Positions 1 through 64,000 of a DNA stretch of 64,000 nt are shown here, one piece after another; the stretch's first letter is position 1, and every line of letters starts with the position of its first letter. A program made the position numbers and the translations under genes. Location of the stretch: contig CAWFUG010000009.1 of NCBI GenBank assembly GCA_963818965.1, positions 160,001 through 224,000 on the forward strand. The letters are read 5' to 3'. The notes beneath the pieces are model-generated. The model was not told where the DNA came from, made no database searches, and was given only the letters and a program-made list of their open reading frames with translations. This stretch comes from an uncultured Verrucomicrobiae bacterium (GTDB lineage: Bacteria; Chlamydiota; Chlamydiia; Chlamydiales; Rhabdochlamydiaceae).

Positions 1-708
1 GCTCAGCACCTTGCTTTGGATCTAGATGGGAAAATCGTTGTTCCCCGCCACTTGAAGCATGTTAAGCTAGATATCGGATTATCTTATAATGCGCCTATAG
101 CGGGGTATTGGCTGGATCATGAAGAAGATCTAGTGGTATTCGGCTTTGAACCAAATCCTGCTGCTATAGAGGAAATTAAAAGGGGAGGTGTAAAAAAACG
201 CCCCTACCATGGGGAGCCTCTAGACCCTCGCTACATCGGCACCCGTTTTTTCCTAGTGCCTTGTGCTCTTGGATTGTCTACAGCGACGACAGTTCCTTTT
301 TATGTCACAGCAGCCGATTGCGGATGTAGTAGTCTCTATGAGCCTAAAGATTTCGAAGTAGCGGACATCATTGAAGTTCCTTTATTTTCTTTATCAGATT
401 TCTTCGATCGATTCCCCTTCGACACGCATCCCGTCATCGATTACATTAAAATCGATGCGCAAGGATCTGATCTTAATATTGTAAAAAGTGCTGGAAACTA
501 CTTATCGGAACGGGTTGTTTATATCACCCTCGAACCAGAAGATTTTGAGTATCGAAACACGGCAAATTCAGAAAGTGCTATCGAATACTATATGAACAGT
601 ATTGGGTTTATGAGACATCGTTCATCCCACACAGTAGATCCAACCTATATCAATATCCGCTTTTTACAATACGCAAAAGAGAACAACATCCAGATTTATC
701 AGTACTGA
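1..708 (+). CDS. FkbM-family SAM-dependent methyltransferase (probably 5'-truncated by window edge)
   Basis: Motifs LDIG, FGFEPNP and IDYIKIDAQGSDLNIVKS typical of FkbM (Methyltransf_21); frame is open from base 1, ORF track starts at TTG 16. Confidence 0.75.
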   Translation, partial: AQHLALDLDGKIVVPRHLKHVKLDIGLSYNAPIAGYWLDHEEDLVVFGFEPNPAAIEEIKRGGVKKRPYHGEPLDPRYIGTRFFLVPCALGLSTATTVPFYVTAADCGCSSLYEPKDFEVADIIEVPLFSLSDFFDRFPFDTHPVIDYIKIDAQGSDLNIVKSAGNYLSERVVYITLEPEDFEYRNTANSESAIEYYMNSIGFMRHRSSHTVDPTYINIRFLQYAKENNIQIYQY

Positions 709-732
709 GTGGCATTGTTGCTTAAATAGCTG

Positions 733-804
733 AATCTCACCACAGAGATGGAAAACCACAGAGAGGAAATTCATATTAAAAAATTTCCTCTCTGTGGTGA
801 GATT
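733..804. repeat. ACCACAGAGA-type intergenic hairpin repeat (family 2), copy 1
   Basis: aatctcaccacagaga...tctctgtggtgagatt inverted repeat with an internal second ACCACAGAGA unit. Confidence 0.85.
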
Positions 805-1000
805 GCATATATTCAGAATGGAATGATGGGGAGCTAGATTAGGTCCTCATGAATTCGGATTTTAATTAATGTTAATTAATAGTAGAACTTAAGCATAGTT
901 GCTGTCTATGTTAATTTTTTTTACTACATAATACGCATTAAAGATAGCTTAGGCTTAGTATTGAACATAAGTTGGTTGGGAAATCGACTTAAAAAATGTT

Positions 1001-3970
1001 TTAAATCGGTACGATGGGCAGTGCACGCCCTTCCGGGCTGAGCAAGACATTCTCTCGCTCGAGGAGCTCTTGGCCAGCGCAGCAGACGACGATCCCTTTT
1101 TCTTTTTGGGGGAGGAGCTCTTGTGTAACGACCCGCTGGAGGTCTTGGGTGGTGAGGGCGAAGAGGCGGTCGCGGTAGTCTTGGCGCATCTTACGCGGTT
1201 TGCCGTCCCGTTTCCAGCTGTAGGCTGTGATCGCTCGACTGCCAGGAGAGATCGGCGCATCGAACTGTTGGAGGATACCGAGTTTGGCTTCCTCGAGATC
1301 TTTGGAATCGAAGTGGCCAGAGGCGATTTCATCGATGGAATCGCGGAAGGCACGCAGGGTAGAGATCAGGTGGGGATCGCGGTAAGCGTGGAAGTAGAAG
1401 AGGCCCGTCATTGCATTGTAGCTCGCTCCGCAGCCGTAAGCTCCCCCTTGTTCTCTGATTTTGCGGTGTAGCACTTTGTTGTCGAAGAGCAGGGTTGAAA
1501 TCGTGAGGGCAGGAGAATGGGGATGCAGGTAAGGGGCTACCTTGAATGCTTCTGCAGTAAAGGCGACTTGTGATGAGATGGGGCGCGCTTGAGATTCTGG
1601 TTTAGGTAGAGAATAGTCGATGATCCACGGGGTGAATGACTTAGAGGGAACGAATTCTCCAAGGCCGTAGAAATCCCGCTTTTCTAAGTTTTGTAACATC
1701 CCTTCCGAGCAGCTTAAGACGAGATGGGGACGGTGAAAAGTCATGAGCTTTTCTGCGAGCTGGATGAGTTTGTCGATTAAGGGAGAGATGTCGGAAGAGA
1801 GGGCATGGCTGAGCTCTTCGATCAGTTTAAAGTAGCGCAGGCCGTACCAAGATTCGCTGATATAAGCAGCTTGCGAAAATCCTTTTAGGGCCAGTTGCAC
1901 CGCATAGCGTAGGCCTTGTCGATTGAGGCGATTGAGCTGACCATCGCGCAGTTGCAAAATGAGCTCTTTGATCCGCTCTTTTTCATCGAAGCGTGGTGCT
2001 AAGACAGTCTCCTTCATCAGCTGGAAGAGATGCTCCGCATTTCTGTAGAGGGCTTTTCCCCTTAAGTTGAAAGAAGGTTTGAAGAGGTTGTAATCGGATG
2101 CTTGGTGGTGCAAAGCGCAGGAAGCGCCGATTCCTCCTGTGTATGCTTGCATGAAGGAGAGGTTTTCTTCATAGGAGCGTTTTCCGCTACCGACTTCTGT
2201 GAGCAAAGAGGTGAGCAAATGGACGTAAGGCAGATCCGCATCTTCGATGTGAGAGAGATCGAAAATGAGGTCGGCGTAGAGGATCTGGTTAGTGAAGCAG
2301 TCGTGGTGGAAGACTTCGAGGTTTTTGTGACAGAGCTCTGTCAACGAAAGATCGCGCGCGAGAGGGGTGACGTCGTCGATGCTGACTTTGGGTAGGCAAT
2401 CGAGGGATTGCGTTTCCGTCGCCTTCTGAAATTCAGAGAGGTTTTCCGCTTGTTGGAGGATCTCTTCGATTTGGGGCTCTGTGAGATGACTTTCTCTTTC
2501 TTGCAGCTCTTTTTTTTCTGCGGCGATTTCTTCCGCCGAAAGATTCGCATCGGGGTGCATGACGAGGCGGACGGTGTGAGGGTTATCGAGGAAATACCGC
2601 TCGATGAGTCCAGGCAGGTATTTAGGATCTTTTACATTTTGCAGAAGTTTTTCAAAGAGAGTGTGTAGACCCAAAGAGTTCTCAGAAGGGCAGCCGTGTT
2701 GTTTGGCCAATGCAGAGCGCATGAACAGGGTCAAGCCAAAGGGGGAGTGATCTCCTGTGATCTCAGAGCGAGAGAGCTCGAGTTGATGGATTGCAGCGTC
2801 GATGAGCTCTTGAGGGATTCCTCTTTCTGCAATTGTGCGGAGTGTCTTTTTCAAAAAGCTCTCCAAGGCGTCGACTTTTTTTGCGTTACAGCCTTTACAG
2901 ACGAGAATATACGGCACTTCGCTCATCTCCGCATCCATGATGGCATCGGTCTGTACGCAGAGTTTTGATTGCAAGAGGGCATGGCGGAGAGGAGAGGCGT
3001 CTGTCTCCATGAGGATAGAGTCGAGCACGGAAAGGGCGAGGACCTCTTCTTGGTCCAACAAGGGTGTCGTGAGAAAGCCAAAGGCGACCGTCGTTCGGTC
3101 TTTCGTGGGCTCCGCTTCGTTCACAGGGTAGCGCATCTCTTTGTAGACGGGGGCTTTGAACCGTTTTTGTAAGGGGATGGGTGGAAGAGGCGGCAGAGCT
3201 TGGATGTTTTTCAGGGCGTTTTCAGCGAGGAAATCGAGGTGTTTTTTGAGAGGGAGATCGCCGTAGAAAAAGAAGAGGCACCGAGAGGGGTGGTAATAAG
3301 TCTTGTGAAAGGCGACGAGTTCTTCATAAGTGAGGTTGGGGATCTCACTCGGATCTCCTCCTGAATTGAAAGCATAGGGAAGATCAGGAACGAGCTCTTG
3401 CATTATCTTGTGCCACAGGCGAGAATCTGCCGAAGCGAGGCTTCCTTTCATCTCATTGAAGACGATGCCGCGGTGCTCCAGCGGGCTCTTGGGGTCCTTA
3501 GGGTTGCTGAATTCCAAACGGTGCCCTTCCTGCAGAAAGCTCATTTTTTTGAGTTCAGGATGAAAGACCGCATCGAGATAGACGGCAAGTAAGTTGTAAA
3601 AATCTTTTTCATTGAGCGAGGCGGCGGGGTAGCACGTGAAATCGGAGCCGGTTAGGGCATTCATAAAGGTATGCAGGCTGCGGCGACTCATAGCGAAAAA
3701 AGGGTCTTTGACAGGGAATTTTTTAGAGCCGCAGAGGACGGTATGCTCTAAAATGTGGGCAACTCCGTTAGAGCTCGAAGGAAGAGTTTGGAAAGAGAGG
3801 CAAAAGAGATTTTCAGGGTCGTCATTGGCGATGTGCATGACCGAAGCGCCTGAAGGAAGATGCTCTAACTCCTTGAGGGTGCAATTGAGCTCTTTGAGCT
3901 CTACGATTTTTGTCACCGCAAAATCGCCGTAGCGCTCTCCCAACCGATCGAAAAGATGTGTATCTGACAT
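1001..3970 (-). CDS. M16C insulinase-family zinc metallopeptidase (presequence protease PreP-like)
   Basis: HILEH inverted zinc motif, KDPFF, FMNALT, GIVFNEMKG, IREQGGAYG; 989 aa. Confidence 0.93.
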   Translation of the reverse strand: MSDTHLFDRLGERYGDFAVTKIVELKELNCTLKELEHLPSGASVMHIANDDPENLFCLSFQTLPSSSNGVAHILEHTVLCGSKKFPVKDPFFAMSRRSLHTFMNALTGSDFTCYPAASLNEKDFYNLLAVYLDAVFHPELKKMSFLQEGHRLEFSNPKDPKSPLEHRGIVFNEMKGSLASADSRLWHKIMQELVPDLPYAFNSGGDPSEIPNLTYEELVAFHKTYYHPSRCLFFFYGDLPLKKHLDFLAENALKNIQALPPLPPIPLQKRFKAPVYKEMRYPVNEAEPTKDRTTVAFGFLTTPLLDQEEVLALSVLDSILMETDASPLRHALLQSKLCVQTDAIMDAEMSEVPYILVCKGCNAKKVDALESFLKKTLRTIAERGIPQELIDAAIHQLELSRSEITGDHSPFGLTLFMRSALAKQHGCPSENSLGLHTLFEKLLQNVKDPKYLPGLIERYFLDNPHTVRLVMHPDANLSAEEIAAEKKELQERESHLTEPQIEEILQQAENLSEFQKATETQSLDCLPKVSIDDVTPLARDLSLTELCHKNLEVFHHDCFTNQILYADLIFDLSHIEDADLPYVHLLTSLLTEVGSGKRSYEENLSFMQAYTGGIGASCALHHQASDYNLFKPSFNLRGKALYRNAEHLFQLMKETVLAPRFDEKERIKELILQLRDGQLNRLNRQGLRYAVQLALKGFSQAAYISESWYGLRYFKLIEELSHALSSDISPLIDKLIQLAEKLMTFHRPHLVLSCSEGMLQNLEKRDFYGLGEFVPSKSFTPWIIDYSLPKPESQARPISSQVAFTAEAFKVAPYLHPHSPALTISTLLFDNKVLHRKIREQGGAYGCGASYNAMTGLFYFHAYRDPHLISTLRAFRDSIDEIASGHFDSKDLEEAKLGILQQFDAPISPGSRAITAYSWKRDGKPRKMRQDYRDRLFALTTQDLQRVVTQELLPQKEKGIVVCCAGQELLERENVLLSPEGRALPIVPI

Positions 3971-4199
3971 TGCCCCTGTCCTTATCTGATAAAAGATTTC
4001 GATTATAGAGGGCTGAGGGCTTTTTTTACTAGGTCAATGAGATCAGAGCCTGAGTGGGATAGGTTCAAAGGGGTAAATAAATTTATTGTCGCGTTTGGGG
4101 TTTTTAGTTAAATTTTTTATTTTAATTATTTAGATTAATTTAAGTTTATTGTATTGTTAGGAAAAACGAATTAAGTATTTGTGAAAATAAGGTGTTAGA

Positions 4200-5408
4200 A
4201 TGTTATCAGCAGATTTGAGAAGTTGTTTTGATTTAGTGCCTTCTTGTAAGGGATTTGATGATTATTCCCATCGGGTATTTCCTAGTGCTTGTAATGAGGG
4301 CGGAAAGGGAAAAACGCTGTCCGCACTATCGAGGCGGCCCGTATTAGGGGTTGACGAGGGGCATAATGCCGTTGTAGGAGTGGGTGGGATGTTTTTATTA
4401 AACATTGCTGCGATGAGAGGAGAAGGTTGCAAGGAGCTTTCTTCAAGAATCAGTTCTGTAATCGTGCTCGATCGAAGCTTGCGTATGGAAAAGTTTTGGA
4501 GCGCGGTTGCTGAGATTATCCAGAGCTCTGACAATAAAGAGACGGCATATGATAAAATTGATGAACTCTTAGAATGTAGAAAAGAAGAATTTTTTTCTGG
4601 GTATTCTAACGATCCTGAGATAGAGGCAAAGGAAATTCAATCTATTTTCGAGGAGGAAGTTTTTTATCTACAACGAGACAAGAATGAAAACATCTGTTGG
4701 TTGTCTACAAATGAACGATTTGAGAAAATTAAGATGATCTTCGAGTCTGGATGTTTTATTTTTAAAAGAGTGGATGTGTTTGGAGACCAAGGGCCTGCTT
4801 TAAGACGAGCGTTCATCTCCGCTAATGTGAAAATCGATACTCTTTATCTTTCTAATACATCTGAATACTGCACTTTTAATGGGGATAGAAAGCGTTCGCA
4901 ATTTTTACAATTTATCTCTTCTGTTTTGTGTAAAGAGACAATGAATCAAAATGCGAAAATTTGCTTCACAATTTACAGGGATTGTTTCCGTTGTTATCCT
5001 TTAAGGTTGAAAACAATCGAATTGACTACAAAAATTGTAGAGGCAAGGATGGCAAAAACGGGTGAAAGGGAAGAGAAAAGCGTACAACACTTCATTTCTC
5101 AAGTCGCTGTTGATTCAAAAGTGGAAATTTGCGACTTGAGTGGTCTCATCATCAATCTTGAGCAAAACTTCGATCAGATATTCACGATATTGCGGCGTAC
5201 ACAGATTGCATTAAGTAAAGAGGAACTCGAGGGACTATTAGTTTGTCTCAAAGAAGGTCAAGCGGTGTGTTTCAATGAAAATGACAACTGCGAAGGAAAA
5301 GAGAAAATGCGGACCCTCAAAAGTTATTTGTCACCCCAGATGTTAAGTTTCGCAGAACACGTATTCCAGCTGGTCTCTCCTCATTTAACTCGTTTCATAC
5401 GATATTAA
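4200..5408 (+). CDS. Hypothetical protein, AT-rich, inserted between preP and nrdB; candidate effector
   Basis: 402-aa ORF with very AT-rich upstream region; no family recognised. Confidence 0.6.
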   Translation: MLSADLRSCFDLVPSCKGFDDYSHRVFPSACNEGGKGKTLSALSRRPVLGVDEGHNAVVGVGGMFLLNIAAMRGEGCKELSSRISSVIVLDRSLRMEKFWSAVAEIIQSSDNKETAYDKIDELLECRKEEFFSGYSNDPEIEAKEIQSIFEEEVFYLQRDKNENICWLSTNERFEKIKMIFESGCFIFKRVDVFGDQGPALRRAFISANVKIDTLYLSNTSEYCTFNGDRKRSQFLQFISSVLCKETMNQNAKICFTIYRDCFRCYPLRLKTIELTTKIVEARMAKTGEREEKSVQHFISQVAVDSKVEICDLSGLIINLEQNFDQIFTILRRTQIALSKEELEGLLVCLKEGQAVCFNENDNCEGKEKMRTLKSYLSPQMLSFAEHVFQLVSPHLTRFIRY

Positions 5409-5429
5409 AAAACGACCTTGTTGCATAAA

Positions 5430-5468
5430 TGCAGAGGCGCAAAGAAAATATTAATTGCGTCTCTGCGT
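5430..5468. terminator. Hairpin between convergent genes (gcagaggcgcaa...ttgcgtctctgc)
   Basis: Imperfect inverted repeat between two convergent stop codons; resembles family 2 repeat units. Confidence 0.5.
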
Positions 5469-5474
5469 GATCTC

Positions 5475-6516
5475 TTACCAGGTTAACGAAGAGGAAGACT
5501 GGTATTCGGTCACTCGGGTTTCGAAGAAGTTCTTCTCTTTGCCGAGGTCGATCGTCTCGCTCATCCAGGGGAAGGGATTTTTAGAGCGGTAGAGAGCTTT
5601 TAGGCCGATGCGCTCGAGTCTTCTGTCTGCGACGTGTTGGACATATTCGCGGAACATCGGGGCGGTCAGGCCTAAGATACCTCTAGGGAGGCAGTCTTCG
5701 GCATAGGCGATTTCCAGCTCAACTGCTTGTTGGACTCTTTCGATGATGTGAGCTTGGAACTCAGGTGTCCAGAGATGGGGATTCTCCTCTTTGATCCCGT
5801 TGATCAGATCGATGCCGAAATTGAGGTGGATCGTCTCATCGCGCAAGATGTATTGGAATTGTTCTCCGACTCCCGTCATCTTGTTCTGGCGGTGGAAAGA
5901 GAGGATCATCACGAAGCCGCTGTAAAAGAAGATCCCTTCCATGATGATGTAATAACCGATCAGATTCTCTAAGAATTTTTGCGCTCCCTCAGGAGTTGAG
6001 GTGGTGAAGTCGGTTTTTAAGATATCTGCTGTCAACTCCATCTCGAAGCTGTCTTTATCGTGGATGGTGTTGATCTCATTGTACATGTTGAAGATCTCTC
6101 CCTGATCGAGGTTGAGAGATTCTACGATGTAGAGAAAGGTATGGGTGTGGATCGCCTCTTCAAACGCCTGGCGCAACAGGTATTGGCGCACCTCTGGGTT
6201 GGTGACGTGCTTGAAGATGGCAGAGGACGATGTTATTGCCCACTAGGCTCTCTGCTGTGCTGAAGAAGCCCAAATTGCGCATGATGACCCGTTTTTCATC
6301 TTCTGAAAGGGTGTTGGATTTCCAGAGCTCGATGTCTTTGGCCATGGAAACTTCTGTGGGCATCCAATGGTTGGCACAGCCGTTGAGGTAATGCTCCCAC
6401 GCCCACTTATACTTGAGGGGCATGAGTTGGTTGACGTCGACTTGATTGCAGTTAATGAGTCTCTTTTCTGAGACGTTAACTCGTCCTTGTATTTCTTGGT
6501 TCTGAGCATTTGACAT
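5475..6516 (-). CDS. nrdB: Ribonucleotide reductase beta subunit, class Ic (Mn/Fe) type, split by a +1 frameshift near 6222
   Basis: N-part MSNAQ...[15 protein letters not shown] and C-part [29 protein letters not shown]...EGIFFYSGF...RDETIH...[11 protein letters not shown] join if one base is removed from CTC-T-GCC; Phe at the radical-Tyr position. Confidence 0.9.
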
Positions 6517-6530
6517 AGTATTTTCCTTAC

Positions 6531-6606
6531 CTATCCCAGTAAAATTTTTCGTCGATTTTCGGCGCAAAATAATCCCGAAAATCGACGAAAAATTTTACTG
6601 GGATAG
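6531..6606. mobile_element. TA-bounded miniature palindromic element between nrdA and nrdB
   Basis: Perfect 32-bp inverted repeat ctatcccagtaaaatttttcgtcgattttcgg / ccgaaaatcgacgaaaaattttactgggatag with a 12-nt loop. Confidence 0.75.
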
Positions 6607-6612
6607 ATTCTG

Positions 6613-9600
6613 TTATTGGCAGCTTTCGCAGCCTTCTTCTAAATTACATACGATCGGTTTTGTCTCTTCCCGGTCGACTTGGATATTGCTCGATGCCGAT
6701 TTGTTCTTCATCCAACGCGGCTGTAAGCCTCGCTTATTGGCATCTGTGGTCGATTTCTCGATTTGGGTCGCTCCCAAGCTGCGCAGGTAGTAGGTCGTCT
6801 TAAGTCCCTTATTCCACGCGAGCAGGTACATCTGATGGAGTTTTTTGCCGCTCGGCTCTGCCAGATAGAGGTTCAACGATTGTCCCATGTCGATCCACTT
6901 TTGACGGCGGCTCGCGCATTCGATGATCCACTCTGGATCGATCTCAAATGCAGTCAAGAAGACTTGTTTGATCTCTTGTGGAATTCTTTCGATCTCTGCG
7001 ATAGAGCCGTCGAAATACTTGAGGTCATCGAGCATCTCTTTATCCCACATTTTGAGTTTTTTGAGTTGTTCGACGAGGTAGGTATTGGGGATCGTGAACT
7101 CACCAGAGAGGTTCGATTTCACAAAGAGGTGTTTGTACATCGGCTCGATCGATTGGGTCGGGCCCATGATATTGGAGATAGTAGCTGTCGGGGCGATCGC
7201 CATCGTATTGCTGTTGCGGATCCCATACTTTTGGATCGACTCTCTGACCTTGCTCCAGTCCATCGAGGAAGCGCGGTCCATGTGGATCGTCTCACCCCTT
7301 TCCTTTTCGAGTAGATCGATCGTATCGATTGGCAACAAGCCTCTATCCCACTTAGAGCCGCGGTAGCTCTCATAAGTGCCTCGCTCTTTTGCCAGTTCGC
7401 TGGAGGAGAGGAGGGCATAATAGGAGATCGTTTCCATGCAGGTGTCTGCGAATTGGACAGCTTCATGGCTGGCATAGCTCAAATTCAAGATATAGAGCGC
7501 ATCTTGGAAGCCCATGATTCCCATCCCGATAGGGCGGTGGCGCTGGTTGGCGTTCGCCGCTTCTTTCGTTGGATAGAAATTGATGTCGATTACGTTGTCG
7601 AGCATCCGGACTGCCGTTCGGATCGTCGTGCTGAGTTTTTTCTCATCGAGCCCTTGTTCTGTCATGTGTTCGATCAGATTGATCGAACCTAAGTTACACA
7701 CCGCCGTTTCCTGCTCATTTGTATTGAGGAGGATCTCTGTACACAGGTTGGAGCTGTGGATGACCCCGACGTGGTCTTGAGGAGAGCGGATGTTCGAAGG
7801 GTCTTTGAATGTGACCCAAGGATGGCCCGTTTCAAAGAGCATGCTGAGCATTTTGCGCCACAGCTGCATCGCTTCGATGCGCCTGTAGAGCTTGATTTTG
7901 CCTTCATCTGCGAGCTTCTCATACTCCTCATACCGTTTTTCGAAGGCAGCACCGCAGAGATCGTGTAGATCGGGTGTATCGCTCGGGCTAAAGAGGGTCC
8001 AATTTCCATTGGCATTGACCCGCTTCATGAAGAGATCGGGAATCCAGTTAGCAGTATTCATGTCGTGGGTACGTCTGCGCTCATCGCCTGTGTTTTTACG
8101 CAGCTCGAGGAAATCTTCGATATCTAGGTGCCAGGTCTCGAGATAAGCGCACATCGCTCCTTTCCGTTTGCCCCCTTGATTCACAGCGACAGCTGTGTCG
8201 TTGGCGACTTTTAGGAAGGGGATGACTCCTTGGCTCTTTCCATTGGTCCCTTTGATCATCGCTCCCGTCGCTCTGACATTCGTCCAGTCGTTGCCGATTC
8301 CCCCTGCGAATTTCGAGAGTTGAGCATCGTCTGAGATCACCTTGAAGATGTGGTGCAAATCGTCCTGAGTCGTCGACAGGAAGCAGGAGCTGAGCTGTGA
8401 ATGCATCGTCCCTGAATTGAAGAGAGTCGGCGTCGCAGAGCAGAACAGGAATTTAGAGAGAATGTCATAGAACTCGATCGCCCGCTCTGTCTTTTGTTCT
8501 TTTTCATTGAGAGCAAGCCCCATCGCGACGCGCATCCAGAAGATCTGCGGGGTCTCTAAGCGGATCTCTTCGTGGTGGATGAAGTACCGGTCGTAAAGAG
8601 TTTGAAGGCCCAAATAAGTGAATTGATCATCTCTTTGCAAAAGCATCGCATAGGAGAGTTTATCCAAATCGAACTCGAGGAGTTGTGGATCGATCCGATC
8701 GACGGAGATGCCGAACTTGAGGTACTGCTTGAAGTACTGGCGGTGTCTCGATTCGAGCTGAGGATCGGAAGCTCCCATCTGCATCGTCTCTTTGTAGAGG
8801 ATATCGACCAGAAGGCGAGCGGCTACTTTTGAGTAGGCGGGTTCGATTTCGATCTTCGAGCGAGCTGCCATCACGGTTGCCGATTCGATCTCATGCTCTT
8901 TAATTCCCTCATAGAAATTGGTAATCGCACTTTGGAGCAGCTCCTCTGCAGAGACGATTTCCTCGAGACCGCGACAGGAAAATTTGAAGCGTTGGTAGAG
9001 TTGCTCCTCTGAGATCACCTGAGTCGAGCCATCTCTTGCTACGAAATGGAACTGGCGCGCCTTCTTCTCTTCTTGGGGATGGGGATGCGCAAAGGAAGAC
9101 GACTCTTGTCCCAAAGAGGCCCTTTTTAGGATGAAGTACTTTGCGATGTCGAAGAATCCCTGCCGCATCAACTGCTGTTCGATCTCATCATCGATGAGAG
9201 CGGGAGTGAGGGTGTTCCCTGCTTTGGCAAGAGAGACGGCGCGGGCGACGACATCTTGCGTGAGCCGATTGACCGCTTCGACGATCTCTTCTGTTGCAGG
9301 ACCTTCGATCTGGCGCAAAAAGCGGAAAGCATCTTCGATCGAAGAGGTGATTTTCATCAGGTTAAAGCGTGCTACAGTTCCATCTTCGCGGAGGACTTTG
9401 AGGTTTTGGGGAGAATCTTCCCGCAGCGCTTTATGTTGGTCACGGTAGATGATGTAATCTCTTCCGATATCGTGGTATCCCGCTTTCATGAGACACACTT
9501 CGACCTGATCCTGGATCCCTTCTACGGTTAACGAGGCGCCTTTAGAGGCTAGCAGGAATAGATCGGCGATGACGAGGTCTGTGAGTTGATCGATGGTAGC

Positions 9601-9822
9601 GGAAATTTCTTTAGAGAGCTCTCCTGCCTTGCCGATTTTTTTCGTGTCCCGAAAGGCAGCTTCCAGAGCCTGAGAGATCCGTGCCTTGCGGAACGGGACC
9701 AACTGGCCATTGCGCTTTACCACGGTAAAAGATTGCATTTTATCGTCAATATTTTGCATCGATTGGATCGCAGAGGAAATCTCTTTTGCCGAAAGGGAAG
9801 GGGAGGAAGCGTTTCGAGTCAT
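6613..9822 (-). CDS. nrdA: Ribonucleotide reductase alpha subunit with repeated N-terminal ATP-cone domains
   Basis: VVKRNG ATP-cone start, ATPTLFNSG, SSCF, SSNLCTEI, VCNLGS, IAPTATIS, GLKTTYYLR, C-terminal CESCQ. Confidence 0.97.
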   Translation of the reverse strand: MTRNASSPSLSAKEISSAIQSMQNIDDKMQSFTVVKRNGQLVPFRKARISQALEAAFRDTKKIGKAGELSKEISATIDQLTDLVIADLFLLASKGASLTVEGIQDQVEVCLMKAGYHDIGRDYIIYRDQHKALREDSPQNLKVLREDGTVARFNLMKITSSIEDAFRFLRQIEGPATEEIVEAVNRLTQDVVARAVSLAKAGNTLTPALIDDEIEQQLMRQGFFDIAKYFILKRASLGQESSSFAHPHPQEEKKARQFHFVARDGSTQVISEEQLYQRFKFSCRGLEEIVSAEELLQSAITNFYEGIKEHEIESATVMAARSKIEIEPAYSKVAARLLVDILYKETMQMGASDPQLESRHRQYFKQYLKFGISVDRIDPQLLEFDLDKLSYAMLLQRDDQFTYLGLQTLYDRYFIHHEEIRLETPQIFWMRVAMGLALNEKEQKTERAIEFYDILSKFLFCSATPTLFNSGTMHSQLSSCFLSTTQDDLHHIFKVISDDAQLSKFAGGIGNDWTNVRATGAMIKGTNGKSQGVIPFLKVANDTAVAVNQGGKRKGAMCAYLETWHLDIEDFLELRKNTGDERRRTHDMNTANWIPDLFMKRVNANGNWTLFSPSDTPDLHDLCGAAFEKRYEEYEKLADEGKIKLYRRIEAMQLWRKMLSMLFETGHPWVTFKDPSNIRSPQDHVGVIHSSNLCTEILLNTNEQETAVCNLGSINLIEHMTEQGLDEKKLSTTIRTAVRMLDNVIDINFYPTKEAANANQRHRPIGMGIMGFQDALYILNLSYASHEAVQFADTCMETISYYALLSSSELAKERGTYESYRGSKWDRGLLPIDTIDLLEKERGETIHMDRASSMDWSKVRESIQKYGIRNSNTMAIAPTATISNIMGPTQSIEPMYKHLFVKSNLSGEFTIPNTYLVEQLKKLKMWDKEMLDDLKYFDGSIAEIERIPQEIKQVFLTAFEIDPEWIIECASRRQKWIDMGQSLNLYLAEPSGKKLHQMYLLAWNKGLKTTYYLRSLGATQIEKSTTDANKRGLQPRWMKNKSASSNIQVDREETKPIVCNLEEGCESCQ

Positions 9823-9832
9823 TTTTTTCTCC

Positions 9833-9910
9833 TACGAGCTGGGTGTAGAACTCGGGCGCCCAGCAAAAACTCAGGTTTGCTGGGCACTCGAGTTCCACAA
9901 CCGGCTCTTA
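9833..9910. repeat. TA-bounded imperfect palindrome in the nrdA leader
   Basis: tacgagctgggtgtagaactcgggcgcccagcaaa / tttgctgggcactcgagttccacaaccggctctta. Confidence 0.65.
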
Positions 9911-9958
9911 TTTTTAACCTAGAACGGTCAAAGGCCCCAGCGCTCACAGCGCTCGGGT

Positions 9959-10006
9959 ATACCACATGTTGTAGATCTTTGCTCGTATATACACCATATA
10001 TAGTAG
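9959..10006. promoter_or_regulatory. Tandem NrdR boxes upstream of nrdA
   Basis: ataccacatgttgtag (9959-9974) and acaccatatatagtag (9991-10006) match the acaCwAtATaTwGtgt consensus, 32 bp apart. Confidence 0.85.
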
Positions 10007-10191
10007 GTGTGGCCTAAATGTCCACAAAAATAAAAACGCCCCTTGGGAAATTTTTTTGGCCCCGCCGCAAGGTCCAAAAAATGAGACAATTAGTGTTTTA
10101 GCATTTGAAGTTCTCGTTAAGAAAGAGGGGAGGAGCTATTTTTTTGGTAGGAAAAATCCCCTCCTTTTGCAAGACTTAAGAGAGCAAAGGT

Positions 10192-11034
10192 GTGAGGATG
10201 AAACAAATTTACCTGATTCCAAATATTTTGACGGCGTTTGCTCTCTCGTGTGGGCTATTCATCATTTTTAAGGTGAATATGGTCGAACCGGGGGCAGGGA
10301 TTTTCAATGTCCTCAACCAATCGGCGCTGATCTTGCTCGTCGCTGCGTTTGCCGATCTCCTCGATGGAGCGATCGCTCGGGCGATGCGTGCAGAGAGCGA
10401 GTTCGGTTTTAACTTCGACTCTTTAGCCGATGTCGTCTCTTTCGGGGTCGTCCCCTCTGTTTTGCTTTTGAAGACGCTCTCTTTAGAGCCGGGGACAGGA
10501 CTCTCTTTTTACGCCATGCTCGGCTGTATGCTTTACTCGATCTGCGGCGTCTTGCGCCTCGTGCGTTTCAATGTGAGAGGGACAGAGACCAAGGGAAAAA
10601 AAGAGGCGATGGCTGCTGACAAAAAACACTTCACAGGTCTCCCCATCCCAGCAGCTGCGATTGCAGCTGTCTCGATTAATCTCCTATTCGCTTCTCCCTT
10701 TTTTAATGAGATTTTCACTCTTTCACCAGAGCTGAAGGCGATCCTTTTGACGAGTATCATGATCGTGCTCGGCTATTTTATGGTGAGCCGTTGGAAATTC
10801 CCCAGTTCCAAAGCGCTCCATTTCCGCGTTCCCTCTTTCCAGCTCGTCTTCGTCACGGTGATCTTGGCGATTTTCGTCTTCTACGGGATCCTCTATTTCT
10901 TCCCCATCATGCTCGCGATCGTCTCCTGGAGCTATTTGCTCCTCGGTTGGACCCTTTCTTTAATCCGCATCATCGCCGGCAAGAAATCGAAGACACTCGC
11001 CGATTTTGAGCCAGAGCAAGAGGATGAAGAATAG
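10192..11034 (+). CDS. pssA: CDP-diacylglycerol--serine O-phosphatidyltransferase
   Basis: IPNILT, DLLDGAIAR...SEFG...DSLADVVSFGVVP, LRLVRFN, FTGLPIPAAA. Confidence 0.92.
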   Translation: MRMKQIYLIPNILTAFALSCGLFIIFKVNMVEPGAGIFNVLNQSALILLVAAFADLLDGAIARAMRAESEFGFNFDSLADVVSFGVVPSVLLLKTLSLEPGTGLSFYAMLGCMLYSICGVLRLVRFNVRGTETKGKKEAMAADKKHFTGLPIPAAAIAAVSINLLFASPFFNEIFTLSPELKAILLTSIMIVLGYFMVSRWKFPSSKALHFRVPSFQLVFVTVILAIFVFYGILYFFPIMLAIVSWSYLLLGWTLSLIRIIAGKKSKTLADFEPEQEDEE

Positions 11035-11043
11035 GGAACAGAA

Positions 11044-11123
11044 TCACCACAGAGAGAAGAAACCACAGAGAGAAAATAAAAAAATGTACTCTTCCTCTCT
11101 GTGGTTTCCCCTCTCTGTGGTGA
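11044..11123. repeat. ACCACAGAGA-type hairpin repeat (family 2), copy 2
   Basis: tcaccacagagagaagaaaccacagagag...ctctctgtggtttcccctctctgtggtga. Confidence 0.88.
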
Positions 11124-11151
11124 AAATTCATAACAAGCGTGTTAGGTCCTC

Positions 11152-12468
11152 ATGAATGATATAATGCTGATATGGGGTGTCGCCGGCCTCCTTCTGGGGC
11201 TCCTTTTCTTTTTCCGCGAACGCTTCTTGCGCAAAAAAGTAGAGGGAGAGCTCAAGAACGTCCAGTCTCAGTATCTCGAAGAGAACATAGAGAAGAGGGT
11301 TACCGAAGAGAAGCTGAACCTTTTGCAGAAAGCGCAAGAGGAGCTAAAACACGTCTTTTCCAGCCTCTCTAGCGACGCTCTCGAGAAGAACAATCGGCAA
11401 TTTTTAGATCTTGCCAAATCAACGCTAGAGACCTTTCAGGTGGGCGCTAAAAGTGATCTCGAGAAACGACAAACCGCCATCGGCGAGATGCTCCATCCGA
11501 TGAAAGATTCCCTGCAGAAACTCGACCAAGGGATTCGCGAGATCGAAAAAGAGCGCAAAGGGGATCAGGAAGCGCTCAAAGAGCAGGTAAAGGCCCTTTT
11601 AGAAAATGAGCGGCAACTGAAAAAAGAGACCTCCAATCTCGTCAAGGCTCTCCGCACTCCTTTAGCGCGAGGGCGATGGGGAGAGATCCAGCTCAAGCGC
11701 GTCGTCGAACTCGCTGGGATGCTGAGTTACTGTGATTTTTTCGAGCAATTGCAGCATACAACAGATGAAGAGAATCGCTTCCGCCCCGACCTCATCGTCC
11801 GTTTGCCCGGTGGGCGTCAGGTGATCGTCGATGCGAAAGTGCCCCTAGAGGCCTATCTCGAAGCGATTCAATCCTCAGACGAAGAGGTTCAGATCCAAAA
11901 GCTAAAGACCCATGCTAAACAGGTGCGCGCACACGTCACTGCGCTTGGGAAAAAGGCCTATTGGGAACATTTCCAACCCTCTCCTGAATTCGTCGTCCTC
12001 TTCCTCCCCGCAGAGACCTTCTTCAGCGCAGCTTTAGAATTCGACCCCTCGCTCATCGAAGCAGGGGCGCAGCAGAAGGTAATCGTCGCAACGCCCACAA
12101 CTCTCATCGCCCTCCTGCGCGCCGTCGCCTATGGCTGGCAGCAAGAGAGCCTAACCCGCCACATGGAAGCCTTGCAGACGCTCGGTCAAGAGCTCTATAA
12201 GCGCCTGGCCGACATGGGTTCCCATTTCGCTAAGATGGGCAGATCCTTGGGTTCCGCAGTCGAAGCCTATAACAAAGGGGTCGGCTCTTTAGAATCCCGC
12301 GTGCTCGTCACAGCCCGCAAATTCAATGAGATGAACGTCCTCTCAGGACAGATCGAGCTCGAAACGGTGGAAGCAGTCGAAAAGATACCGCGTGAACTGA
12401 GCTCGGTAGAAGCAGCTGATACCGAAGAGAAAACTCAAAATCTGGTTTCTGGTTCCGCTCCATTGTAA
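11152..12468 (+). CDS. rmuC: DNA recombination protein RmuC
   Basis: N-terminal TM helix plus coiled coil, RGRWGEIQL, RPDLIVRLPG, VDAKVPL, ATPTTLIALL. Confidence 0.93.
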   Translation: MNDIMLIWGVAGLLLGLLFFFRERFLRKKVEGELKNVQSQYLEENIEKRVTEEKLNLLQKAQEELKHVFSSLSSDALEKNNRQFLDLAKSTLETFQVGAKSDLEKRQTAIGEMLHPMKDSLQKLDQGIREIEKERKGDQEALKEQVKALLENERQLKKETSNLVKALRTPLARGRWGEIQLKRVVELAGMLSYCDFFEQLQHTTDEENRFRPDLIVRLPGGRQVIVDAKVPLEAYLEAIQSSDEEVQIQKLKTHAKQVRAHVTALGKKAYWEHFQPSPEFVVLFLPAETFFSAALEFDPSLIEAGAQQKVIVATPTTLIALLRAVAYGWQQESLTRHMEALQTLGQELYKRLADMGSHFAKMGRSLGSAVEAYNKGVGSLESRVLVTARKFNEMNVLSGQIELETVEAVEKIPRELSSVEAADTEEKTQNLVSGSAPL

Positions 12469-12502
12469 GTCACTGGCTATTAGAGTTTTATGAAGAGTCA
12501 TC

Positions 12503-12563
12503 GCAAAACGCCACCGGAAATGTCAAAATGGGCGCAAAATTGCCATTACCGATGGCGTTTTGT
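12503..12563. repeat. Imperfect hairpin between convergent genes
   Basis: gcaaaacgccaccggaaatgtcaa / ttgccattaccgatggcgttttgt. Confidence 0.5.
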
Positions 12564-12602
12564 AATTGGGATCCACTGTATGGTAAAGGTTTTTGGGTTG
12601 GA

Positions 12603-12683
12603 CGGCAGGGAAATGGTAGGAATGATACAATGATAGGAACGATAAAATTTTTCTTTCTTCATCATTCCTATCATTTTATCATT
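12603..12683. repeat. AATGATA-type hairpin repeat (family 3), copy 1
   Basis: aatgatacaatgataggaacgat / atcattcctatcattttatcatt; left arm recurs at 34994. Confidence 0.7.
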
Positions 12684-12687
12684 TATA

Positions 12688-13467
12688 TCATGTTACTTGC
12701 TTGAGGCGGTCGATCCACTCGAGGGGGATCCCTGCTTTGAGGCGGGGCTCTTCGCGCACGATGACGCCTGTCGCGCGCTTGGGGGTCATGAGTGGGGGGA
12801 GACTCTCTTCCCAGGCCTGCCATTCTGACTCGTTTTCCCCTTTTAGCTTTTTTAGCCAGTTCCAGCCGAAAGCGACGTGGTTGATCTCATCTTTTAGGAT
12901 TTGTTCCATCAGGGCTGCCGACTCGAAATCGCCCACTCGGGCAAACGACTTCCCATAGAGGGGGGCGAAGTCGAGATTGGCCATTTCGAAGGTAAGGCTC
13001 ATGACGCTGATGTAGCGCAGCGGTGTCGTGAGGTGGGGGACGTAAGCCCAAAAGTGGCGGTAGAGGGGGAGATCTCCGAACTCGACGCCCATGGCCTTCA
13101 ACCGCGCGCAATAAAGGCGTACGTGCTCCTGTTCTTCTTTCAGGGTGTTCGCTACCCCTCTGCGGAAGTGTTTGGGTGCTTCGGGAAACTTGAGGAGCGC
13201 CTGCGCCATGATCTCGACAGCGAGGAGCTCATGGCCGGCAAACCGGTGCAAGCAGACGGCTCGCTTATCGGGATCGCGGTGTTCGTGAAGGGGCGGGAGC
13301 TTATCTTTGCGCCCTCTGCGCTGGAAGTGCATGCCTACAGGGCGTACCGGCTCATTGAAATCTAGCGCGGGCCCAGGACTGTGATCCGATACACTTTCAG
13401 GACAATATAATTTTTCTTCTAAGGTGTCCGCGGAGAGGATCCGCAGTGCCCAATCTCTTAATTCCAT
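12688..13467 (-). CDS. DUF455-family ferritin-like protein
   Basis: LHRFAGHELLAVE, EEQEH, FEMANLD, ILKDEINHVAFG diiron-type motifs. Confidence 0.85.
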   Translation of the reverse strand: MELRDWALRILSADTLEEKLYCPESVSDHSPGPALDFNEPVRPVGMHFQRRGRKDKLPPLHEHRDPDKRAVCLHRFAGHELLAVEIMAQALLKFPEAPKHFRRGVANTLKEEQEHVRLYCARLKAMGVEFGDLPLYRHFWAYVPHLTTPLRYISVMSLTFEMANLDFAPLYGKSFARVGDFESAALMEQILKDEINHVAFGWNWLKKLKGENESEWQAWEESLPPLMTPKRATGVIVREEPRLKAGIPLEWIDRLKQVT

Positions 13468-13480
13468 AGGCTCAGGTAGG

Positions 13481-13560
13481 TCTGAAAAAAATTTCTGCCC
13501 GCCCCCACCTCTTAGAACTTTAAGTTCTAAAGGGGAGCGGACACGAAAAAGTCTATCAGA
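13481..13560. repeat. Imperfect intergenic palindrome
   Basis: ...tgcccgccccc..ttagaactt/aagttctaa..ggggagcggaca... centred near 13520. Confidence 0.55.
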
Positions 13561-13576
13561 ATAGGAGGTTTTCCCT

Positions 13577-14842
13577 CTACTGCATCCCGAGGATGTAGTA
13601 GGCGGGGAAGGCGAAGTTGTTATTCGGACGGGGTGAGGCGACTAGCGTCACGCGCTTGCCGACAAGGCTCTGTAAATTGATTTTTGTGCTGTAGAGGTAA
13701 CCGATGGGGATTTCCTTGTCGCGCAAGATGAAGTCTCCCGGTTTACTCTTGACGGGAGAATTGTAGGATTCGACGATCCCGCTGAGGGTGATCGCAGAGA
13801 GTTTTTGGTCTTCGTAAAACTCTTCCAAGCTCCCACCGCTGTTCCCACTTTCCCAACCCATGTAGAGCACTTCTTCTACAGGTTCCCAGGCGATCATTCT
13901 GTCGGTTATTTGCAAGAGCGCTTCTGAGAGTTCTTCAGCAAGAGCTCGATTTGCCTCTTGCTCTGCCGGTTGAACGGCGACTGAGCGCGATTCGAGATAG
14001 GAGATTCTCTTTTCGAGATAGGCTTCTTGAAAATTCGTCAGGGCTTGACGCGCGGTTTCTGCGAGCTCTGTGAATTCAGAGTACTCTTTTACGACGGTGT
14101 TATAACTGTTCACGATCCGATCGAAGTCCATCTCTTCAAACGGTTTTTTCAGCTCTGCTTGACTCAATACAGCTGCGGCATCTAGGAGTTGCTGACATGT
14201 TGCCATTTTCCGATCGATTTGTTGCTTGAGCTCAGGCCCTCCAGCGTATTCGACATATTCCTTAGCGATATAGAACCGCGTCGTTTCAGGAGGCGTGATT
14301 TCTAGCCACTTGCCGTTGATCGGTGAGATGGCTGCATTTTCGAGCCGATCTCCTGAATTGAGATGGGCGATTACAGGTGCCTCGAGATGGGGCTCGAGCC
14401 GCACATTGACTCGGTTACCTTCGACGACATTGTCGAGCACGAAACTGCGGAAGACATAGGCCTTCGTCTCTTTAGGTGGAGAGACTGCCCAGAAATCCTC
14501 TTTTTCTCCGAGGATCGAAATCAGTTCATCTTTTTGGACTTCTTTGATGATGCGACTGTCGACGTCTGCCTCTAAGCGGATCCTCACTTTCTTAGCCTTG
14601 ATTCTTCCTGTAAAGGGAGAGAAAGGAACGTCGGGGGCCTTAGGAGTGGGTTGGGAAATGGGAGCTGTTTTTTTAGGTACGACAGCAGAGGGGGTTTCTT
14701 GAAGCGGGATGGGGACCAATTCCCCTGCAGAAAAAGGGCGCATCTCTTCTGCAGTTGTGTCAAAAGAGATCTCATCTGCAAACGCGCTATTCAGAGAAAG
14801 GGCGCACAGGGAAAGGCACAAAAATTTAAAAGAAGTGAGCAT
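13577..14842 (-). CDS. Secreted SH3-domain protein (Chlamydia CT017/Ctad1-like)
   Basis: Signal peptide, two bacterial SH3 repeats (KVRIRLEAD, RVNVRLEP), C-terminal PRPNNNFAFPAYY; gene order with CT016-like and PhoH-like genes. Confidence 0.8.
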   Translation of the reverse strand: MLTSFKFLCLSLCALSLNSAFADEISFDTTAEEMRPFSAGELVPIPLQETPSAVVPKKTAPISQPTPKAPDVPFSPFTGRIKAKKVRIRLEADVDSRIIKEVQKDELISILGEKEDFWAVSPPKETKAYVFRSFVLDNVVEGNRVNVRLEPHLEAPVIAHLNSGDRLENAAISPINGKWLEITPPETTRFYIAKEYVEYAGGPELKQQIDRKMATCQQLLDAAAVLSQAELKKPFEEMDFDRIVNSYNTVVKEYSEFTELAETARQALTNFQEAYLEKRISYLESRSVAVQPAEQEANRALAEELSEALLQITDRMIAWEPVEEVLYMGWESGNSGGSLEEFYEDQKLSAITLSGIVESYNSPVKSKPGDFILRDKEIPIGYLYSTKINLQSLVGKRVTLVASPRPNNNFAFPAYYILGMQ

Positions 14843-14911
14843 GACGATAACTCCTAATATGAGTATGAATCGCCATTCTATGGGGTGTTATTTTTTTACA
14901 CCACGTTTTTT

Positions 14912-15640
14912 TTAGCTCTCGAGCACCGCACGGATGTGTTTGCATTGTTTTTCCCCACAGGTACACCCTCCGGGATTTCCGAGAAATACGGTGTAATGCT
15001 CCTCTTTGTCGCTCGCATTTGTGACGAGGAAGAGTTTATCGCCGATTTGTGAGATATCCCACAGGCGGAACTTCAGCTCATCGTCAGAGACGATTTCTTC
15101 TAATTCGGGAAGGGCAGGCTCTTCGCTATTTTCCGTAATTCCCTTGTTCAGAGCGCCTGTGATTTGGCAGTGAATGCAATGACAAAAAGGCTCTGGTTTG
15201 GGGGCGTGATTGGGGTCATCGATGTCCATGGTCTTTGCCATCTCAGCGATACGCATCAAGAGTTCAGGGGGGAGCTCGGGAGCGTCCTTTTGATCGGGAT
15301 TGTGTTGTAAAAGGGTTCCTAAATTTTCGATGCTGCCAAGAGCGTCTTTTAAGGGAAACTCAAAAGAGAATACCTGCTCTTGAGGGAGGGCGAGGTGCAT
15401 CGGGTGTCTCGCGGGAGTTTTGGAGGGTCGCTCCCCCATCTCTAAGAATTTCGCATGCTGGACGAAAATCATTTCGATGAGATCGCCAGGGAGATCGGGG
15501 ATTTCGATCGCCACTCCGTTGAGTAAAGTCACGACCAAAAAGAGCATTTCGCCTTGGGGCTCGACGTGAAGCGAGGCGATATTTTTCCACGAGGTGGAAA
15601 TATAGGGAGGGATGCTGAGGATCTTTTGGTTGATTTTCAT
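14912..15640 (-). CDS. Conserved chlamydial protein (CT016-like) with Cys/His clusters and C-terminal SWIM-like motif
   Basis: MKINQKILSIPPYISTSW start, CHCIHC and CTC...CKH motifs. Confidence 0.75.
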   Translation of the reverse strand: MKINQKILSIPPYISTSWKNIASLHVEPQGEMLFLVVTLLNGVAIEIPDLPGDLIEMIFVQHAKFLEMGERPSKTPARHPMHLALPQEQVFSFEFPLKDALGSIENLGTLLQHNPDQKDAPELPPELLMRIAEMAKTMDIDDPNHAPKPEPFCHCIHCQITGALNKGITENSEEPALPELEEIVSDDELKFRLWDISQIGDKLFLVTNASDKEEHYTVFLGNPGGCTCGEKQCKHIRAVLES

Positions 15641-15672
15641 AACGCACCTTTATTTAGCCTTATCTTCCCTCC

Positions 15673-15702
15673 ATTATATTACAGGGCAATTTTCCTTGTC
15701 AA
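15673..15702 (-). promoter_or_regulatory. Consensus sigma70/sigma66 promoter
   Basis: Minus strand TTGACA-18nt-TATAAT, about 30 nt upstream of the ATG at 15640. Confidence 0.8.
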
Positions 15703-15844
15703 TTTTTTTAGCAGTCCGGGCATCTAATTGCTTAATCTTTACTTAAGTCCCTTATAATGAACGGTGTAAAAAATTTGTTGAGGTTGGGGGAGAGGGTAGC
15801 TATGCTCCGGAAAAAGAAAACCGCAACTTGTAAGGAGATCGCGC

Positions 15845-17158
15845 GTGAGCAGAAAAACCTTTGTCATCGATACCAATGTCCTTCTCCATGATCCTGATGC
15901 GATCAAGAAATTTCGCGAAAATGATGTGGTCGTGCCTTTAGCTGTTTTAGAGGAGCTCGATAGTATGAAGAGGTTGTCAGACGAGCTTGGGAAAAATGCG
16001 CGCCAGGTCATGCGCTATATCGATGAGCTCAAAAGAACTGCCAAAGGGGACCTGTATGAGGGGGTTGCAATAGACAATGGGATCGTCTTTAGGATTTACG
16101 TCGATTTAAAATCGCCTGAAAAGAGCGCGGTTCCCCTTCCTTTTGAGCGAGGAGGCAACAAATTACTTGCGATCGCTTATCAGCTCAAGGTGCAGGGAAA
16201 GCGGGTCGTGGTTGTCTCTAAAGATTTCATCTTACGCATTAAGGCAGAGGCGATCGGGATCGAAGGGGAGGATTACGAAAATTTGAAGTTTTCCTACGAC
16301 AATCTCTACCGTGGCTATCGAAAGCTCGAAGTCCCCAAACAACAGATCGATCTCTTTTTTAAGGAAGGGTCTTTGCCTCTAGATCTACCCGATCTTTTGC
16401 CCAATGAATACTGCCATTTGACATGTCCCGAACAGTCTTCTGCCGTGGCTAAATACAATGCGCAATCAAAGCGGCTCGAGCCGCTTCTTAAAATTTCGAG
16501 GGACATTTGGGGAATTTATCCTCTCAATGTGGAGCAAAAGTGTGCGCTGGATCTTCTATTGCGCGATGATGTCAAGCTCGTCACTCTGATCGGACCTGCA
16601 GGGACGGGAAAGACCCTCCTCGCTCTCGCTGCAGGTTTAAGGAAGGTGTTCGATGAGGGGATCTATTCGAAGATCCTCGTTAGCCGACCGATCGTTCCGC
16701 TCGGCAAAGATATCGGGTATCTACCAGGGACCAAGGATGAAAAGCTCTTTCACTGGATGCAGCCGATCTACGATAACCTCGAGTTTCTATGCCAGTCTTC
16801 TACCGGCAAGGGCAATGGAGAGGAGACGCAAAAGTGGATTTTGGAAAGTAAGAAAATCGAGATGGAGGCGGTGACCTATATCCGCGGGCGGACACTGCCG
16901 AAGATGTATATGATCATCGACGAGGCGCAAAACCTAACCCCTCATGAAGTCAAGACGATCATCTCGCGCGCGGGCCAAGGGGCAAAGGTCGTCCTAACAG
17001 GGGATCCGACCCAGATCGACAACCCCTACTTAGACAAAGACTCCAATGCTCTCACTTTTACGGTAGGTAAGTTCAAGCAATACCCGCTCTTCGGACACAT
17101 CTTCCTCGAGAAGACGGAGCGCTCACCTCTTGCCGCCCTCGCCGCAGAGGTCCTCTAA
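15845..17158 (+). CDS. PIN domain + PhoH-family ATPase (YlaK/PhoH2-like)
   Basis: VIDTNVLLHDP PIN motif, GPAGTGKT, YIRGRTL, IIDEAQN, LTGDPTQID. Confidence 0.93.
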   Translation: MSRKTFVIDTNVLLHDPDAIKKFRENDVVVPLAVLEELDSMKRLSDELGKNARQVMRYIDELKRTAKGDLYEGVAIDNGIVFRIYVDLKSPEKSAVPLPFERGGNKLLAIAYQLKVQGKRVVVVSKDFILRIKAEAIGIEGEDYENLKFSYDNLYRGYRKLEVPKQQIDLFFKEGSLPLDLPDLLPNEYCHLTCPEQSSAVAKYNAQSKRLEPLLKISRDIWGIYPLNVEQKCALDLLLRDDVKLVTLIGPAGTGKTLLALAAGLRKVFDEGIYSKILVSRPIVPLGKDIGYLPGTKDEKLFHWMQPIYDNLEFLCQSSTGKGNGEETQKWILESKKIEMEAVTYIRGRTLPKMYMIIDEAQNLTPHEVKTIISRAGQGAKVVLTGDPTQIDNPYLDKDSNALTFTVGKFKQYPLFGHIFLEKTERSPLAALAAEVL

Positions 17159-17165
17159 AGCGCTC

Positions 17166-17244
17166 ACTCACCACAGAGATGGGAAACCACAGAGGGGAAA
17201 TTTTATGAATTTTCTCTCTGTGGTGTCCCATCTCTGTGGTGAGT
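17166..17244. repeat. ACCACAGAGA-type hairpin repeat (family 2), copy 3, between convergent genes
   Basis: actcaccacagagatgggaaaccacagag / ctctgtggtgtcccatctctgtggtgagt. Confidence 0.88.
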
Positions 17245-17270
17245 TATAAGCTTTGCGCTAAACCATGCTC

Positions 17271-18554
17271 TTAAGCTGCTGTTCTCAATCGCAGATAAGC
17301 GCGGTCGGGGTGGTGGAACAGGATCACGATGATCACGGAAAATGCCGTCAGTCCGCCGAGTAAGAGAAAGGCTCCTTGATAGCTGCCGCTCAGATCGATG
17401 AGCAATCCCGTCAGTACAGGCGCCAAAATCCCCGCCAGGGCGAGGAATGCAGAACAAACCCCTTGGGCAGATCCTGAGCGTTCTTTGGCGACGTCGATGT
17501 TGATGCTAAAGAAGGCGGGTTGTGGCATCAATCCAAATCCCAGCCCTAAGCTCAAAAAGAGGATAGAGAGGCCGAGGGAATTCGTAAAGCCCAGCAGGAT
17601 GAAGAACACGGCAGCGAGCAGTTGGCTAATCCAAATCACGTGGGATCGAGAGATCCTCCCATTGCCCGTTTTTTTATAGAGCCAATCGGAGAGGAAGCCC
17701 CCCGCTTTTAAGAAAATCGCCCCGACGAGCCAGGGGATTGTCAAATACCAACCGACACTCTTGAGATTAAGCCCGTGCTGCGAGAGGAAATAGCCAGGCA
17801 GCCACAGGGTGGCAAAAAAGAGCATGTAGCCGAAGGCGAAATAGGCGAGGTTGTTCGCGATGAGGGTAGGGTGGGTCAGAATGAAGTTCCAGTCGATCCG
17901 ATTGTTCTTAGACTCTCCGTGTTGTTCACAAGCCTTCGCTAAAAAATTCTTTTCCTGTTCAGAGACGAACGGGCAGTCTTGCGGTTTATCTCTAAATACG
18001 AAATACCAGAGCACCGCCCATAGAATACCTAAGCCGGCGATGACGAAGAACATCGATCTCCATCCGAGGTCGATGACGAGATGGGAGCAAAACGGAGCGC
18101 CGACGACAGCAGAGAGGGGAATCGCGACGAGTCCGAGCGATAGGGATCTCGCTCGCTCTACAGGGGGCAGCCAATTGCAGACTGTACGCGTGATCGCTGG
18201 GAAGTGAGGGCCTTCCGTCACTCCGAGGAGAAAACGGATGGCGATGAAGCTCCAAAAGCCTGTGGCTAGTCCTAAGAAAGCGACGCACAACGACCAAGCG
18301 ATCGCAGCGAGTGACCAGACAGAACGGGTTCCAAAGACATCGACGAGCCAGCCTCCGAGAGCTGTCAACAAGACATATCCTAGGGCAAAGGCTGATAAGA
18401 TCATGCCAAATTGGGTGTCACTGAAATGGAACTCCTGCTTGAGCGGCTCGATCACGAATGAAATTGCCGACCGGTCGATGAAATTGACCAAAGTGATGAA
18501 GAAGACAAGGGCTGAAATGAACCAGCGGTAATTTTTAGGACGGGTGTTATCCAT
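17271..18554 (-). CDS. MFS transporter, ACS (anion:cation symporter) family
   Basis: NFIDRS, GWLVDVFG, RFLLGVTEGPHFP, WLPPVERA; 12 TM pattern; start moved to MDNTRPK. Confidence 0.88.
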   Translation of the reverse strand: MDNTRPKNYRWFISALVFFITLVNFIDRSAISFVIEPLKQEFHFSDTQFGMILSAFALGYVLLTALGGWLVDVFGTRSVWSLAAIAWSLCVAFLGLATGFWSFIAIRFLLGVTEGPHFPAITRTVCNWLPPVERARSLSLGLVAIPLSAVVGAPFCSHLVIDLGWRSMFFVIAGLGILWAVLWYFVFRDKPQDCPFVSEQEKNFLAKACEQHGESKNNRIDWNFILTHPTLIANNLAYFAFGYMLFFATLWLPGYFLSQHGLNLKSVGWYLTIPWLVGAIFLKAGGFLSDWLYKKTGNGRISRSHVIWISQLLAAVFFILLGFTNSLGLSILFLSLGLGFGLMPQPAFFSINIDVAKERSGSAQGVCSAFLALAGILAPVLTGLLIDLSGSYQGAFLLLGGLTAFSVIIVILFHHPDRAYLRLRTAA

Positions 18555-18674
18555 AAAGTTTTTCTCGTTAGTTTTCGCAACAGCATGACCGATTTTCGAA
18601 AAAAAGAAAAGCGCTGAAACTGCCTTCAGAGGAAAACTCATTTTAATCAATTGATTCTCAATTGGTTATATGTC

Positions 18675-18767
18675 AACCTGGCGAAAAGTCGATTTTTAGC
18701 CCACTTTCCGCCAGTTTGGTGAATCAAACCGGCGGAAAGTGGGAAAAATATTGACTTTTCGCTGGTT
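18675..18767. repeat. Long imperfect intergenic palindrome
   Basis: gcgaaaagtcga...cccactttccgcc.gtttg / caaac.ggcggaaagtggg...ttgacttttcgc. Confidence 0.7.
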
Positions 18768-18806
18768 TGTTTTAATGGAACGTCCAAGAATCTGTCCTAG
18801 GAATAT

Positions 18807-19369
18807 CTATCCGAGGTTTTTTTGAATGACTTCGAAGTCAGACATCTTGGACCAATCGGGAAAGGTCAGTTCCCAGACCCGGTAGATCTTACCTTCTTTG
18901 TATTGGACGATAATGAGGAGTTCGAGTTCCCTTTTCGGCTTGCCTGGCAATTGGGTCGTGATCCACATCCTTCCAGCGACTTTGTCCTCAGACTCTAGGA
19001 AGGTCTCTTCTTGATAGGCGACATGGTATTGGATGGGAGTGGCGTAAATGTCTTGATGCCCTTCCAGAAGCTGTCGGTAGTCCATCGTGTGACCATTAGC
19101 ATAGAGCAAAAAATCGGGATGGTAGAATTCCTCGATTTATACCCCGCGCGCTTGAGGATGGTGCATTTGAGCCGCGTGAAAGCTCCCGCGGTTCGACGAT
19201 CGGAAATGGGGGTTGTATTTCATCAATACTACCCCCATTTCCGATCGTCGAACCCCGGGGCTTTGACGCGCTCAAATGCACCATCCTCAAGCGCGCGGGG
19301 TATAGACGCATTCTTTTGAACCGTCACTTCCTCGAACATCTTTTTTAATTTTTCTATTTTTGAATTCAT
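18807..19369 (-). pseudogene. SnoaL/NTF2-like protein gene interrupted by a 167-bp palindromic element
   Basis: MNSKIEKLKKMFEEVTVQKNAS upstream of the element and IEEFYHPDFLLYANGHTMDY...GKIYRVWELTFPDW downstream; the element brings an in-frame TAG and the halves are out of frame. Confidence 0.75.
19138..19304. mobile_element. TATAC...GTATA palindromic miniature element (family 1), full-length copy A
   Basis: Perfect 35-bp terminal inverted repeat tataccccgcgcgcttgaggatggtgcatttgagc plus a perfect 23-bp inner stem; 167 bp. Confidence 0.92.
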
Positions 19370-19388
19370 TTGAGTGTGCTTGTGTGGA

Positions 19389-28423: not shown

Positions 28424-29281
28424 ATGAAAAAGACGTTGTTGATTTCTGTCATTGCTCTTTGTGTAACGGCAATTGTGATCGTATCGATTGTGGTTGCCTT
28501 TCGAGAAAAGAAAGAGCGCGACTTCATTACCTTGTATGGGAATGTCGATGTCCGCCAGGTCGACATCGGATTTCGGGTAGCGGGTCAAGTGACAGAATTG
28601 TTCTTCGAAGAGGGGGATGTCGTCAGAGAAGGGGACTTGATGTGCGTCTTAAGTACAACCCCCTACGATAGTCAGCTCGATGAGGCGATTGCTCTAAAAG
28701 AGGCGATTGCGGTGAATTTGGAGAATGCAGAGATCCTGTTGCGTCGGCGTGTGGAGTTGGTGGATGTGGGGGCTGTTTCGCAAGAAGATGTCGATAATGC
28801 GCTTGCTAATCGAAACCAGCTCATCGCAAATTTGGCACAGGCGGACTCGGCCATCCTCGTAGCCCGCGACAATTTGACTTACACGAGAGCCTATGCGCCG
28901 ACCGATGGGATTTTGCTCACGCGGATCCGGGAACCGGGAACAGTGGTCAACCCGGCTGATCCCGTCTACACGCTCTCTGTCAGCTCTCCTGTCTGGATCC
29001 GTGCTTTTGTCGATGAACCTGATTTAGGCACTGTCTATTACGGAATGCATGCAGAGGTATTCACCGATATCAAAGGGGGCAAGAGCTACCCCGGGACGAT
29101 CGGATTCATTTCTCCCGTCGCAGAATTTACACCCAAAACAGTCGAAAGTACGCAGTTGCGCACCGATCTCGTCTATCGCCTGCGCATCTATGTCGACAAT
29201 CCAGATCGAGGACTCGTCCAGGGGATGCCCGTCACTGTCAAACTCGATTTGAGGAGACAGCACGATGTTATACCGAAATAA
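28424..29281 (+). CDS. HlyD/membrane-fusion protein (YbhG-like)
   Basis: LYGNVDVRQV, APTDG, ISPVAEFTPKTV..LRTDLVYR, GMPVTV; current stop codon lies within an inserted element. Confidence 0.9.
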   Translation: MKKTLLISVIALCVTAIVIVSIVVAFREKKERDFITLYGNVDVRQVDIGFRVAGQVTELFFEEGDVVREGDLMCVLSTTPYDSQLDEAIALKEAIAVNLENAEILLRRRVELVDVGAVSQEDVDNALANRNQLIANLAQADSAILVARDNLTYTRAYAPTDGILLTRIREPGTVVNPADPVYTLSVSSPVWIRAFVDEPDLGTVYYGMHAEVFTDIKGGKSYPGTIGFISPVAEFTPKTVESTQLRTDLVYRLRIYVDNPDRGLVQGMPVTVKLDLRRQHDVIPK

Positions 29282-31199
29282 TACCAATCCTCGAAAACAA
29301 CCTGCATTTCAGCTGCGTCGAATCCCGGCGCTTTCACGCGCTCAAATGCAGGTTATTTTCGAGGATTGGTATAACTTGAAGAATCGGGTTTTGGCGGCGT
29401 CGGCTTTATCCCAGAATTTTTGTTTTCACTCGCGCCTTGTCTCTCGGCAATGGTCGCTCGCTCCAAACAAAAATTCTGGGGGGCCTCCTTGTCAAAATCC
29501 CGATTCTTCAAGTTATTTCGATATGGTCGAGATTAAAGGGCTTTCCAAAAGATTTCCAAAAACCTCCTCAGATGCCATCAAACGGCTCGACGCCTCTTTC
29601 CCGACAGGTAAAATCATAGGGCTAGTGGGGCCTGATGGCGCAGGGAAGACGACGTTGATCCGCTTGATCGCCGCTCTTTTGACTCCTACGGAAGGCGCGA
29701 TCTCGATTAAAGGATTGGATACAGTAAAAGACAGAGAGCAGATTCCTCATTTGATAGGCTATATGCCTCAAAAGTTCGGGCTCTACGAAGATCTCACGGT
29801 GCAGCAGAATCTCGATCTCTACGCCGATTTAAAAAATGTGGTGGGGGAAGAGAAGCGCGCGACTTGTGAAAAGCTCCTTCACTTCACCGCGCTCGAGCCT
29901 TTTACAGGCAGGTTGGCAAAAAATCTCTCGGGTGGGATGAAGCAAAAACTCGGCCTCGCTTGTGCCCTGATCAAAAAACCGACCCTGCTCCTGCTCGATG
30001 AACCCAGCGTCGGCGTCGATCCCGTCTCGCGGCGCGAACTGTGGAAAATGGTGAAGGATCTACTCGATGAGGGGATCTCCGTGCTGTGGAGCACGGCTTA
30101 TCTCGAAGAGGCGGAACAGTGCGATCACGTACTTTTGTTAAATGAGGGGAAGCTCCTCTACAGCGGAGACCCCAAACAGCTGACGGAAAAGATGGAAGGG
30201 AGGACCTTTGCGATCGAGGAGACAGATCGCCGTGCACTTTTGTTTACTTTGCTTAAAAACAAAGAGGTCATAGATGGGGTCATTCAGGGAAGCACGGTAC
30301 GCGTTCTATTGCGGGACAAGAATATTTTAAGCGGATACCCAGCGCTCCATGCTGTTCCGCCTCGCTTTGAAGATGGGTTCATCGACATTTTAGGGGGTGG
30401 GCCTGGAGGAGAATCGCAGCTTGCCGACAGAGCGCCTCTCGTTACAAAAAAGGGGGACACGCCGATCGTTGCGGAGAATGTGACCAAGCGGTTTGGAGAC
30501 TTTGTCGCGGTCGATGATATCTCCCTCTCTGTCCGAAGAGGAGAGATCTTCGGCTTATTAGGACCCAATGGTGCGGGGAAGACGACGCTGTTTAAGATGC
30601 TCTGTGGTCTCCTCCATCCGACATCGGGAAAAGCCCAGGTCGACGGGGTCGATTTAGAGACGTCTGTCAAGCCGCGCAGAGAGATCGGCTACATGGCTCA
30701 AAAATTTTCCCTCTATGGCAATTTGAGCGTCTATCAGAATTTGGAGTTTTTCTCCGGAATTTATGGCCTTACCCTCAAGGAGCAAAGGGTCGCTGTTGCA
30801 GAAATGCTAGAGATTTTCGATTTGCAGAAATACCGCGATACCTCTTCAGAATTGCTTCCCTTGGGTTATAAACAGAGACTGAGTCTTGCCTGTGCGAACA
30901 TGCACCACCCGCAGGTGCTGTTTCTCGATGAGCCTACATCGGGTGTCGATCCGATCGTCCGCCGGGAGTTCTGGAACCACATCAATGGCCTCGTGAGAAG
31001 GGGAGTGACCGTGATGATCACGACCCACTTTATGGAAGAAGCGGAATACTGCGACAGAATCGCCCTGATCTATCAAGGCAAAATCATCCAGATGGACACG
31101 CCAGATGGCCTCAAAGAGAGCGTCAAATCACCCGAACTGCCCAACCCGACCCTAGAAGATGCATTCATCAAGAAGATAGAAGAGTACGATGCGAAATAA
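29265..31199 (+). CDS. Dual-domain ABC ATPase (YbhF-like); the 85 codons after Met-Leu are element-derived, alternative start ATG at 29523
   Basis: GPDGAGKTT, LSGGMKQKL, LDEPSVGVDP; GPNGAGKTT, LPLGYKQRL, LDEPTSGVDP. Confidence 0.92.
   Translation: MLYRNNTNPRKQPAFQLRRIPALSRAQMQVIFEDWYNLKNRVLAASALSQNFCFHSRLVSRQWSLAPNKNSGGPPCQNPDSSSYFDMVEIKGLSKRFPKTSSDAIKRLDASFPTGKIIGLVGPDGAGKTTLIRLIAALLTPTEGAISIKGLDTVKDREQIPHLIGYMPQKFGLYEDLTVQQNLDLYADLKNVVGEEKRATCEKLLHFTALEPFTGRLAKNLSGGMKQKLGLACALIKKPTLLLLDEPSVGVDPVSRRELWKMVKDLLDEGISVLWSTAYLEEAEQCDHVLLLNEGKLLYSGDPKQLTEKMEGRTFAIEETDRRALLFTLLKNKEVIDGVIQGSTVRVLLRDKNILSGYPALHAVPPRFEDGFIDILGGGPGGESQLADRAPLVTKKGDTPIVAENVTKRFGDFVAVDDISLSVRRGEIFGLLGPNGAGKTTLFKMLCGLLHPTSGKAQVDGVDLETSVKPRREIGYMAQKFSLYGNLSVYQNLEFFSGIYGLTLKEQRVAVAEMLEIFDLQKYRDTSSELLPLGYKQRLSLACANMHHPQVLFLDEPTSGVDPIVRREFWNHINGLVRRGVTVMITTHFMEEAEYCDRIALIYQGKIIQMDTPDGLKESVKSPELPNPTLEDAFIKKIEEYDAK
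29269..29525. mobile_element. Outer TA-bounded palindromic element (164 bp) carrying a nested insertion
   Basis: Left arm tataccgaaataa|cttgaagaatcgggttttg pairs with caaaatcccgattcttcaagttatttcgatat; inner 16-bp stem cccagaatttttgttt / aaacaaaaattctggg. Confidence 0.85.
29279..29373. mobile_element. Nested family 1 element, 95 bp (internal-deletion derivative)
   Basis: ataccaatcctcgaaaacaacctgcattt / aaatgcaggttattttcgaggattggtat; shares the cccggcgctttcacgcgctcaaatgca core with copies at 19138 and 60502. Confidence 0.88.
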
Positions 31200-32325
31200 T
31201 TCAGGGCGCATGCGCCGTTTAAAAGCCCTCGTGAAAAAAGAGTTCCTTCAGGTCATGCGCGACCCGAGCAGCCTCCTGATCACGGTCTTCTTACCCCTCC
31301 TCCTGATCTTTCTCTATGGTTCAGGGGTTTCGCTCGATCTCAATCACTTGAGGGTGGGACTCGTGCTCGAAGATACTGCACCTGATGCGCGCAGTTTCGC
31401 ACAGTCCCTCACTGATTCCCGCTATTTTGACGTCAAGATCGTGCGCGATCGGAGAGAACTGACTGAAGATCTCATGCGAGGATCGATCCGTGGCATCTTC
31501 GTCATCCCATCCTACTTCACACAATACAGGAACCGGCCCGATCAGATCGCTCCGATCCAGGTAATCGCCGATGGGAGTGAGACGAATACGGCCAACTTCG
31601 TGCAAAACTACGCGATGGGGGCGCTGGATAACTATTTGGCTCAAGAGGCCCTGACGACGGGGATTTCCACTGAGGTCCCGTTGATCCGCACGCAGCCTAG
31701 ATACTGGTATAATGAACAGTTGGAGAGCCGTTTTTATCTTCTCTCGGGCTCACTTGCGATCATCATGACTCTCATCGGAGCGATGTTGACTGCCCTCGTC
31801 GTCGCAAGAGAGTGGGAACGGGGGACGATGGAGGCCTTGCTGTCGACAAGTGTCGAACGTTCAGAGCTCGTAATCGGCAAAGTGATTCCGTATTTCGTCT
31901 TAGGGATGGTTTCGATGGGGATCTGCGTCCTTCTCTCCGTCTTCTTCTACGAGCTCCCACTCCGAGGTTCACTGCTCCTTTTAGCGCTCGTCTCGGCGAA
32001 CTTTCTCTTTTGCTCTTTGGGACTCGGGCTCATGATCTCGACTGTGACGAAGAATCAGATCTTCGCTTATCAGATCACGCTCATCGTCGGTTTTTTGCCC
32101 GCTTATATCCTCTCTGGATTCCTCTTTGAAATCCATAGCATGCCTCAGTGGATTCAGATCCTCACTTACATCATCCCTGCGAAGTACTTCGTCCAAAGTT
32201 TGCAGGCGCTCTTTCTGGTCGGGAATGTCTGGGAACTGATCCTCTTAAACATGATCCCGATCTTCGGCTTAGGCGTTCTCTTTTTTTGGATCACAGGCGT
32301 AAAAACAGTGAAGAGGTTAGATTGA
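31189..32325 (+). CDS. ABC-2 permease (YbhS-like)
   Basis: KEFLQVMRDP, VAREWERGTMEALL, LSGFLFEIHSMP. Confidence 0.92.
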   Translation: MRNNSGRMRRLKALVKKEFLQVMRDPSSLLITVFLPLLLIFLYGSGVSLDLNHLRVGLVLEDTAPDARSFAQSLTDSRYFDVKIVRDRRELTEDLMRGSIRGIFVIPSYFTQYRNRPDQIAPIQVIADGSETNTANFVQNYAMGALDNYLAQEALTTGISTEVPLIRTQPRYWYNEQLESRFYLLSGSLAIIMTLIGAMLTALVVAREWERGTMEALLSTSVERSELVIGKVIPYFVLGMVSMGICVLLSVFFYELPLRGSLLLLALVSANFLFCSLGLGLMISTVTKNQIFAYQITLIVGFLPAYILSGFLFEIHSMPQWIQILTYIIPAKYFVQSLQALFLVGNVWELILLNMIPIFGLGVLFFWITGVKTVKRLD

Positions 32326-33476
32326 GACAGGTTTTCATCCTCATTTGGAAAGAGCTTTTGACTGTGTTGCGCGACCAGAAAGTGCGCATTTCGATTTTAT
32401 TGCCCCCGCTCATTCAGCTCTTCGTCTTCACATTTGCCGCAACGCTCGATGTCAAAGATGTCCCGATCGGCATTTTGAATCGGGACTCAGGAGAGAAGGC
32501 CTTTGAGCTTGTCGAAAGATTTTACGGGACGAAGATCTTCAACAACAAGATCATCTTCCTCAAAGGGGTCGAACAGATCGCCCCTTTCATGGATACCCAG
32601 AAAGGAGTGATGGTGGTCTCCATCGATGAGCAATTCTCCCGCAATCTCGACGCTGGAAAACCCGCAGATATTCAGCTCATCTTAGACGGAAGAAAGACGA
32701 ACACCGCACAAATCGTCGCAGGTTATACACAGGAGATCATCAACCGCTTTAACAACGACTACACCGCACAGGCAGATTTATACCCTGCGCGCTCAAATGC
32801 ACCATCCTCAAGCGCGCGGGGTATAAAAACACAAAACATAGAACTCGTTCCACGCACCTGGTTCAATCCGAATATCCTCTATTTTTGGTACAATATCCCC
32901 TGTCTCGTCTGTGTCCTTTCGATGCTGATCTGTCTCGTCGTCACGACACAATCGGTAGCCAGAGAGCGGGAACTCGGCACCTTCGATCAGCTCCTCGTCT
33001 CGCCCCTGACTCCCCGAGTGATTTTGATCGGTAAAGTCGTCCCCGGCGTCATCGTCGGCTTTTGCGAAGGGCTCGTGATGCTCATCATCGGAACCTGCGT
33101 CTTCGGCGTGCCCTTTATGGGATCTTTGCCCCTGTTTTTATTTAGCCTCATCATCTTCGTCAGCTCGATCTGCGGCGTCGGCCTCTTTATCTCCTCCCTC
33201 TCTGCAACCCAGCAGCAGGCGATGCTCGGGACATTTGTCTTCATGCTCCCCTCCGTGCTCCTCTCAGGCTTTGCGACCCCGATCGAAAACATGCCCACCT
33301 GGCTCCAGCCCGTGACTTACCTTATCCCCCTTCGGTACATGCTCGTCATCTCGAAGGGGATTTTCCTCAAAGCGATGCCCGCTAGGATCGTCCTAGAAAA
33401 CCTCTGGCCCCTCTGCGTGATCGGCCTATGCAATGGCCTAGGGGCAGCTCTATTTTTCCGCAGGAGGCTCCCATGA
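32322..33476 (+). CDS. ABC-2 permease (YbhR-like) with a 15-aa element-derived insertion
   Basis: KELLTVLRD, VARERELGTFDQLLVSP, LSGFATPIENMP; TTG start overlapping the upstream TGA. Confidence 0.9.
   Translation: MRQVFILIWKELLTVLRDQKVRISILLPPLIQLFVFTFAATLDVKDVPIGILNRDSGEKAFELVERFYGTKIFNNKIIFLKGVEQIAPFMDTQKGVMVVSIDEQFSRNLDAGKPADIQLILDGRKTNTAQIVAGYTQEIINRFNNDYTAQADLYPARSNAPSSSARGIKTQNIELVPRTWFNPNILYFWYNIPCLVCVLSMLICLVVTTQSVARERELGTFDQLLVSPLTPRVILIGKVVPGVIVGFCEGLVMLIIGTCVFGVPFMGSLPLFLFSLIIFVSSICGVGLFISSLSATQQQAMLGTFVFMLPSVLLSGFATPIENMPTWLQPVTYLIPLRYMLVISKGIFLKAMPARIVLENLWPLCVIGLCNGLGAALFFRRRLP
32779..32825. mobile_element. 47-bp internally deleted family 1 element, in frame in the permease gene
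   Basis: tataccctgcgcgctcaaatgcaccatcctcaagcgcgcggggtata; right 38 nt identical to copy A at 19267-19304. Confidence 0.92.
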
Positions 33477-34948
33477 AAATTTGGAAATTCATCCCCCTTA
33501 TCTCTCTCGCAGGGTGCATGGTCGGCCCCAATTACAAAACCCCAAAAGATGACGTCGCAGACACTTGGGCCTCTCCTGAGTCTTCTGAAGTGGCAACGGA
33601 AGAGACGCCGCTGGTCGAGTGGTGGGAGATCTTCGACGACCCCCTTCTCTCCAAATACATCGCTATGGCAGCGGAATACAACAACGACGTTTTGACAGCG
33701 ACCGAGACGATCTTACAAGCGCGCGCCCTAAGACAAATCGCCGCCTCCTCATTTTTTCCCCAAATTGGCGCCGACGTAAATGCGACCCGCACCTACTTCA
33801 GTAAAAATGGCCCCCTCTTTGCCATCGGCCCCAGTACGGGCAGTGTCCCAGGGACTGTTTCAGGGACGACTGGACTCCCTTTTACGGTCCAAGTCCCTCA
33901 GACGCAAAATCTCTATAACGCTCTCTTTGATGCCTCTTGGGAGATCGATCTCTTCGGTAAGACCCGCAGATCTGTCGAAGCAGCAGACGCCGTGATCGGA
34001 CGGACGATCGAAGCGCGCAACGACACCCTCCTCTCCGTCATGGCAGAGATCGCACGCAATTATATCGAGCTGCGCGGTTTCCAAAAAAAGGGGGAGCTCA
34101 TCCGCGAAAATATCGCCCTTCTCGAGACTAAAGCGCTGCTCGTCGCAAGGCAATTGGCCGTCGGATATGTAAGCGATCTCAATGAAGAAGAGATCCAAGC
34201 GCAGCTCTCTACTGAACGCGCATTGCTCCCCGACATCGAAGCGCAGATCTACCGCAACATGTACACACTCTCTATCTTGACAGGAACTGTTCCTGAAACA
34301 CTCGTCTCTGAACTCTCCCCCGTGCAGCCCCTTCCCAAAACACCCCCACAAGTCGCCGTCGGTCTCCGCTCCGATCTGTTGCGCCGCAGACCAGACGTAC
34401 GTCGAGTCGAACGCGATCTCGCTGCCGCAACCGCCAATGTCGGCGTCGCTGTCGCCTCCTTCTTTCCCACCTTCACCCTGATCGGCGATGGGGGATTGCA
34501 GTCCCTTCTGCTCAGAAACCTCTTTTCTCTGCCCAGCAAGACCTGGGCGTTCGGAGGCGATTTCAATATCCCCATCTTCCAGGGGGGCAAGTTGACGGGT
34601 AATCTCAAACTGAGGCGCGCAGAAATGGCTGGCACAGCCTACACCTACCAACAAACCATCCTCAGTGCCCTCGAAGAGACAGAGAGCGCCATCGTCTCCT
34701 ACACACAAGACCTCTCCACCGCACGCGAGAGAAAACAAGCGACGCAACACTACGACGCCCTCGTTTTCTTAAGCCGCGAGCGTAAGGCACGCGGCCTCAC
34801 CAGCCTCCTCGACCTCATCGACACAGAGCGCACCCTCAACCAATCAGAGCAAGACCTCCTCCAAAGCGAAACGGCGGCCCTCCTCGACCTCATCAGCCTC
34901 TACAAAGCCCTCGGCGGCGGCTGGGAAAACATGCTAGATAACAATTAA
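33473..34948 (+). CDS. Outer-membrane efflux lipoprotein (TolC/NodT family)
   Basis: Lipobox LAGC-MVGPNY, WEIDLFG, LLRRRPDV, LYKALGGGW. Confidence 0.93.
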   Translation: MKIWKFIPLISLAGCMVGPNYKTPKDDVADTWASPESSEVATEETPLVEWWEIFDDPLLSKYIAMAAEYNNDVLTATETILQARALRQIAASSFFPQIGADVNATRTYFSKNGPLFAIGPSTGSVPGTVSGTTGLPFTVQVPQTQNLYNALFDASWEIDLFGKTRRSVEAADAVIGRTIEARNDTLLSVMAEIARNYIELRGFQKKGELIRENIALLETKALLVARQLAVGYVSDLNEEEIQAQLSTERALLPDIEAQIYRNMYTLSILTGTVPETLVSELSPVQPLPKTPPQVAVGLRSDLLRRRPDVRRVERDLAAATANVGVAVASFFPTFTLIGDGGLQSLLLRNLFSLPSKTWAFGGDFNIPIFQGGKLTGNLKLRRAEMAGTAYTYQQTILSALEETESAIVSYTQDLSTARERKQATQHYDALVFLSRERKARGLTSLLDLIDTERTLNQSEQDLLQSETAALLDLISLYKALGGGWENMLDNN

Positions 34949-34993
34949 ATAGGGTTCATCCGCTGAATACGTAAGCAAATACTATATTGTGAG

Positions 34994-35037
34994 CGGTAGG
35001 AAATGGTGGGAATGATATAATGATATGAATGATGAAG
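34994..35037. repeat. AATGATA-type repeat (family 3), copy 2 (single arm)
   Basis: cggtaggaaatggtgggaatgatataatgatatgaatgatgaag similar to 12603-12647. Confidence 0.65.
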
Positions 35038-35092
35038 AGGAGAATGGTTTTATATGCAGAAGAACTTACAATCTGAATTAAGTTCGATAGAG

Positions 35093-35557
35093 TTAAGAGA
35101 GTGTATTTTGCTCAGTGTCTTCTAAAAGGAGTTTTAGAATTTTTTCGTATGCACTTTTAGCGCGTTTGATGAAAAAACGGCCCATAAGTGGAGCAAGTAG
35201 ACTCATGATAGATGTGTTTATAGTCAGGATCGTCTTTTCATAAGTGATTGCTCGAAAAACACAAGTAGAGATTTGAGTAAACAGAGGAACCTTCACTTGG
35301 TACGTATATTTCTTGATTGGATATATTTCTGTAATTAATATAGAAAAAGTCATGCTGCGGTTTTTGACTTTTGCTCTTATAACGGCACCCTCTCTGAGCT
35401 CTCCCTCTAGTTGACAAGACTCCAACCGATCATCCCATTTAGGGAAATTGTTTGGATTAGTCATAAAATCCCAAACTTTTTGAGAAGAGAGATTTATCTC
35501 CATGGAATATTCGTGAGAAAATTTGAACGCAAAGTGTTCAAAAGACCATTTCAACAT
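35093..35557 (-). CDS. SRPBCC/START-like (polyketide cyclase family) protein
   Basis: EINLSSQKVWDFMTNPNNFPKW N-terminal motif. Confidence 0.7.
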   Translation of the reverse strand: MLKWSFEHFAFKFSHEYSMEINLSSQKVWDFMTNPNNFPKWDDRLESCQLEGELREGAVIRAKVKNRSMTFSILITEIYPIKKYTYQVKVPLFTQISTCVFRAITYEKTILTINTSIMSLLAPLMGRFFIKRAKSAYEKILKLLLEDTEQNTLS

Positions 35558-35667
35558 CAGTTTTATTTCCTATCTAAATTTGCCATTAAGATATCTAGAG
35601 CCACCATACAGTATGTTTTACAAGGAATCTTTCAAGTCTGGAATGTTTTCCCACCAAATTTTTTGTG

Positions 35668-35916
35668 TTATTTGATTTTTTCGTATTTATCTAAATAGCA
35701 CTCGGGAACTTCAATTGAGCTCCCATCACCGAATTCCACTGTGTAGAGCCAATTACCCATGTTAACATTAAACTTGTTAGACAGTCGTTCAGATTTCACT
35801 TGTTCCATTCCACATATGACTGCTATTTCTCCAGGGCAATAACATGAAGGCGCATTAGATTTAATGGTTATTAAATCATTCCACGTGAATAAGTTTGTTT
35901 TGTTTTCAAATTGCAT
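35668..35916 (-). CDS. Putative immunity protein of the RHS toxin
   Basis: 82-aa AT-rich ORF starting 12 nt after the toxin stop; SH3-like beta pattern ending YTVEFGDGSSIEVPE.YL. Confidence 0.7.
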   Translation of the reverse strand: MQFENKTNLFTWNDLITIKSNAPSCYCPGEIAVICGMEQVKSERLSNKFNVNMGNWLYTVEFGDGSSIEVPECYLDKYEKIK

Positions 35917-35928
35917 AAAGTTTCACAT

Positions 35929-38900
35929 CTAGTAAATTGGCAGCCAAGGTGTTCCATCTGGATTTGTAATCCCTGGGACATGGGCATGAGGATTTTGTGA
36001 GCGAGGGTCTTGATGGACTGGACTAGGCGGATGACCTTTACCGTCTTTTCTCAGACCTGTAGCTTCCCCATCTTTATCTTTTTCTTGAATACATTTACCA
36101 TCCTTGGAACCTCCAAGCTGATGTCCTTCAGGGACAGGAATAATATTTCCTTTTGCATCTCCGATAAACACTTGATCATCTACAGGTCCATCAAAAGGAT
36201 TGGTATTCTGCTCTTTCTTTTTCTTTGCATCAAGCGCCTTGTTCAGCCCATACTGAGAAACACCACCGATATTTTGCACGATTTGGTGCGCAACTGCATT
36301 AAAATTTCTAGCAAACGAGCTGTGAGAATGCCGGTCCTGTTTCTCAAGCTCATGGGCAAGATACGCAGCCGCTAAAGCTACTACCAACGTCTTCACGGTC
36401 AGTGCCACTAAAGGAATCGCGATTACGAATTGTCCATCAGGATCTGTATACCGGAAGGGATTATTAAAGACATATTGGTAAAGATTCGTGCTGTCGACAA
36501 AGCCTGCGGGGTCTGTCGTGAGCCACCTTCCCAAACGGGGGTCGTAATAGCGCCTGCCAAAGTAGATGAGACCGAGCTCTGGATCGAATCGCTTTGAGGC
36601 AAACTGCCAGGGGTTAAAGAAGTCAGCCAGGACGGCTGACTGCAATGGCTCCCCAAAGGCTGTAAAATCGTAACTGTGTGTTGTTTTTCCATCCTTAATC
36701 TCGACAAGGCGTCGCACATTACCTTGCACGTCTAAGAGTGGTGCGAAGACTTTGGATCCTAACTCGATGCCCACTGTGGCTGGGCAGCCTTTTTGCTTGC
36801 CTAGACCCAATACTCTTAAGTTGTTGAGCTTCCCGCGGGGACTCAATGCGCCGATTTCATGTTGGCCGTGGTAGAGGTAGTGCTCTTGGGTCGTCTCTTG
36901 CCAGCCGTGATTTGTTTTGGCATAGAGGGTCTTGCTGAGGCGTCTTCCGAGGGGGTCGTAGAGGTAGGCGATTTTCTGATCGATAGAGGTCGCTGCGATG
37001 AGTCGATTGAGCGGATCATAAGTCAGCTGGAATGAGGTGGAAGGGGTGTCGAGAAGGAGTTGATTCCCATTGCGGTCGTAGGGAGTATTTATGCGCTCAT
37101 TGAGATCGTTTGTGGCGTAATGGGTGTCGTCTTTTTGGGTGCGATTGTGGAGGGAATTGTGTGCATAGGTGAGGTTATTTTCAGAAGAGAGTTGGGAGAG
37201 GGGGTCGTAGGTATAGTGGTGGTTTATACCGTCGTCAGTACGATCCGTTAGATTGCCGACGGGATCGTATTGGCACTCTTCAGTGAAATAGGGACTGGAA
37301 AGGGAGATTTTTTGCTCTTTGAGATTGATCCTATGAATGACGGGACCCAAGTCGCCGATTAACGCTTCTGAGACGAGATTGCCTCCTTTATCGTATTCTT
37401 CGTAGGTGTGTTGATAGAGGAACTCTCCATTGGAAGAGAGTCGCGTGACGTGGCGCAAGAAGAGAGGGTCGTAGCTGTAATGGACCTCTCCTAGGGATCC
37501 CATCTTTAAAGTGATGAGGCGATTAAAGGGGTCATATGTCTTTGTGACTTCGATCCCATTGGAGAAGCTCTCTTGGAGGACATTCCCAGAAGGATCGACC
37601 TGACGCTCTATGGCGCTGTTTTGGTTCTCATCGACCGCTTCGAGTAGATGACCCAAGCGATCGTGGGTAAATGCGTGGTGGATGCTGCCATCAGAGGAAT
37701 CGAGGCGGCTTAGGGAGCCTAAAGGGTCATAGCTGTAGGAGAGGGTTGCTCCGCCGGGGGGTGTCTTCGTTGCCATTTTCCCTGAAGGGAAATAAGTATA
37801 CGCTGTCGTTCTCGCCTCTTGCGTACCAAAGGCTCTCGTGCAGCTTTCGATCTGATGGCACGGAGTATAGGTATACTGGGTAATCTGGGTCCCTTGAAGC
37901 TGTTTATTTTCAAAGACGAGGTCTTTTCTGAATGAGAGGTTGCCGTGAGGGTCGTAGCTCATTTCTTGGCGAGCGATGAGCCCATCTTTTATGGTCTCTT
38001 TTTTTACGGGTTTAGCAAAGGCGTCGTGGGTCTCGCGGGTCAGGAGGAGAGGGTCTATCGTGGTGGTTTGCAAGACTCTTTGACCCAGGGTGTTTTTGCA
38101 ATTTTCATCGTAGAATGTCTTCGTGGAATGCCCTTCAGGATCCTCTTTTTTTGTGTGTCTGCCGAAGGAATCATATGAGAAAATCTCTTTCGCTTCTTTC
38201 CCATTGCGGTAGTGTGTGATACTCGTTTGGTTCCCATCTGCATCGTAGGTATAGCTGACTTTAAAGAGGGTTTGCTCAGATGAGTCTGCATGCCGCTCTT
38301 CGAGGAGCTGTCCCTCGAGATCTCTTGTGTAGTGGATAAAAAGGGTGTTATTTTTACAAACTGTGGCGACTCGTCCTAGGGAGTCGTAGATCACTTCTGA
38401 ACTCTTGCCACAGAACTCTTCTCTGATCTTTCTTCCGGCACCATCGTAAAAGTGCTGTCTGAGGTTTCCCTCTTTGTCGGTCTCTTGCAGGAGATGAAAT
38501 CCGTTGTAGGCAAATGTCTCCTCTGCAAGGGCTTTTCCCTCTGGAGAGGTGTAAGTTTTAGAGAGAGTCCGCCCTAAGACATCGTATGTGTAGTGGATCG
38601 CCAGACCATCGAGCTGGGTATGTGTGTGTAATTTTCCATTTTTTGTGTACCTGAAGAGTTCTTTGCCGCCATCGGGGTAAAGAATTTCAGTGGGGGAGCC
38701 GTAGATATTGTACTGGTAGGTCGTGACGTTGCCAGTGGCGTCTGTTTGGGTCAGGGCCCGGCCCAGGGTGTCATAAGTACAGTAGGTGGTGACGGGAATG
38801 GGTTGTCCCTCATCTGAAGCGAGGGGAGGAAAATCGGTCTTTATGACTGTATTGACGAGCGGGTTATAGACATAGTGCGTGACATTGTCGAAGGGGTCTT

Positions 38901-41001
38901 GTTTTTGGATCTTGCGATTGTAGAAATCGTAGTCCCAAGAAGTGGTATGCTGAACCCCTTCTACTGCTTGTTCTATTTTTTGTTTGAGCCTAGCGTTGGC
39001 GTCGTAGTGGTAAGTGGTCGAGAGACGCTCAGAAAAGTTGCGAGAGGTCTCGAGGTGGCCACGTGCGTTATAGCTATGGGTTGCCGTTTGTCCCAAGCTG
39101 TTGGTCTCTGCGAGGAGATTTCCCGCTTCATTGTAGATTTTGTAGAGGTTGTAGGCATAGTTCCCTTCTGCATCGTACACTTCTTCTTCGGAGATGTTAC
39201 CGTGTGCGTCGTAAGAGAGATGTGTTTTTTTTAGGAGCTTTTCTCCACCTGATTTTAGGGAAGTCTCTTCGATCCATTCGGGCATATGGAGAAAAGGGGA
39301 AGACTGGCGCAGGGTGTATCTTTTCTGCGTTCTTTGTGTCATGCTGCTTAAATCGTCTAGGGACTCTCCGGAGCCATCGTCAGAGATTTCCCGAATGAGT
39401 TGGTGACAATCATCGTAGACGAAAAATTCTCTCAAGAGAATTTCATCTCCTTTTTTTGTCAGTTTGGAAGTGATGAGGTTGGTGTTCGGGAGATACGACC
39501 AGCAGACGACTTTCCCCTCTTCCATTTCTTCTCTTAAAAGAAGGTGTCTTCCCTCGTTTGAAAAAACTCTTCTAATCGTTACAGTCTCTGGATATCCCTC
39601 TCCTGATAAATCTCCGGTAAATGTCTCGACGATGGGGTTGCCAAAGCTATCGTATTCATACGATTTTTTAAACAGCGTGTGTCCGTACTCATCTTTTACC
39701 TCTAGAGAAGCCAACCAATTTCTCTCGTTCCAGAAGAACAATTTTTCCTTTTTGATACTGCCGTCTTGCCCAAAATAGTGGATCGAAGTGGTGAGCAGGT
39801 CCTGAGAGAAATGATAGAGGGTCGATGTCCCATCGCTATTTTTAACGGTGGTCGAGCCTCCTCGGTGCCCTGCTACAGGCGGCACATAGCTGATGTCACA
39901 AATAGGCGCAAAAACATCTTCGAGTCCCACCGGCATCTGAACTTTGCCCACTTTGTAGTGGGGAATCCCCTCACCAAACCCAAAGTTGCCGACATTGAAA
40001 ATTTGATCCTTGCCGTAGCGGTTACATAGAAGAAGGTTCGAACAATACTCTAAACATTCATGGCGGTAGAAGGGGCTACCGACGAAAGTTAAAAGGGGTG
40101 GAGAAAGGGGATGAACCCCTCGCTTCTTGCCATCCTCTTTCCATTTCCAAGAGAACGGGATTTTTTGATAACCATAATCCACTGTTACTCCTGAAGAGGA
40201 GATAAAATGGACGTGTTTTTCTTGGGGAGATCCTGTGACATGAAGAGTCGCGTAGACATAGCGCTCTTGGGGGTCGAGGCTCTCTACACGTTCGAGACAA
40301 CCGCGCGCTGTGTAATGGTATTTGAGGATTTTTCCATTGGGGAGGATTTCTTTTTCGAGCAGGAACATCGCGCCCACCTTGCTTCTAAAGTAGCTCCGCG
40401 TCGTGCCCTCTGGAGAAAAAACTCTGACTTTGTTTCCTTCGATCCATAGGCGCGTGTTTCGAGGATCGTACTTTCCACTCGGTACGTCTCCCACTACGTT
40501 GCTGATCGCGTAAGGGGGATCTACTAGAGAGGTCGTCCCATCAGGAGACCCTGACAAGAGAAAATCGAGCGTCATTCCATTGGAGTCTGAAAGGCGTAAG
40601 CTATATCTACTGGGGTGAGATTGAATGGAGAGCCCTAAGTGGGGAAAAAACTGCCATCCTTTGTAGTTCTTGTGGGCATAGTTGTACAACGCCTGTTTTT
40701 CATATTCTTTTGGATCGATCTTAATCTTTTTATCGTGCTGACGGTGTGGAAAATGACAAGGGATATAAGGAGGAATGTACACGCGGCTTAAAACGATCTC
40801 TTGTGCACCCTTGATGATGAGATCGGTTTCTCTTAAGGCGATTTGTCCTCCTAGGGGACTAACCACTCCTCCGATGAGGTAGGTGGATTCGCTTCTCAGC
40901 GCTGCGATTTGCTCAGGAGTCGAGAGGATGAGATCATCCTCTTCATCGGCAGACGCGATGAGAGTGGCCAAGAGAAAACAGAGCAGACTGATCGTGCGCA
41001 T
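35929..41001 (-). CDS. RHS/YD-repeat polymorphic toxin with Sec-type signal peptide
   Basis: Many YD repeats, RHS core ELGLIYFGRRYYDPRLGRWLTTDP...NLYQYVFNNP...DPDG, about 165-aa C-terminal extension with an HAH motif. Confidence 0.93.
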   Translation of the reverse strand: MRTISLLCFLLATLIASADEEDDLILSTPEQIAALRSESTYLIGGVVSPLGGQIALRETDLIIKGAQEIVLSRVYIPPYIPCHFPHRQHDKKIKIDPKEYEKQALYNYAHKNYKGWQFFPHLGLSIQSHPSRYSLRLSDSNGMTLDFLLSGSPDGTTSLVDPPYAISNVVGDVPSGKYDPRNTRLWIEGNKVRVFSPEGTTRSYFRSKVGAMFLLEKEILPNGKILKYHYTARGCLERVESLDPQERYVYATLHVTGSPQEKHVHFISSSGVTVDYGYQKIPFSWKWKEDGKKRGVHPLSPPLLTFVGSPFYRHECLEYCSNLLLCNRYGKDQIFNVGNFGFGEGIPHYKVGKVQMPVGLEDVFAPICDISYVPPVAGHRGGSTTVKNSDGTSTLYHFSQDLLTTSIHYFGQDGSIKKEKLFFWNERNWLASLEVKDEYGHTLFKKSYEYDSFGNPIVETFTGDLSGEGYPETVTIRRVFSNEGRHLLLREEMEEGKVVCWSYLPNTNLITSKLTKKGDEILLREFFVYDDCHQLIREISDDGSGESLDDLSSMTQRTQKRYTLRQSSPFLHMPEWIEETSLKSGGEKLLKKTHLSYDAHGNISEEEVYDAEGNYAYNLYKIYNEAGNLLAETNSLGQTATHSYNARGHLETSRNFSERLSTTYHYDANARLKQKIEQAVEGVQHTTSWDYDFYNRKIQKQDPFDNVTHYVYNPLVNTVIKTDFPPLASDEGQPIPVTTYCTYDTLGRALTQTDATGNVTTYQYNIYGSPTEILYPDGGKELFRYTKNGKLHTHTQLDGLAIHYTYDVLGRTLSKTYTSPEGKALAEETFAYNGFHLLQETDKEGNLRQHFYDGAGRKIREEFCGKSSEVIYDSLGRVATVCKNNTLFIHYTRDLEGQLLEERHADSSEQTLFKVSYTYDADGNQTSITHYRNGKEAKEIFSYDSFGRHTKKEDPEGHSTKTFYDENCKNTLGQRVLQTTTIDPLLLTRETHDAFAKPVKKETIKDGLIARQEMSYDPHGNLSFRKDLVFENKQLQGTQITQYTYTPCHQIESCTRAFGTQEARTTAYTYFPSGKMATKTPPGGATLSYSYDPLGSLSRLDSSDGSIHHAFTHDRLGHLLEAVDENQNSAIERQVDPSGNVLQESFSNGIEVTKTYDPFNRLITLKMGSLGEVHYSYDPLFLRHVTRLSSNGEFLYQHTYEEYDKGGNLVSEALIGDLGPVIHRINLKEQKISLSSPYFTEECQYDPVGNLTDRTDDGINHHYTYDPLSQLSSENNLTYAHNSLHNRTQKDDTHYATNDLNERINTPYDRNGNQLLLDTPSTSFQLTYDPLNRLIAATSIDQKIAYLYDPLGRRLSKTLYAKTNHGWQETTQEHYLYHGQHEIGALSPRGKLNNLRVLGLGKQKGCPATVGIELGSKVFAPLLDVQGNVRRLVEIKDGKTTHSYDFTAFGEPLQSAVLADFFNPWQFASKRFDPELGLIYFGRRYYDPRLGRWLTTDPAGFVDSTNLYQYVFNNPFRYTDPDGQFVIAIPLVALTVKTLVVALAAAYLAHELEKQDRHSHSSFARNFNAVAHQIVQNIGGVSQYGLNKALDAKKKKEQNTNPFDGPVDDQVFIGDAKGNIIPVPEGHQLGGSKDGKCIQEKDKDGEATGLRKDGKGHPPSPVHQDPRSQNPHAHVPGITNPDGTPWLPIY

Positions 41002-41122
41002 GATACCACTTCCTTACAATTTTTTTGCAGGATGACGTGTCAAGTGTATCTATGCGCGCTCAATTTTTTCCAGATATTTTTGAAATTTTCAGTAGCGCCT
41101 CGCTTCTTTCGTAGGCAAGATC

Positions 41123-41210
41123 TAATACCAATCCTCGAATTTGGCCGATTCATAAGCTCCTGCGATCGTCAAACCGTGGGAGCTTATGAAGCCCTCAAAT
41201 GCATCATTTT
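41123..41210. mobile_element. Degenerate family 1 element
   Basis: Starts taataccaatcctcgaa (as at 29279), contains the ttcataagctcc/ggagcttatgaa stem and ctcaaatgca core end. Confidence 0.65.
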
Positions 41211-41225
41211 CCTTTTTGCAGAGAC

Positions 41226-42101
41226 CTATTTTTTGTTGAATAGGGGAGTGACGGCTCCCACTCCTGTCAGAATAAACAATGCGCCTAGATAAAAAGTCCA
41301 AGTGAACTGTTCTTCTAGGAAAATTGCTCCAAATACCATCGCAAAGATAGGGATGAGAATGAGAGCTAAGGACGCATACGTGGCCCCGCTCAATTGGATG
41401 CTCTTGTAATAAAAGTAATAGGCGAGAACTGTAGAGATTACGGTAAGGGCGAGTATTGACAAAATAGAGGTCATTGAAGGCAGCAATAGACCACCAGGAA
41501 AGTCGATGAAAAGAGCAATAGGAAGCAAAATAAGCGTGGATATGATGAGCTGAAACGTAAGGGCGACGATTGCTGGAACATTTCGAAGATGTATTCTCGC
41601 ATACACAGTCCCGGCCCCTATGCTACAACTCGCAAGAACGACCAGCAACAGCCCCCATTGACTCTCCGTCGTTTCTTGTGAAATAGTCGGCAGATAGATG
41701 AAGCAAAGGCCGATGATTCCAGCGCACAGTCCCATGATCTTCTTTCGCGTCAGCCGTTCATGCTGCCCGAAAAAATGAGCGAGGACCACCGTAACGATAA
41801 GGGCCAAACTGACGAGAAGCCCAGCGAGAGAGCTCGAAATATAGCGCTCTCCCCAGCTAATCAGCGAAAAGGGAATCGCATTTAATGTGAGTCCCATAAC
41901 AGCAAATTGGGGAAGCAGCTTTTTCCACTGCCATAGCTTTTGCTTCTGTATGAGACACAAAAAATAAACGATCACAGACGCAATGCCGACGCGGAGCAGA
42001 GCTATATTAATAGGGGAAACGTCTATAACAGCCAGCTTAATAAAAAGGTAGGCAGGCCCCCAACAGAGCGCACTCAATAATAATAAAATCAACCCTGTCA
42101 T
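41226..42101 (-). CDS. EamA/DMT-family transporter
   Basis: WG..YLFIK, ten hydrophobic segments, PIFAMVFGAIFLEE. Confidence 0.9.
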   Translation of the reverse strand: MTGLILLLLSALCWGPAYLFIKLAVIDVSPINIALLRVGIASVIVYFLCLIQKQKLWQWKKLLPQFAVMGLTLNAIPFSLISWGERYISSSLAGLLVSLALIVTVVLAHFFGQHERLTRKKIMGLCAGIIGLCFIYLPTISQETTESQWGLLLVVLASCSIGAGTVYARIHLRNVPAIVALTFQLIISTLILLPIALFIDFPGGLLLPSMTSILSILALTVISTVLAYYFYYKSIQLSGATYASLALILIPIFAMVFGAIFLEEQFTWTFYLGALFILTGVGAVTPLFNKK

Positions 42102-42114
42102 GAATATCTCCCAT

Positions 42115-42240
42115 TAAGAGCCTGTCTATAATTTCAGCCGTTTTGCTTTTCGCGTCTTTTTGTTTTGATTCGATTCCTCGGTCTAGTTAATTTAACTATT
42201 TCCTGCGGGATCGATTTAATGGCAAAAAATACATCGAAAA
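42115..42240. repeat. Degenerate palindromic / IS-end-like remnant
   Basis: agagcctgtctataatttcagccgttttg resembles 59895 agaatctgtctacaatctcggtcgttttg; followed by a hairpin centred on tagttaa-t-ttaacta. Confidence 0.45.
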
Positions 42241-42396
42241 TGGTTACTATATCTCAATTAGTTTTCAAAAAACCTACAGTTTCTTCAAGTTTTGATTTTT
42301 TCTTCATGGTACAAAACAGCGGATTTATTCGTGTATATCCGTAATATTATACCAAAATATAGGGAATGTCGATAAAAAATCGATTCAAAGCCAAAT

Positions 42397-43113
42397 CTAA
42401 CGCAGTACATAACCACCATCCACACAGAGCGTCGTCCCTGTTACATATCCATTCGAAATGAGATACAACACACCCTGAGCGACCTCATCTGGTACCCCTA
42501 AGCGCTTCAAGGGCAGTTGCTGTGTCAATCGAGTGACGAGCGCCTCTTTTTCCCTTTCCGGCATGCTCGAGAGGCGAGGGGAGTCGATAGACCCGGGAGC
42601 GATCACATTGACTCTCAAGGGAGCCAAGTCCACAGCCAAAGCCCGCGCTAACCCTTCTACTGCGCTGTTGATCGATGCCATGATGGCCATGTGGGGAAGC
42701 GGTCTCTGTCCCAGGACTCCTGAAAAAAAGACGATCGATCCCCCTTGTCGCATATGCGGCACTCCGTGCTTTGCAGCGTAGTATTGCCCCCAGAACTTGC
42801 TATCGAAGCTCTTGCGCGCAATCGTTGCATCCTGGAATGTACCCGGGGAGCTTTCAGCGCCTGGTGTGACCAAATGGTCAAAAGAGCCGACTTTAGAGAA
42901 AAATGCCTCCACGCTCTTTTCATCGTGCGTATCCACGCCAAACTCCTCAGCACCTCCTGGAATCTGCCCCTTAGCCGCTAGCAATCGCTCTGAAGATCTA
43001 CCGCCGATGACGACACGCGCTCCTAAAGAGCCCGCCCGGATCGCCGTCGCGAGCCCTAGCCCTGAACTCCCGCCGATGATGACGATTCTTTGGTTCTCAA
43101 TGATTTCTCGCAT
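42397..43113 (-). CDS. Short-chain dehydrogenase/reductase (atypical, no YxxxK)
   Basis: IIGGSSGLG, SKFWG, LAPLRVNVIAPG, VDGG. Confidence 0.9.
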   Translation of the reverse strand: MREIIENQRIVIIGGSSGLGLATAIRAGSLGARVVIGGRSSERLLAAKGQIPGGAEEFGVDTHDEKSVEAFFSKVGSFDHLVTPGAESSPGTFQDATIARKSFDSKFWGQYYAAKHGVPHMRQGGSIVFFSGVLGQRPLPHMAIMASINSAVEGLARALAVDLAPLRVNVIAPGSIDSPRLSSMPEREKEALVTRLTQQLPLKRLGVPDEVAQGVLYLISNGYVTGTTLCVDGGYVLR

Positions 43114-43474
43114 CGATATACTCCTGTTGAAACTGAATGGATGCCTCCATAATTGCCCGAAATGCAGGAAGGCTGATCTCTATAGGAACCCCTAATTCGA
43201 GAGATTGTTCCACGAGGATTTTTTCCTGATCAGCGACTCTTTTCCGATCATCTGCAATACCAGTCGTCTGAGACTTAATATCTCCCGCGCGTTTGACATA
43301 AGCCGTCCGTTCCGCCAGCAGTTTTAAGATCTCATGGTTGATCCGGTTGATCTCCGTGCGAATACAACCGATATCGTGACAATTTTCCCTTGCCTCCTCA
43401 TAACAAGAACGCATCCGATCTGCATTTAAACCACTGCAGACTACGAGCAAGAATAAGATAGCTTTTGTCATCAC
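43097..43474 (-). CDS. Secreted chorismate mutase (AroQ-type)
   Basis: Signal peptide followed by IRTEINRINHEILKLLAER...K...DRKRV CM_2 pattern. Confidence 0.78.
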   Translation of the reverse strand: MMTKAILFLLVVCSGLNADRMRSCYEEARENCHDIGCIRTEINRINHEILKLLAERTAYVKRAGDIKSQTTGIADDRKRVADQEKILVEQSLELGVPIEISLPAFRAIMEASIQFQQEYIDARNH

Positions 43475-43563
43475 ACACCCTCATTTTGAAATTACTGAAG
43501 CAGAGGGTAGCATGACAATCTTTTTTTACAGAAACTTGAACTTAGAACAGAGTGTAAAGAGGA

Positions 43564-44439
43564 CTAACGTCCCATTACAAGAGTGGCCACATCGTCTGCT
43601 ACAGCATTGACGATGCTATTATGACCGTGATTGGGAACGAGGGCATATTTTACTTTGGCGCCAGAGACCCTCATTAAAGAAGAGCTATAGTTCGGTACGT
43701 GCCAATCGTGTGGAGAAGCGATGAAGGTGTAATCCCTTTTTAGGTTCGTGGTTCTTCTTGCGCGTTTGCAAGCCGTCTCTAATCGCTTCACTCGCTTAGA
43801 ATCTGTAGGCATCTCTTCAGCGATATTCTTGGACAAGAGCCAAGAGGCGTGCAGTTTTTTGGCCCATGTCACCAATGAGGAGCCTTTACAAGCCCCGACA
43901 ATCGACACAAAGCGCAACCGCTTTATCCTTCCCACTCGCCCAGAATTGATGAGTTTGGCTTCAATCGCTCTTGCAATCCTTCCTCCATTAGAAATACCTA
44001 CCAACACGAGTTCTTTTGCCTTTTTTGTTTTCGCCCATTTGACGATGTTTTTAAGAATCGGCGCTACCATTTTATCCAGTTTTGCATTTCCCTTGTCGCG
44101 GATTTTTGGGACATAAATAGCGGATTTTGAATCGTCCTTTTCGACCATCTCGTCGACAATTTTTTTAAATTGTGTAGGATTGTTGTTTAATCCATGCAAG
44201 CAGACGACCAATTTTTTACTCGACGGATGGGTCACAGGGGCTTTTGTATAGCGGGCCATTTGTTTCTCAGCGCCATTAATCGCCAGGAGCGCTTTGTTCA
44301 TATAATATGTAAATATATTTCCAAAACTAGAGAGCGCGCTGATCGCTTTCTCAATCCAAGGCTTCCTCTCAAAACGAGAAATACACGATGAGGGTGTTGA
44401 ATAGTATTTAACTGAACTGTCAGATGGTTTAATTTTCAT
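43564..44439 (-). CDS. Alpha/beta hydrolase (lipase-like), basic, candidate effector
   Basis: LHGL oxyanion motif, GISNGG nucleophile elbow, D..VP and HGH. Confidence 0.75.
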   Translation of the reverse strand: MKIKPSDSSVKYYSTPSSCISRFERKPWIEKAISALSSFGNIFTYYMNKALLAINGAEKQMARYTKAPVTHPSSKKLVVCLHGLNNNPTQFKKIVDEMVEKDDSKSAIYVPKIRDKGNAKLDKMVAPILKNIVKWAKTKKAKELVLVGISNGGRIARAIEAKLINSGRVGRIKRLRFVSIVGACKGSSLVTWAKKLHASWLLSKNIAEEMPTDSKRVKRLETACKRARRTTNLKRDYTFIASPHDWHVPNYSSSLMRVSGAKVKYALVPNHGHNSIVNAVADDVATLVMGR

Positions 44440-44618
44440 TTTTTTGCGTAGTTGTTACTGTGTGACTAAATTATGCAACAACTATTAATTAAGATCGATA
44501 TTAAACGAATCGGCATAAGCAGTTTTTAGAAATATTCCGTTGGGGTAGTAAGAAATTAAAAATTTGATTTTGGGGAAGAGCCCTTAGAGCTCTTCCGGTG
44601 GAAGGAGTGACCCGTGAC

Positions 44619-46691
44619 TTAAGAATTTGTTGAGTCGTCCATCTGCTTCGACGAATAGGGGTATCCAGGCATAGAAGAAATTCGGTTGAGAACAATTCTT
44701 CGGAGATCATCGTCGAGCCTTAATGCCAAAGTCATAGCCTCTTCCCATTGTCCTTTTTTAGCTACGGTCTCTATAATATATCTTTGTATAGAATAGCTCA
44801 TTGGGAGTAACTCGATTTTCTTGGCAAGAAAAAGGAGCATTTCAAATTGCTCATATTCCAGATTATACTTTGCCAATATTTGCTGTATTAGCTCGATGAT
44901 GTCGCCATCTCCTCTTTGAATCTGGAACAGCTGCAATACCACATCCTCAACCTCTTTCCATTTTCCTTTTTCAGCTAGGATTTTTGCGAGGACTTTTAAG
45001 TGCCTTCGTGAAAAGGCCTGATCGCTACATTCGATGATTTTCGTTGTGAGAACGGATGCTTTTTCATATTCATCGCATTCTATCAACATCAGTGCCAGCT
45101 TAGAGGCGAGGGTTTGGTGTTTGTAAATGGTCAGGTCAAGCTGACAGGCTACGGCGAAAGCTTGGTTTGGATCATTTGCTTTCATGAAAAACTCGATTAG
45201 CTCACACCACGTGCTAGACCATTGCTCTACGCTATACGCACTACTACCGCGTAGTATGCGTGGTGCGATTAGCAGCGCTTCCTTGCTTTTTTCCTTCTCT
45301 AACAGTTCCTGGAAGATGTTATAAAGCTTATCTTGCTGCAAGGCTGCATCCGTTATTTTTTCCACACTCTTCATGGCGAAATCATTGAGATCAATATCCC
45401 AATTCTCATGTTCTAAAACAAATAAGACAATATACCCAAAGAAGGGATTTGCTTCTGATGGCGGCAGTTTGCATGCAAGACCAAAAATGAAGTCGAAATG
45501 GCCACGAACAAGCAATGGCAAACTGCTGTCTAATAACATTTTTACCCTTAGAGTTTCACTCCGCTCTTGATTAACAAATTGGAGGGCTAACTCTAAATTT
45601 AAAGGACTGTTCGTGGTCGGTATCTCGTGCATAAGCAGCCCACGTACTATCCAACCCATTCCTTTAAACACATCCTCCCCTCCATTGTTTGGCCCCAGAG
45701 TCTTTACGCTTGGGCTTTTATAACAGATTTTGTAGGCGCACTCGCCTACTCCTGCCTGGAAAAATGGCAGGATTTTTTTAATTATTTTCTGCGCAGATAG
45801 ATCAGTAGAACACAATAGGTCGCAGGAACGGACTACGAGCCAGTGCAATGGAGATGCGATAGAACACGTGAGAGAAGGGGCAGAGAACCGTTTGCGCAGC
45901 TGTTCTAGAGCATCGACGTCACTCTGAAGTAAAAAGTCCGCTAGTTTAACCAAGGTATTGTGTGTGACGCTTCTCAGTTTCTCTTCACTTTCGATGTGAG
46001 GGCTTTCAGGCAACTCGGCAATGGTCATACCCCAGAACTTGTTTAATTGATTTAACTCGCTCTCTATGCGCCGGAATCGCGTTCCCAATAGACAATCTCT
46101 GAAAAAAGAAGAGGTGCACGCTAGAGCTCTTGCATCTTTCTCTTGGGCACAATCTAAGATAATAACATCCCTCATTTCAAAAGGGAGGGTGTCAAAGAGA
46201 TCTTCTCCTCTGTATTGGGCATCCTCCTCTATGCGCTCGACAACGTTATTTTGGAAAATCTGTTTTAGAGCACCATCAGATGTTGGGCTTTTACTCTCTA
46301 TCTCAGAGCTTTCCATTGCAACACCACTGCAAGATTGAGCGGCTGCAATCACTTGTTGCAGAATAGAGATCTGCGCTAGCTTTTGGGGGCGAAATGAGCA
46401 CCGTGAGGTATCGGAGAGCAACTCGATAAAGGTTGCGCTTGAAAGGTCACCGACAGAAAGACCGCGTTTACTTAACTGTGACGGTCCACCGACAGAAGGT
46501 GTCTCCTTATTCAGTTTCTGACACAGAATATTGAGTTTGTTTTGTGTTTCAGCATCGAGAACGTTGTACTGCTCGATCGCAGCCTGAACGTCGCCCCATG
46601 ACAAATCGAAAGCCATCTGGTTCAGTGGGAGTAGTGTTAGGGTAACAGTGGGCTCGATGATATTAAATTGTGTATTTTGAACTAGACTCAT
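44619..46691 (-). CDS. F-box protein with C-terminal helical repeats, candidate effector
   Basis: LFDTLPFEMRDVIILDC...DARALACTSSFFR F-box-like motif; TPR-like helices; AT-rich upstream region. Confidence 0.65.
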   Translation of the reverse strand: MSLVQNTQFNIIEPTVTLTLLPLNQMAFDLSWGDVQAAIEQYNVLDAETQNKLNILCQKLNKETPSVGGPSQLSKRGLSVGDLSSATFIELLSDTSRCSFRPQKLAQISILQQVIAAAQSCSGVAMESSEIESKSPTSDGALKQIFQNNVVERIEEDAQYRGEDLFDTLPFEMRDVIILDCAQEKDARALACTSSFFRDCLLGTRFRRIESELNQLNKFWGMTIAELPESPHIESEEKLRSVTHNTLVKLADFLLQSDVDALEQLRKRFSAPSLTCSIASPLHWLVVRSCDLLCSTDLSAQKIIKKILPFFQAGVGECAYKICYKSPSVKTLGPNNGGEDVFKGMGWIVRGLLMHEIPTTNSPLNLELALQFVNQERSETLRVKMLLDSSLPLLVRGHFDFIFGLACKLPPSEANPFFGYIVLFVLEHENWDIDLNDFAMKSVEKITDAALQQDKLYNIFQELLEKEKSKEALLIAPRILRGSSAYSVEQWSSTWCELIEFFMKANDPNQAFAVACQLDLTIYKHQTLASKLALMLIECDEYEKASVLTTKIIECSDQAFSRRHLKVLAKILAEKGKWKEVEDVVLQLFQIQRGDGDIIELIQQILAKYNLEYEQFEMLLFLAKKIELLPMSYSIQRYIIETVAKKGQWEEAMTLALRLDDDLRRIVLNRISSMPGYPYSSKQMDDSTNS

Positions 46692-46842
46692 TTAACGACC
46701 TGTATTTATTTAAGTTATTCTTCAAATTATACATAAAATAAAACAAATTATCAATTTTAAAAATTTATATAAATAATTAAATTTTTTTTATACAGTATCG
46801 TGTTTTGTTTATGAGTAAGGAAGAAGTTCGATTTCTAAAAGC

Positions 46843-47304
46843 TTAGACGATTTCCTCTACGCGCAGTAGCTCATTAGGTCTTTGCAAGACAGAGGTTTCA
46901 TGGATCTGAGCAATGATTCTCCGCTGTTCAGACCAAGCGAGTCGCCCACGTGCTTCTTCAAATGACAACCACTCGTAAGCGTCGTGTTCTTTGGGAGAAA
47001 GGATAACGTCCATCGTATCGACAAACGCCACAAAAACGGGCACAAAAGTGATCTTGTCACAGCTCTTCATATAGAAAGTCTCAACCGCGTCCGCAGAATA
47101 GAGCTCCCTTGGAACCAGACTCGTCTCTTCCTGAATCTCCCGCAGCGCAGCTTGGGGCGCCGTTTCTCCCTTTAAAACTCCTCCCGAAACCATCTGCCAC
47201 GTTCCTGGCAAGTATTTTCCGCACCGTCGCAACAGCAAATACCGCGCTTGACAGACGATGAAAACAGAAACGCAATGAGGCGCAACAAAAGAAATCATTT
47301 CCAC
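46843..47304 (-). CDS. NUDIX hydrolase (NudB-like)
   Basis: WQMVSGGVLKGETAPQAALREIQEET, EHDAYEWL. Confidence 0.88.
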   Translation of the reverse strand: MEMISFVAPHCVSVFIVCQARYLLLRRCGKYLPGTWQMVSGGVLKGETAPQAALREIQEETSLVPRELYSADAVETFYMKSCDKITFVPVFVAFVDTMDVILSPKEHDAYEWLSFEEARGRLAWSEQRRIIAQIHETSVLQRPNELLRVEEIV

Positions 47305-47840
47305 TCCGCACGTTTTAGGCGGTACAGCACTTGCCGTCTCAACGGATGATCCTCCGCGACTCTAGGATGGTCGAAATCGTCTTGGGGATCGCGGTGCATG
47401 CCGAGTTTCTCCATGACCCTTCTCGAACGCCTATTCTCCACGGCGGTAAAGGAGACGATCTCATCAAGCTCAAGCGTCTCAAAAGCATATTTCAAAGCAG
47501 CCTTCGCCCCTTCCACGGCATAGCCCTGGCCCCAATGCTCAAAAGCCAAGCGCCACCCTATTTCGACCGCAGGTACAAAAGGAGCCTTAAAGTCGACCTC
47601 TTCCAATCCAATCATCCCGATAAAGACATCAGTTTCTGCCAGTGTTACCGCCCAGAATCCCCATCCGCGCCGCGCGATATTTTTCTGACAGCGCTCAACC
47701 ATCCGATCAGATTCCTCGCGACTCATTAGACCCGTATAAAATTCCCTGACCCTAGGATCGGCATTGAGTGCAGCAAAAGGCTCCAAATCTGATTCTCGCC
47801 ATTGGCGCAGGATGAGTCGTTCTGTCTTGATTGCGGACAT
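47295..47840 (-). CDS. GNAT acetyltransferase, RimJ/RimL family
   Basis: TERLILRQW, VEIGWRL..HWGQGYA, N.RSRRVMEKLGM. Confidence 0.92.
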   Translation of the reverse strand: MSAIKTERLILRQWRESDLEPFAALNADPRVREFYTGLMSREESDRMVERCQKNIARRGWGFWAVTLAETDVFIGMIGLEEVDFKAPFVPAVEIGWRLAFEHWGQGYAVEGAKAALKYAFETLELDEIVSFTAVENRRSRRVMEKLGMHRDPQDDFDHPRVAEDHPLRRQVLYRLKRAEWK

Positions 47841-47903
47841 AATCTACCTAAATTTGAGGGGAGGCTTTAAAAAAACCTGCATTCCTGGATAAAAAAATTT
47901 AAA

Positions 47904-49157
47904 TCACTGCCGGTTTAGGGCTGCCATTTTCCTGCTATTCCAAAACCCCAGACTCGCCAGTAGAAAACACAAGGCCCCACCCCATGCGATCAGACTCGGA
48001 TAAGCACCCACAGCAGGGCCAACAAATAAGGGACTCAACCCCATTGCAGCAGCGCATACCGACTGATAGACACCTAATACTTCCCCTTGAGATTCGTTGG
48101 AGGTGTGGTTGGATATAACCGTAGTGGCCGTAGGGTAGGCAAAGGCCAGAGAACACAGCATCAATGGGGTAATCCACCAAATATATACGGATTCAGAGGG
48201 GATCAGAAAATTCAACATGCAAACTGCCACTAAAAAAGTCGAGGCAACTGCGATTTTTTCGGGCGAGAAGCGATGCGCGAACTGGGTGGCTATCAAGGCT
48301 CCAATAGCAAACCAAGCCCCGGTATACGCATAGAACTCACCAATATGACTTAAAGAAAAATCAAACCGTTCTCGCAGCAATAAAGGAACGAACTCATTGA
48401 AAAACGACCAGCCAAAATAAAGTGCAAAACCCGCAAAAAACAGCCACCTTAAATTTTTGATTAAGAATACTTTGCGAATGTTGTATAAACCTTCTACGAA
48501 ATTGAAAGTTTTTTTCTCTAAAATTTGTCGGGTCTCTGGGAACTTCCAAACAACTAAAATTAAATTTATTAAAGACATCAATCCTGCAGCAACCAGCGGG
48601 GTAGAATAATTAAACCAACTGACGACAGTAGGGTCAGCAATGATTCCGCCTATAAAAGGCCCAACAGTGAAGCCTAAGCCAAGACAGGAGCTTAAATAAG
48701 CAAATCTTTTCGCTTTGTTTTGCTCTGTACTGATATCTGCAAGTGCTGCCTGAGCCACCGCTGCGGTTGCATCTGAGGCGCCGATAAGTATGCGATACAA
48801 AAAGAGCAGCCATAACGAACTCATATAGATCCCTAGGACAGCAATCATATAGCCGAAACAGCCTAAACTGATTCCTCCTAAAAGAGCCGGTCTTCGTCCC
48901 TTAATATCAGAAAATGTTCCCAAAACAGGCGAAAAGAAAAACTGGGAAATAGGCGTGAGTGCAATGAGAATGCCGAGCATGGCCCCTCGATATTCGGGTG
49001 AGGAGTTTGCTGGGACAATCGAATTGCTCGGGTCGAATAACAGAACTGCAAATATCGGGTAAACCAGTCCGATACCGACATAATCCACAAAAGCAACCAG
49101 AAGGATGATGCTTAAACTCAATTTGGAATTGAGTTTTAAACCACTAGGACCGTCCAT
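47904..49157 (-). CDS. MFS drug:H+ antiporter (TetA-like)
   Basis: GTFSDIKGRRP motif A, GFTVGPFIGG motif C, PET. Confidence 0.9.
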   Translation of the reverse strand: MDGPSGLKLNSKLSLSIILLVAFVDYVGIGLVYPIFAVLLFDPSNSIVPANSSPEYRGAMLGILIALTPISQFFFSPVLGTFSDIKGRRPALLGGISLGCFGYMIAVLGIYMSSLWLLFLYRILIGASDATAAVAQAALADISTEQNKAKRFAYLSSCLGLGFTVGPFIGGIIADPTVVSWFNYSTPLVAAGLMSLINLILVVWKFPETRQILEKKTFNFVEGLYNIRKVFLIKNLRWLFFAGFALYFGWSFFNEFVPLLLRERFDFSLSHIGEFYAYTGAWFAIGALIATQFAHRFSPEKIAVASTFLVAVCMLNFLIPSESVYIWWITPLMLCSLAFAYPTATTVISNHTSNESQGEVLGVYQSVCAAAMGLSPLFVGPAVGAYPSLIAWGGALCFLLASLGFWNSRKMAALNRQ

Positions 49158-49201
49158 GACTAAACCTCGCCTATTGGGATTTTTTGAAAAAAAGGGCCCC
49201 G

Positions 49202-49230
49202 TTTATAAGCTAGTCGGCTTCAATTGTCAA
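49202..49230 (-). promoter_or_regulatory. sigma70-type promoter for the MFS gene
   Basis: Minus strand TTGACA-17nt-TATAAA. Confidence 0.7.
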
Positions 49231-49321
49231 CAGGGAAATTATTGGAGATGAAAATGAGGTGCAAGTTATCCCGAGAACAACAGAAACCTTACTTGTAGAA
49301 AAAACAACTGTTTACGCTCCG

Positions 49322-51406
49322 TTATAGGGAGTCTGTCAAGGTCAGCAGCTGTTGCAGATTGAAATAGAGATCTTCTCTTGGGCCAGGCGGTAGGGGGGTA
49401 TATTGCCAGCTCAGATCGATTTGGGGAGTATTTTGAGCAGAGAGTTTGACGAGCCCAAAGCCGAGATCGATAATGGAAGGGGATTTGTGCAGTTGAGCGA
49501 GGATTTCCTGCGCACGGCCATGTTTTTCAAAATAAGCGGCTCCTATGAAAGCGAGAAGATGCGTCTTGTCCGCCTCTTCAGAGGAAAGCCGTTCATAATA
49601 TTGAGAAGTGATTGGGGAGCTGCTTTCGCCTGTGTAGAAGCAGAGAGCAGCTTCAGTACCTTTCGATAGGAAAAAAGTCTTATTGCCCGTGACAGGATTG
49701 GGGCCGACATGATACTCATGCGAAACGCGTACATCGATCATTCGGTCGGACTCATCTAAATCGAGCATGAGATTTTCGCCGAGGAGAAGCTTCTGATCAG
49801 GTGTAAAGTGGAGTGCAAGCGCTTGGTTGTTGAGATCGGCAATAGGGAAGGCAATGGAGGTCTTTTTCTCCGGATTATCATGTGAAGCAATGTCCACTTG
49901 GACCTTGGAAAAAAGGAGAGAATCTTTATTCAAAGACTCGAAGACTTCGAGGAATCCCGTCGTCGCAGGCCGAGGAAAGTCGACCCACGAAGTGAATTGC
50001 CTCTTGATCTGTACCGGATGAATGCCGACATCTGAGAGGGAGAGTCCTTGTTTTCCCAACTCTTCTTCGACAAAACGGAGGAACAGGATTCCGAGGGTGT
50101 CATCTCCTCCCGCATCGCTATGTTTTGAAATTCTCTGATCTCCTTTTGTGTAGCGCAATAGCCAACGATCCGCACTCGCATACTCTTTTGGCATCAGGCT
50201 GTAGAGATCAAAGCCCTCATTAACTTCCATCTCTTTCATCCAGGGGAAGAGGGGAATCCACTCCTTTCCATCGAAAAAGAGGACCCAAGGATAGGCTACG
50301 AGCGCTTCAGATTCTAGGGGTGTGCAGAGCAAATTTTCTAAAAAATGCTGCGGCAAAACATAGGGGTCTCCTATTGCATATAAAGCGGTGTAACCAGCTT
50401 TGCGCAATAGGTAGACGAGGAGCTGGCATTGCTCCCAAGGGGACCCACACTTTTCTAAAAAAGTCATGCAGGCATTGCGCTGAATGCTCCGCGCGTAAAA
50501 GATCCTGCCTGCCTGGCGAGACATTCGGTTATCGAAAGCGATTTCATTCTGGACATATCTCGCAAGAGTTAACGGATCGCCCTTTAACTGGTCCACAAAG
50601 GTATCGAGAACAGGAAAGCTCTTAGCGTGTCCCTCTTCTAATTGAACCGTAGGAGCATTTCGCTTGGATTTTTTATTTTTTGGAAGCGGTTCTTTTTCCT
50701 CCAAGCGCGTAAACTTCTCTTTTAAAGCAGCGCGTTGTGTGTGCCAAGTCTCAGCTTCTGTCGCGTACTGCATCGCACCCATCTGGTGTATTTCGATGAC
50801 TTGTCGTACAGTGTTCTTGCTTTCCTCATCGGGACACCAGTCCAATGCCTCGGTTGCAAGCCCCCTAGCCTCTTCGAAACGCAAGCTCACCTCATTGAGA
50901 GTCGAGATCACTTCATCGGCGCGGTTCCAGTCGCGCTGGCAATTTTGTCCCATCTCCTGAGCGCGCTCAGCTCTCCTGATACTCTCTTCATAAAGAGGAA
51001 CCGCCTTTGCGAGATGAATCGTACGGTGGACCGCGCCTTCTAGACTGTTGATCTCAGCGCGCAGCAGCATCTGATTCTGTTTACACTGCTGCTTGATCTG
51101 TGACCACTTCTTGCGTCTGCGCTTAGGCTTGCCTGAGATCTTCTTCAATACATGATTGTAGCGATCGATCGCCTTTTGACAAGAGTGGATGGACTTATGC
51201 AAAAGTCCGATCTGCTGCTCCTGTTCCGGAAGTCCCATCCCATTGAACTGTGTGATGAGCTCATCATGCTGCTTCCAATCTGCCATAGTTTTTTCCTCTA
51301 TTTTCGCATAATCCTGCTTCCAAAACCGCGCGTAAACCAGGTTCGGCACCACAATCAACAACATCCAGATGCGCATCCATTTCATAGAGATTCCTCGTTT
51401 GAGCAA
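49322..51406 (-). CDS. Secreted coiled-coil plus transglutaminase-like protein, possibly C-terminally truncated
   Basis: Signal-like MKWMRIWMLLIVVPNLVYA, helical N-half, LARYVQNEI...GSPWEQCQLLVYLLRKAGY. Confidence 0.55.
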   Translation of the reverse strand: MLKRGISMKWMRIWMLLIVVPNLVYARFWKQDYAKIEEKTMADWKQHDELITQFNGMGLPEQEQQIGLLHKSIHSCQKAIDRYNHVLKKISGKPKRRRKKWSQIKQQCKQNQMLLRAEINSLEGAVHRTIHLAKAVPLYEESIRRAERAQEMGQNCQRDWNRADEVISTLNEVSLRFEEARGLATEALDWCPDEESKNTVRQVIEIHQMGAMQYATEAETWHTQRAALKEKFTRLEEKEPLPKNKKSKRNAPTVQLEEGHAKSFPVLDTFVDQLKGDPLTLARYVQNEIAFDNRMSRQAGRIFYARSIQRNACMTFLEKCGSPWEQCQLLVYLLRKAGYTALYAIGDPYVLPQHFLENLLCTPLESEALVAYPWVLFFDGKEWIPLFPWMKEMEVNEGFDLYSLMPKEYASADRWLLRYTKGDQRISKHSDAGGDDTLGILFLRFVEEELGKQGLSLSDVGIHPVQIKRQFTSWVDFPRPATTGFLEVFESLNKDSLLFSKVQVDIASHDNPEKKTSIAFPIADLNNQALALHFTPDQKLLLGENLMLDLDESDRMIDVRVSHEYHVGPNPVTGNKTFFLSKGTEAALCFYTGESSSPITSQYYERLSSEEADKTHLLAFIGAAYFEKHGRAQEILAQLHKSPSIIDLGFGLVKLSAQNTPQIDLSWQYTPLPPGPREDLYFNLQQLLTLTDSL

Positions 51407-51737
51407 ACAAAATTATTAACCAAATTCGCAGTTAAACACCAGTGACAAATCAAGCTCCTTGAAAAAAAATTTAAGAAACTTCGATCAGCGAGCTCTGAAG
51501 TTATTAAAGGAAGATAAATAATAAAAAAGTTGCGCTCATGGAGAGCTAAGGTTGTACTGGACCTTAAAAACTGTCGAACGAATCTGGATCACTTCACCTG
51601 AAATTACATCAGTACTTCTCGTCAAAATAATTCAATTGACCGACCAGTAATGATCGTGCAATATCAAATTAATGTGAGTTGGGTTTAGAACGGAGGGACG
51701 TGTTATTAAATTTCCAACAGCCGAGAGCTTCTTCTAA

Positions 51738-52856
51738 ATGTTAAAAACATTAGGGAAATATAAAGATGTAGCACGGGTAGCGATACCAGCTTTGCTAGCT
51801 ATTAGCATAGTTGAGGTTGTGAATATCCAAATGTACCTTTCTGCTCCTTTAGCTCAAGGGGGAGCTCTTGTGCTTTTTCTGTGGGTAACATTACAGATGA
51901 TCCCAGGTTTTTTGTTTGGCTACATATCGGACAAACATTTTAGAAAGGCCACACTTATTATATGTCAAATCTTGGGATTAGTGGGTGGGCTAATTCTATG
52001 GGTTTTTGGATTCGAGACGTGGGTTTTTATATTAATTGCATTGACTTTCAACCCTATTCCAGTCGCTCGAGCTGCTCTTCTCGATCATTTTCCTAAACAT
52101 TCCACAGTGAAACTCGTTTCGATTACATTTTTTGCGCAATATTTTCCCTGGGTTATGTATTCCTATATTGCTGGAATTGAATTTTCTTCTGTTTTGAAAT
52201 TTGTTCTTTTTGTTTTGGCGTTAAATACCCTATTGACGATTTTTTTATTTAAAGGTGACGTGGCCAAGCCAGAGGAAGCTCAGCCAAAAAGCGAGGGAAA
52301 AATTCAATTATTCAGGAAAAATCTTCCTCTAACCTTTACTTTGGTGGCATTTATCTTTGCAGAAGCCGCTTTTTATTTACTCTGGGCCTTCCTTGAAAAT
52401 GATCCAAATGGGCATAAGATACTTTCTGTTACAAATATGGGAACCATCCTTGGTATAGGCATCGCAATGTTGTATACCAAAGTACACCATATGTCTATCA
52501 TTACCCTTTTCTATAGTGTGGGTGCTGCAGCTACTTTTATTGCATTCACTCATTGCTTTTCGTCTTCCATAGCATGCTTTGACAACCTAACCAGCTCTAT
52601 GAGCTTTTATTGCATTATCGGTGGGATGTATTTACCTTTTGTGACTGATGGGGTAATCAAAATGTTAGGCGCGAAACATAGAGCCTTGGGGTCCGCCTTT
52701 ATTGAATTGGGAAGTACTGTTGCTGTGTTTTTTGCGCCGGTCTTGAATATTCTATACCAGCAGAATTCTTACAACATACTATTGACTATAGTGATCTTCT
52801 TGTTTTTGGCTGCTTTTTTCCAAAAAGTAGTAGAAAAGAGAATTGTTTTTCGTTGA
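51738..52856 (+). CDS. Divergent MFS transporter
   Basis: FGYISDKHFRK motif A-like; about 12 hydrophobic segments; AT-rich. Confidence 0.75.
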   Translation: MLKTLGKYKDVARVAIPALLAISIVEVVNIQMYLSAPLAQGGALVLFLWVTLQMIPGFLFGYISDKHFRKATLIICQILGLVGGLILWVFGFETWVFILIALTFNPIPVARAALLDHFPKHSTVKLVSITFFAQYFPWVMYSYIAGIEFSSVLKFVLFVLALNTLLTIFLFKGDVAKPEEAQPKSEGKIQLFRKNLPLTFTLVAFIFAEAAFYLLWAFLENDPNGHKILSVTNMGTILGIGIAMLYTKVHHMSIITLFYSVGAAATFIAFTHCFSSSIACFDNLTSSMSFYCIIGGMYLPFVTDGVIKMLGAKHRALGSAFIELGSTVAVFFAPVLNILYQQNSYNILLTIVIFLFLAAFFQKVVEKRIVFR

Positions 52857-52882
52857 TGCTTTGGATAGCTATTTTCTCAAGC

Positions 52883-53647
52883 TCATATCAACAGGCCATG
52901 TCCGCCATCCACCGTGATATTTTGACCATTAATGTGGTTGGCCATAGGAGAAAATAGCCACAGGGCTGCCTCTGCAATATCTTTTGGGGTTGCATTTTTT
53001 TTTAGGGGATTTTCGTCTTTTAATTGTTGCTTCGCTTCTTTTGAAGCAATTCTTTCAAGCATGGGCGTTTCAACGGCACCAGGACTAATTGCGTTGATTC
53101 GGATGTTTGCTTTCCCGTACTCAACAGCTGCAACTCTTGTAAGAGCGTTCACTCCAGACTTACTTGCAGTATAGATAGAAGTATTTGGTAGGGCTCGATC
53201 TGCTATTACAGAGGAAATATTGACAATGCCCCCAAATCCATGCTTTAGCATGGCTTGAATTTGGTACTTCATTGAAGTCCAAACTCCTTTCAAATTCACT
53301 CCGATTACATAATCCCAATCGGTTTCATCTTGATCTGTGAATGGAACGAATTTACCTTCAGTGCCGGCGCAATTTAAGGCAAAATCAATTCGGCCGAAGT
53401 GGCTACATGCCTCTTCCACAAACTTTCTAACAGATTCATCTTTGTCGATTTCTGTGGGAATGAACAAGATTTCTCCAGAGAAATTGGCAGTTTCTTGAAT
53501 TAGAGATTGACCAGCAATTAGATCTCTACCGCCCGCTGCCACATTCATTCCCAACTGGGAAAATAAAACAGCAGCTTCTCTTCCTATGCCAGAAGTAGCT
53601 CCAGTTACAATAACGACTTTGCCCTTGAAGAAATCGGAAGGAATCAT
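52883..53647 (-). CDS. Classical SDR oxidoreductase
   Basis: TGATSGIG, NCAG, YTASK, IRINAISPG. Confidence 0.93.
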   Translation of the reverse strand: MIPSDFFKGKVVIVTGATSGIGREAAVLFSQLGMNVAAGGRDLIAGQSLIQETANFSGEILFIPTEIDKDESVRKFVEEACSHFGRIDFALNCAGTEGKFVPFTDQDETDWDYVIGVNLKGVWTSMKYQIQAMLKHGFGGIVNISSVIADRALPNTSIYTASKSGVNALTRVAAVEYGKANIRINAISPGAVETPMLERIASKEAKQQLKDENPLKKNATPKDIAEAALWLFSPMANHINGQNITVDGGHGLLI

Positions 53648-53675
53648 CTTAAGTCTCCTTATTGGAATCGGTGTT

Positions 53676-54818
53676 TTAAAGGCCTTGCAACTCCAGGTGT
53701 TCTCTTTTCACCTTAGCCTCGAGCTGGTGGTCCAATGCGATGATCCCTTGGATGGAACCTTGTAGGTTGCGCGCTTGAAGGATTCCAGCTGTTATGAGGG
53801 CGATTGTCAATTGGATCAGCTCGGGGGCAATATTTTCCCTGTCTCCATCGAAATTTACAGGAAAGCCGCTATTGATCAAGAGTAAATTCTCTACGGATAA
53901 GTCTTGATGGCAGATTTCTGTCTTAGAGATGCGTTTTCTCAAATGATGGGAGTCGAATTCTCTGTCAGAGGATGAAACGCTAACTAGTGCTGTGCCAGCC
54001 GATAATGAGGAGTGTAGGTGTTGTGGAATACTAGTTGTACCCGTACATCCGATAATCAAGCGGAAATCTTGCAGAATATTAGGTAGCTCGCCTGCGCAGT
54101 CGCTGATCGATTCGTCTTTGTCATAAATAAAGACACTCATATCAGGGGATAGTTTTTCTTTGATCGCTTGCCCGATGGCGCCGCCACCGATGATGAGGGC
54201 TTGTTCAAAAGCCAAATCCCTTTCTTTCAAGCTCTTGTATAGGCGTTCTGCTGCGGCTTGAGCGATCATGGGCGATTCTAACGAGAGTTTTACGGGGGAA
54301 CGCGCGACGTTAATGACGGGAAAGGTTAAGTGGCAAGAGCGAATGGCCTCATATCCTGATGAGGTCTGCTCTATGGCGACAATGGAGACGTTATTTGGCA
54401 AATTTTCGCTGAGGTATTTGATGCATTTACCCCCATCGTCCAGGACAATAATGTGATCGTAAGAGTCGCTGGATAAATCGGAGAGTCTTTCTGAAAGGAA
54501 GCTTTGTATTTTTTGATCAAAAAAGTCATCGAAAGGATGATGCGAGGAATAGAATAGACTTCCTGCGCATACATCAATGCCATCCTTTAACATCTCTTCA
54601 TAGACCTCTTTACAGGAAGAATAGCATTTGCCTATGAGAGAGATGTTTTCTGGTTTCACGCCCAATCGATAAAGGGATTGAAACATCGAATGTGTGGTCT
54701 CGAGAATGTGTTGGACTCCGATGATTTTCACATTCGATAGGGATAGACCTTGATAGGAGTCAATCAGAGATTCTACCAGAGGAAGAATGAGGTTGGGGGA
54801 TTGGCTGGTCGATGTCAT
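53676..54818 (-). CDS. Divergent S-adenosylhomocysteine-hydrolase-like NAD-binding protein
   Basis: VQHIL, LDDGG, EQTSSG, FPVINVA.S..K, GGGAIG align in order with AhcY motifs H, DDGG, EETTTG, FPAINVNDS..K, GYGxxG. Confidence 0.7.
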   Translation of the reverse strand: MTSTSQSPNLILPLVESLIDSYQGLSLSNVKIIGVQHILETTHSMFQSLYRLGVKPENISLIGKCYSSCKEVYEEMLKDGIDVCAGSLFYSSHHPFDDFFDQKIQSFLSERLSDLSSDSYDHIIVLDDGGKCIKYLSENLPNNVSIVAIEQTSSGYEAIRSCHLTFPVINVARSPVKLSLESPMIAQAAAERLYKSLKERDLAFEQALIIGGGAIGQAIKEKLSPDMSVFIYDKDESISDCAGELPNILQDFRLIIGCTGTTSIPQHLHSSLSAGTALVSVSSSDREFDSHHLRKRISKTEICHQDLSVENLLLINSGFPVNFDGDRENIAPELIQLTIALITAGILQARNLQGSIQGIIALDHQLEAKVKREHLELQGL

Positions 54819-54830
54819 ATTCTCTTTTCC

Positions 54831-55277
54831 TTAGCGTCCAGCCAAAAGTTCCTCTGGAGCGTGTAGATCCAGATTGGGGAACACTTCGCTGAGCAGCTGG
54901 CAGTAGGGGCTTAAGTTTGGATCTTCGACAGGGGCGACTGTATAAATGGAGATTCCCGTTGCTACGGCATACCCAATTTCAAGAATGGCGGCTTTTCCCA
55001 AATACCCATTGAAATTTGCGACAACCAAAAAGGTCGATCGTCTAATTTTAGCAAAGACAGAATCTTGTAGTAGTTTAGGGTGCGTTATGGGATCTGAATC
55101 GAGGATGATGAATTCTTCATCTGGATTAACGGCACACTCTCCTGTAGGTGAGAGTACTGTGACGTAGGCGTTTTCCAGCTCTTTCTTTAAGAGCATGATC
55201 TCTTTGAGGTGTTTCCTGAAAGATCCGCTGATTACTGTGCAGATGGTTTCTTTGTGTATTTTATTTTTATTATTCAT
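54831..55277 (-). CDS. Nucleoside 2-deoxyribosyltransferase-like (nucleotide N-glycosidase fold) protein
   Basis: VISGS, VLSP, KIRRS.FLVV.N..GYLG.AA..EIGYA...GI.IY. Confidence 0.65.
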   Translation of the reverse strand: MNNKNKIHKETICTVISGSFRKHLKEIMLLKKELENAYVTVLSPTGECAVNPDEEFIILDSDPITHPKLLQDSVFAKIRRSTFLVVANFNGYLGKAAILEIGYAVATGISIYTVAPVEDPNLSPYCQLLSEVFPNLDLHAPEELLAGR

Positions 55278-55290
55278 GGTTTTATTTATG

Positions 55291-55791
55291 TTATTTGCTT
55301 AGGCTCGACTGTAGTTTTTCTTTCACCCAAAGGTAAGCTTCCCTCTGAGCTGTTAAAAGGTCCATGGATTCGAATTCTTCCATACTGACCCAACGGTATC
55401 CGCAGTGTTCCTCATAATTAATGAAGACCGGCGTATCGCTGGTTATTTTCGCGTAGTAAAGATATAGACCATACTGTCCATCGCAAGGGGTCTCACTCAT
55501 TGCCGTATCTAGAAGCTCTATTGAACCAGGATTAATTTGTATCTTAGTCTCTTCATGAAGCTCTCTAAGAAGACCAGTAATAGGGTGTTCTCCCTGATCG
55601 AGTTTTCCTCCTGGGATACCCCACAACTTGTGCTGAGCATCCTTCCGAGCTCTCTGGAGCACTAAAATCTTGTCACCCTTGGCTAAAAAAATGGTGACGA
55701 CTCGTTTTGATGGATGTGTACAAGAGGCATCCAATGGATTCCAATCGGACACATATTCAAAACTTCCGACATTCGGTAAAACACTAATCAT
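55291..55791 (-). CDS. NUDIX hydrolase
   Basis: WGIPGGKLDQGE.....LLRELHEETKI, EH..YRWV. Confidence 0.9.
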   Translation of the reverse strand: MISVLPNVGSFEYVSDWNPLDASCTHPSKRVVTIFLAKGDKILVLQRARKDAQHKLWGIPGGKLDQGEHPITGLLRELHEETKIQINPGSIELLDTAMSETPCDGQYGLYLYYAKITSDTPVFINYEEHCGYRWVSMEEFESMDLLTAQREAYLWVKEKLQSSLSK

Positions 55792-55993
55792 TCACGCTCT
55801 CCTTATCGACAAAAACCCTCTTATTCAGAGATTTAGAAAGAAGAAGTCCTATGAGTCCACCCACTAGAACAGCTCCCATCGCTACAACTCCTCCCGGAGG
55901 CGTTGAGACAATAAATCCCATTAATCCGCCGATTAATATACAGCTAATACTGCTTATATACCTATACAATTTCATTATTTTATCTTTTTCCAC
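55784..55993 (-). CDS. Small two-TM membrane protein, first gene of the NUDIX operon
   Basis: Two Gly-rich hydrophobic segments; stop overlaps the NUDIX start. Confidence 0.6.
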   Translation of the reverse strand: MEKDKIMKLYRYISSISCILIGGLMGFIVSTPPGGVVAMGAVLVGGLIGLLLSKSLNKRVFVDKESVND

Positions 55994-56024
55994 AGAAACT
56001 CCAATTGTTTGTTTCTTGTTCTAA

Positions 56025-56053
56025 AATATACACCAATGGCAGATTATAGTCAA
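56025..56053 (-). promoter_or_regulatory. sigma70-type promoter for the NUDIX/NDT/SAHH/SDR operon
   Basis: Minus strand TTGACT-17nt-TATATT. Confidence 0.6.
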
Positions 56054-56150
56054 TTTTTTAATACTTTTTTGCATTAACTGTTCAAGATTCTAATTTTTCG
56101 TAATTTAAATTCAATGAATGCGTTGTTGCGCGGGGTTTTTAAAAAAATAT

Positions 56151-56684
56151 TTAATCCCATTCTTCATAGGAGGGGTGATTTTCATAAATCTTTCTGTTTT
56201 TGGGCCAGCTGTATTTTGTAATAAAATCATTGTGTTTGGGAGCCAATTGGATCATTTCTTCATAAAAACCCGCTATATCATCTTCAGGATCCCATCCTGG
56301 GGCTACACAATGAGTGACAAGAGAAAATTTAGCTCCAGTGACGGGTTGAGCAGCAAACCACGTATTTTTTTCCACAATATAGAGTAATTGTTCCCCTTTG
56401 GAGATGTTAGGACCGACCCGCACTGTTTCAATTTCCCCATTTTTTATCAGAAATAAGTCAATGGCTCCTCCCAAGCAATACTGCCAACTCTCGTCTGACA
56501 AGAGTTTATGCAATGGGAAAATTCCACCGCTTAAAACCATGTAATATGCCCAATTAAATAAGGGTCTTCTTTTTTTACCTTCGCCTATAAAGATGTCGGA
56601 GCTATAACCTTCCTTAATAAAATCATCGTCCCATAGTTTCTGGAGACCTAACGTCTTGATAATTTCTTTAATTTCTGTGTCCAT
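56151..56684 (-). CDS. Cupin_5 (DUF985/YML079-like) protein
   Basis: IIKTLGL, LHKL.SDE.W, GP....GE....V....WFAA, FSLV.H.VAPGW. Confidence 0.8.
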   Translation of the reverse strand: MDTEIKEIIKTLGLQKLWDDDFIKEGYSSDIFIGEGKKRRPLFNWAYYMVLSGGIFPLHKLLSDESWQYCLGGAIDLFLIKNGEIETVRVGPNISKGEQLLYIVEKNTWFAAQPVTGAKFSLVTHCVAPGWDPEDDIAGFYEEMIQLAPKHNDFITKYSWPKNRKIYENHPSYEEWD

Positions 56685-56898
56685 AAAAAAATCTCGAGCT
56701 GCTTTTTTTGTCTTGTAGTGGATTGTAACACAGCACTTGTATTGTCAGGTGTATCAATTTGGGGGAAATCTCCAGGGGTGTCCTCTAAGGTTACAGAAGG
56801 CATAGGAGGTGTTAAATATTTTCCATTGCATTTTTGGGAGTCAGTATTTTAATGTTGACTTGCTTTTCCTGTTTTATTAATATTACATTATCAAATTT

Positions 56899-57954
56899 GT
56901 GATTAGGATGTTAGTTGTGACAAAAATAAAATCAGTTTGTTTTAGTGCTAATTGGAATCACAATTTAAAAAGCCAAGAGTCTGTAAAAAGACCCGTATGG
57001 GATGCATTCAGTACCCCCTTAAGAGCTCTTTGTGCAAGAAATGTATTGCCTGCTGCCTATCATTCAAGCGAGACCAAAGATTCGGTAGAAAAAAATTGGA
57101 AAAAGATCTGGGTCGGAAAAGGATCAAAGGGCAAGAAACTGCGTAAAGGGTTCCAGCCCATTGCGCTAAATATCAAAACACCAGATGGAGCACGTATCAA
57201 AGGAGTCTTTTATAAAAGCCAAAAGACAACAAGCACTGATATCCCCACAATTCTTTATTGCCAACCTAATTTAGGCTTGTCTAAAGCGAAATGCCACCAA
57301 TGGATGCTCAAAAAAGCTGCAAAAACGGATGTTCCTTACAATGTCGTTCTGTTCGACTATAGAGGCTGTGGAAAGAGCAAACTCAGCTCTAAATCGTCTC
57401 ATCTCAATGCCAAAAAACTCGTTATCGATGCAGATTCTGTTTACCAATGTGTTCGAAAAAAGCTGGGAATTGCGGCCAAAAATGTCCGCTTCTACGGATG
57501 GTCCTTAGGGGGAGCGGTAAGTGCCCAAGTGGCAGCTTTGCACCCACGCTCTGGTGCCCATGTCCATTCCCGCTCGTTTTCTTCCCTTAAGGGTGTTGTG
57601 CAAGCGTATTTTCCTCGCGTCCTTGCCAGAGTCGTGAATAAGATCTTTCAGGCTTTTCATTGGGTATTCGACACTTTTAAAGTATGGAAGAAAATCAAAG
57701 ACCGCTCGCTTGTTGTTTATCACCCTAAAGATCGAGTCATTCCTCAGTCTGCAAGTCTAGCTTCCAAGGTCGGTCGTAAGCATAAGTTGCAATTGCGATT
57801 GAAAAAGAAGTCTAAAAATAACTCAGGCCGTATTAATCACCATGGCATGCCTTATCGAGCCTACACTAGCAAGAAAGGAATGGGCGCAAGAAAACAGATC
57901 TTGAACTTTCTCCTCGAGCAACCGGCATTTTCTTCCGCAAAAACCAAAAAGTGA
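56899..57954 (+). CDS. Alpha/beta hydrolase (ABHD12/13/17-like), very basic, candidate effector
   Basis: TPDG..I.G, FDYRGCGKS, YGWSLGG, RSFSSL, D.VIP, HH. Confidence 0.82.
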   Translation: MIRMLVVTKIKSVCFSANWNHNLKSQESVKRPVWDAFSTPLRALCARNVLPAAYHSSETKDSVEKNWKKIWVGKGSKGKKLRKGFQPIALNIKTPDGARIKGVFYKSQKTTSTDIPTILYCQPNLGLSKAKCHQWMLKKAAKTDVPYNVVLFDYRGCGKSKLSSKSSHLNAKKLVIDADSVYQCVRKKLGIAAKNVRFYGWSLGGAVSAQVAALHPRSGAHVHSRSFSSLKGVVQAYFPRVLARVVNKIFQAFHWVFDTFKVWKKIKDRSLVVYHPKDRVIPQSASLASKVGRKHKLQLRLKKKSKNNSGRINHHGMPYRAYTSKKGMGARKQILNFLLEQPAFSSAKTKK

Positions 57955-57960
57955 GTGGCC

Positions 57961-58329
57961 TCAGTGAGAAGCGACTTCTGTGTCGGTGGCGAGGATGTTT
58001 TCATGCTGCTCTGGATACCAGGCGGGTGTTGCCGGAAGGAGGAGAGTCAGCGTTCCTTCCCAATAGAATTTTTCTCCGCGGGGGATATAGACGGCATCGC
58101 CGATCGCGAGCTCGACTGTTGTGGTCTCTGTGACGAGTTTGCCAGAGCCTTTTAAGACGTAGCCCATCTCGCTGCAGTGGTGATTGAGCGCGTAGCCTTG
58201 TTCGGGATAGCGGTGGGTGATTTCAGCGACGCCGATGTTGAGCTCTGAGTTTTGCATCGGGTATTCGTAGACGGTGCAATTGGGGGAGTTTTCATGCTTT
58301 AGGGCAGCTTCGTATTTGACATATTCCAT
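57961..58329 (-). CDS. Cupin-domain protein
   Basis: E..YVLKGSGKL, L..GDAVYIPRGE. Confidence 0.8.
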   Translation of the reverse strand: MEYVKYEAALKHENSPNCTVYEYPMQNSELNIGVAEITHRYPEQGYALNHHCSEMGYVLKGSGKLVTETTTVELAIGDAVYIPRGEKFYWEGTLTLLLPATPAWYPEQHENILATDTEVASH

Positions 58330-58480
58330 GGTAGGACTCCTGGTGGTTTAATGAGAACGTTCTAGCGCTGTGGCGCGAAAAAGTCTAGTTAAAATTATTT
58401 CAAGCTGCTGCAAGGCATTGATTTAAAAACGAGCTTTTTGTGACAATCTAAAGGATTGTCAAAAACCGATTAAAAATATT

Positions 58481-59896
58481 ATGTCTGTTAAGTTCTTCTC
58501 TGGCGAACAGTTTGCTGATTCGTTTTTTTCTGCATTGCGTTCCGATTTTCTGAACATGTCTGGGGCGGATGATTCTGGACTTATCGCAATCGAGCAGCTT
58601 AAAAACTGTTCTGCGGTTTCTAAGTTGTGGCGTGATCGTGCCATGCAGATCTCTTTGAATGTAAGAGTGCAGGGGAGTCGAAGGATCCCAACGAGTGAAT
58701 ATACGCCTTATCTCTATGCATTGGAATATGAGAGAGATGACTTGACTGCTTTCATTTTAAAATGGGAGGCGGGGTTTACCAAAAGATTTCTCAGCATGAA
58801 GTGTGATGTTTTGCACCGTTATGAGATCACGGGGAAGTATCAGGTTGATCAGGTGTTGTTTGGTCCATCGGTCGATCATGCGACACATCATAGCTATTTG
58901 ATCCCGAGTCTCTGTGATTCTTTGGAGCGGTTTTTTCAAGAGTTTAAAGGGGAGAGGTATTGGGATGATGCTTGTACACAAGAGCTCTTAGAGACTGTTC
59001 GAGGGGCTCTTTGCACTTCTTGTTCTACAGATTTTGAGAAGTTGACGCTCCGAGAATTGAGAGAGCAGTATAAGGGAAAACTATTTTTTATTTCTGATAG
59101 TGAAAGCAAAGTGTGTGATAGAAGACACTGGATCAGTTTTGTCTTCTCTGACGAGTTGATTGCCATTGGAAATCGAGGCTTAGGCTCTGGAATTTGGTCA
59201 GGAGTGTGCGTTTATCGTTTTTCTGAAGAGATGGAGTCGTGCTCTGTGAGTCAGTTCATCGATCGATTTCAAAGGGTGCGTCCAGAAGAGCATCTACCGA
59301 TGTCCAAGCAGTGGAGCGGTTCTTGTTCTAGAAGCAGTTTTGAAGCAACCACTCTCGGTGCTGCTTTTTTGATTTTCAAGAAAAAATGCTCTTTTTTATG
59401 TTCTTCTGAAGTTATAGCCAGGGCTAGAGCGATGGTAAATGAATGGATTAAGGATGATCGGATAGAGGGTATTACAGAGATTATAAAAACAGACCAAGAG
59501 ATGCAGTATGATCCAAAGCTTCTCATTCGCGTTCTCGCTGTATTCCAAGACTGTCCAAAAGCTGCCGAGAGGTTTCATCATTTTTTAAGGAATGAAAAAC
59601 AAGTCGACTGGACCTCATTAAATGAGACTATGGATACGGAGAATCGACTTCCCGGCGAATACGTCGTTAACAGGGACAATGCGCTAGGCTGCCGATGGTT
59701 TCGCCACGAGGTCGAAGTGATCAAAAGGGGATCTGTTACCAGAGTAGGCCCCCAACCCCGTGGGTTCATCGTCTGGCACAATGAAACGAGACCCTTGCGT
59801 GAACCCAATCAGAGACCCAGAGGCAATCCTGCGCCTAGGGGAAATCCGACAGGGAGAGGATATAAGTATACGATTATAAGAAAGCGATGGCCTTAG
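58481..59896 (+). CDS. Hypothetical effector-like protein with partial F-box motif and H-N-Q-C protease-like motif
   Basis: LKNCSAVSKLWR; HWISFVF...IGNRG; KQWSGSC. Confidence 0.5.
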   Translation: MSVKFFSGEQFADSFFSALRSDFLNMSGADDSGLIAIEQLKNCSAVSKLWRDRAMQISLNVRVQGSRRIPTSEYTPYLYALEYERDDLTAFILKWEAGFTKRFLSMKCDVLHRYEITGKYQVDQVLFGPSVDHATHHSYLIPSLCDSLERFFQEFKGERYWDDACTQELLETVRGALCTSCSTDFEKLTLRELREQYKGKLFFISDSESKVCDRRHWISFVFSDELIAIGNRGLGSGIWSGVCVYRFSEEMESCSVSQFIDRFQRVRPEEHLPMSKQWSGSCSRSSFEATTLGAAFLIFKKKCSFLCSSEVIARARAMVNEWIKDDRIEGITEIIKTDQEMQYDPKLLIRVLAVFQDCPKAAERFHHFLRNEKQVDWTSLNETMDTENRLPGEYVVNRDNALGCRWFRHEVEVIKRGSVTRVGPQPRGFIVWHNETRPLREPNQRPRGNPAPRGNPTGRGYKYTIIRKRWP

Positions 59897-59985
59897 AATC
59901 TGTCTACAATCTCGGTCGTTTTGAACTGGCACTAAAAATTAGAAGCGGATAATTTTGTCCATTTGAACGTCAACCGCGGTCTGCT

Positions 59986-61000
59986 ATGCTCTTATTCTTC
60001 CTTCGACTGTTCCTATTGTTGCTCACTCCTTCTTTTTTTCTCTATTCGCTCGATGTTCTTAATTATGACTTGCATGTTTTTTCTGTGCCGGGAAAGAGCG
60101 AACGGGTGATGCTCTGTTTCCATGGCTATGGAGGTAATTACGAGATTGCCTTGTCGCTTAAAAATCTAAAAACCATAGACGCTACTCTTGTGAGCTTCAA
60201 CTTTCCTGATTATGACATTGAGCAAAGAGGTGAGTACGATTATCGCAAGATGACATTTGGCACGATCGATGAGCTTTTGCCAGCTCTGCACGTCATGAAG
60301 CAGATCGTGCTGGATGGGGGAAGAAAAAGAGATCGATCTGTATGGATTTTCTGCAGGGGGCGGCGTTTTGATCAACGTACTTGGAGTGCTCAATACTTCC
60401 ACTTATGATGCTAGGCTTGAGGCAATGGGGATTGGAGCGGTGGAAAAAGAGAAGCTTCTCGCTGCAATTCAGAGGGGAATGGTGATTTTGGATACGCCTC
60501 TTATACTGCGCCCGGTCAGGAATTGCGAATTTGAGCCTTTGATCAGCTCCCGCGATTCCACGATCGAAAAGGGGGCCAGTATTGAGGAAATACAGGCCCC
60601 CTTTTCGATCGTGGAATCCCGGGGCTTTGACGCGCTCAAATTCACAATTCCTGACCGGGCGCAGTATAAATCGATCGAAGAGATCATTGCCTGTAGAAGC
60701 TCGACGGGTGAATTGGAGTGGTTGGCGAAAAATTATCGGGACAATCACTTCAGACCGATTGACTCGCTTAGATTGCTCCAGGGATTGTCTTTGGATGTTT
60801 TGTTGTATTTTCAGGAGGGAGATGAAATTCTCTCGAATCGAGATGATGACCTGTATATAGAGAGGTTGCGAGAGACTCAGCAAAAAATCGCAGTGATCAG
60901 GGGCAGTGAAGGGGGACATCAGTCTGCTCACCTGCCACTTTGGCAATTTTATGCGCAAAAAATGGAGGGAGAAGATGTTGGCACAACAGTATTGGAATGA
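59986..61000 (+). CDS. Secreted alpha/beta hydrolase, +1 frameshift in G5 run at 60316-60320 and 55-aa element insertion
   Basis: CFHGYGG in the first ORF; IDLYGFSAGGG, D..L and GGH in the second ORF; frames join if one G is removed. Confidence 0.7.
60502..60668. mobile_element. Family 1 palindromic element, full-length copy B, in frame
   Basis: 34/35 terminal inverted repeat tatactgcgcccggtcaggaattgcgaatttgagc, perfect 24-bp inner stem, 167 bp; removal with one TA restores LDTPLKSIEE. Confidence 0.93.
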
Positions 61001-61622
61001 CGTGGGATCGAAGAAAGTGTTTGAGGATCCGCTTTATTTGGACAAACTCGCGCCTTTCTTAGAGCCGACGGATCAGATCGTCGAATATGGGTGTGGCTAC
61101 GGCCGCATGATGCGCCTGTTAAAAGCTGCAGGGTATGAGAATTTAGTGGGTTTTGATTTTGCGCCGAATATGATTGCGCGGGGGCTGAGCGAAAATCCCG
61201 ATCTCGATTTGAAGGTATTGGACGAGGTGGGGGTGATTCCTTGTGAGGAAGCGTCTGTCGATGCAGTGGTCATGTCGACAGTTCTCTGTTGTATGACGGA
61301 AGACCGGGAGCTGGTGGCGTTAATGGGAGAGATCGAGCGGGTGTTGAAGAGCGGTGGTGTGCTGTATCTGACTGATTTTCTCATCTGCGAGCATCCCCGG
61401 TATCGGGAGCGGTATGCGGTGGGGTTGGAGCGATTTGGAATGCAGGGGATCTATACGACGAATGAGGATCTGACGGTGCGGCATTTTACGGCGAAGGCGA
61501 TTATCGATTTGTTGGACTCTTTTGATATCCAATGGTTTGAGCAGTTCGATTTTAAGACGATGAACCAAAACCCAGCGCGGACGTTTCATTGCATCGCTAG
61601 AAAAGGGAGTGGACTTAATTAG
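60975..61622 (+). CDS. Class I SAM-dependent methyltransferase
   Basis: IVEYGCGYGR, GFDFA..MI, VDAV, RVLKSGG.LYL.DF. Confidence 0.9.
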   Translation: MLAQQYWNDVGSKKVFEDPLYLDKLAPFLEPTDQIVEYGCGYGRMMRLLKAAGYENLVGFDFAPNMIARGLSENPDLDLKVLDEVGVIPCEEASVDAVVMSTVLCCMTEDRELVALMGEIERVLKSGGVLYLTDFLICEHPRYRERYAVGLERFGMQGIYTTNEDLTVRHFTAKAIIDLLDSFDIQWFEQFDFKTMNQNPARTFHCIARKGSGLN

Positions 61623-61634
61623 TACGTATACGTA
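61623..61634. promoter_or_regulatory. Candidate MarR operator
   Basis: Perfect palindrome TACGTATACGTA upstream of the VOC-marR pair. Confidence 0.5.
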
Positions 61635-61675
61635 TGATCTGGTCTGAAAAACTACCCTTATATAGGAGAAATGGT

Positions 61676-62047
61676 ATGTTTGCAGCCAGTCTAGGTTTTG
61701 TTTTGCTCTTCGTTTCAAACCCACAGGAGAGCGCTCTTTTTTATCGAGAAATTTTTGGAATTAAGCCTATAGAAGAGTCGCCGACATTTGTCATGTTCGC
61801 TCTTAAAAATGGCGTGATGCTCGGTCTTTGGTCTAAGCACACGGCTGAGCCGCGTGTGGAAGCGCCCCCTGGTGCGTTGGAGATCTGTTTTCCCACAGAA
61901 GATGTCGATGCTCTCTATGAAGAATGGGGGAAAAAGCGGGTGTGTGTCGCTCAAAAACCGACAGATATGGATTTTGGCCGCACGTTCGTGATTCTCGATC
62001 CAGACGGGCACAGGATTAGGGTTTATAAATTGTCTGAGGGAGAATGA
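61676..62047 (+). CDS. VOC/glyoxalase-family protein
   Basis: VSNP..S..FY...FG, LEICF, P.DMDFGRTF...DPDGHRIRV; RBS aggag. Confidence 0.9.
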   Translation: MFAASLGFVLLFVSNPQESALFYREIFGIKPIEESPTFVMFALKNGVMLGLWSKHTAEPRVEAPPGALEICFPTEDVDALYEEWGKKRVCVAQKPTDMDFGRTFVILDPDGHRIRVYKLSEGE

Positions 62048-62496
62048 AGCTCGATTTTGAAAAAATCAGCGTCCATGATGTGCCAGAGCGGAGCCCGGGG
62101 TTTCTTCTCTGGCATATTAGTACTGCGTGGCGTGGCTCGATTGAGGCGGTTCTGAAGGATTTGGGATTGACGCATCCTCAATTTGTCGTGCTGGCGACTC
62201 TGGGGTGGCTCACCCGGAACGGGGACCTCGTGACCCAGCGAGATGTCGGCGCGTTGGCAGGTCTTGATCCCAATACGGTCTCCCAAATCATCGGCGGTCT
62301 TGAGAAAAAGGAGTGGATCAAAAGAGCGGCATCGTCAGATGCGCGCGCCAAAAATCCCCAGTTGACCCCTCGAGGGCGGGAGCTGCTCGCTTCAGCGTTG
62401 CCCGCTGTAGAGCGAGCCGATCACCGATTTTTTGAGATCCTATCTGCCCAGGAGCTAAAAAATTTGGTTGCTCTCTTCCAGAAAATAACAAATTGA
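62044..62496 (+). CDS. MarR-family transcriptional regulator
   Basis: LGLTHPQFVVLA, VSQII..LEKK.WI.R, DARAK..LT..G. Confidence 0.92.
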   Translation: MKLDFEKISVHDVPERSPGFLLWHISTAWRGSIEAVLKDLGLTHPQFVVLATLGWLTRNGDLVTQRDVGALAGLDPNTVSQIIGGLEKKEWIKRAASSDARAKNPQLTPRGRELLASALPAVERADHRFFEILSAQELKNLVALFQKITN

Positions 62497-62507
62497 CCGA
62501 TCGGTCA
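62494..62507. promoter_or_regulatory. Candidate TetR operator
   Basis: Perfect palindrome TGACCGATCGGTCA about 20 nt upstream of the tetR start. Confidence 0.75.
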
Positions 62508-62528
62508 GTCTCTGGTATCCTGTCTTCC

Positions 62529-63078
62529 ATGGATACGAGAGAACTTCTTTTACAAGCAGCTTTAAGAGTGTTTTGCAATGAATGGCTACCACGGTAGTAG
62601 TGTTGCAGAGATTGCTAAAGAAGCGCAGGTTTCTAAGGCTCTTTTTTACCATTATTTTGCAAGTAAGAAGGATTTGCTCGTTCTCTTTGCCCAGCGGAGG
62701 TTGGAGGAGTGGGCGCCGCTTGTCGAAAAGCTGGAAGCGATTGAAGAGCCGAGAGAACGGATCGTTTTTTTGATCGATTTTGTCTTAGGGGAACTGGAGA
62801 TGCGGGGAGAGTGGTTGCGGTTTCTCTATATGCTCTATCTTTCGACAGAGGGGATCGCTGCGATCGCAGAGGCGATGGAAAAGTTCAAGGGGTCATTCGA
62901 TCGCTTGTTTCAAGCAGAACGGCGGCTCTACAAGGACCTCGGCTACGCCGATCCCGACGACGAGGCGACTTATCTCCGCTCTGTCCTTCAGGGAATTAGC
63001 CTAGAGTATTTGCTAAGCGGAAAGAATTATCCCCTGAAAATTATGAAGGAAAAAATCATCAAGAGGTATGTGCCATGA
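62529..63078 (+). CDS. TetR/AcrR-family regulator with apparent +1 frameshift at T4 62571-62574
   Basis: MDTRELLLQAALRVF joins AMNGYHGSSVAEIAKEAQVSKALFYHYF.SK if one T is removed. Confidence 0.85.
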
Positions 63079-63728
63079 GAGTAAAATTGTATCGAGAACA
63101 CAAGTATGTGAGTTTTGCTCTGAATGCATTAGAGCGGCTCATCGCTAAAACAGACTTTACGAGCGATGCTGCAACCCAGCGAGTTCAAGAGGAGTGGCAG
63201 AGTGTGAAAGAAATGCTGCAGGGGCACGCCCATCATGAGGAACACAATTTCCATGCGCTTTTGGAGAGGAAGGGATCGACTGTGCACGTAGAAGCGCACG
63301 ACGACCATGCACATCAAGAGGTGGCATTGGAACATCTCCAAAATCTTCTCGATGGGATTAAGATGGATTCTGATCGGGTCGAAGCGGGCTATCAGTTCTA
63401 CCTCGCTTACCGCAAATTTGTCGGAGACAATTTGCTGCATTTGCATGAGGAAGAAACCAAAATTCTGCCGGAACTCCAAAGGCTATGCACCGATGAAGAG
63501 TTGAGAGCTCTTGAGCATGCAAGTTATGAGCTGATGACAGCGAAGGACCTGATCGAGATGGTGCAGGTCCTGTTTCCCCACATGAACTTTTCTGACAAGT
63601 GCGCTTTTCTTACAGATATCAAGCTAGCACAGCCTAAAAAATTTTTAAAACTTTGGGAAGAAGCGGGTGCTTTTCTGAGCGCTGAGGAAAGGGAGAAGTT
63701 TCGAGATTTAGAAGGTGCTCTCTTGTGA
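63075..63728 (+). CDS. Hemerythrin-domain protein
   Basis: EHK, HAHHEE, DDH, HLHEEE..ILP. Confidence 0.85.
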   Translation: MRVKLYREHKYVSFALNALERLIAKTDFTSDAATQRVQEEWQSVKEMLQGHAHHEEHNFHALLERKGSTVHVEAHDDHAHQEVALEHLQNLLDGIKMDSDRVEAGYQFYLAYRKFVGDNLLHLHEEETKILPELQRLCTDEELRALEHASYELMTAKDLIEMVQVLFPHMNFSDKCAFLTDIKLAQPKKFLKLWEEAGAFLSAEEREKFRDLEGALL

Positions 63729-63792
63729 TTAATTTGGGTTTTTTAATAAAATGAGCAGCATGAATAACATGTTAATTATTTTTTGTGCCCTT

Positions 63793-64000
63793 TTATTTTT
63801 TTGCGATGGGCCGCTTTTCGGTGAGGATCGATCTTGGATCATCAAGGAAGAATTTCTTTCGCCAGATGTCGCCTCTTTCGATTGTCACAGCTCGAGCCTC
63901 GTTGAGACAGGGGAAGGAACCCTCTATGCGGTATGGAAAGGGGGAGCCGGAGAGGGCAAGAGCAATATCGATATGAAAGAGAGTGTGGGGATTTGGGCTG
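63793..64000 (-). CDS. 3' end of an unidentified CDS running off the window
   Basis: Open minus-strand frame ...HTLFHIDIALALSG...KRPIAKK* ending at 63793. Confidence 0.45.
   Translation of the reverse strand, partial: SPNPHTLFHIDIALALSGSPFPYRIEGSFPCLNEARAVTIERGDIWRKKFFLDDPRSILTEKRPIAKK

Follow-up and report, generated by a model that had tools for sequence, protein, structure and literature searches.

Matched, fast-evolving arms and a conserved mismatched core in foldback MITEs of environmental chlamydiae, probably moved by IS630-family transposases

Three repeats, here denoted A, B and C, that are found in a 64,000-nt stretch of a chlamydial genome (hereinafter the window, G000:C9:160001-224000, that is, part of contig C9 of the source assembly G000, which amounts to 2.24 Mb in 12 contigs and is 87.85% complete) are foldback MITEs belonging to a chlamydial superfamily of elements of about 165 nt, with deletion derivatives of 47-97 nt. 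Complementarity, beyond any fixed sequence of the terminal inverted repeats (TIRs), is conserved in these elements, both in the outer arms and in the inner stem. Taken as a whole, the observations are probably best explained by a superfamily of foldback MITEs that has been moved by IS630-family transposases and in which the two halves of each element are kept matched at the DNA level. What appears to be new here is an IS630-type MITE superfamily in environmental chlamydiae that combines a conserved mismatched core with fast-evolving matched arms.

The copies in the window and their parts are listed below; in the motifs, a slash separates the flanking TA from the element.
19138-19304, no strand: copy A, full length, 167 nt including the flanking TA at each end (TA/TAC...GTA/TA), a single long hairpin
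19138-19172, no strand: left outer arm (TIR) of copy A, A type, 35/35 complementary to 19270-19304
19270-19304, no strand: right outer arm (TIR) of copy A, partner of 19138-19172
19173-19191, plus strand: left half of the internal loop of copy A, CGCGTGAAAGCTCCCGCGG, with one G·G and one C·C mismatch against the right half, and with two extra bases
19253-19269, plus strand: right half of the internal loop of copy A, CCCCGGGGCTTTGACGC
19185-19259, no strand: inner stem and terminal loop of copy A, with 35-nt arms (19185-19219 and 19225-19259) that are 94% complementary
60502-60668, no strand: copy B, full length, with B-type arms that pair at 34/35 positions
29280-29373, no strand: copy C, a 92-nt short form (ATAC..GTAT) without the inner hairpin
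32779-32825, no strand: mini-element of A type, 47 nt, with 14-nt terminal stems and a loop that is the inner part of one arm; a deletion derivative
25554-25618, no strand: short element of another arm type (TATACCCAAGTGGACTCAAAAG...), consisting of arms and a remnant of the internal loop
41150-41207, no strand: degenerate fragment that includes the right part of the inner stem, one internal-loop half and part of an arm

The original prediction, which was made for this stretch of DNA, stated that the arms diverge between copies and nevertheless pair with their own partners, and the values that it gave for A (35/35) and B (34/35) were recovered. The arms of copy C are strongly self-complementary as well, although the count is 30/33 (or 31/35) and not the 31/33 initially reported, and the 11 differences between the A and B arm strings are spread over 23 positions rather than 22. 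The predicted free energies of the single-stranded DNA folds are -99.0, -80.0 and -36.2 kcal/mol for A, B and C, respectively.

Copy A, located upstream of an MFS transporter gene, separates a 100-aa ORF from the gene for an ABC-F ATPase (19389-21269, minus strand), and copy C occupies the junction of an HlyD-family gene and an ABC transporter gene. The ORF that contains copy B (60314-61000, plus strand) has no match in Pfam and reads through the element in frame, which adds a net 165 nt, or 55 codons. The host gene of copy B (window positions 59986-61000) appears to be split by a frameshift near 60314-60408, and its two overlapping ORFs together read as hydrolase-like (a GFSAGG motif noticed by eye). 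Seven of the 58 full-length copies in the genome are embedded in reading frames that stay open for at least 60 codons on each side, and 43 of the 58 have a length divisible by 3.

A blastn search of the whole source assembly with A, B and C yielded 124 loci. When the 2.24-Mb assembly was scanned for pairs of ATAC...GTAT in which at least 20 of the next 24 nt are complementary, 83 hairpins of 57-169 nt were obtained, most often 165 nt (21 copies), 166 nt (8 copies) or 168 nt (20 copies) long; altogether, arms occur 347 times in the assembly. In addition to A, B and C, at least seven other arm types are carried on the common core. The four short forms of C type found in the genome are all of the same length (92 nt), and short forms of 57-97 nt in general retain pieces of the internal loop and resemble internal deletions. 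Such deletion forms recur at short direct repeats: among the 25 inspected loci with a solo arm, 11 turned out to be one recurrent mini-form of 47-51 nt produced by deletion between CGCGC repeats. Nested insertion, with a mobile core entering arm-only palindromes, was rejected as the source of these forms on account of the retained, deletion-like pieces of the internal loop, and is also unneeded given that a single conversion tract explains the swap of cores between conserved loop motifs.

Several other repeats of the same genome deserve mention. A second hairpin family (ATACCCCTTCCACCTCAATCGTA...), present in about 19 copies of 166-169 nt (mostly 168 nt; e.g., G000:C9:84100-84267, C9:7833-8000 and C1:74567-74734, all outside the window), is unrelated in sequence but similar in its ends, length and layout; its inner stem exists in two variants, set apart by compensated patches, and a flipped loop was also found. 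Another hairpin repeat, with CCACAGAGAG motifs, is located in the window at 17166-17244, 21207-21278 and 11044-11123, and elsewhere often adjoins TATAC elements. Two palindromes in the window, at 6531-6606 (32-nt arms, 100% complementary) and at 18674-18769 (45-nt arms, 82%; 370 nt from copy A), belong to different sequence families.

A structural alignment of the copies, which the original prediction had proposed as a check, was built from 42 full-length copies that were oriented by the asymmetry of the internal loop (20 in one orientation, 18 in the other and 4 unassigned), and the covariation in it is far above that in shuffled alignments. Among the 52 pairs identified by RNAalifold, 36 changed on both sides with the pairing kept. 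Paired cells make up 96.1% of the stem, compared to 78.0 +/- 0.5% in 500 column shuffles, none of which reached the observed value, with the caveat that kinship alone can beat column shuffles in the absence of any structure; cells changed on both sides number 405 compared to 122.6 in the shuffles, and a shift of the partners by 1-3 columns lowers the paired cells to 35-50%. This caveat is answered by the independent lineages: the arms of 62 non-redundant elements from other genomes are unlike one another and still are 92.6% paired over a median of 39.5 arm positions.

The changes extend along the entire hairpin. In the outer arm, 15 of the 19 pairs changed on both sides; in the internal loop and inner stem, the same is true of 17 of the 28 pairs, with 97.1% of the cells paired, so the claim that differences in the inner stem are compensated too has held up. 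The compensated changes include transversions and adjacent double changes, such as AA to TT opposite TT to AA in the copy at C2:34953, and the second family contains compensated patches of GA to TC. Variants within a single arm type (TTGAGGA, TTAGGAA, CTAGGAA and TTAAGAA) are each compensated. The asymmetric internal loop is conserved as initially proposed: its G·G and C·C mismatches, about ten pairs apart and accompanied by extra bases on one side, were found in the source genome as unlike half-sites in 28 of the 29 copies in which both sides were scorable. The terminal loop of the inner stem, in turn, occurs in both orientations among the copies. The proposal that structure rather than TIR sequence is maintained is thus borne out to the extent that complementarity itself is conserved, in the outer arms and in the inner stem alike.

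Outside the source genome, the core of copy A (approximately positions 28-132) has matches in 15 of the 40 relatives, which represent several families of the order. An exact pattern derived from both loop halves occurs in at least 118 stretches of the species collection, and the 80 matches listed are all titled as chlamydial groups or are evidently mislabelled bins. In the relatives, conservation is highest in the loop halves (GYGTGAAAGCTCCCGCGG and CCCCGGGGCTTTGRCGC), whereas the arms and termini vary. The termini in these genomes include TA/TAC, TA/GTAC within CTAG, and others; accordingly, the terminal TATAC, which had been described as conserved, is so in the source genome, where T precedes ATAC in 76 of the 83 copies and A follows GTAT in 75 of the 83, but not in related genomes. 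A same-genus relative (G001) was considered as a source of orthologous insertions and discarded, being 69-78% identical and not syntenic. A further genome from the same family (G074) carries AT-rich hairpin repeats of the form TATAC...GTATA next to an IS630 copy (L210:2133-2404) and gave no match to the core of copy A.

The elements fit the description of MITEs: they are short, non-coding and multicopy, and possess terminal inverted repeats with TA on both sides. TA is present on both sides of 69 of the 83 copies, so that each element reads TAC...GTA between two TA; two pairs of elements abut with a common TA, and the relatives of the TA/GTAC type are likewise flanked by TA. A contig of low depth from a peat metagenome, about 88% similar to the window, follows the left flank of copy A up to 19138 and then has 16 further letters, 14 of which agree with 19303-19318; this contig gives a weak hint of what may be an empty site in a relative. 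The IS630 family targets and duplicates TA, and an IS630 element, IS630-Spn1, is associated with the RUP repeats of pneumococcus (PMC2229807, in excerpt). DDE_3 transposases are encoded in 63 of the 201 genomes of the order, often in multiple copies. The ends of the respective ISs, which were located through comparison of IS copies, start with TATACC or TATAG, and an H-type arm of the source genome matches the left terminus of a 1760-bp IS carried by a relative (G195) at 20 of the 30 positions beyond ATAC, a value that was not reached in any of 500 shuffles across 43 arms and 16 ends. G195 also contains elements that bear the core but whose arms do not resemble the ends of its IS. By eye, an IS end of another relative (G095) and the C arm have TCGAAAATAA in common, and the arms of the second family (F2) resemble, by eye only, an IS630 end of a third one (G092), in which the IS ends were found only in IS copies and no MITE with those ends was detected.

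Within the source assembly, an intact IS630 transposase was not found: there are no DDE_3 matches in these 87.85% of the genome, so an unassembled IS is possible. A tblastn search of the assembly with ten ORFs from six IS loci of the relatives (the longest two per locus) revealed a decayed C-terminal remnant of an IS630 transposase at G000:C9:237656-237866 (E 1.4e-8; LPPYSPNL with stops) and no other transposase-like region; one of the queries, from the G195 locus, was not a transposase and matched an unrelated place. By eye, the end beside the remnant (TATAGTGCTTCCA; TATAGTGCTTCCAGTTCC) is similar to the second-family arms. Together with the TATAGTGCTTCCA end, the remnant spans G000:C9:237533-237866 and is located 13.5 kb past the end of the window. 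DDE_3 is absent also from the element-rich relatives G007, G017, G020, G023 and G032. No pair of like arms that encloses a transposase gene was found in the source genome. Two candidates for an autonomous IS were rejected, one being the arm pair at C4:10235/12634, which belongs to a large inverted duplication with antitoxin-like ORFs, and the other a 1118-nt pair of like arms at C11:148638, which encloses a hydrolase-like ORF of 285 aa. The former locus (G000:C4:10235-12634, L001) is a perfect 2.4-kb inverted duplication of small ORFs, in which an antitoxin-like ORF is interrupted by a truncated element, and may be an assembly artefact.

The reading that we favor can be outlined as follows. 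The elements insert at TA and duplicate it, with the outer arms acting as TIRs of the IS630/Tc1-mariner kind, and are most likely mobilized in trans by DDE transposases of the IS630 family, which are common in the order and of which only a decayed remnant survives in the source assembly. The arms have diverged into many types, each self-complementary, and the inner stem has remained so as well; propagation together with palindrome processes at the DNA level would jointly keep the halves matched: elements with two matched ends capable of folding back would multiply, and recombination between the halves, along with gap repair or gene conversion among copies, would transfer changes from one half to the other. 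In short, we envisage selection for two matched, foldable ends, supplemented by occasional conversion between halves and among copies. Within subfamilies, the terminal loop is flipped relative to the internal loop (4:5 in A and 10:2 in B), which implies that the halves recombine or switch template. A core with 97% identity over 98 nt can be found between arms that, by eye, are only about 40% alike, and conversion of the tract at the centre, bounded by the conserved loop motifs, would best explain this. Chimeras were identified as well, with an A-type left half and an E-type right half, and with a C-type left half and an E-type right half; in the respective copies (G000:C8:186940-187071 and G000:C9:261386-261519), the left half is joined to the E-type right half at the loop, and the arms are mismatched. 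The recurrent microhomology deletions at short direct repeats are a further sign of such processes at the DNA level. Given that the short forms without the inner hairpin have apparently multiplied, the arms should suffice for movement, and full folding would at most help.

It is possible, if hardly likely, that folding plays a more direct role, in that the conserved mismatched loop and the freely covarying stems mark a substrate read by its shape, and that transposition starts from an extruded cruciform or a single-strand hairpin that joins the TA-flanked ends, with the G·G/C·C loop recognized by the transposase or a host factor, or else that the core is a domesticated chlamydial hairpin module carried on interchangeable IS630-type ends. 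Recognition of this loop would amount to a structure-dependent branch of TA-targeting DDE transposition. A reading of the internal loop as a promoter or an IHF site was considered separately and dropped after inspection by eye.

The original prediction regarded the maintenance of structure as unusual for a classical MITE, a view that does not hold up given the TA flanks, the likeness of the H arm to an IS630-family end and the hint of an empty site. Could the arm types, then, be ordinary MITE subfamilies, each of which tracks the binding preference of its own IS630 transposase, so that both arms converge on the best site in the absence of any hairpin or copying? The TA flanks speak for this explanation, as do the significant similarity of the H arm (and that, by eye, of the arms of the other family) to IS630 ends, the many IS630 lineages with different ends in the order and the multiplication of short, nearly arm-only forms. 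Furthermore, mariner elements that carry the better-bound end twice transpose far better. The arm types were expected, under this explanation, to match the TIRs of distinct autonomous ISs; matches of this kind are seen for the H arm and, by eye, for the arms of the second family, but not for the A and B arms, given that the source assembly yielded no IS whose ends are of A or B type and that the A/B arm pattern, with 103 occurrences in the source genome, is absent from all 400 other genomes of the order in which it was sought. The inner stem, which is distant from the ends, covaries as strongly as the arms, and a terminal transposase site cannot explain this; the compensation seen in each variant of a single arm type, and the coexistence of at least ten arm types in one 2.2-Mb genome without an intact transposase, likewise do not fit. 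Moreover, the ISs themselves tolerate dissimilar ends: in eight related IS630 ISs, the two ends are alike at 20-30 of the 35 positions (57-86%), compared to 92-100% for the matched MITE arms. Taken together with the covariation of the inner stem, this indicates that the matching of the halves is kept beyond what the transposase needs, and we consider it doubtful that ordinary subfamilies account for the data.

Mechanical copying from arm to arm, by template switching or recombination of inverted halves and with no selection on folding, likewise appears to be an unlikely sole explanation, even though it readily accommodates the flipped terminal loops, the compensated transversions and adjacent double changes, the lack of strand bias in the type of mismatch (see below) and the number of distinct changes within arm clusters, 61 of which are compensated compared to 53 single-sided ones. 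Blind copying should erase the G·G and C·C loop mismatches, yet these persist in nearly all scorable copies of the source genome and across genera. Besides, uncompensated changes do occur, namely stem changes in 3 of the 11 mini-elements and one arm change between the copies at C7:69328 and C8:17966. These two copies (G000:C7:69328-69493 and G000:C8:17966-18131) represent a single element that recurs on two contigs together with identical flanks, which points to either a duplicated segment or redundancy of the assembly. In a subfamily from another genome, a T·G mismatch recurs in the arms and two polymorphic sites vary independently between the arms, so that arm copying is not obligatory at each move.

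The original prediction allowed either arm-to-arm copying or selection on an RNA or single-stranded DNA hairpin, and of these options the RNA one fares poorly. A hairpin selected in RNA, as a terminator, an RNase III site or a small RNA, for which the DNA elements would be retained, is consistent with the very stable predicted fold, with the conservation of the core across chlamydial families and with one T·G position that is conserved on one oriented strand in 33 of 41 rows; transcripts of MITEs that form such structures are also known (PMC10969869, in excerpt). However, there is no excess of G·U-compatible mismatches: the single-sided changes in the source genome comprise 20 G·T and 19 A·C, and the arm mismatches in the relatives 55 G·T and 51 A·C, the near equality of which argues against selection at the RNA level and for a structure that is kept in DNA. 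A cruder count of all mismatches in the copies of the source genome, which is uncorrected for shared ancestry, gives 46 G·T and 27 A·C. In addition, the embedded copies occur in both orientations with respect to the host ORF (five the same, two opposite), the G·G and C·C mismatches do not distinguish one strand from the other, and an Rfam search returned nothing at the gathering threshold, the best match being mir-1304 with 43.7 bits compared to the required 90. Altogether, an RNA function appears very unlikely.

The IS200/IS605 class is characterized by asymmetric ends and by insertion without target duplication. That the imperfect hairpin is read by an HUH/Y1 enzyme, an option also raised originally, with the elements (REPIN/RAYT-like or IS200/IS605-derived) serving as its substrates for single-strand transposition, is highly improbable, notwithstanding the conserved mismatches and extra bases of this hairpin, the greater conservation of structure than of sequence and the presence of Y1_Tnp genes in two element-bearing relatives (G023 and G032), because no match to Y1_Tnp (PF01797) was detected in the source genome or in G007, G017 and G020, nine inspected Y1 loci had no flanking elements beyond chance neighbours, the symmetric ends and TA duplication do not fit the class, and the two orientations are nearly equally frequent among the aligned copies.

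With mobilization by IS630-family transposases and maintenance at the DNA level as the probable explanation, the environmental chlamydiae gain a MITE superfamily with an identifiable IS630-type parentage. The usual pattern of MITEs is inverted here, in that the interior is conserved across families and the ends evolve fast yet remain matched, and the superfamily could serve as a natural system for testing whether very short DNA transposons must fold to join their ends and how palindromes keep their halves alike. The annotation of genomes is affected as well, through copies that lie in frame inside genes, assembly breaks and chimeras.

Several known systems resemble these elements in part. REPIN/RAYT and the GTAG/CGTC-tagged REPs also form hairpin doublets with a conserved shape; these depend on a Y1 (RAYT) gene and on a head that reads GTAG or CGTC, whereas the source genome has no Y1_Tnp and the chlamydial elements end in TATAC...GTATA, with no such head. 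Stowaway and MADE1 are palindromic MITEs of eukaryotes derived from Tc1/mariner that duplicate TA, fold into hairpins and consist almost entirely of two long matched TIRs. They share TA duplication and long matched TIRs with the chlamydial elements, the difference being their eukaryotic hosts, and among them we are aware of no description of a mismatched internal loop that is conserved next to fast-evolving arms. Our literature search returned no description of chlamydial MITEs or palindromic repeats. As judged by analogy, RUP with IS630-Spn1 appears to be the closest described bacterial case, and the Rickettsia palindromic elements (RPE) the closest in behaviour. The RPE, according to excerpts of two accounts (PMC2229807, PMC10969869), are palindromes of about 100-150 bp in an obligate intracellular host that occur in frame in protein genes and for which no transposase has been identified. 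The host belongs to another phylum, and the likeness is one of description; in addition, the chlamydial family has clear TA flanks and IS630-like ends, whereas TA ends are reported for only some RPE (PMC2229807, Table 1, in excerpt). RUP, in turn, is a short non-coding repeat of pneumococcus that has IS630-like TIRs, inserts at TA and exists in about a hundred copies of several subtypes, with IS630-Spn1 as the proposed mover (PMC2229807, in excerpt). Compared to RUP, the chlamydial elements have no cognate IS that was found in the same genome, are about 165 nt long with a hairpin along the whole length, possess highly divergent arm types and are in some copies read through in frame, and their conserved mismatched core is common to a whole bacterial group.

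Follow-up and report, generated by a model that had tools for sequence, protein, structure and literature searches.

The window, a 64,000-nucleotide stretch of a chlamydia-like genome, carries an operon of four genes, all intact by Pfam, which encode in order a membrane-fusion protein, a fused double ATPase and two ABC-2 permeases (Table 1). On these Pfam assignments the gene order is that of a YbhGFSR-type ABC exporter, which we take the operon to be. The insertions described here lie in the overlap that joins the membrane-fusion (hlyD-like) gene to the double-domain ABC ATPase gene. Read directly, the product of the hlyD-like gene ends ..RRQHDVIPK at the TAA of 29279-29281, inside the outer of two nested elements, as an earlier sequence-only reading of this DNA had described; the left end of that element supplies the gene's last three codons (ATA CCG AAA) together with the stop. 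The direct read also bears out the net lengths of 93 and 162 given by that reading and its stop-free stretch of 85 codons, which begins at 29265 and leads to an ATG in the same frame at 29523-29525, after which GTC GAG ATT AAA is read.

The exact 644-aa ATPase product is present in the protein collection, and the 558-aa form beginning at 29523 is absent from it. Orthologues of the ATPase occur in 15 other genera (E <= 2.8e-85), and a same-genus genome (G001; 89% complete, 220 contigs) gave no match to the operon DNA or to the ATPase.

Table 1 Features of the operon and of the nested insertions at the gene junction, in window coordinates.
Feature	Position	Strand	Remarks
HlyD-family membrane-fusion gene	28424..29281	+	ORF; Pfam HlyD_D23 1.3e-16, HlyD_3 4.2e-15
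GAGGAG ribosome-binding site	29251..29256	+	8 nt before ATG 29265; intact after both insertions
ABC ATPase ORF	29265..31199	+	opens ATG TTA TAC CGA
Original ABC ATPase start ATG	29265..29267	+	public gene call begins here, 644 aa
Left TA target duplication of outer element	29269..29270	+	within codon 2 (TTA)
Outer element, first 11 bases of left arm (TACCGAAATAA)	29271..29281	+	compared with un-nested copy G000:C1:121727-121886
Inner family 1 element, 90 bp	29282..29371	+	palindromic, ends TACCAATCC..GGATTGGTA
T>C, read as derived	29298..29298	+	in-frame TAA to CAA (codon 12 of long ORF)
Right copy of inner element's 3-bp TAA duplication	29372..29374	+	left copy 29279-29281
Outer element, remainder	29375..29523	+	rest of left arm, conserved core, right arm
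G>A, read as derived	29521..29521	+	outer element right terminus; breaks C-G pair at outer-stem base
In-frame ATG	29523..29525	+	outer element's last base plus right target duplication, A to G at 29525
Native double-domain ABC ATPase body (VEIKGLSKRF..)	29526..31199	+	Pfam ABC_tran x2, 1.6e-65
Two ABC-2 permease genes, end of operon	31189..33476	+	Pfam ABC2_membrane_3 6.4e-45, 7.6e-40

The N-termini of relatives bear on the state of the junction before insertion. P0004, a metagenome relative (84% identical), begins MLVEIKGLSKRFPK, P0113 begins MNLVEIK and L078 reads ML/VEIKNLSK. As far as sequence comparison goes, these N-termini show the pre-insertion junction to have been ATG TTA GTC GAG (MLVEIK), which is what the sequence-only reading had proposed. 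Element-free orthologues starting MVEIK, which that reading had counted against itself, are not the prevailing pattern: the residue preceding V is L in 24 of the 69 metagenome orthologues and M in only four. Judged from its protein, the element-free P0004 is compatible with one TA inside ATG TTA GTC. The scan of metagenome contigs for the ATPase, whose matches were used for N-termini only, returned no close relative (best identity 70%), and two junction-spanning protein searches found no fragment linking the element peptide to the ATPase.

The two palindromic elements

The outer element measures 160 bp without its duplications (net insertion 162) and is flanked on the right by TG at 29524-29525; the sequence-only reading had placed it correctly, after ATG TTA, and had given its size as 164 bp. 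Its inverted repeat pairs 29371-29392 with 29495-29516, the terminal arms being some 25-30 nt long, and the last three bases of its left arm (TAA, 29279-29281) are the target of the inner element. Small, without transposase coding, bounded by terminal inverted repeats and a target-site duplication, and present as dispersed copies, it is by these features a miniature inverted-repeat transposable element (MITE). The genome G000 holds five paired copies plus solo ends, and the element is present in 29 of the 61 genomes of the bacterial family.

The family set comprised 58 well-aligned copies from other genomes, out of 68 fetched. Of their 116 ends, 104 have TA as the outward flank, so that a TA target is the rule; 12 ends are non-TA, and TG stands at three. 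Within this genome, five of 13 other ends are without TA. Including flanks, 30 of the 58 copies are 164 nt long, and 39 add a net multiple of three. No stop interrupts the phase used here in 34 of the copies, nor its counterpart in the opposite orientation in 32; the other frames are open in 3-14. Both the open frame and the multiple-of-three length are properties of the family. In long ORFs elsewhere, 19 oriented ends of the element lie 5'-proximal and seven internal, and its peptide recurs within the unrelated predicted protein P0026. One strand of the conserved part resembles a -35 box followed by a Shine-Dalgarno (SD)-like run.

Bacterial MITEs with a TA duplication are of the IS630/Tc1-mariner type, the Correia elements of Neisseria being an example. 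The outer element resembles them in its terminal inverted repeats, TA flanks, small size and lack of a transposase, but differs in that a search of G000 (87.85% complete) for a cognate autonomous element gave no DDE_3 match, and in that its arms covary among copies while its core is conserved across genera.

The inner element, of family 1, is nested in the outer one as the sequence-only reading held, although it is 90 bp rather than 95 bp long and sits not at a TA but within a 3-bp TAA/TTA duplication. Its inverted repeat joins 29276-29313 to 29340-29377, with 38-nt arms, and its net insertion is 93. The duplication is perfect in four of the seven paired copies in this genome and one base off in three, and family 1 is found in 10 of the 61 genomes of the bacterial family.

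One contig of a peat metagenome (run X3) spans 29156-29277 with three mismatches and then joins 29371, skipping exactly 29278-29370 (93 nt); this outer-only allele is a single contig of depth 2.3, whose shorter side is 29 nt. Because it has the outer element without the inner, it shows that the outer element inserted first and the inner second. Its inverted repeats, duplication and presence/absence polymorphism make the inner element a MITE as well. Tourist-like MITEs and IS5/PIF-Harbinger-type elements have a 3-bp TWA duplication, and the inner element is like them in carrying TAA or TTA on both flanks, whereas the only insertion sequence found in a search for its cognate transposase, a DDE_Tnp_1 (PF01609) element of 1202 bp in three copies, has unrelated ends.

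Derived substitutions and the start of the ATPase

Comparison with other copies shows three substitutions at the junction (29298, 29521 and 29525) to be derived, as judged from sequence. Which start is used, and whether selection fixed any of the changes, is what we infer below; all probabilities in this analysis are post hoc. The T>C at 29298 is the sole window-private difference among the 90 positions of the inner element. T occupies the site in all four of the other full-length copies and, in other genomes, in 21 of 22 arm ends; the partner arm within the same copy retains the consensus. Single changes that would open the frame number seven among 270 possible (about 0.026). The T>C could already have been carried by the inserting copy instead of arising later.

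Private changes mark the outer copy at four of 112 conserved columns, two of them within its last five bases. The end in the window, CGATA/TG (flank after the slash), departs from the consensus at 29521, where G is found in 17 of 20, and at 29525. The sequence-only reading had taken GGTATA as the expected end and GATATG as derived, in agreement with the un-nested G000 copy, which terminates CGGTA/TA, and with the TA rule. It had also held that other copies ending in GATATG would tell against it, and none of the 58 from other genomes does so. A record of run X4 (record 24; about 91% alike over 29516-29692) appeared to share GATATG, a reading that was dropped because 29521 and 29525 are not informative there: three of its 16 differences are unlisted, and mismatches within about 30 nt of the aligned contig end were apparently omitted.

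Folding gave a minimum free energy of -149.4 kcal/mol for the observed sequence and -156.0 kcal/mol with G at 29521. The ATG at 29523 is predicted to be unpaired with a probability of 0.64 as observed, 0.06 with 29521 alone reverted and 0.04 with both positions at consensus; by this folding the G>A unpairs the ATG, so that it could serve as a second start. No SD-like 4-mer lies upstream of it, whereas ATG 29265 is preceded by GAGGAG. By a rough count in this genome, such a 4-mer stands ahead of 316 of the 981 first ATGs in long ORFs and of 608 of the 6754 internal ATGs; roughly two in three long ORFs thus do without one, and its absence before 29523 is weak evidence. Among 19 comparable 5'-proximal in-frame insertions elsewhere, ATA is kept in 15 and ATG found in one. 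A second ATG case, beside that at 29523, is L048, a 5'-proximal insertion with the end CGGTA/TG (..FGM-HPNF..). Counts of two in 20 5'-proximal insertions, the window included, versus two in 97 other ends give no general ATG-building trend (hypergeometric P ~0.13).

The account that we favour, and to which we would give an even chance, is that two non-autonomous palindromic elements inserted successively into the overlap of the two genes, at which translation is coupled, and that the ATPase is most likely still made from 29265, with ATG 29523 as a possible secondary start. The 160-bp element would first have entered the TA of ATPase codon 2 (TTA). Since its family usually adds a multiple of three and offers one stop-free frame per orientation, the ATPase would simply have gained 54 N-terminal codons, and the hlyD-like gene would have taken its TAA from the element's arm while keeping its own length. 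The 90-bp element would later have jumped into that TAA, its consensus bringing, in this phase, a TAA at what became codon 12, and the private T>C at 29298 would then have abolished that stop. Made from the original ribosome site and ATG 29265, the ATPase would carry an 86-residue, basic N-terminal extension with no membrane-like segment (top 19-residue Kyte-Doolittle mean 0.81), and the ATG at 29523, a real derived feature, could act as a secondary start.

The T>C at 29298 argues that read-through from ATG 29265 matters, as removing this stop would be pointless if ATG 29523 alone were used. Other points tell against read-through. The nested hairpin starts 4 nt past ATG 29265 and could hinder initiation, although it would be melted by ribosomes that translate the upstream gene to its end at 29281. 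The outer element's last five bases, moreover, hold two derived changes, one making an ATG and the other unpairing it, a pair that chance would explain less readily than one change alone.

These same two changes count in favour of a different reading, which we consider unlikely, in which the A>G at 29525 was selected as a rebuilt start, a native-length ATPase (MVEIK..) begins at 29523 and the 85 codons are irrelevant or a leader. The ATA>ATG change is derived, on the flank counts above; the G>A opens a 12-bp basal helix and raises the unpaired probability of the ATG from ~0.04-0.06 to 0.64; half of the private changes fall at this end; L048 offers a second case; and four of 69 orthologues have M directly ahead of the V/I strand. 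The in-frame TAA of the inner element would also have been harmless on arrival if the 29523 start already worked. Against this, no SD-like motif precedes 29523, most comparable ends keep ATA, and, were the long frame unused, the stop-removing change at 29298 would have no explanation. Moreover, an open frame is characteristic of the family to which the outer element belongs, so that insertion of this element left nothing to rescue. The proposal of the sequence-only reading, that the A>G was a compensatory mutation rescuing native-length translation, is therefore unsupported as stated: neither the old start nor its strong ribosome site has been lost, 15 of 19 comparable insertions have kept ATA, and a different derived change, TAA>CAA at 29298, holds the long frame free of stops.

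Doubtful, too, is that neutral drift in old immobile copies produced all three substitutions, the extension being tolerated or the operon dispensable and the pattern a by-product of looking at survivors. Termini and flanks of the family do vary, in this genome as in others, its in-frame insertions are common and mostly unmodified, and with four private changes in the outer copy one that makes an ATG has a chance of ~1-4%. Yet the single private change of the young inner element removes exactly the only in-frame stop (about 0.026). For this to coincide neutrally with a separate event of 1-4% at the opposite end is improbable, even when the post hoc choice is taken into account, and all four operon genes are intact.

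We give rather little credence to a stepwise rescue by two routes, in which the outer insertion was tolerated, the inner TAA broke the frame, and G>A, which melts the foot of the outer hairpin, with A>G then provided a start precisely at the old junction while T>C reopened the frame, both a long and a native-length ATPase being made; if true, it would show point mutations in nature turning the ends of mobile elements into domesticated translation signals. Very improbable is a TG target (pre-insertion ATG TTG GTC, M-L-V), the TG on the right then being the ancestral one and the left flank having changed G>A: as TTG is a Leu codon too, the P0004 protein cannot separate it from TTA, but such a target runs against the TA rule, still needs one flank mutation and leaves the start question unaffected.

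Relation to other translated repeats

Rickettsia palindromic elements (RPE) are reviewed in PMC10969869, which cites Ogata et al. 2000/2002. The elements at this junction are like RPE as passages of that review describe them: palindromes of ~100-160 bp, in many copies and repeatedly in frame in unrelated genes, whose conserved open frame adds a peptide to the host protein. They keep a conserved frame without stops and lie in frame in genes that are unrelated to one another, and it is in this behaviour that they are RPE-like. They differ from RPE in the host phylum, which here is chlamydia-like, and in giving no match in an Rfam scan of 29000-29800; here, moreover, two families are nested at a gene overlap, with lineage-specific point changes at a stop and a start.

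In-frame fusions from intragenic MITEs are already known, according to passages of the same review (PMC10969869), and the junction, a neat instance of events of that kind, leaves the understanding of such elements unchanged. Literature searches found no work on palindromic repeats in Rhabdochlamydiaceae, nothing on such a case among chlamydial in-frame MITEs in the portions of the sources covered, and only unrelated work on a bacterial MITE insertion creating a new start codon.

Of the RPE-like translated repeats of environmental chlamydiae, which have been little described, the junction is a clear further case. It illustrates the base-by-base absorption of mobile palindromes by a small genome at tightly coupled genes, where one gene takes its stop codon, and the next an open frame, from an element, and single substitutions may then decide the survival of the downstream gene. 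The three point changes are defined and within reach of simple reporter assays. A further copy of family 1 stands in frame in a 755-codon ORF for a CopA-like ATPase, where the phase it uses has no stop in the consensus.

A nested insertion at a gene junction

By ORF list and Pfam, the + strand of the window, G000:C9:160001-224000, carries four consecutive genes, for an HlyD-family membrane-fusion protein, an ABC ATPase and two ABC-2 permeases. The ATPase ORF opens with ATG TTA and continues for 85 codons without a match to any ATPase, after which an in-frame ATG at 29523 directly precedes the conserved N-terminal strand VEIKGLSKRF. The inserted DNA comprises 255 bases in two nested palindromes, and the upstream gene now stops at the left TAA (29279-81), with the protein end HDVIPK. 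The nesting and the rebuilt junction, first described in a sequence-only reading, are real and were read correctly save for two details. The inner duplication is not TA but 3 bp, TAA or TTA in paired copies of the source genome (G000), perfect in four of seven and one base off in three. Without duplications, the element lengths are 160 and 90 bp rather than the 164 and 95 bp noted.

Features of the operon, the nested elements and the DDE_Tnp_1 insertion sequence
Feature	Position	Strand	Length	Remarks
HlyD-family membrane-fusion gene	28424..29281	+		ORF list, Pfam
ABC ATPase	ORF 29265..31199	+		two ABC_tran domains; ORF list, Pfam
Two ABC-2 permease genes	downstream of ATPase	+		Pfam
Outer element	29271-29281 + 29375-29523		160 bp	flanks TA left, TG right
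Inner element	29282-29371		90 bp	family 1; between two TAA copies
DDE_Tnp_1 insertion sequence	C1:260607-261808, C2:149485-150685, C9:457884-459084 (contigs of G000)		1202 bp	three near-identical copies

The reconstruction of the pre-insertion sequence as ATG TTA GTC GAG was correct, being well supported by the ends and flanks of other outer copies and by the N-termini of ATPase relatives. An un-nested outer copy in G000 (C1:121727-121886) is flanked by TA on both sides and ends CGGTA, followed by TA. The genomes of other members of the bacterial family supplied 68 outer copies, and the 58 with good end-to-end alignment were retained; of their 116 ends, 104 are flanked outward by TA and three by TG. 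The window copy departs from consensus at five of the 112 columns conserved at ≥80%, one difference (29388) being common to the C1 copy and four private (29409, 29440, G>A at 29521 and A>G at 29525). Among the ATPase relatives, metagenome fragments P0004 (84% identical to the N-terminus) and P0113 (72%) start MLVEIKGLSKRFPK and MNLVEIKGLSK, respectively, while another relative, L078, reads ML followed by VEIKNLSK. The residue preceding V/I is L in 24 of 69 metagenome orthologues and M in four, and M-x-x-x-L-V is the usual beginning of the orthologues in 15 other genera of the family. On this sequence, the upstream protein would formerly have ended HDVSRD, then TAA.

Order of insertion and properties of the two families

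A contig (151 nt, depth 2.3) from X3, a peat-metagenome sequencing run, covers 29156-29277 with three mismatches and then joins 29371, skipping exactly 93 nt at the inner site with four ambiguous bases, as a TAA duplication predicts. On the evidence of this single contig, short, of low depth and with a shorter side of 29 nt, a close relative has the outer element here and lacks the inner one; the outer element inserted first, and the inner is recent and mobile.

The open frame of the outer element is largely a family property: the window's phase is stop-free in 34 of 58 copies, and in 32 in reverse orientation, against 3-14 for other frames. Including flanks, 30 copies are 164 nt long, and the net addition is a multiple of three bases in 39. 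The peptide that this frame encodes, YRNNLKNR..SRLA.RQWSLAPN..PPCQ.PDSS..FGI, is also found within P0026, a predicted protein unrelated to the ATPase. Under a simple gene-context rule (element open and in phase, ≥80 open codons downstream, ≤60 upstream), 19 oriented ends are close to where a long ORF begins at its 5' end, and seven are internal to one. The 19 belong to 17 of the 58 copies (loci L032-L052 and L174-L213), which hints, by this ORF rule, that gene starts are either preferred or more tolerant. Rickettsia palindromic elements are known to behave in this way, residing in frame in genes with an open frame of their own (review PMC10969869). The event fits this already known kind of in-frame palindrome insertion and is a neat new instance of it.

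In the phase imposed by the insertion site, every other inner copy carries a stop (CGA AAA TAA), which the window copy replaces with CAA. The T>C responsible, at 29298, is the sole window-private difference among 90 positions relative to four other full-length copies, and in other genomes 21 of 22 arm ends have T here. Because the partner arm retains the consensus at the equivalent site, this is a derived change in one arm. Seven of 270 possible single changes would remove the stop (~0.026, post hoc). The 85-codon open stretch thus depends on a substitution that looks compensatory, and removal of the stop favours the old start at 29265 over the new ATG.

Two candidate start codons

ATG 29265 retains GAGGAG 8 nt upstream and still overlaps the end of the upstream gene, stop included, by 17 nt, as before the insertion; the public gene call begins there. 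In G000, SD-like 4-mers stand ahead of 316 of the 981 ATGs that open long ORFs versus 608 of the 6754 internal ones; sites of this kind are in use, though not invariably. No SD-like motif was found upstream of ATG 29523. The N-terminal extension is basic, and no membrane-like stretch was found in it. We give read-through from 29265 about an even chance of being the main route.

In the predicted RNA fold of 29225-29575, G>A at 29521 opens the helix of 12 bp at the base of the outer stem (-156.0 to -149.4 kcal/mol). ATG 29523 has an unpaired probability of 0.64 as observed, compared with 0.04 when both sites carry the consensus base and 0.06 when just 29521 is reverted; for the bases directly following ATG 29265 the value climbs from 0.23 to 0.56. 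G>A would help either start. ATG 29523 is predicted to form the 3-nt loop of a small 8-bp hairpin (29515-29533) formed jointly by the terminal bases of the element and the first codons of the gene.

The sequence-only reading held that A>G rescued native-length translation from ATG 29523. That a derived A>G made an ATG at the old junction was borne out; the compensatory rescue is unproven, unlikely in our view, and probably not the main mechanism. In its favour, two of the four private changes fall in the last five bases of the outer element, and L048, another 5'-proximal insertion, likewise has ATG on the side of the gene. Against it, 15 of 19 comparable ends retain ATA. The ATG flanks of L188 and L178 moreover lie at ends failing the gene-context rule, the former without a frame behind it, the latter open and in phase with only 50 codons following. 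With the window included, ATG flanks occur at 2 of 20 ends versus 2 of 97 others (P about 0.13, post hoc like all chance figures here). Pure drift of all three changes is likewise improbable. In L048 (G058:C47; element about 1458-1603 of the locus), the TG flank gives ..FGM-HPNF.., and the downstream protein is presumably HIT-like.

Transposases and shared modules

In G000, which is 88% complete, no DDE_3 transposase was found and no autonomous partner is known for either small element; the ends of the only DDE_Tnp_1 element found are unrelated to both. Neither an Rfam match nor, in a literature search, papers describing such repeats in the chlamydia-like group were found.

The outer core (~40 nt around ..CGCGCCTTGCC..GGCAATGGTCGCTCGCTCC; window 29388-29500, L032-L053) is near-invariant across genera. 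The arms vary between copies yet remain complementary, those of L037, L049 and L053 being quite different. On the opposite strand, a conserved stretch resembles a -35 box, then AAGGAGG.

Longer elements (154-157 bp) with family 1 arms occur in G000 at C2:36978-37131, C2:175463-175617 and C10:12966-13122, and many other short matches have just the 35-nt centre of family 1; modules thus seem to be shared among several families. A further family 1 copy, located outside the window (G000:C1:175759-175848), adds 31 residues to a 755-codon ORF for a CopA-like P-type ATPase, where it sits in frame, in a phase different from that of the window copy.
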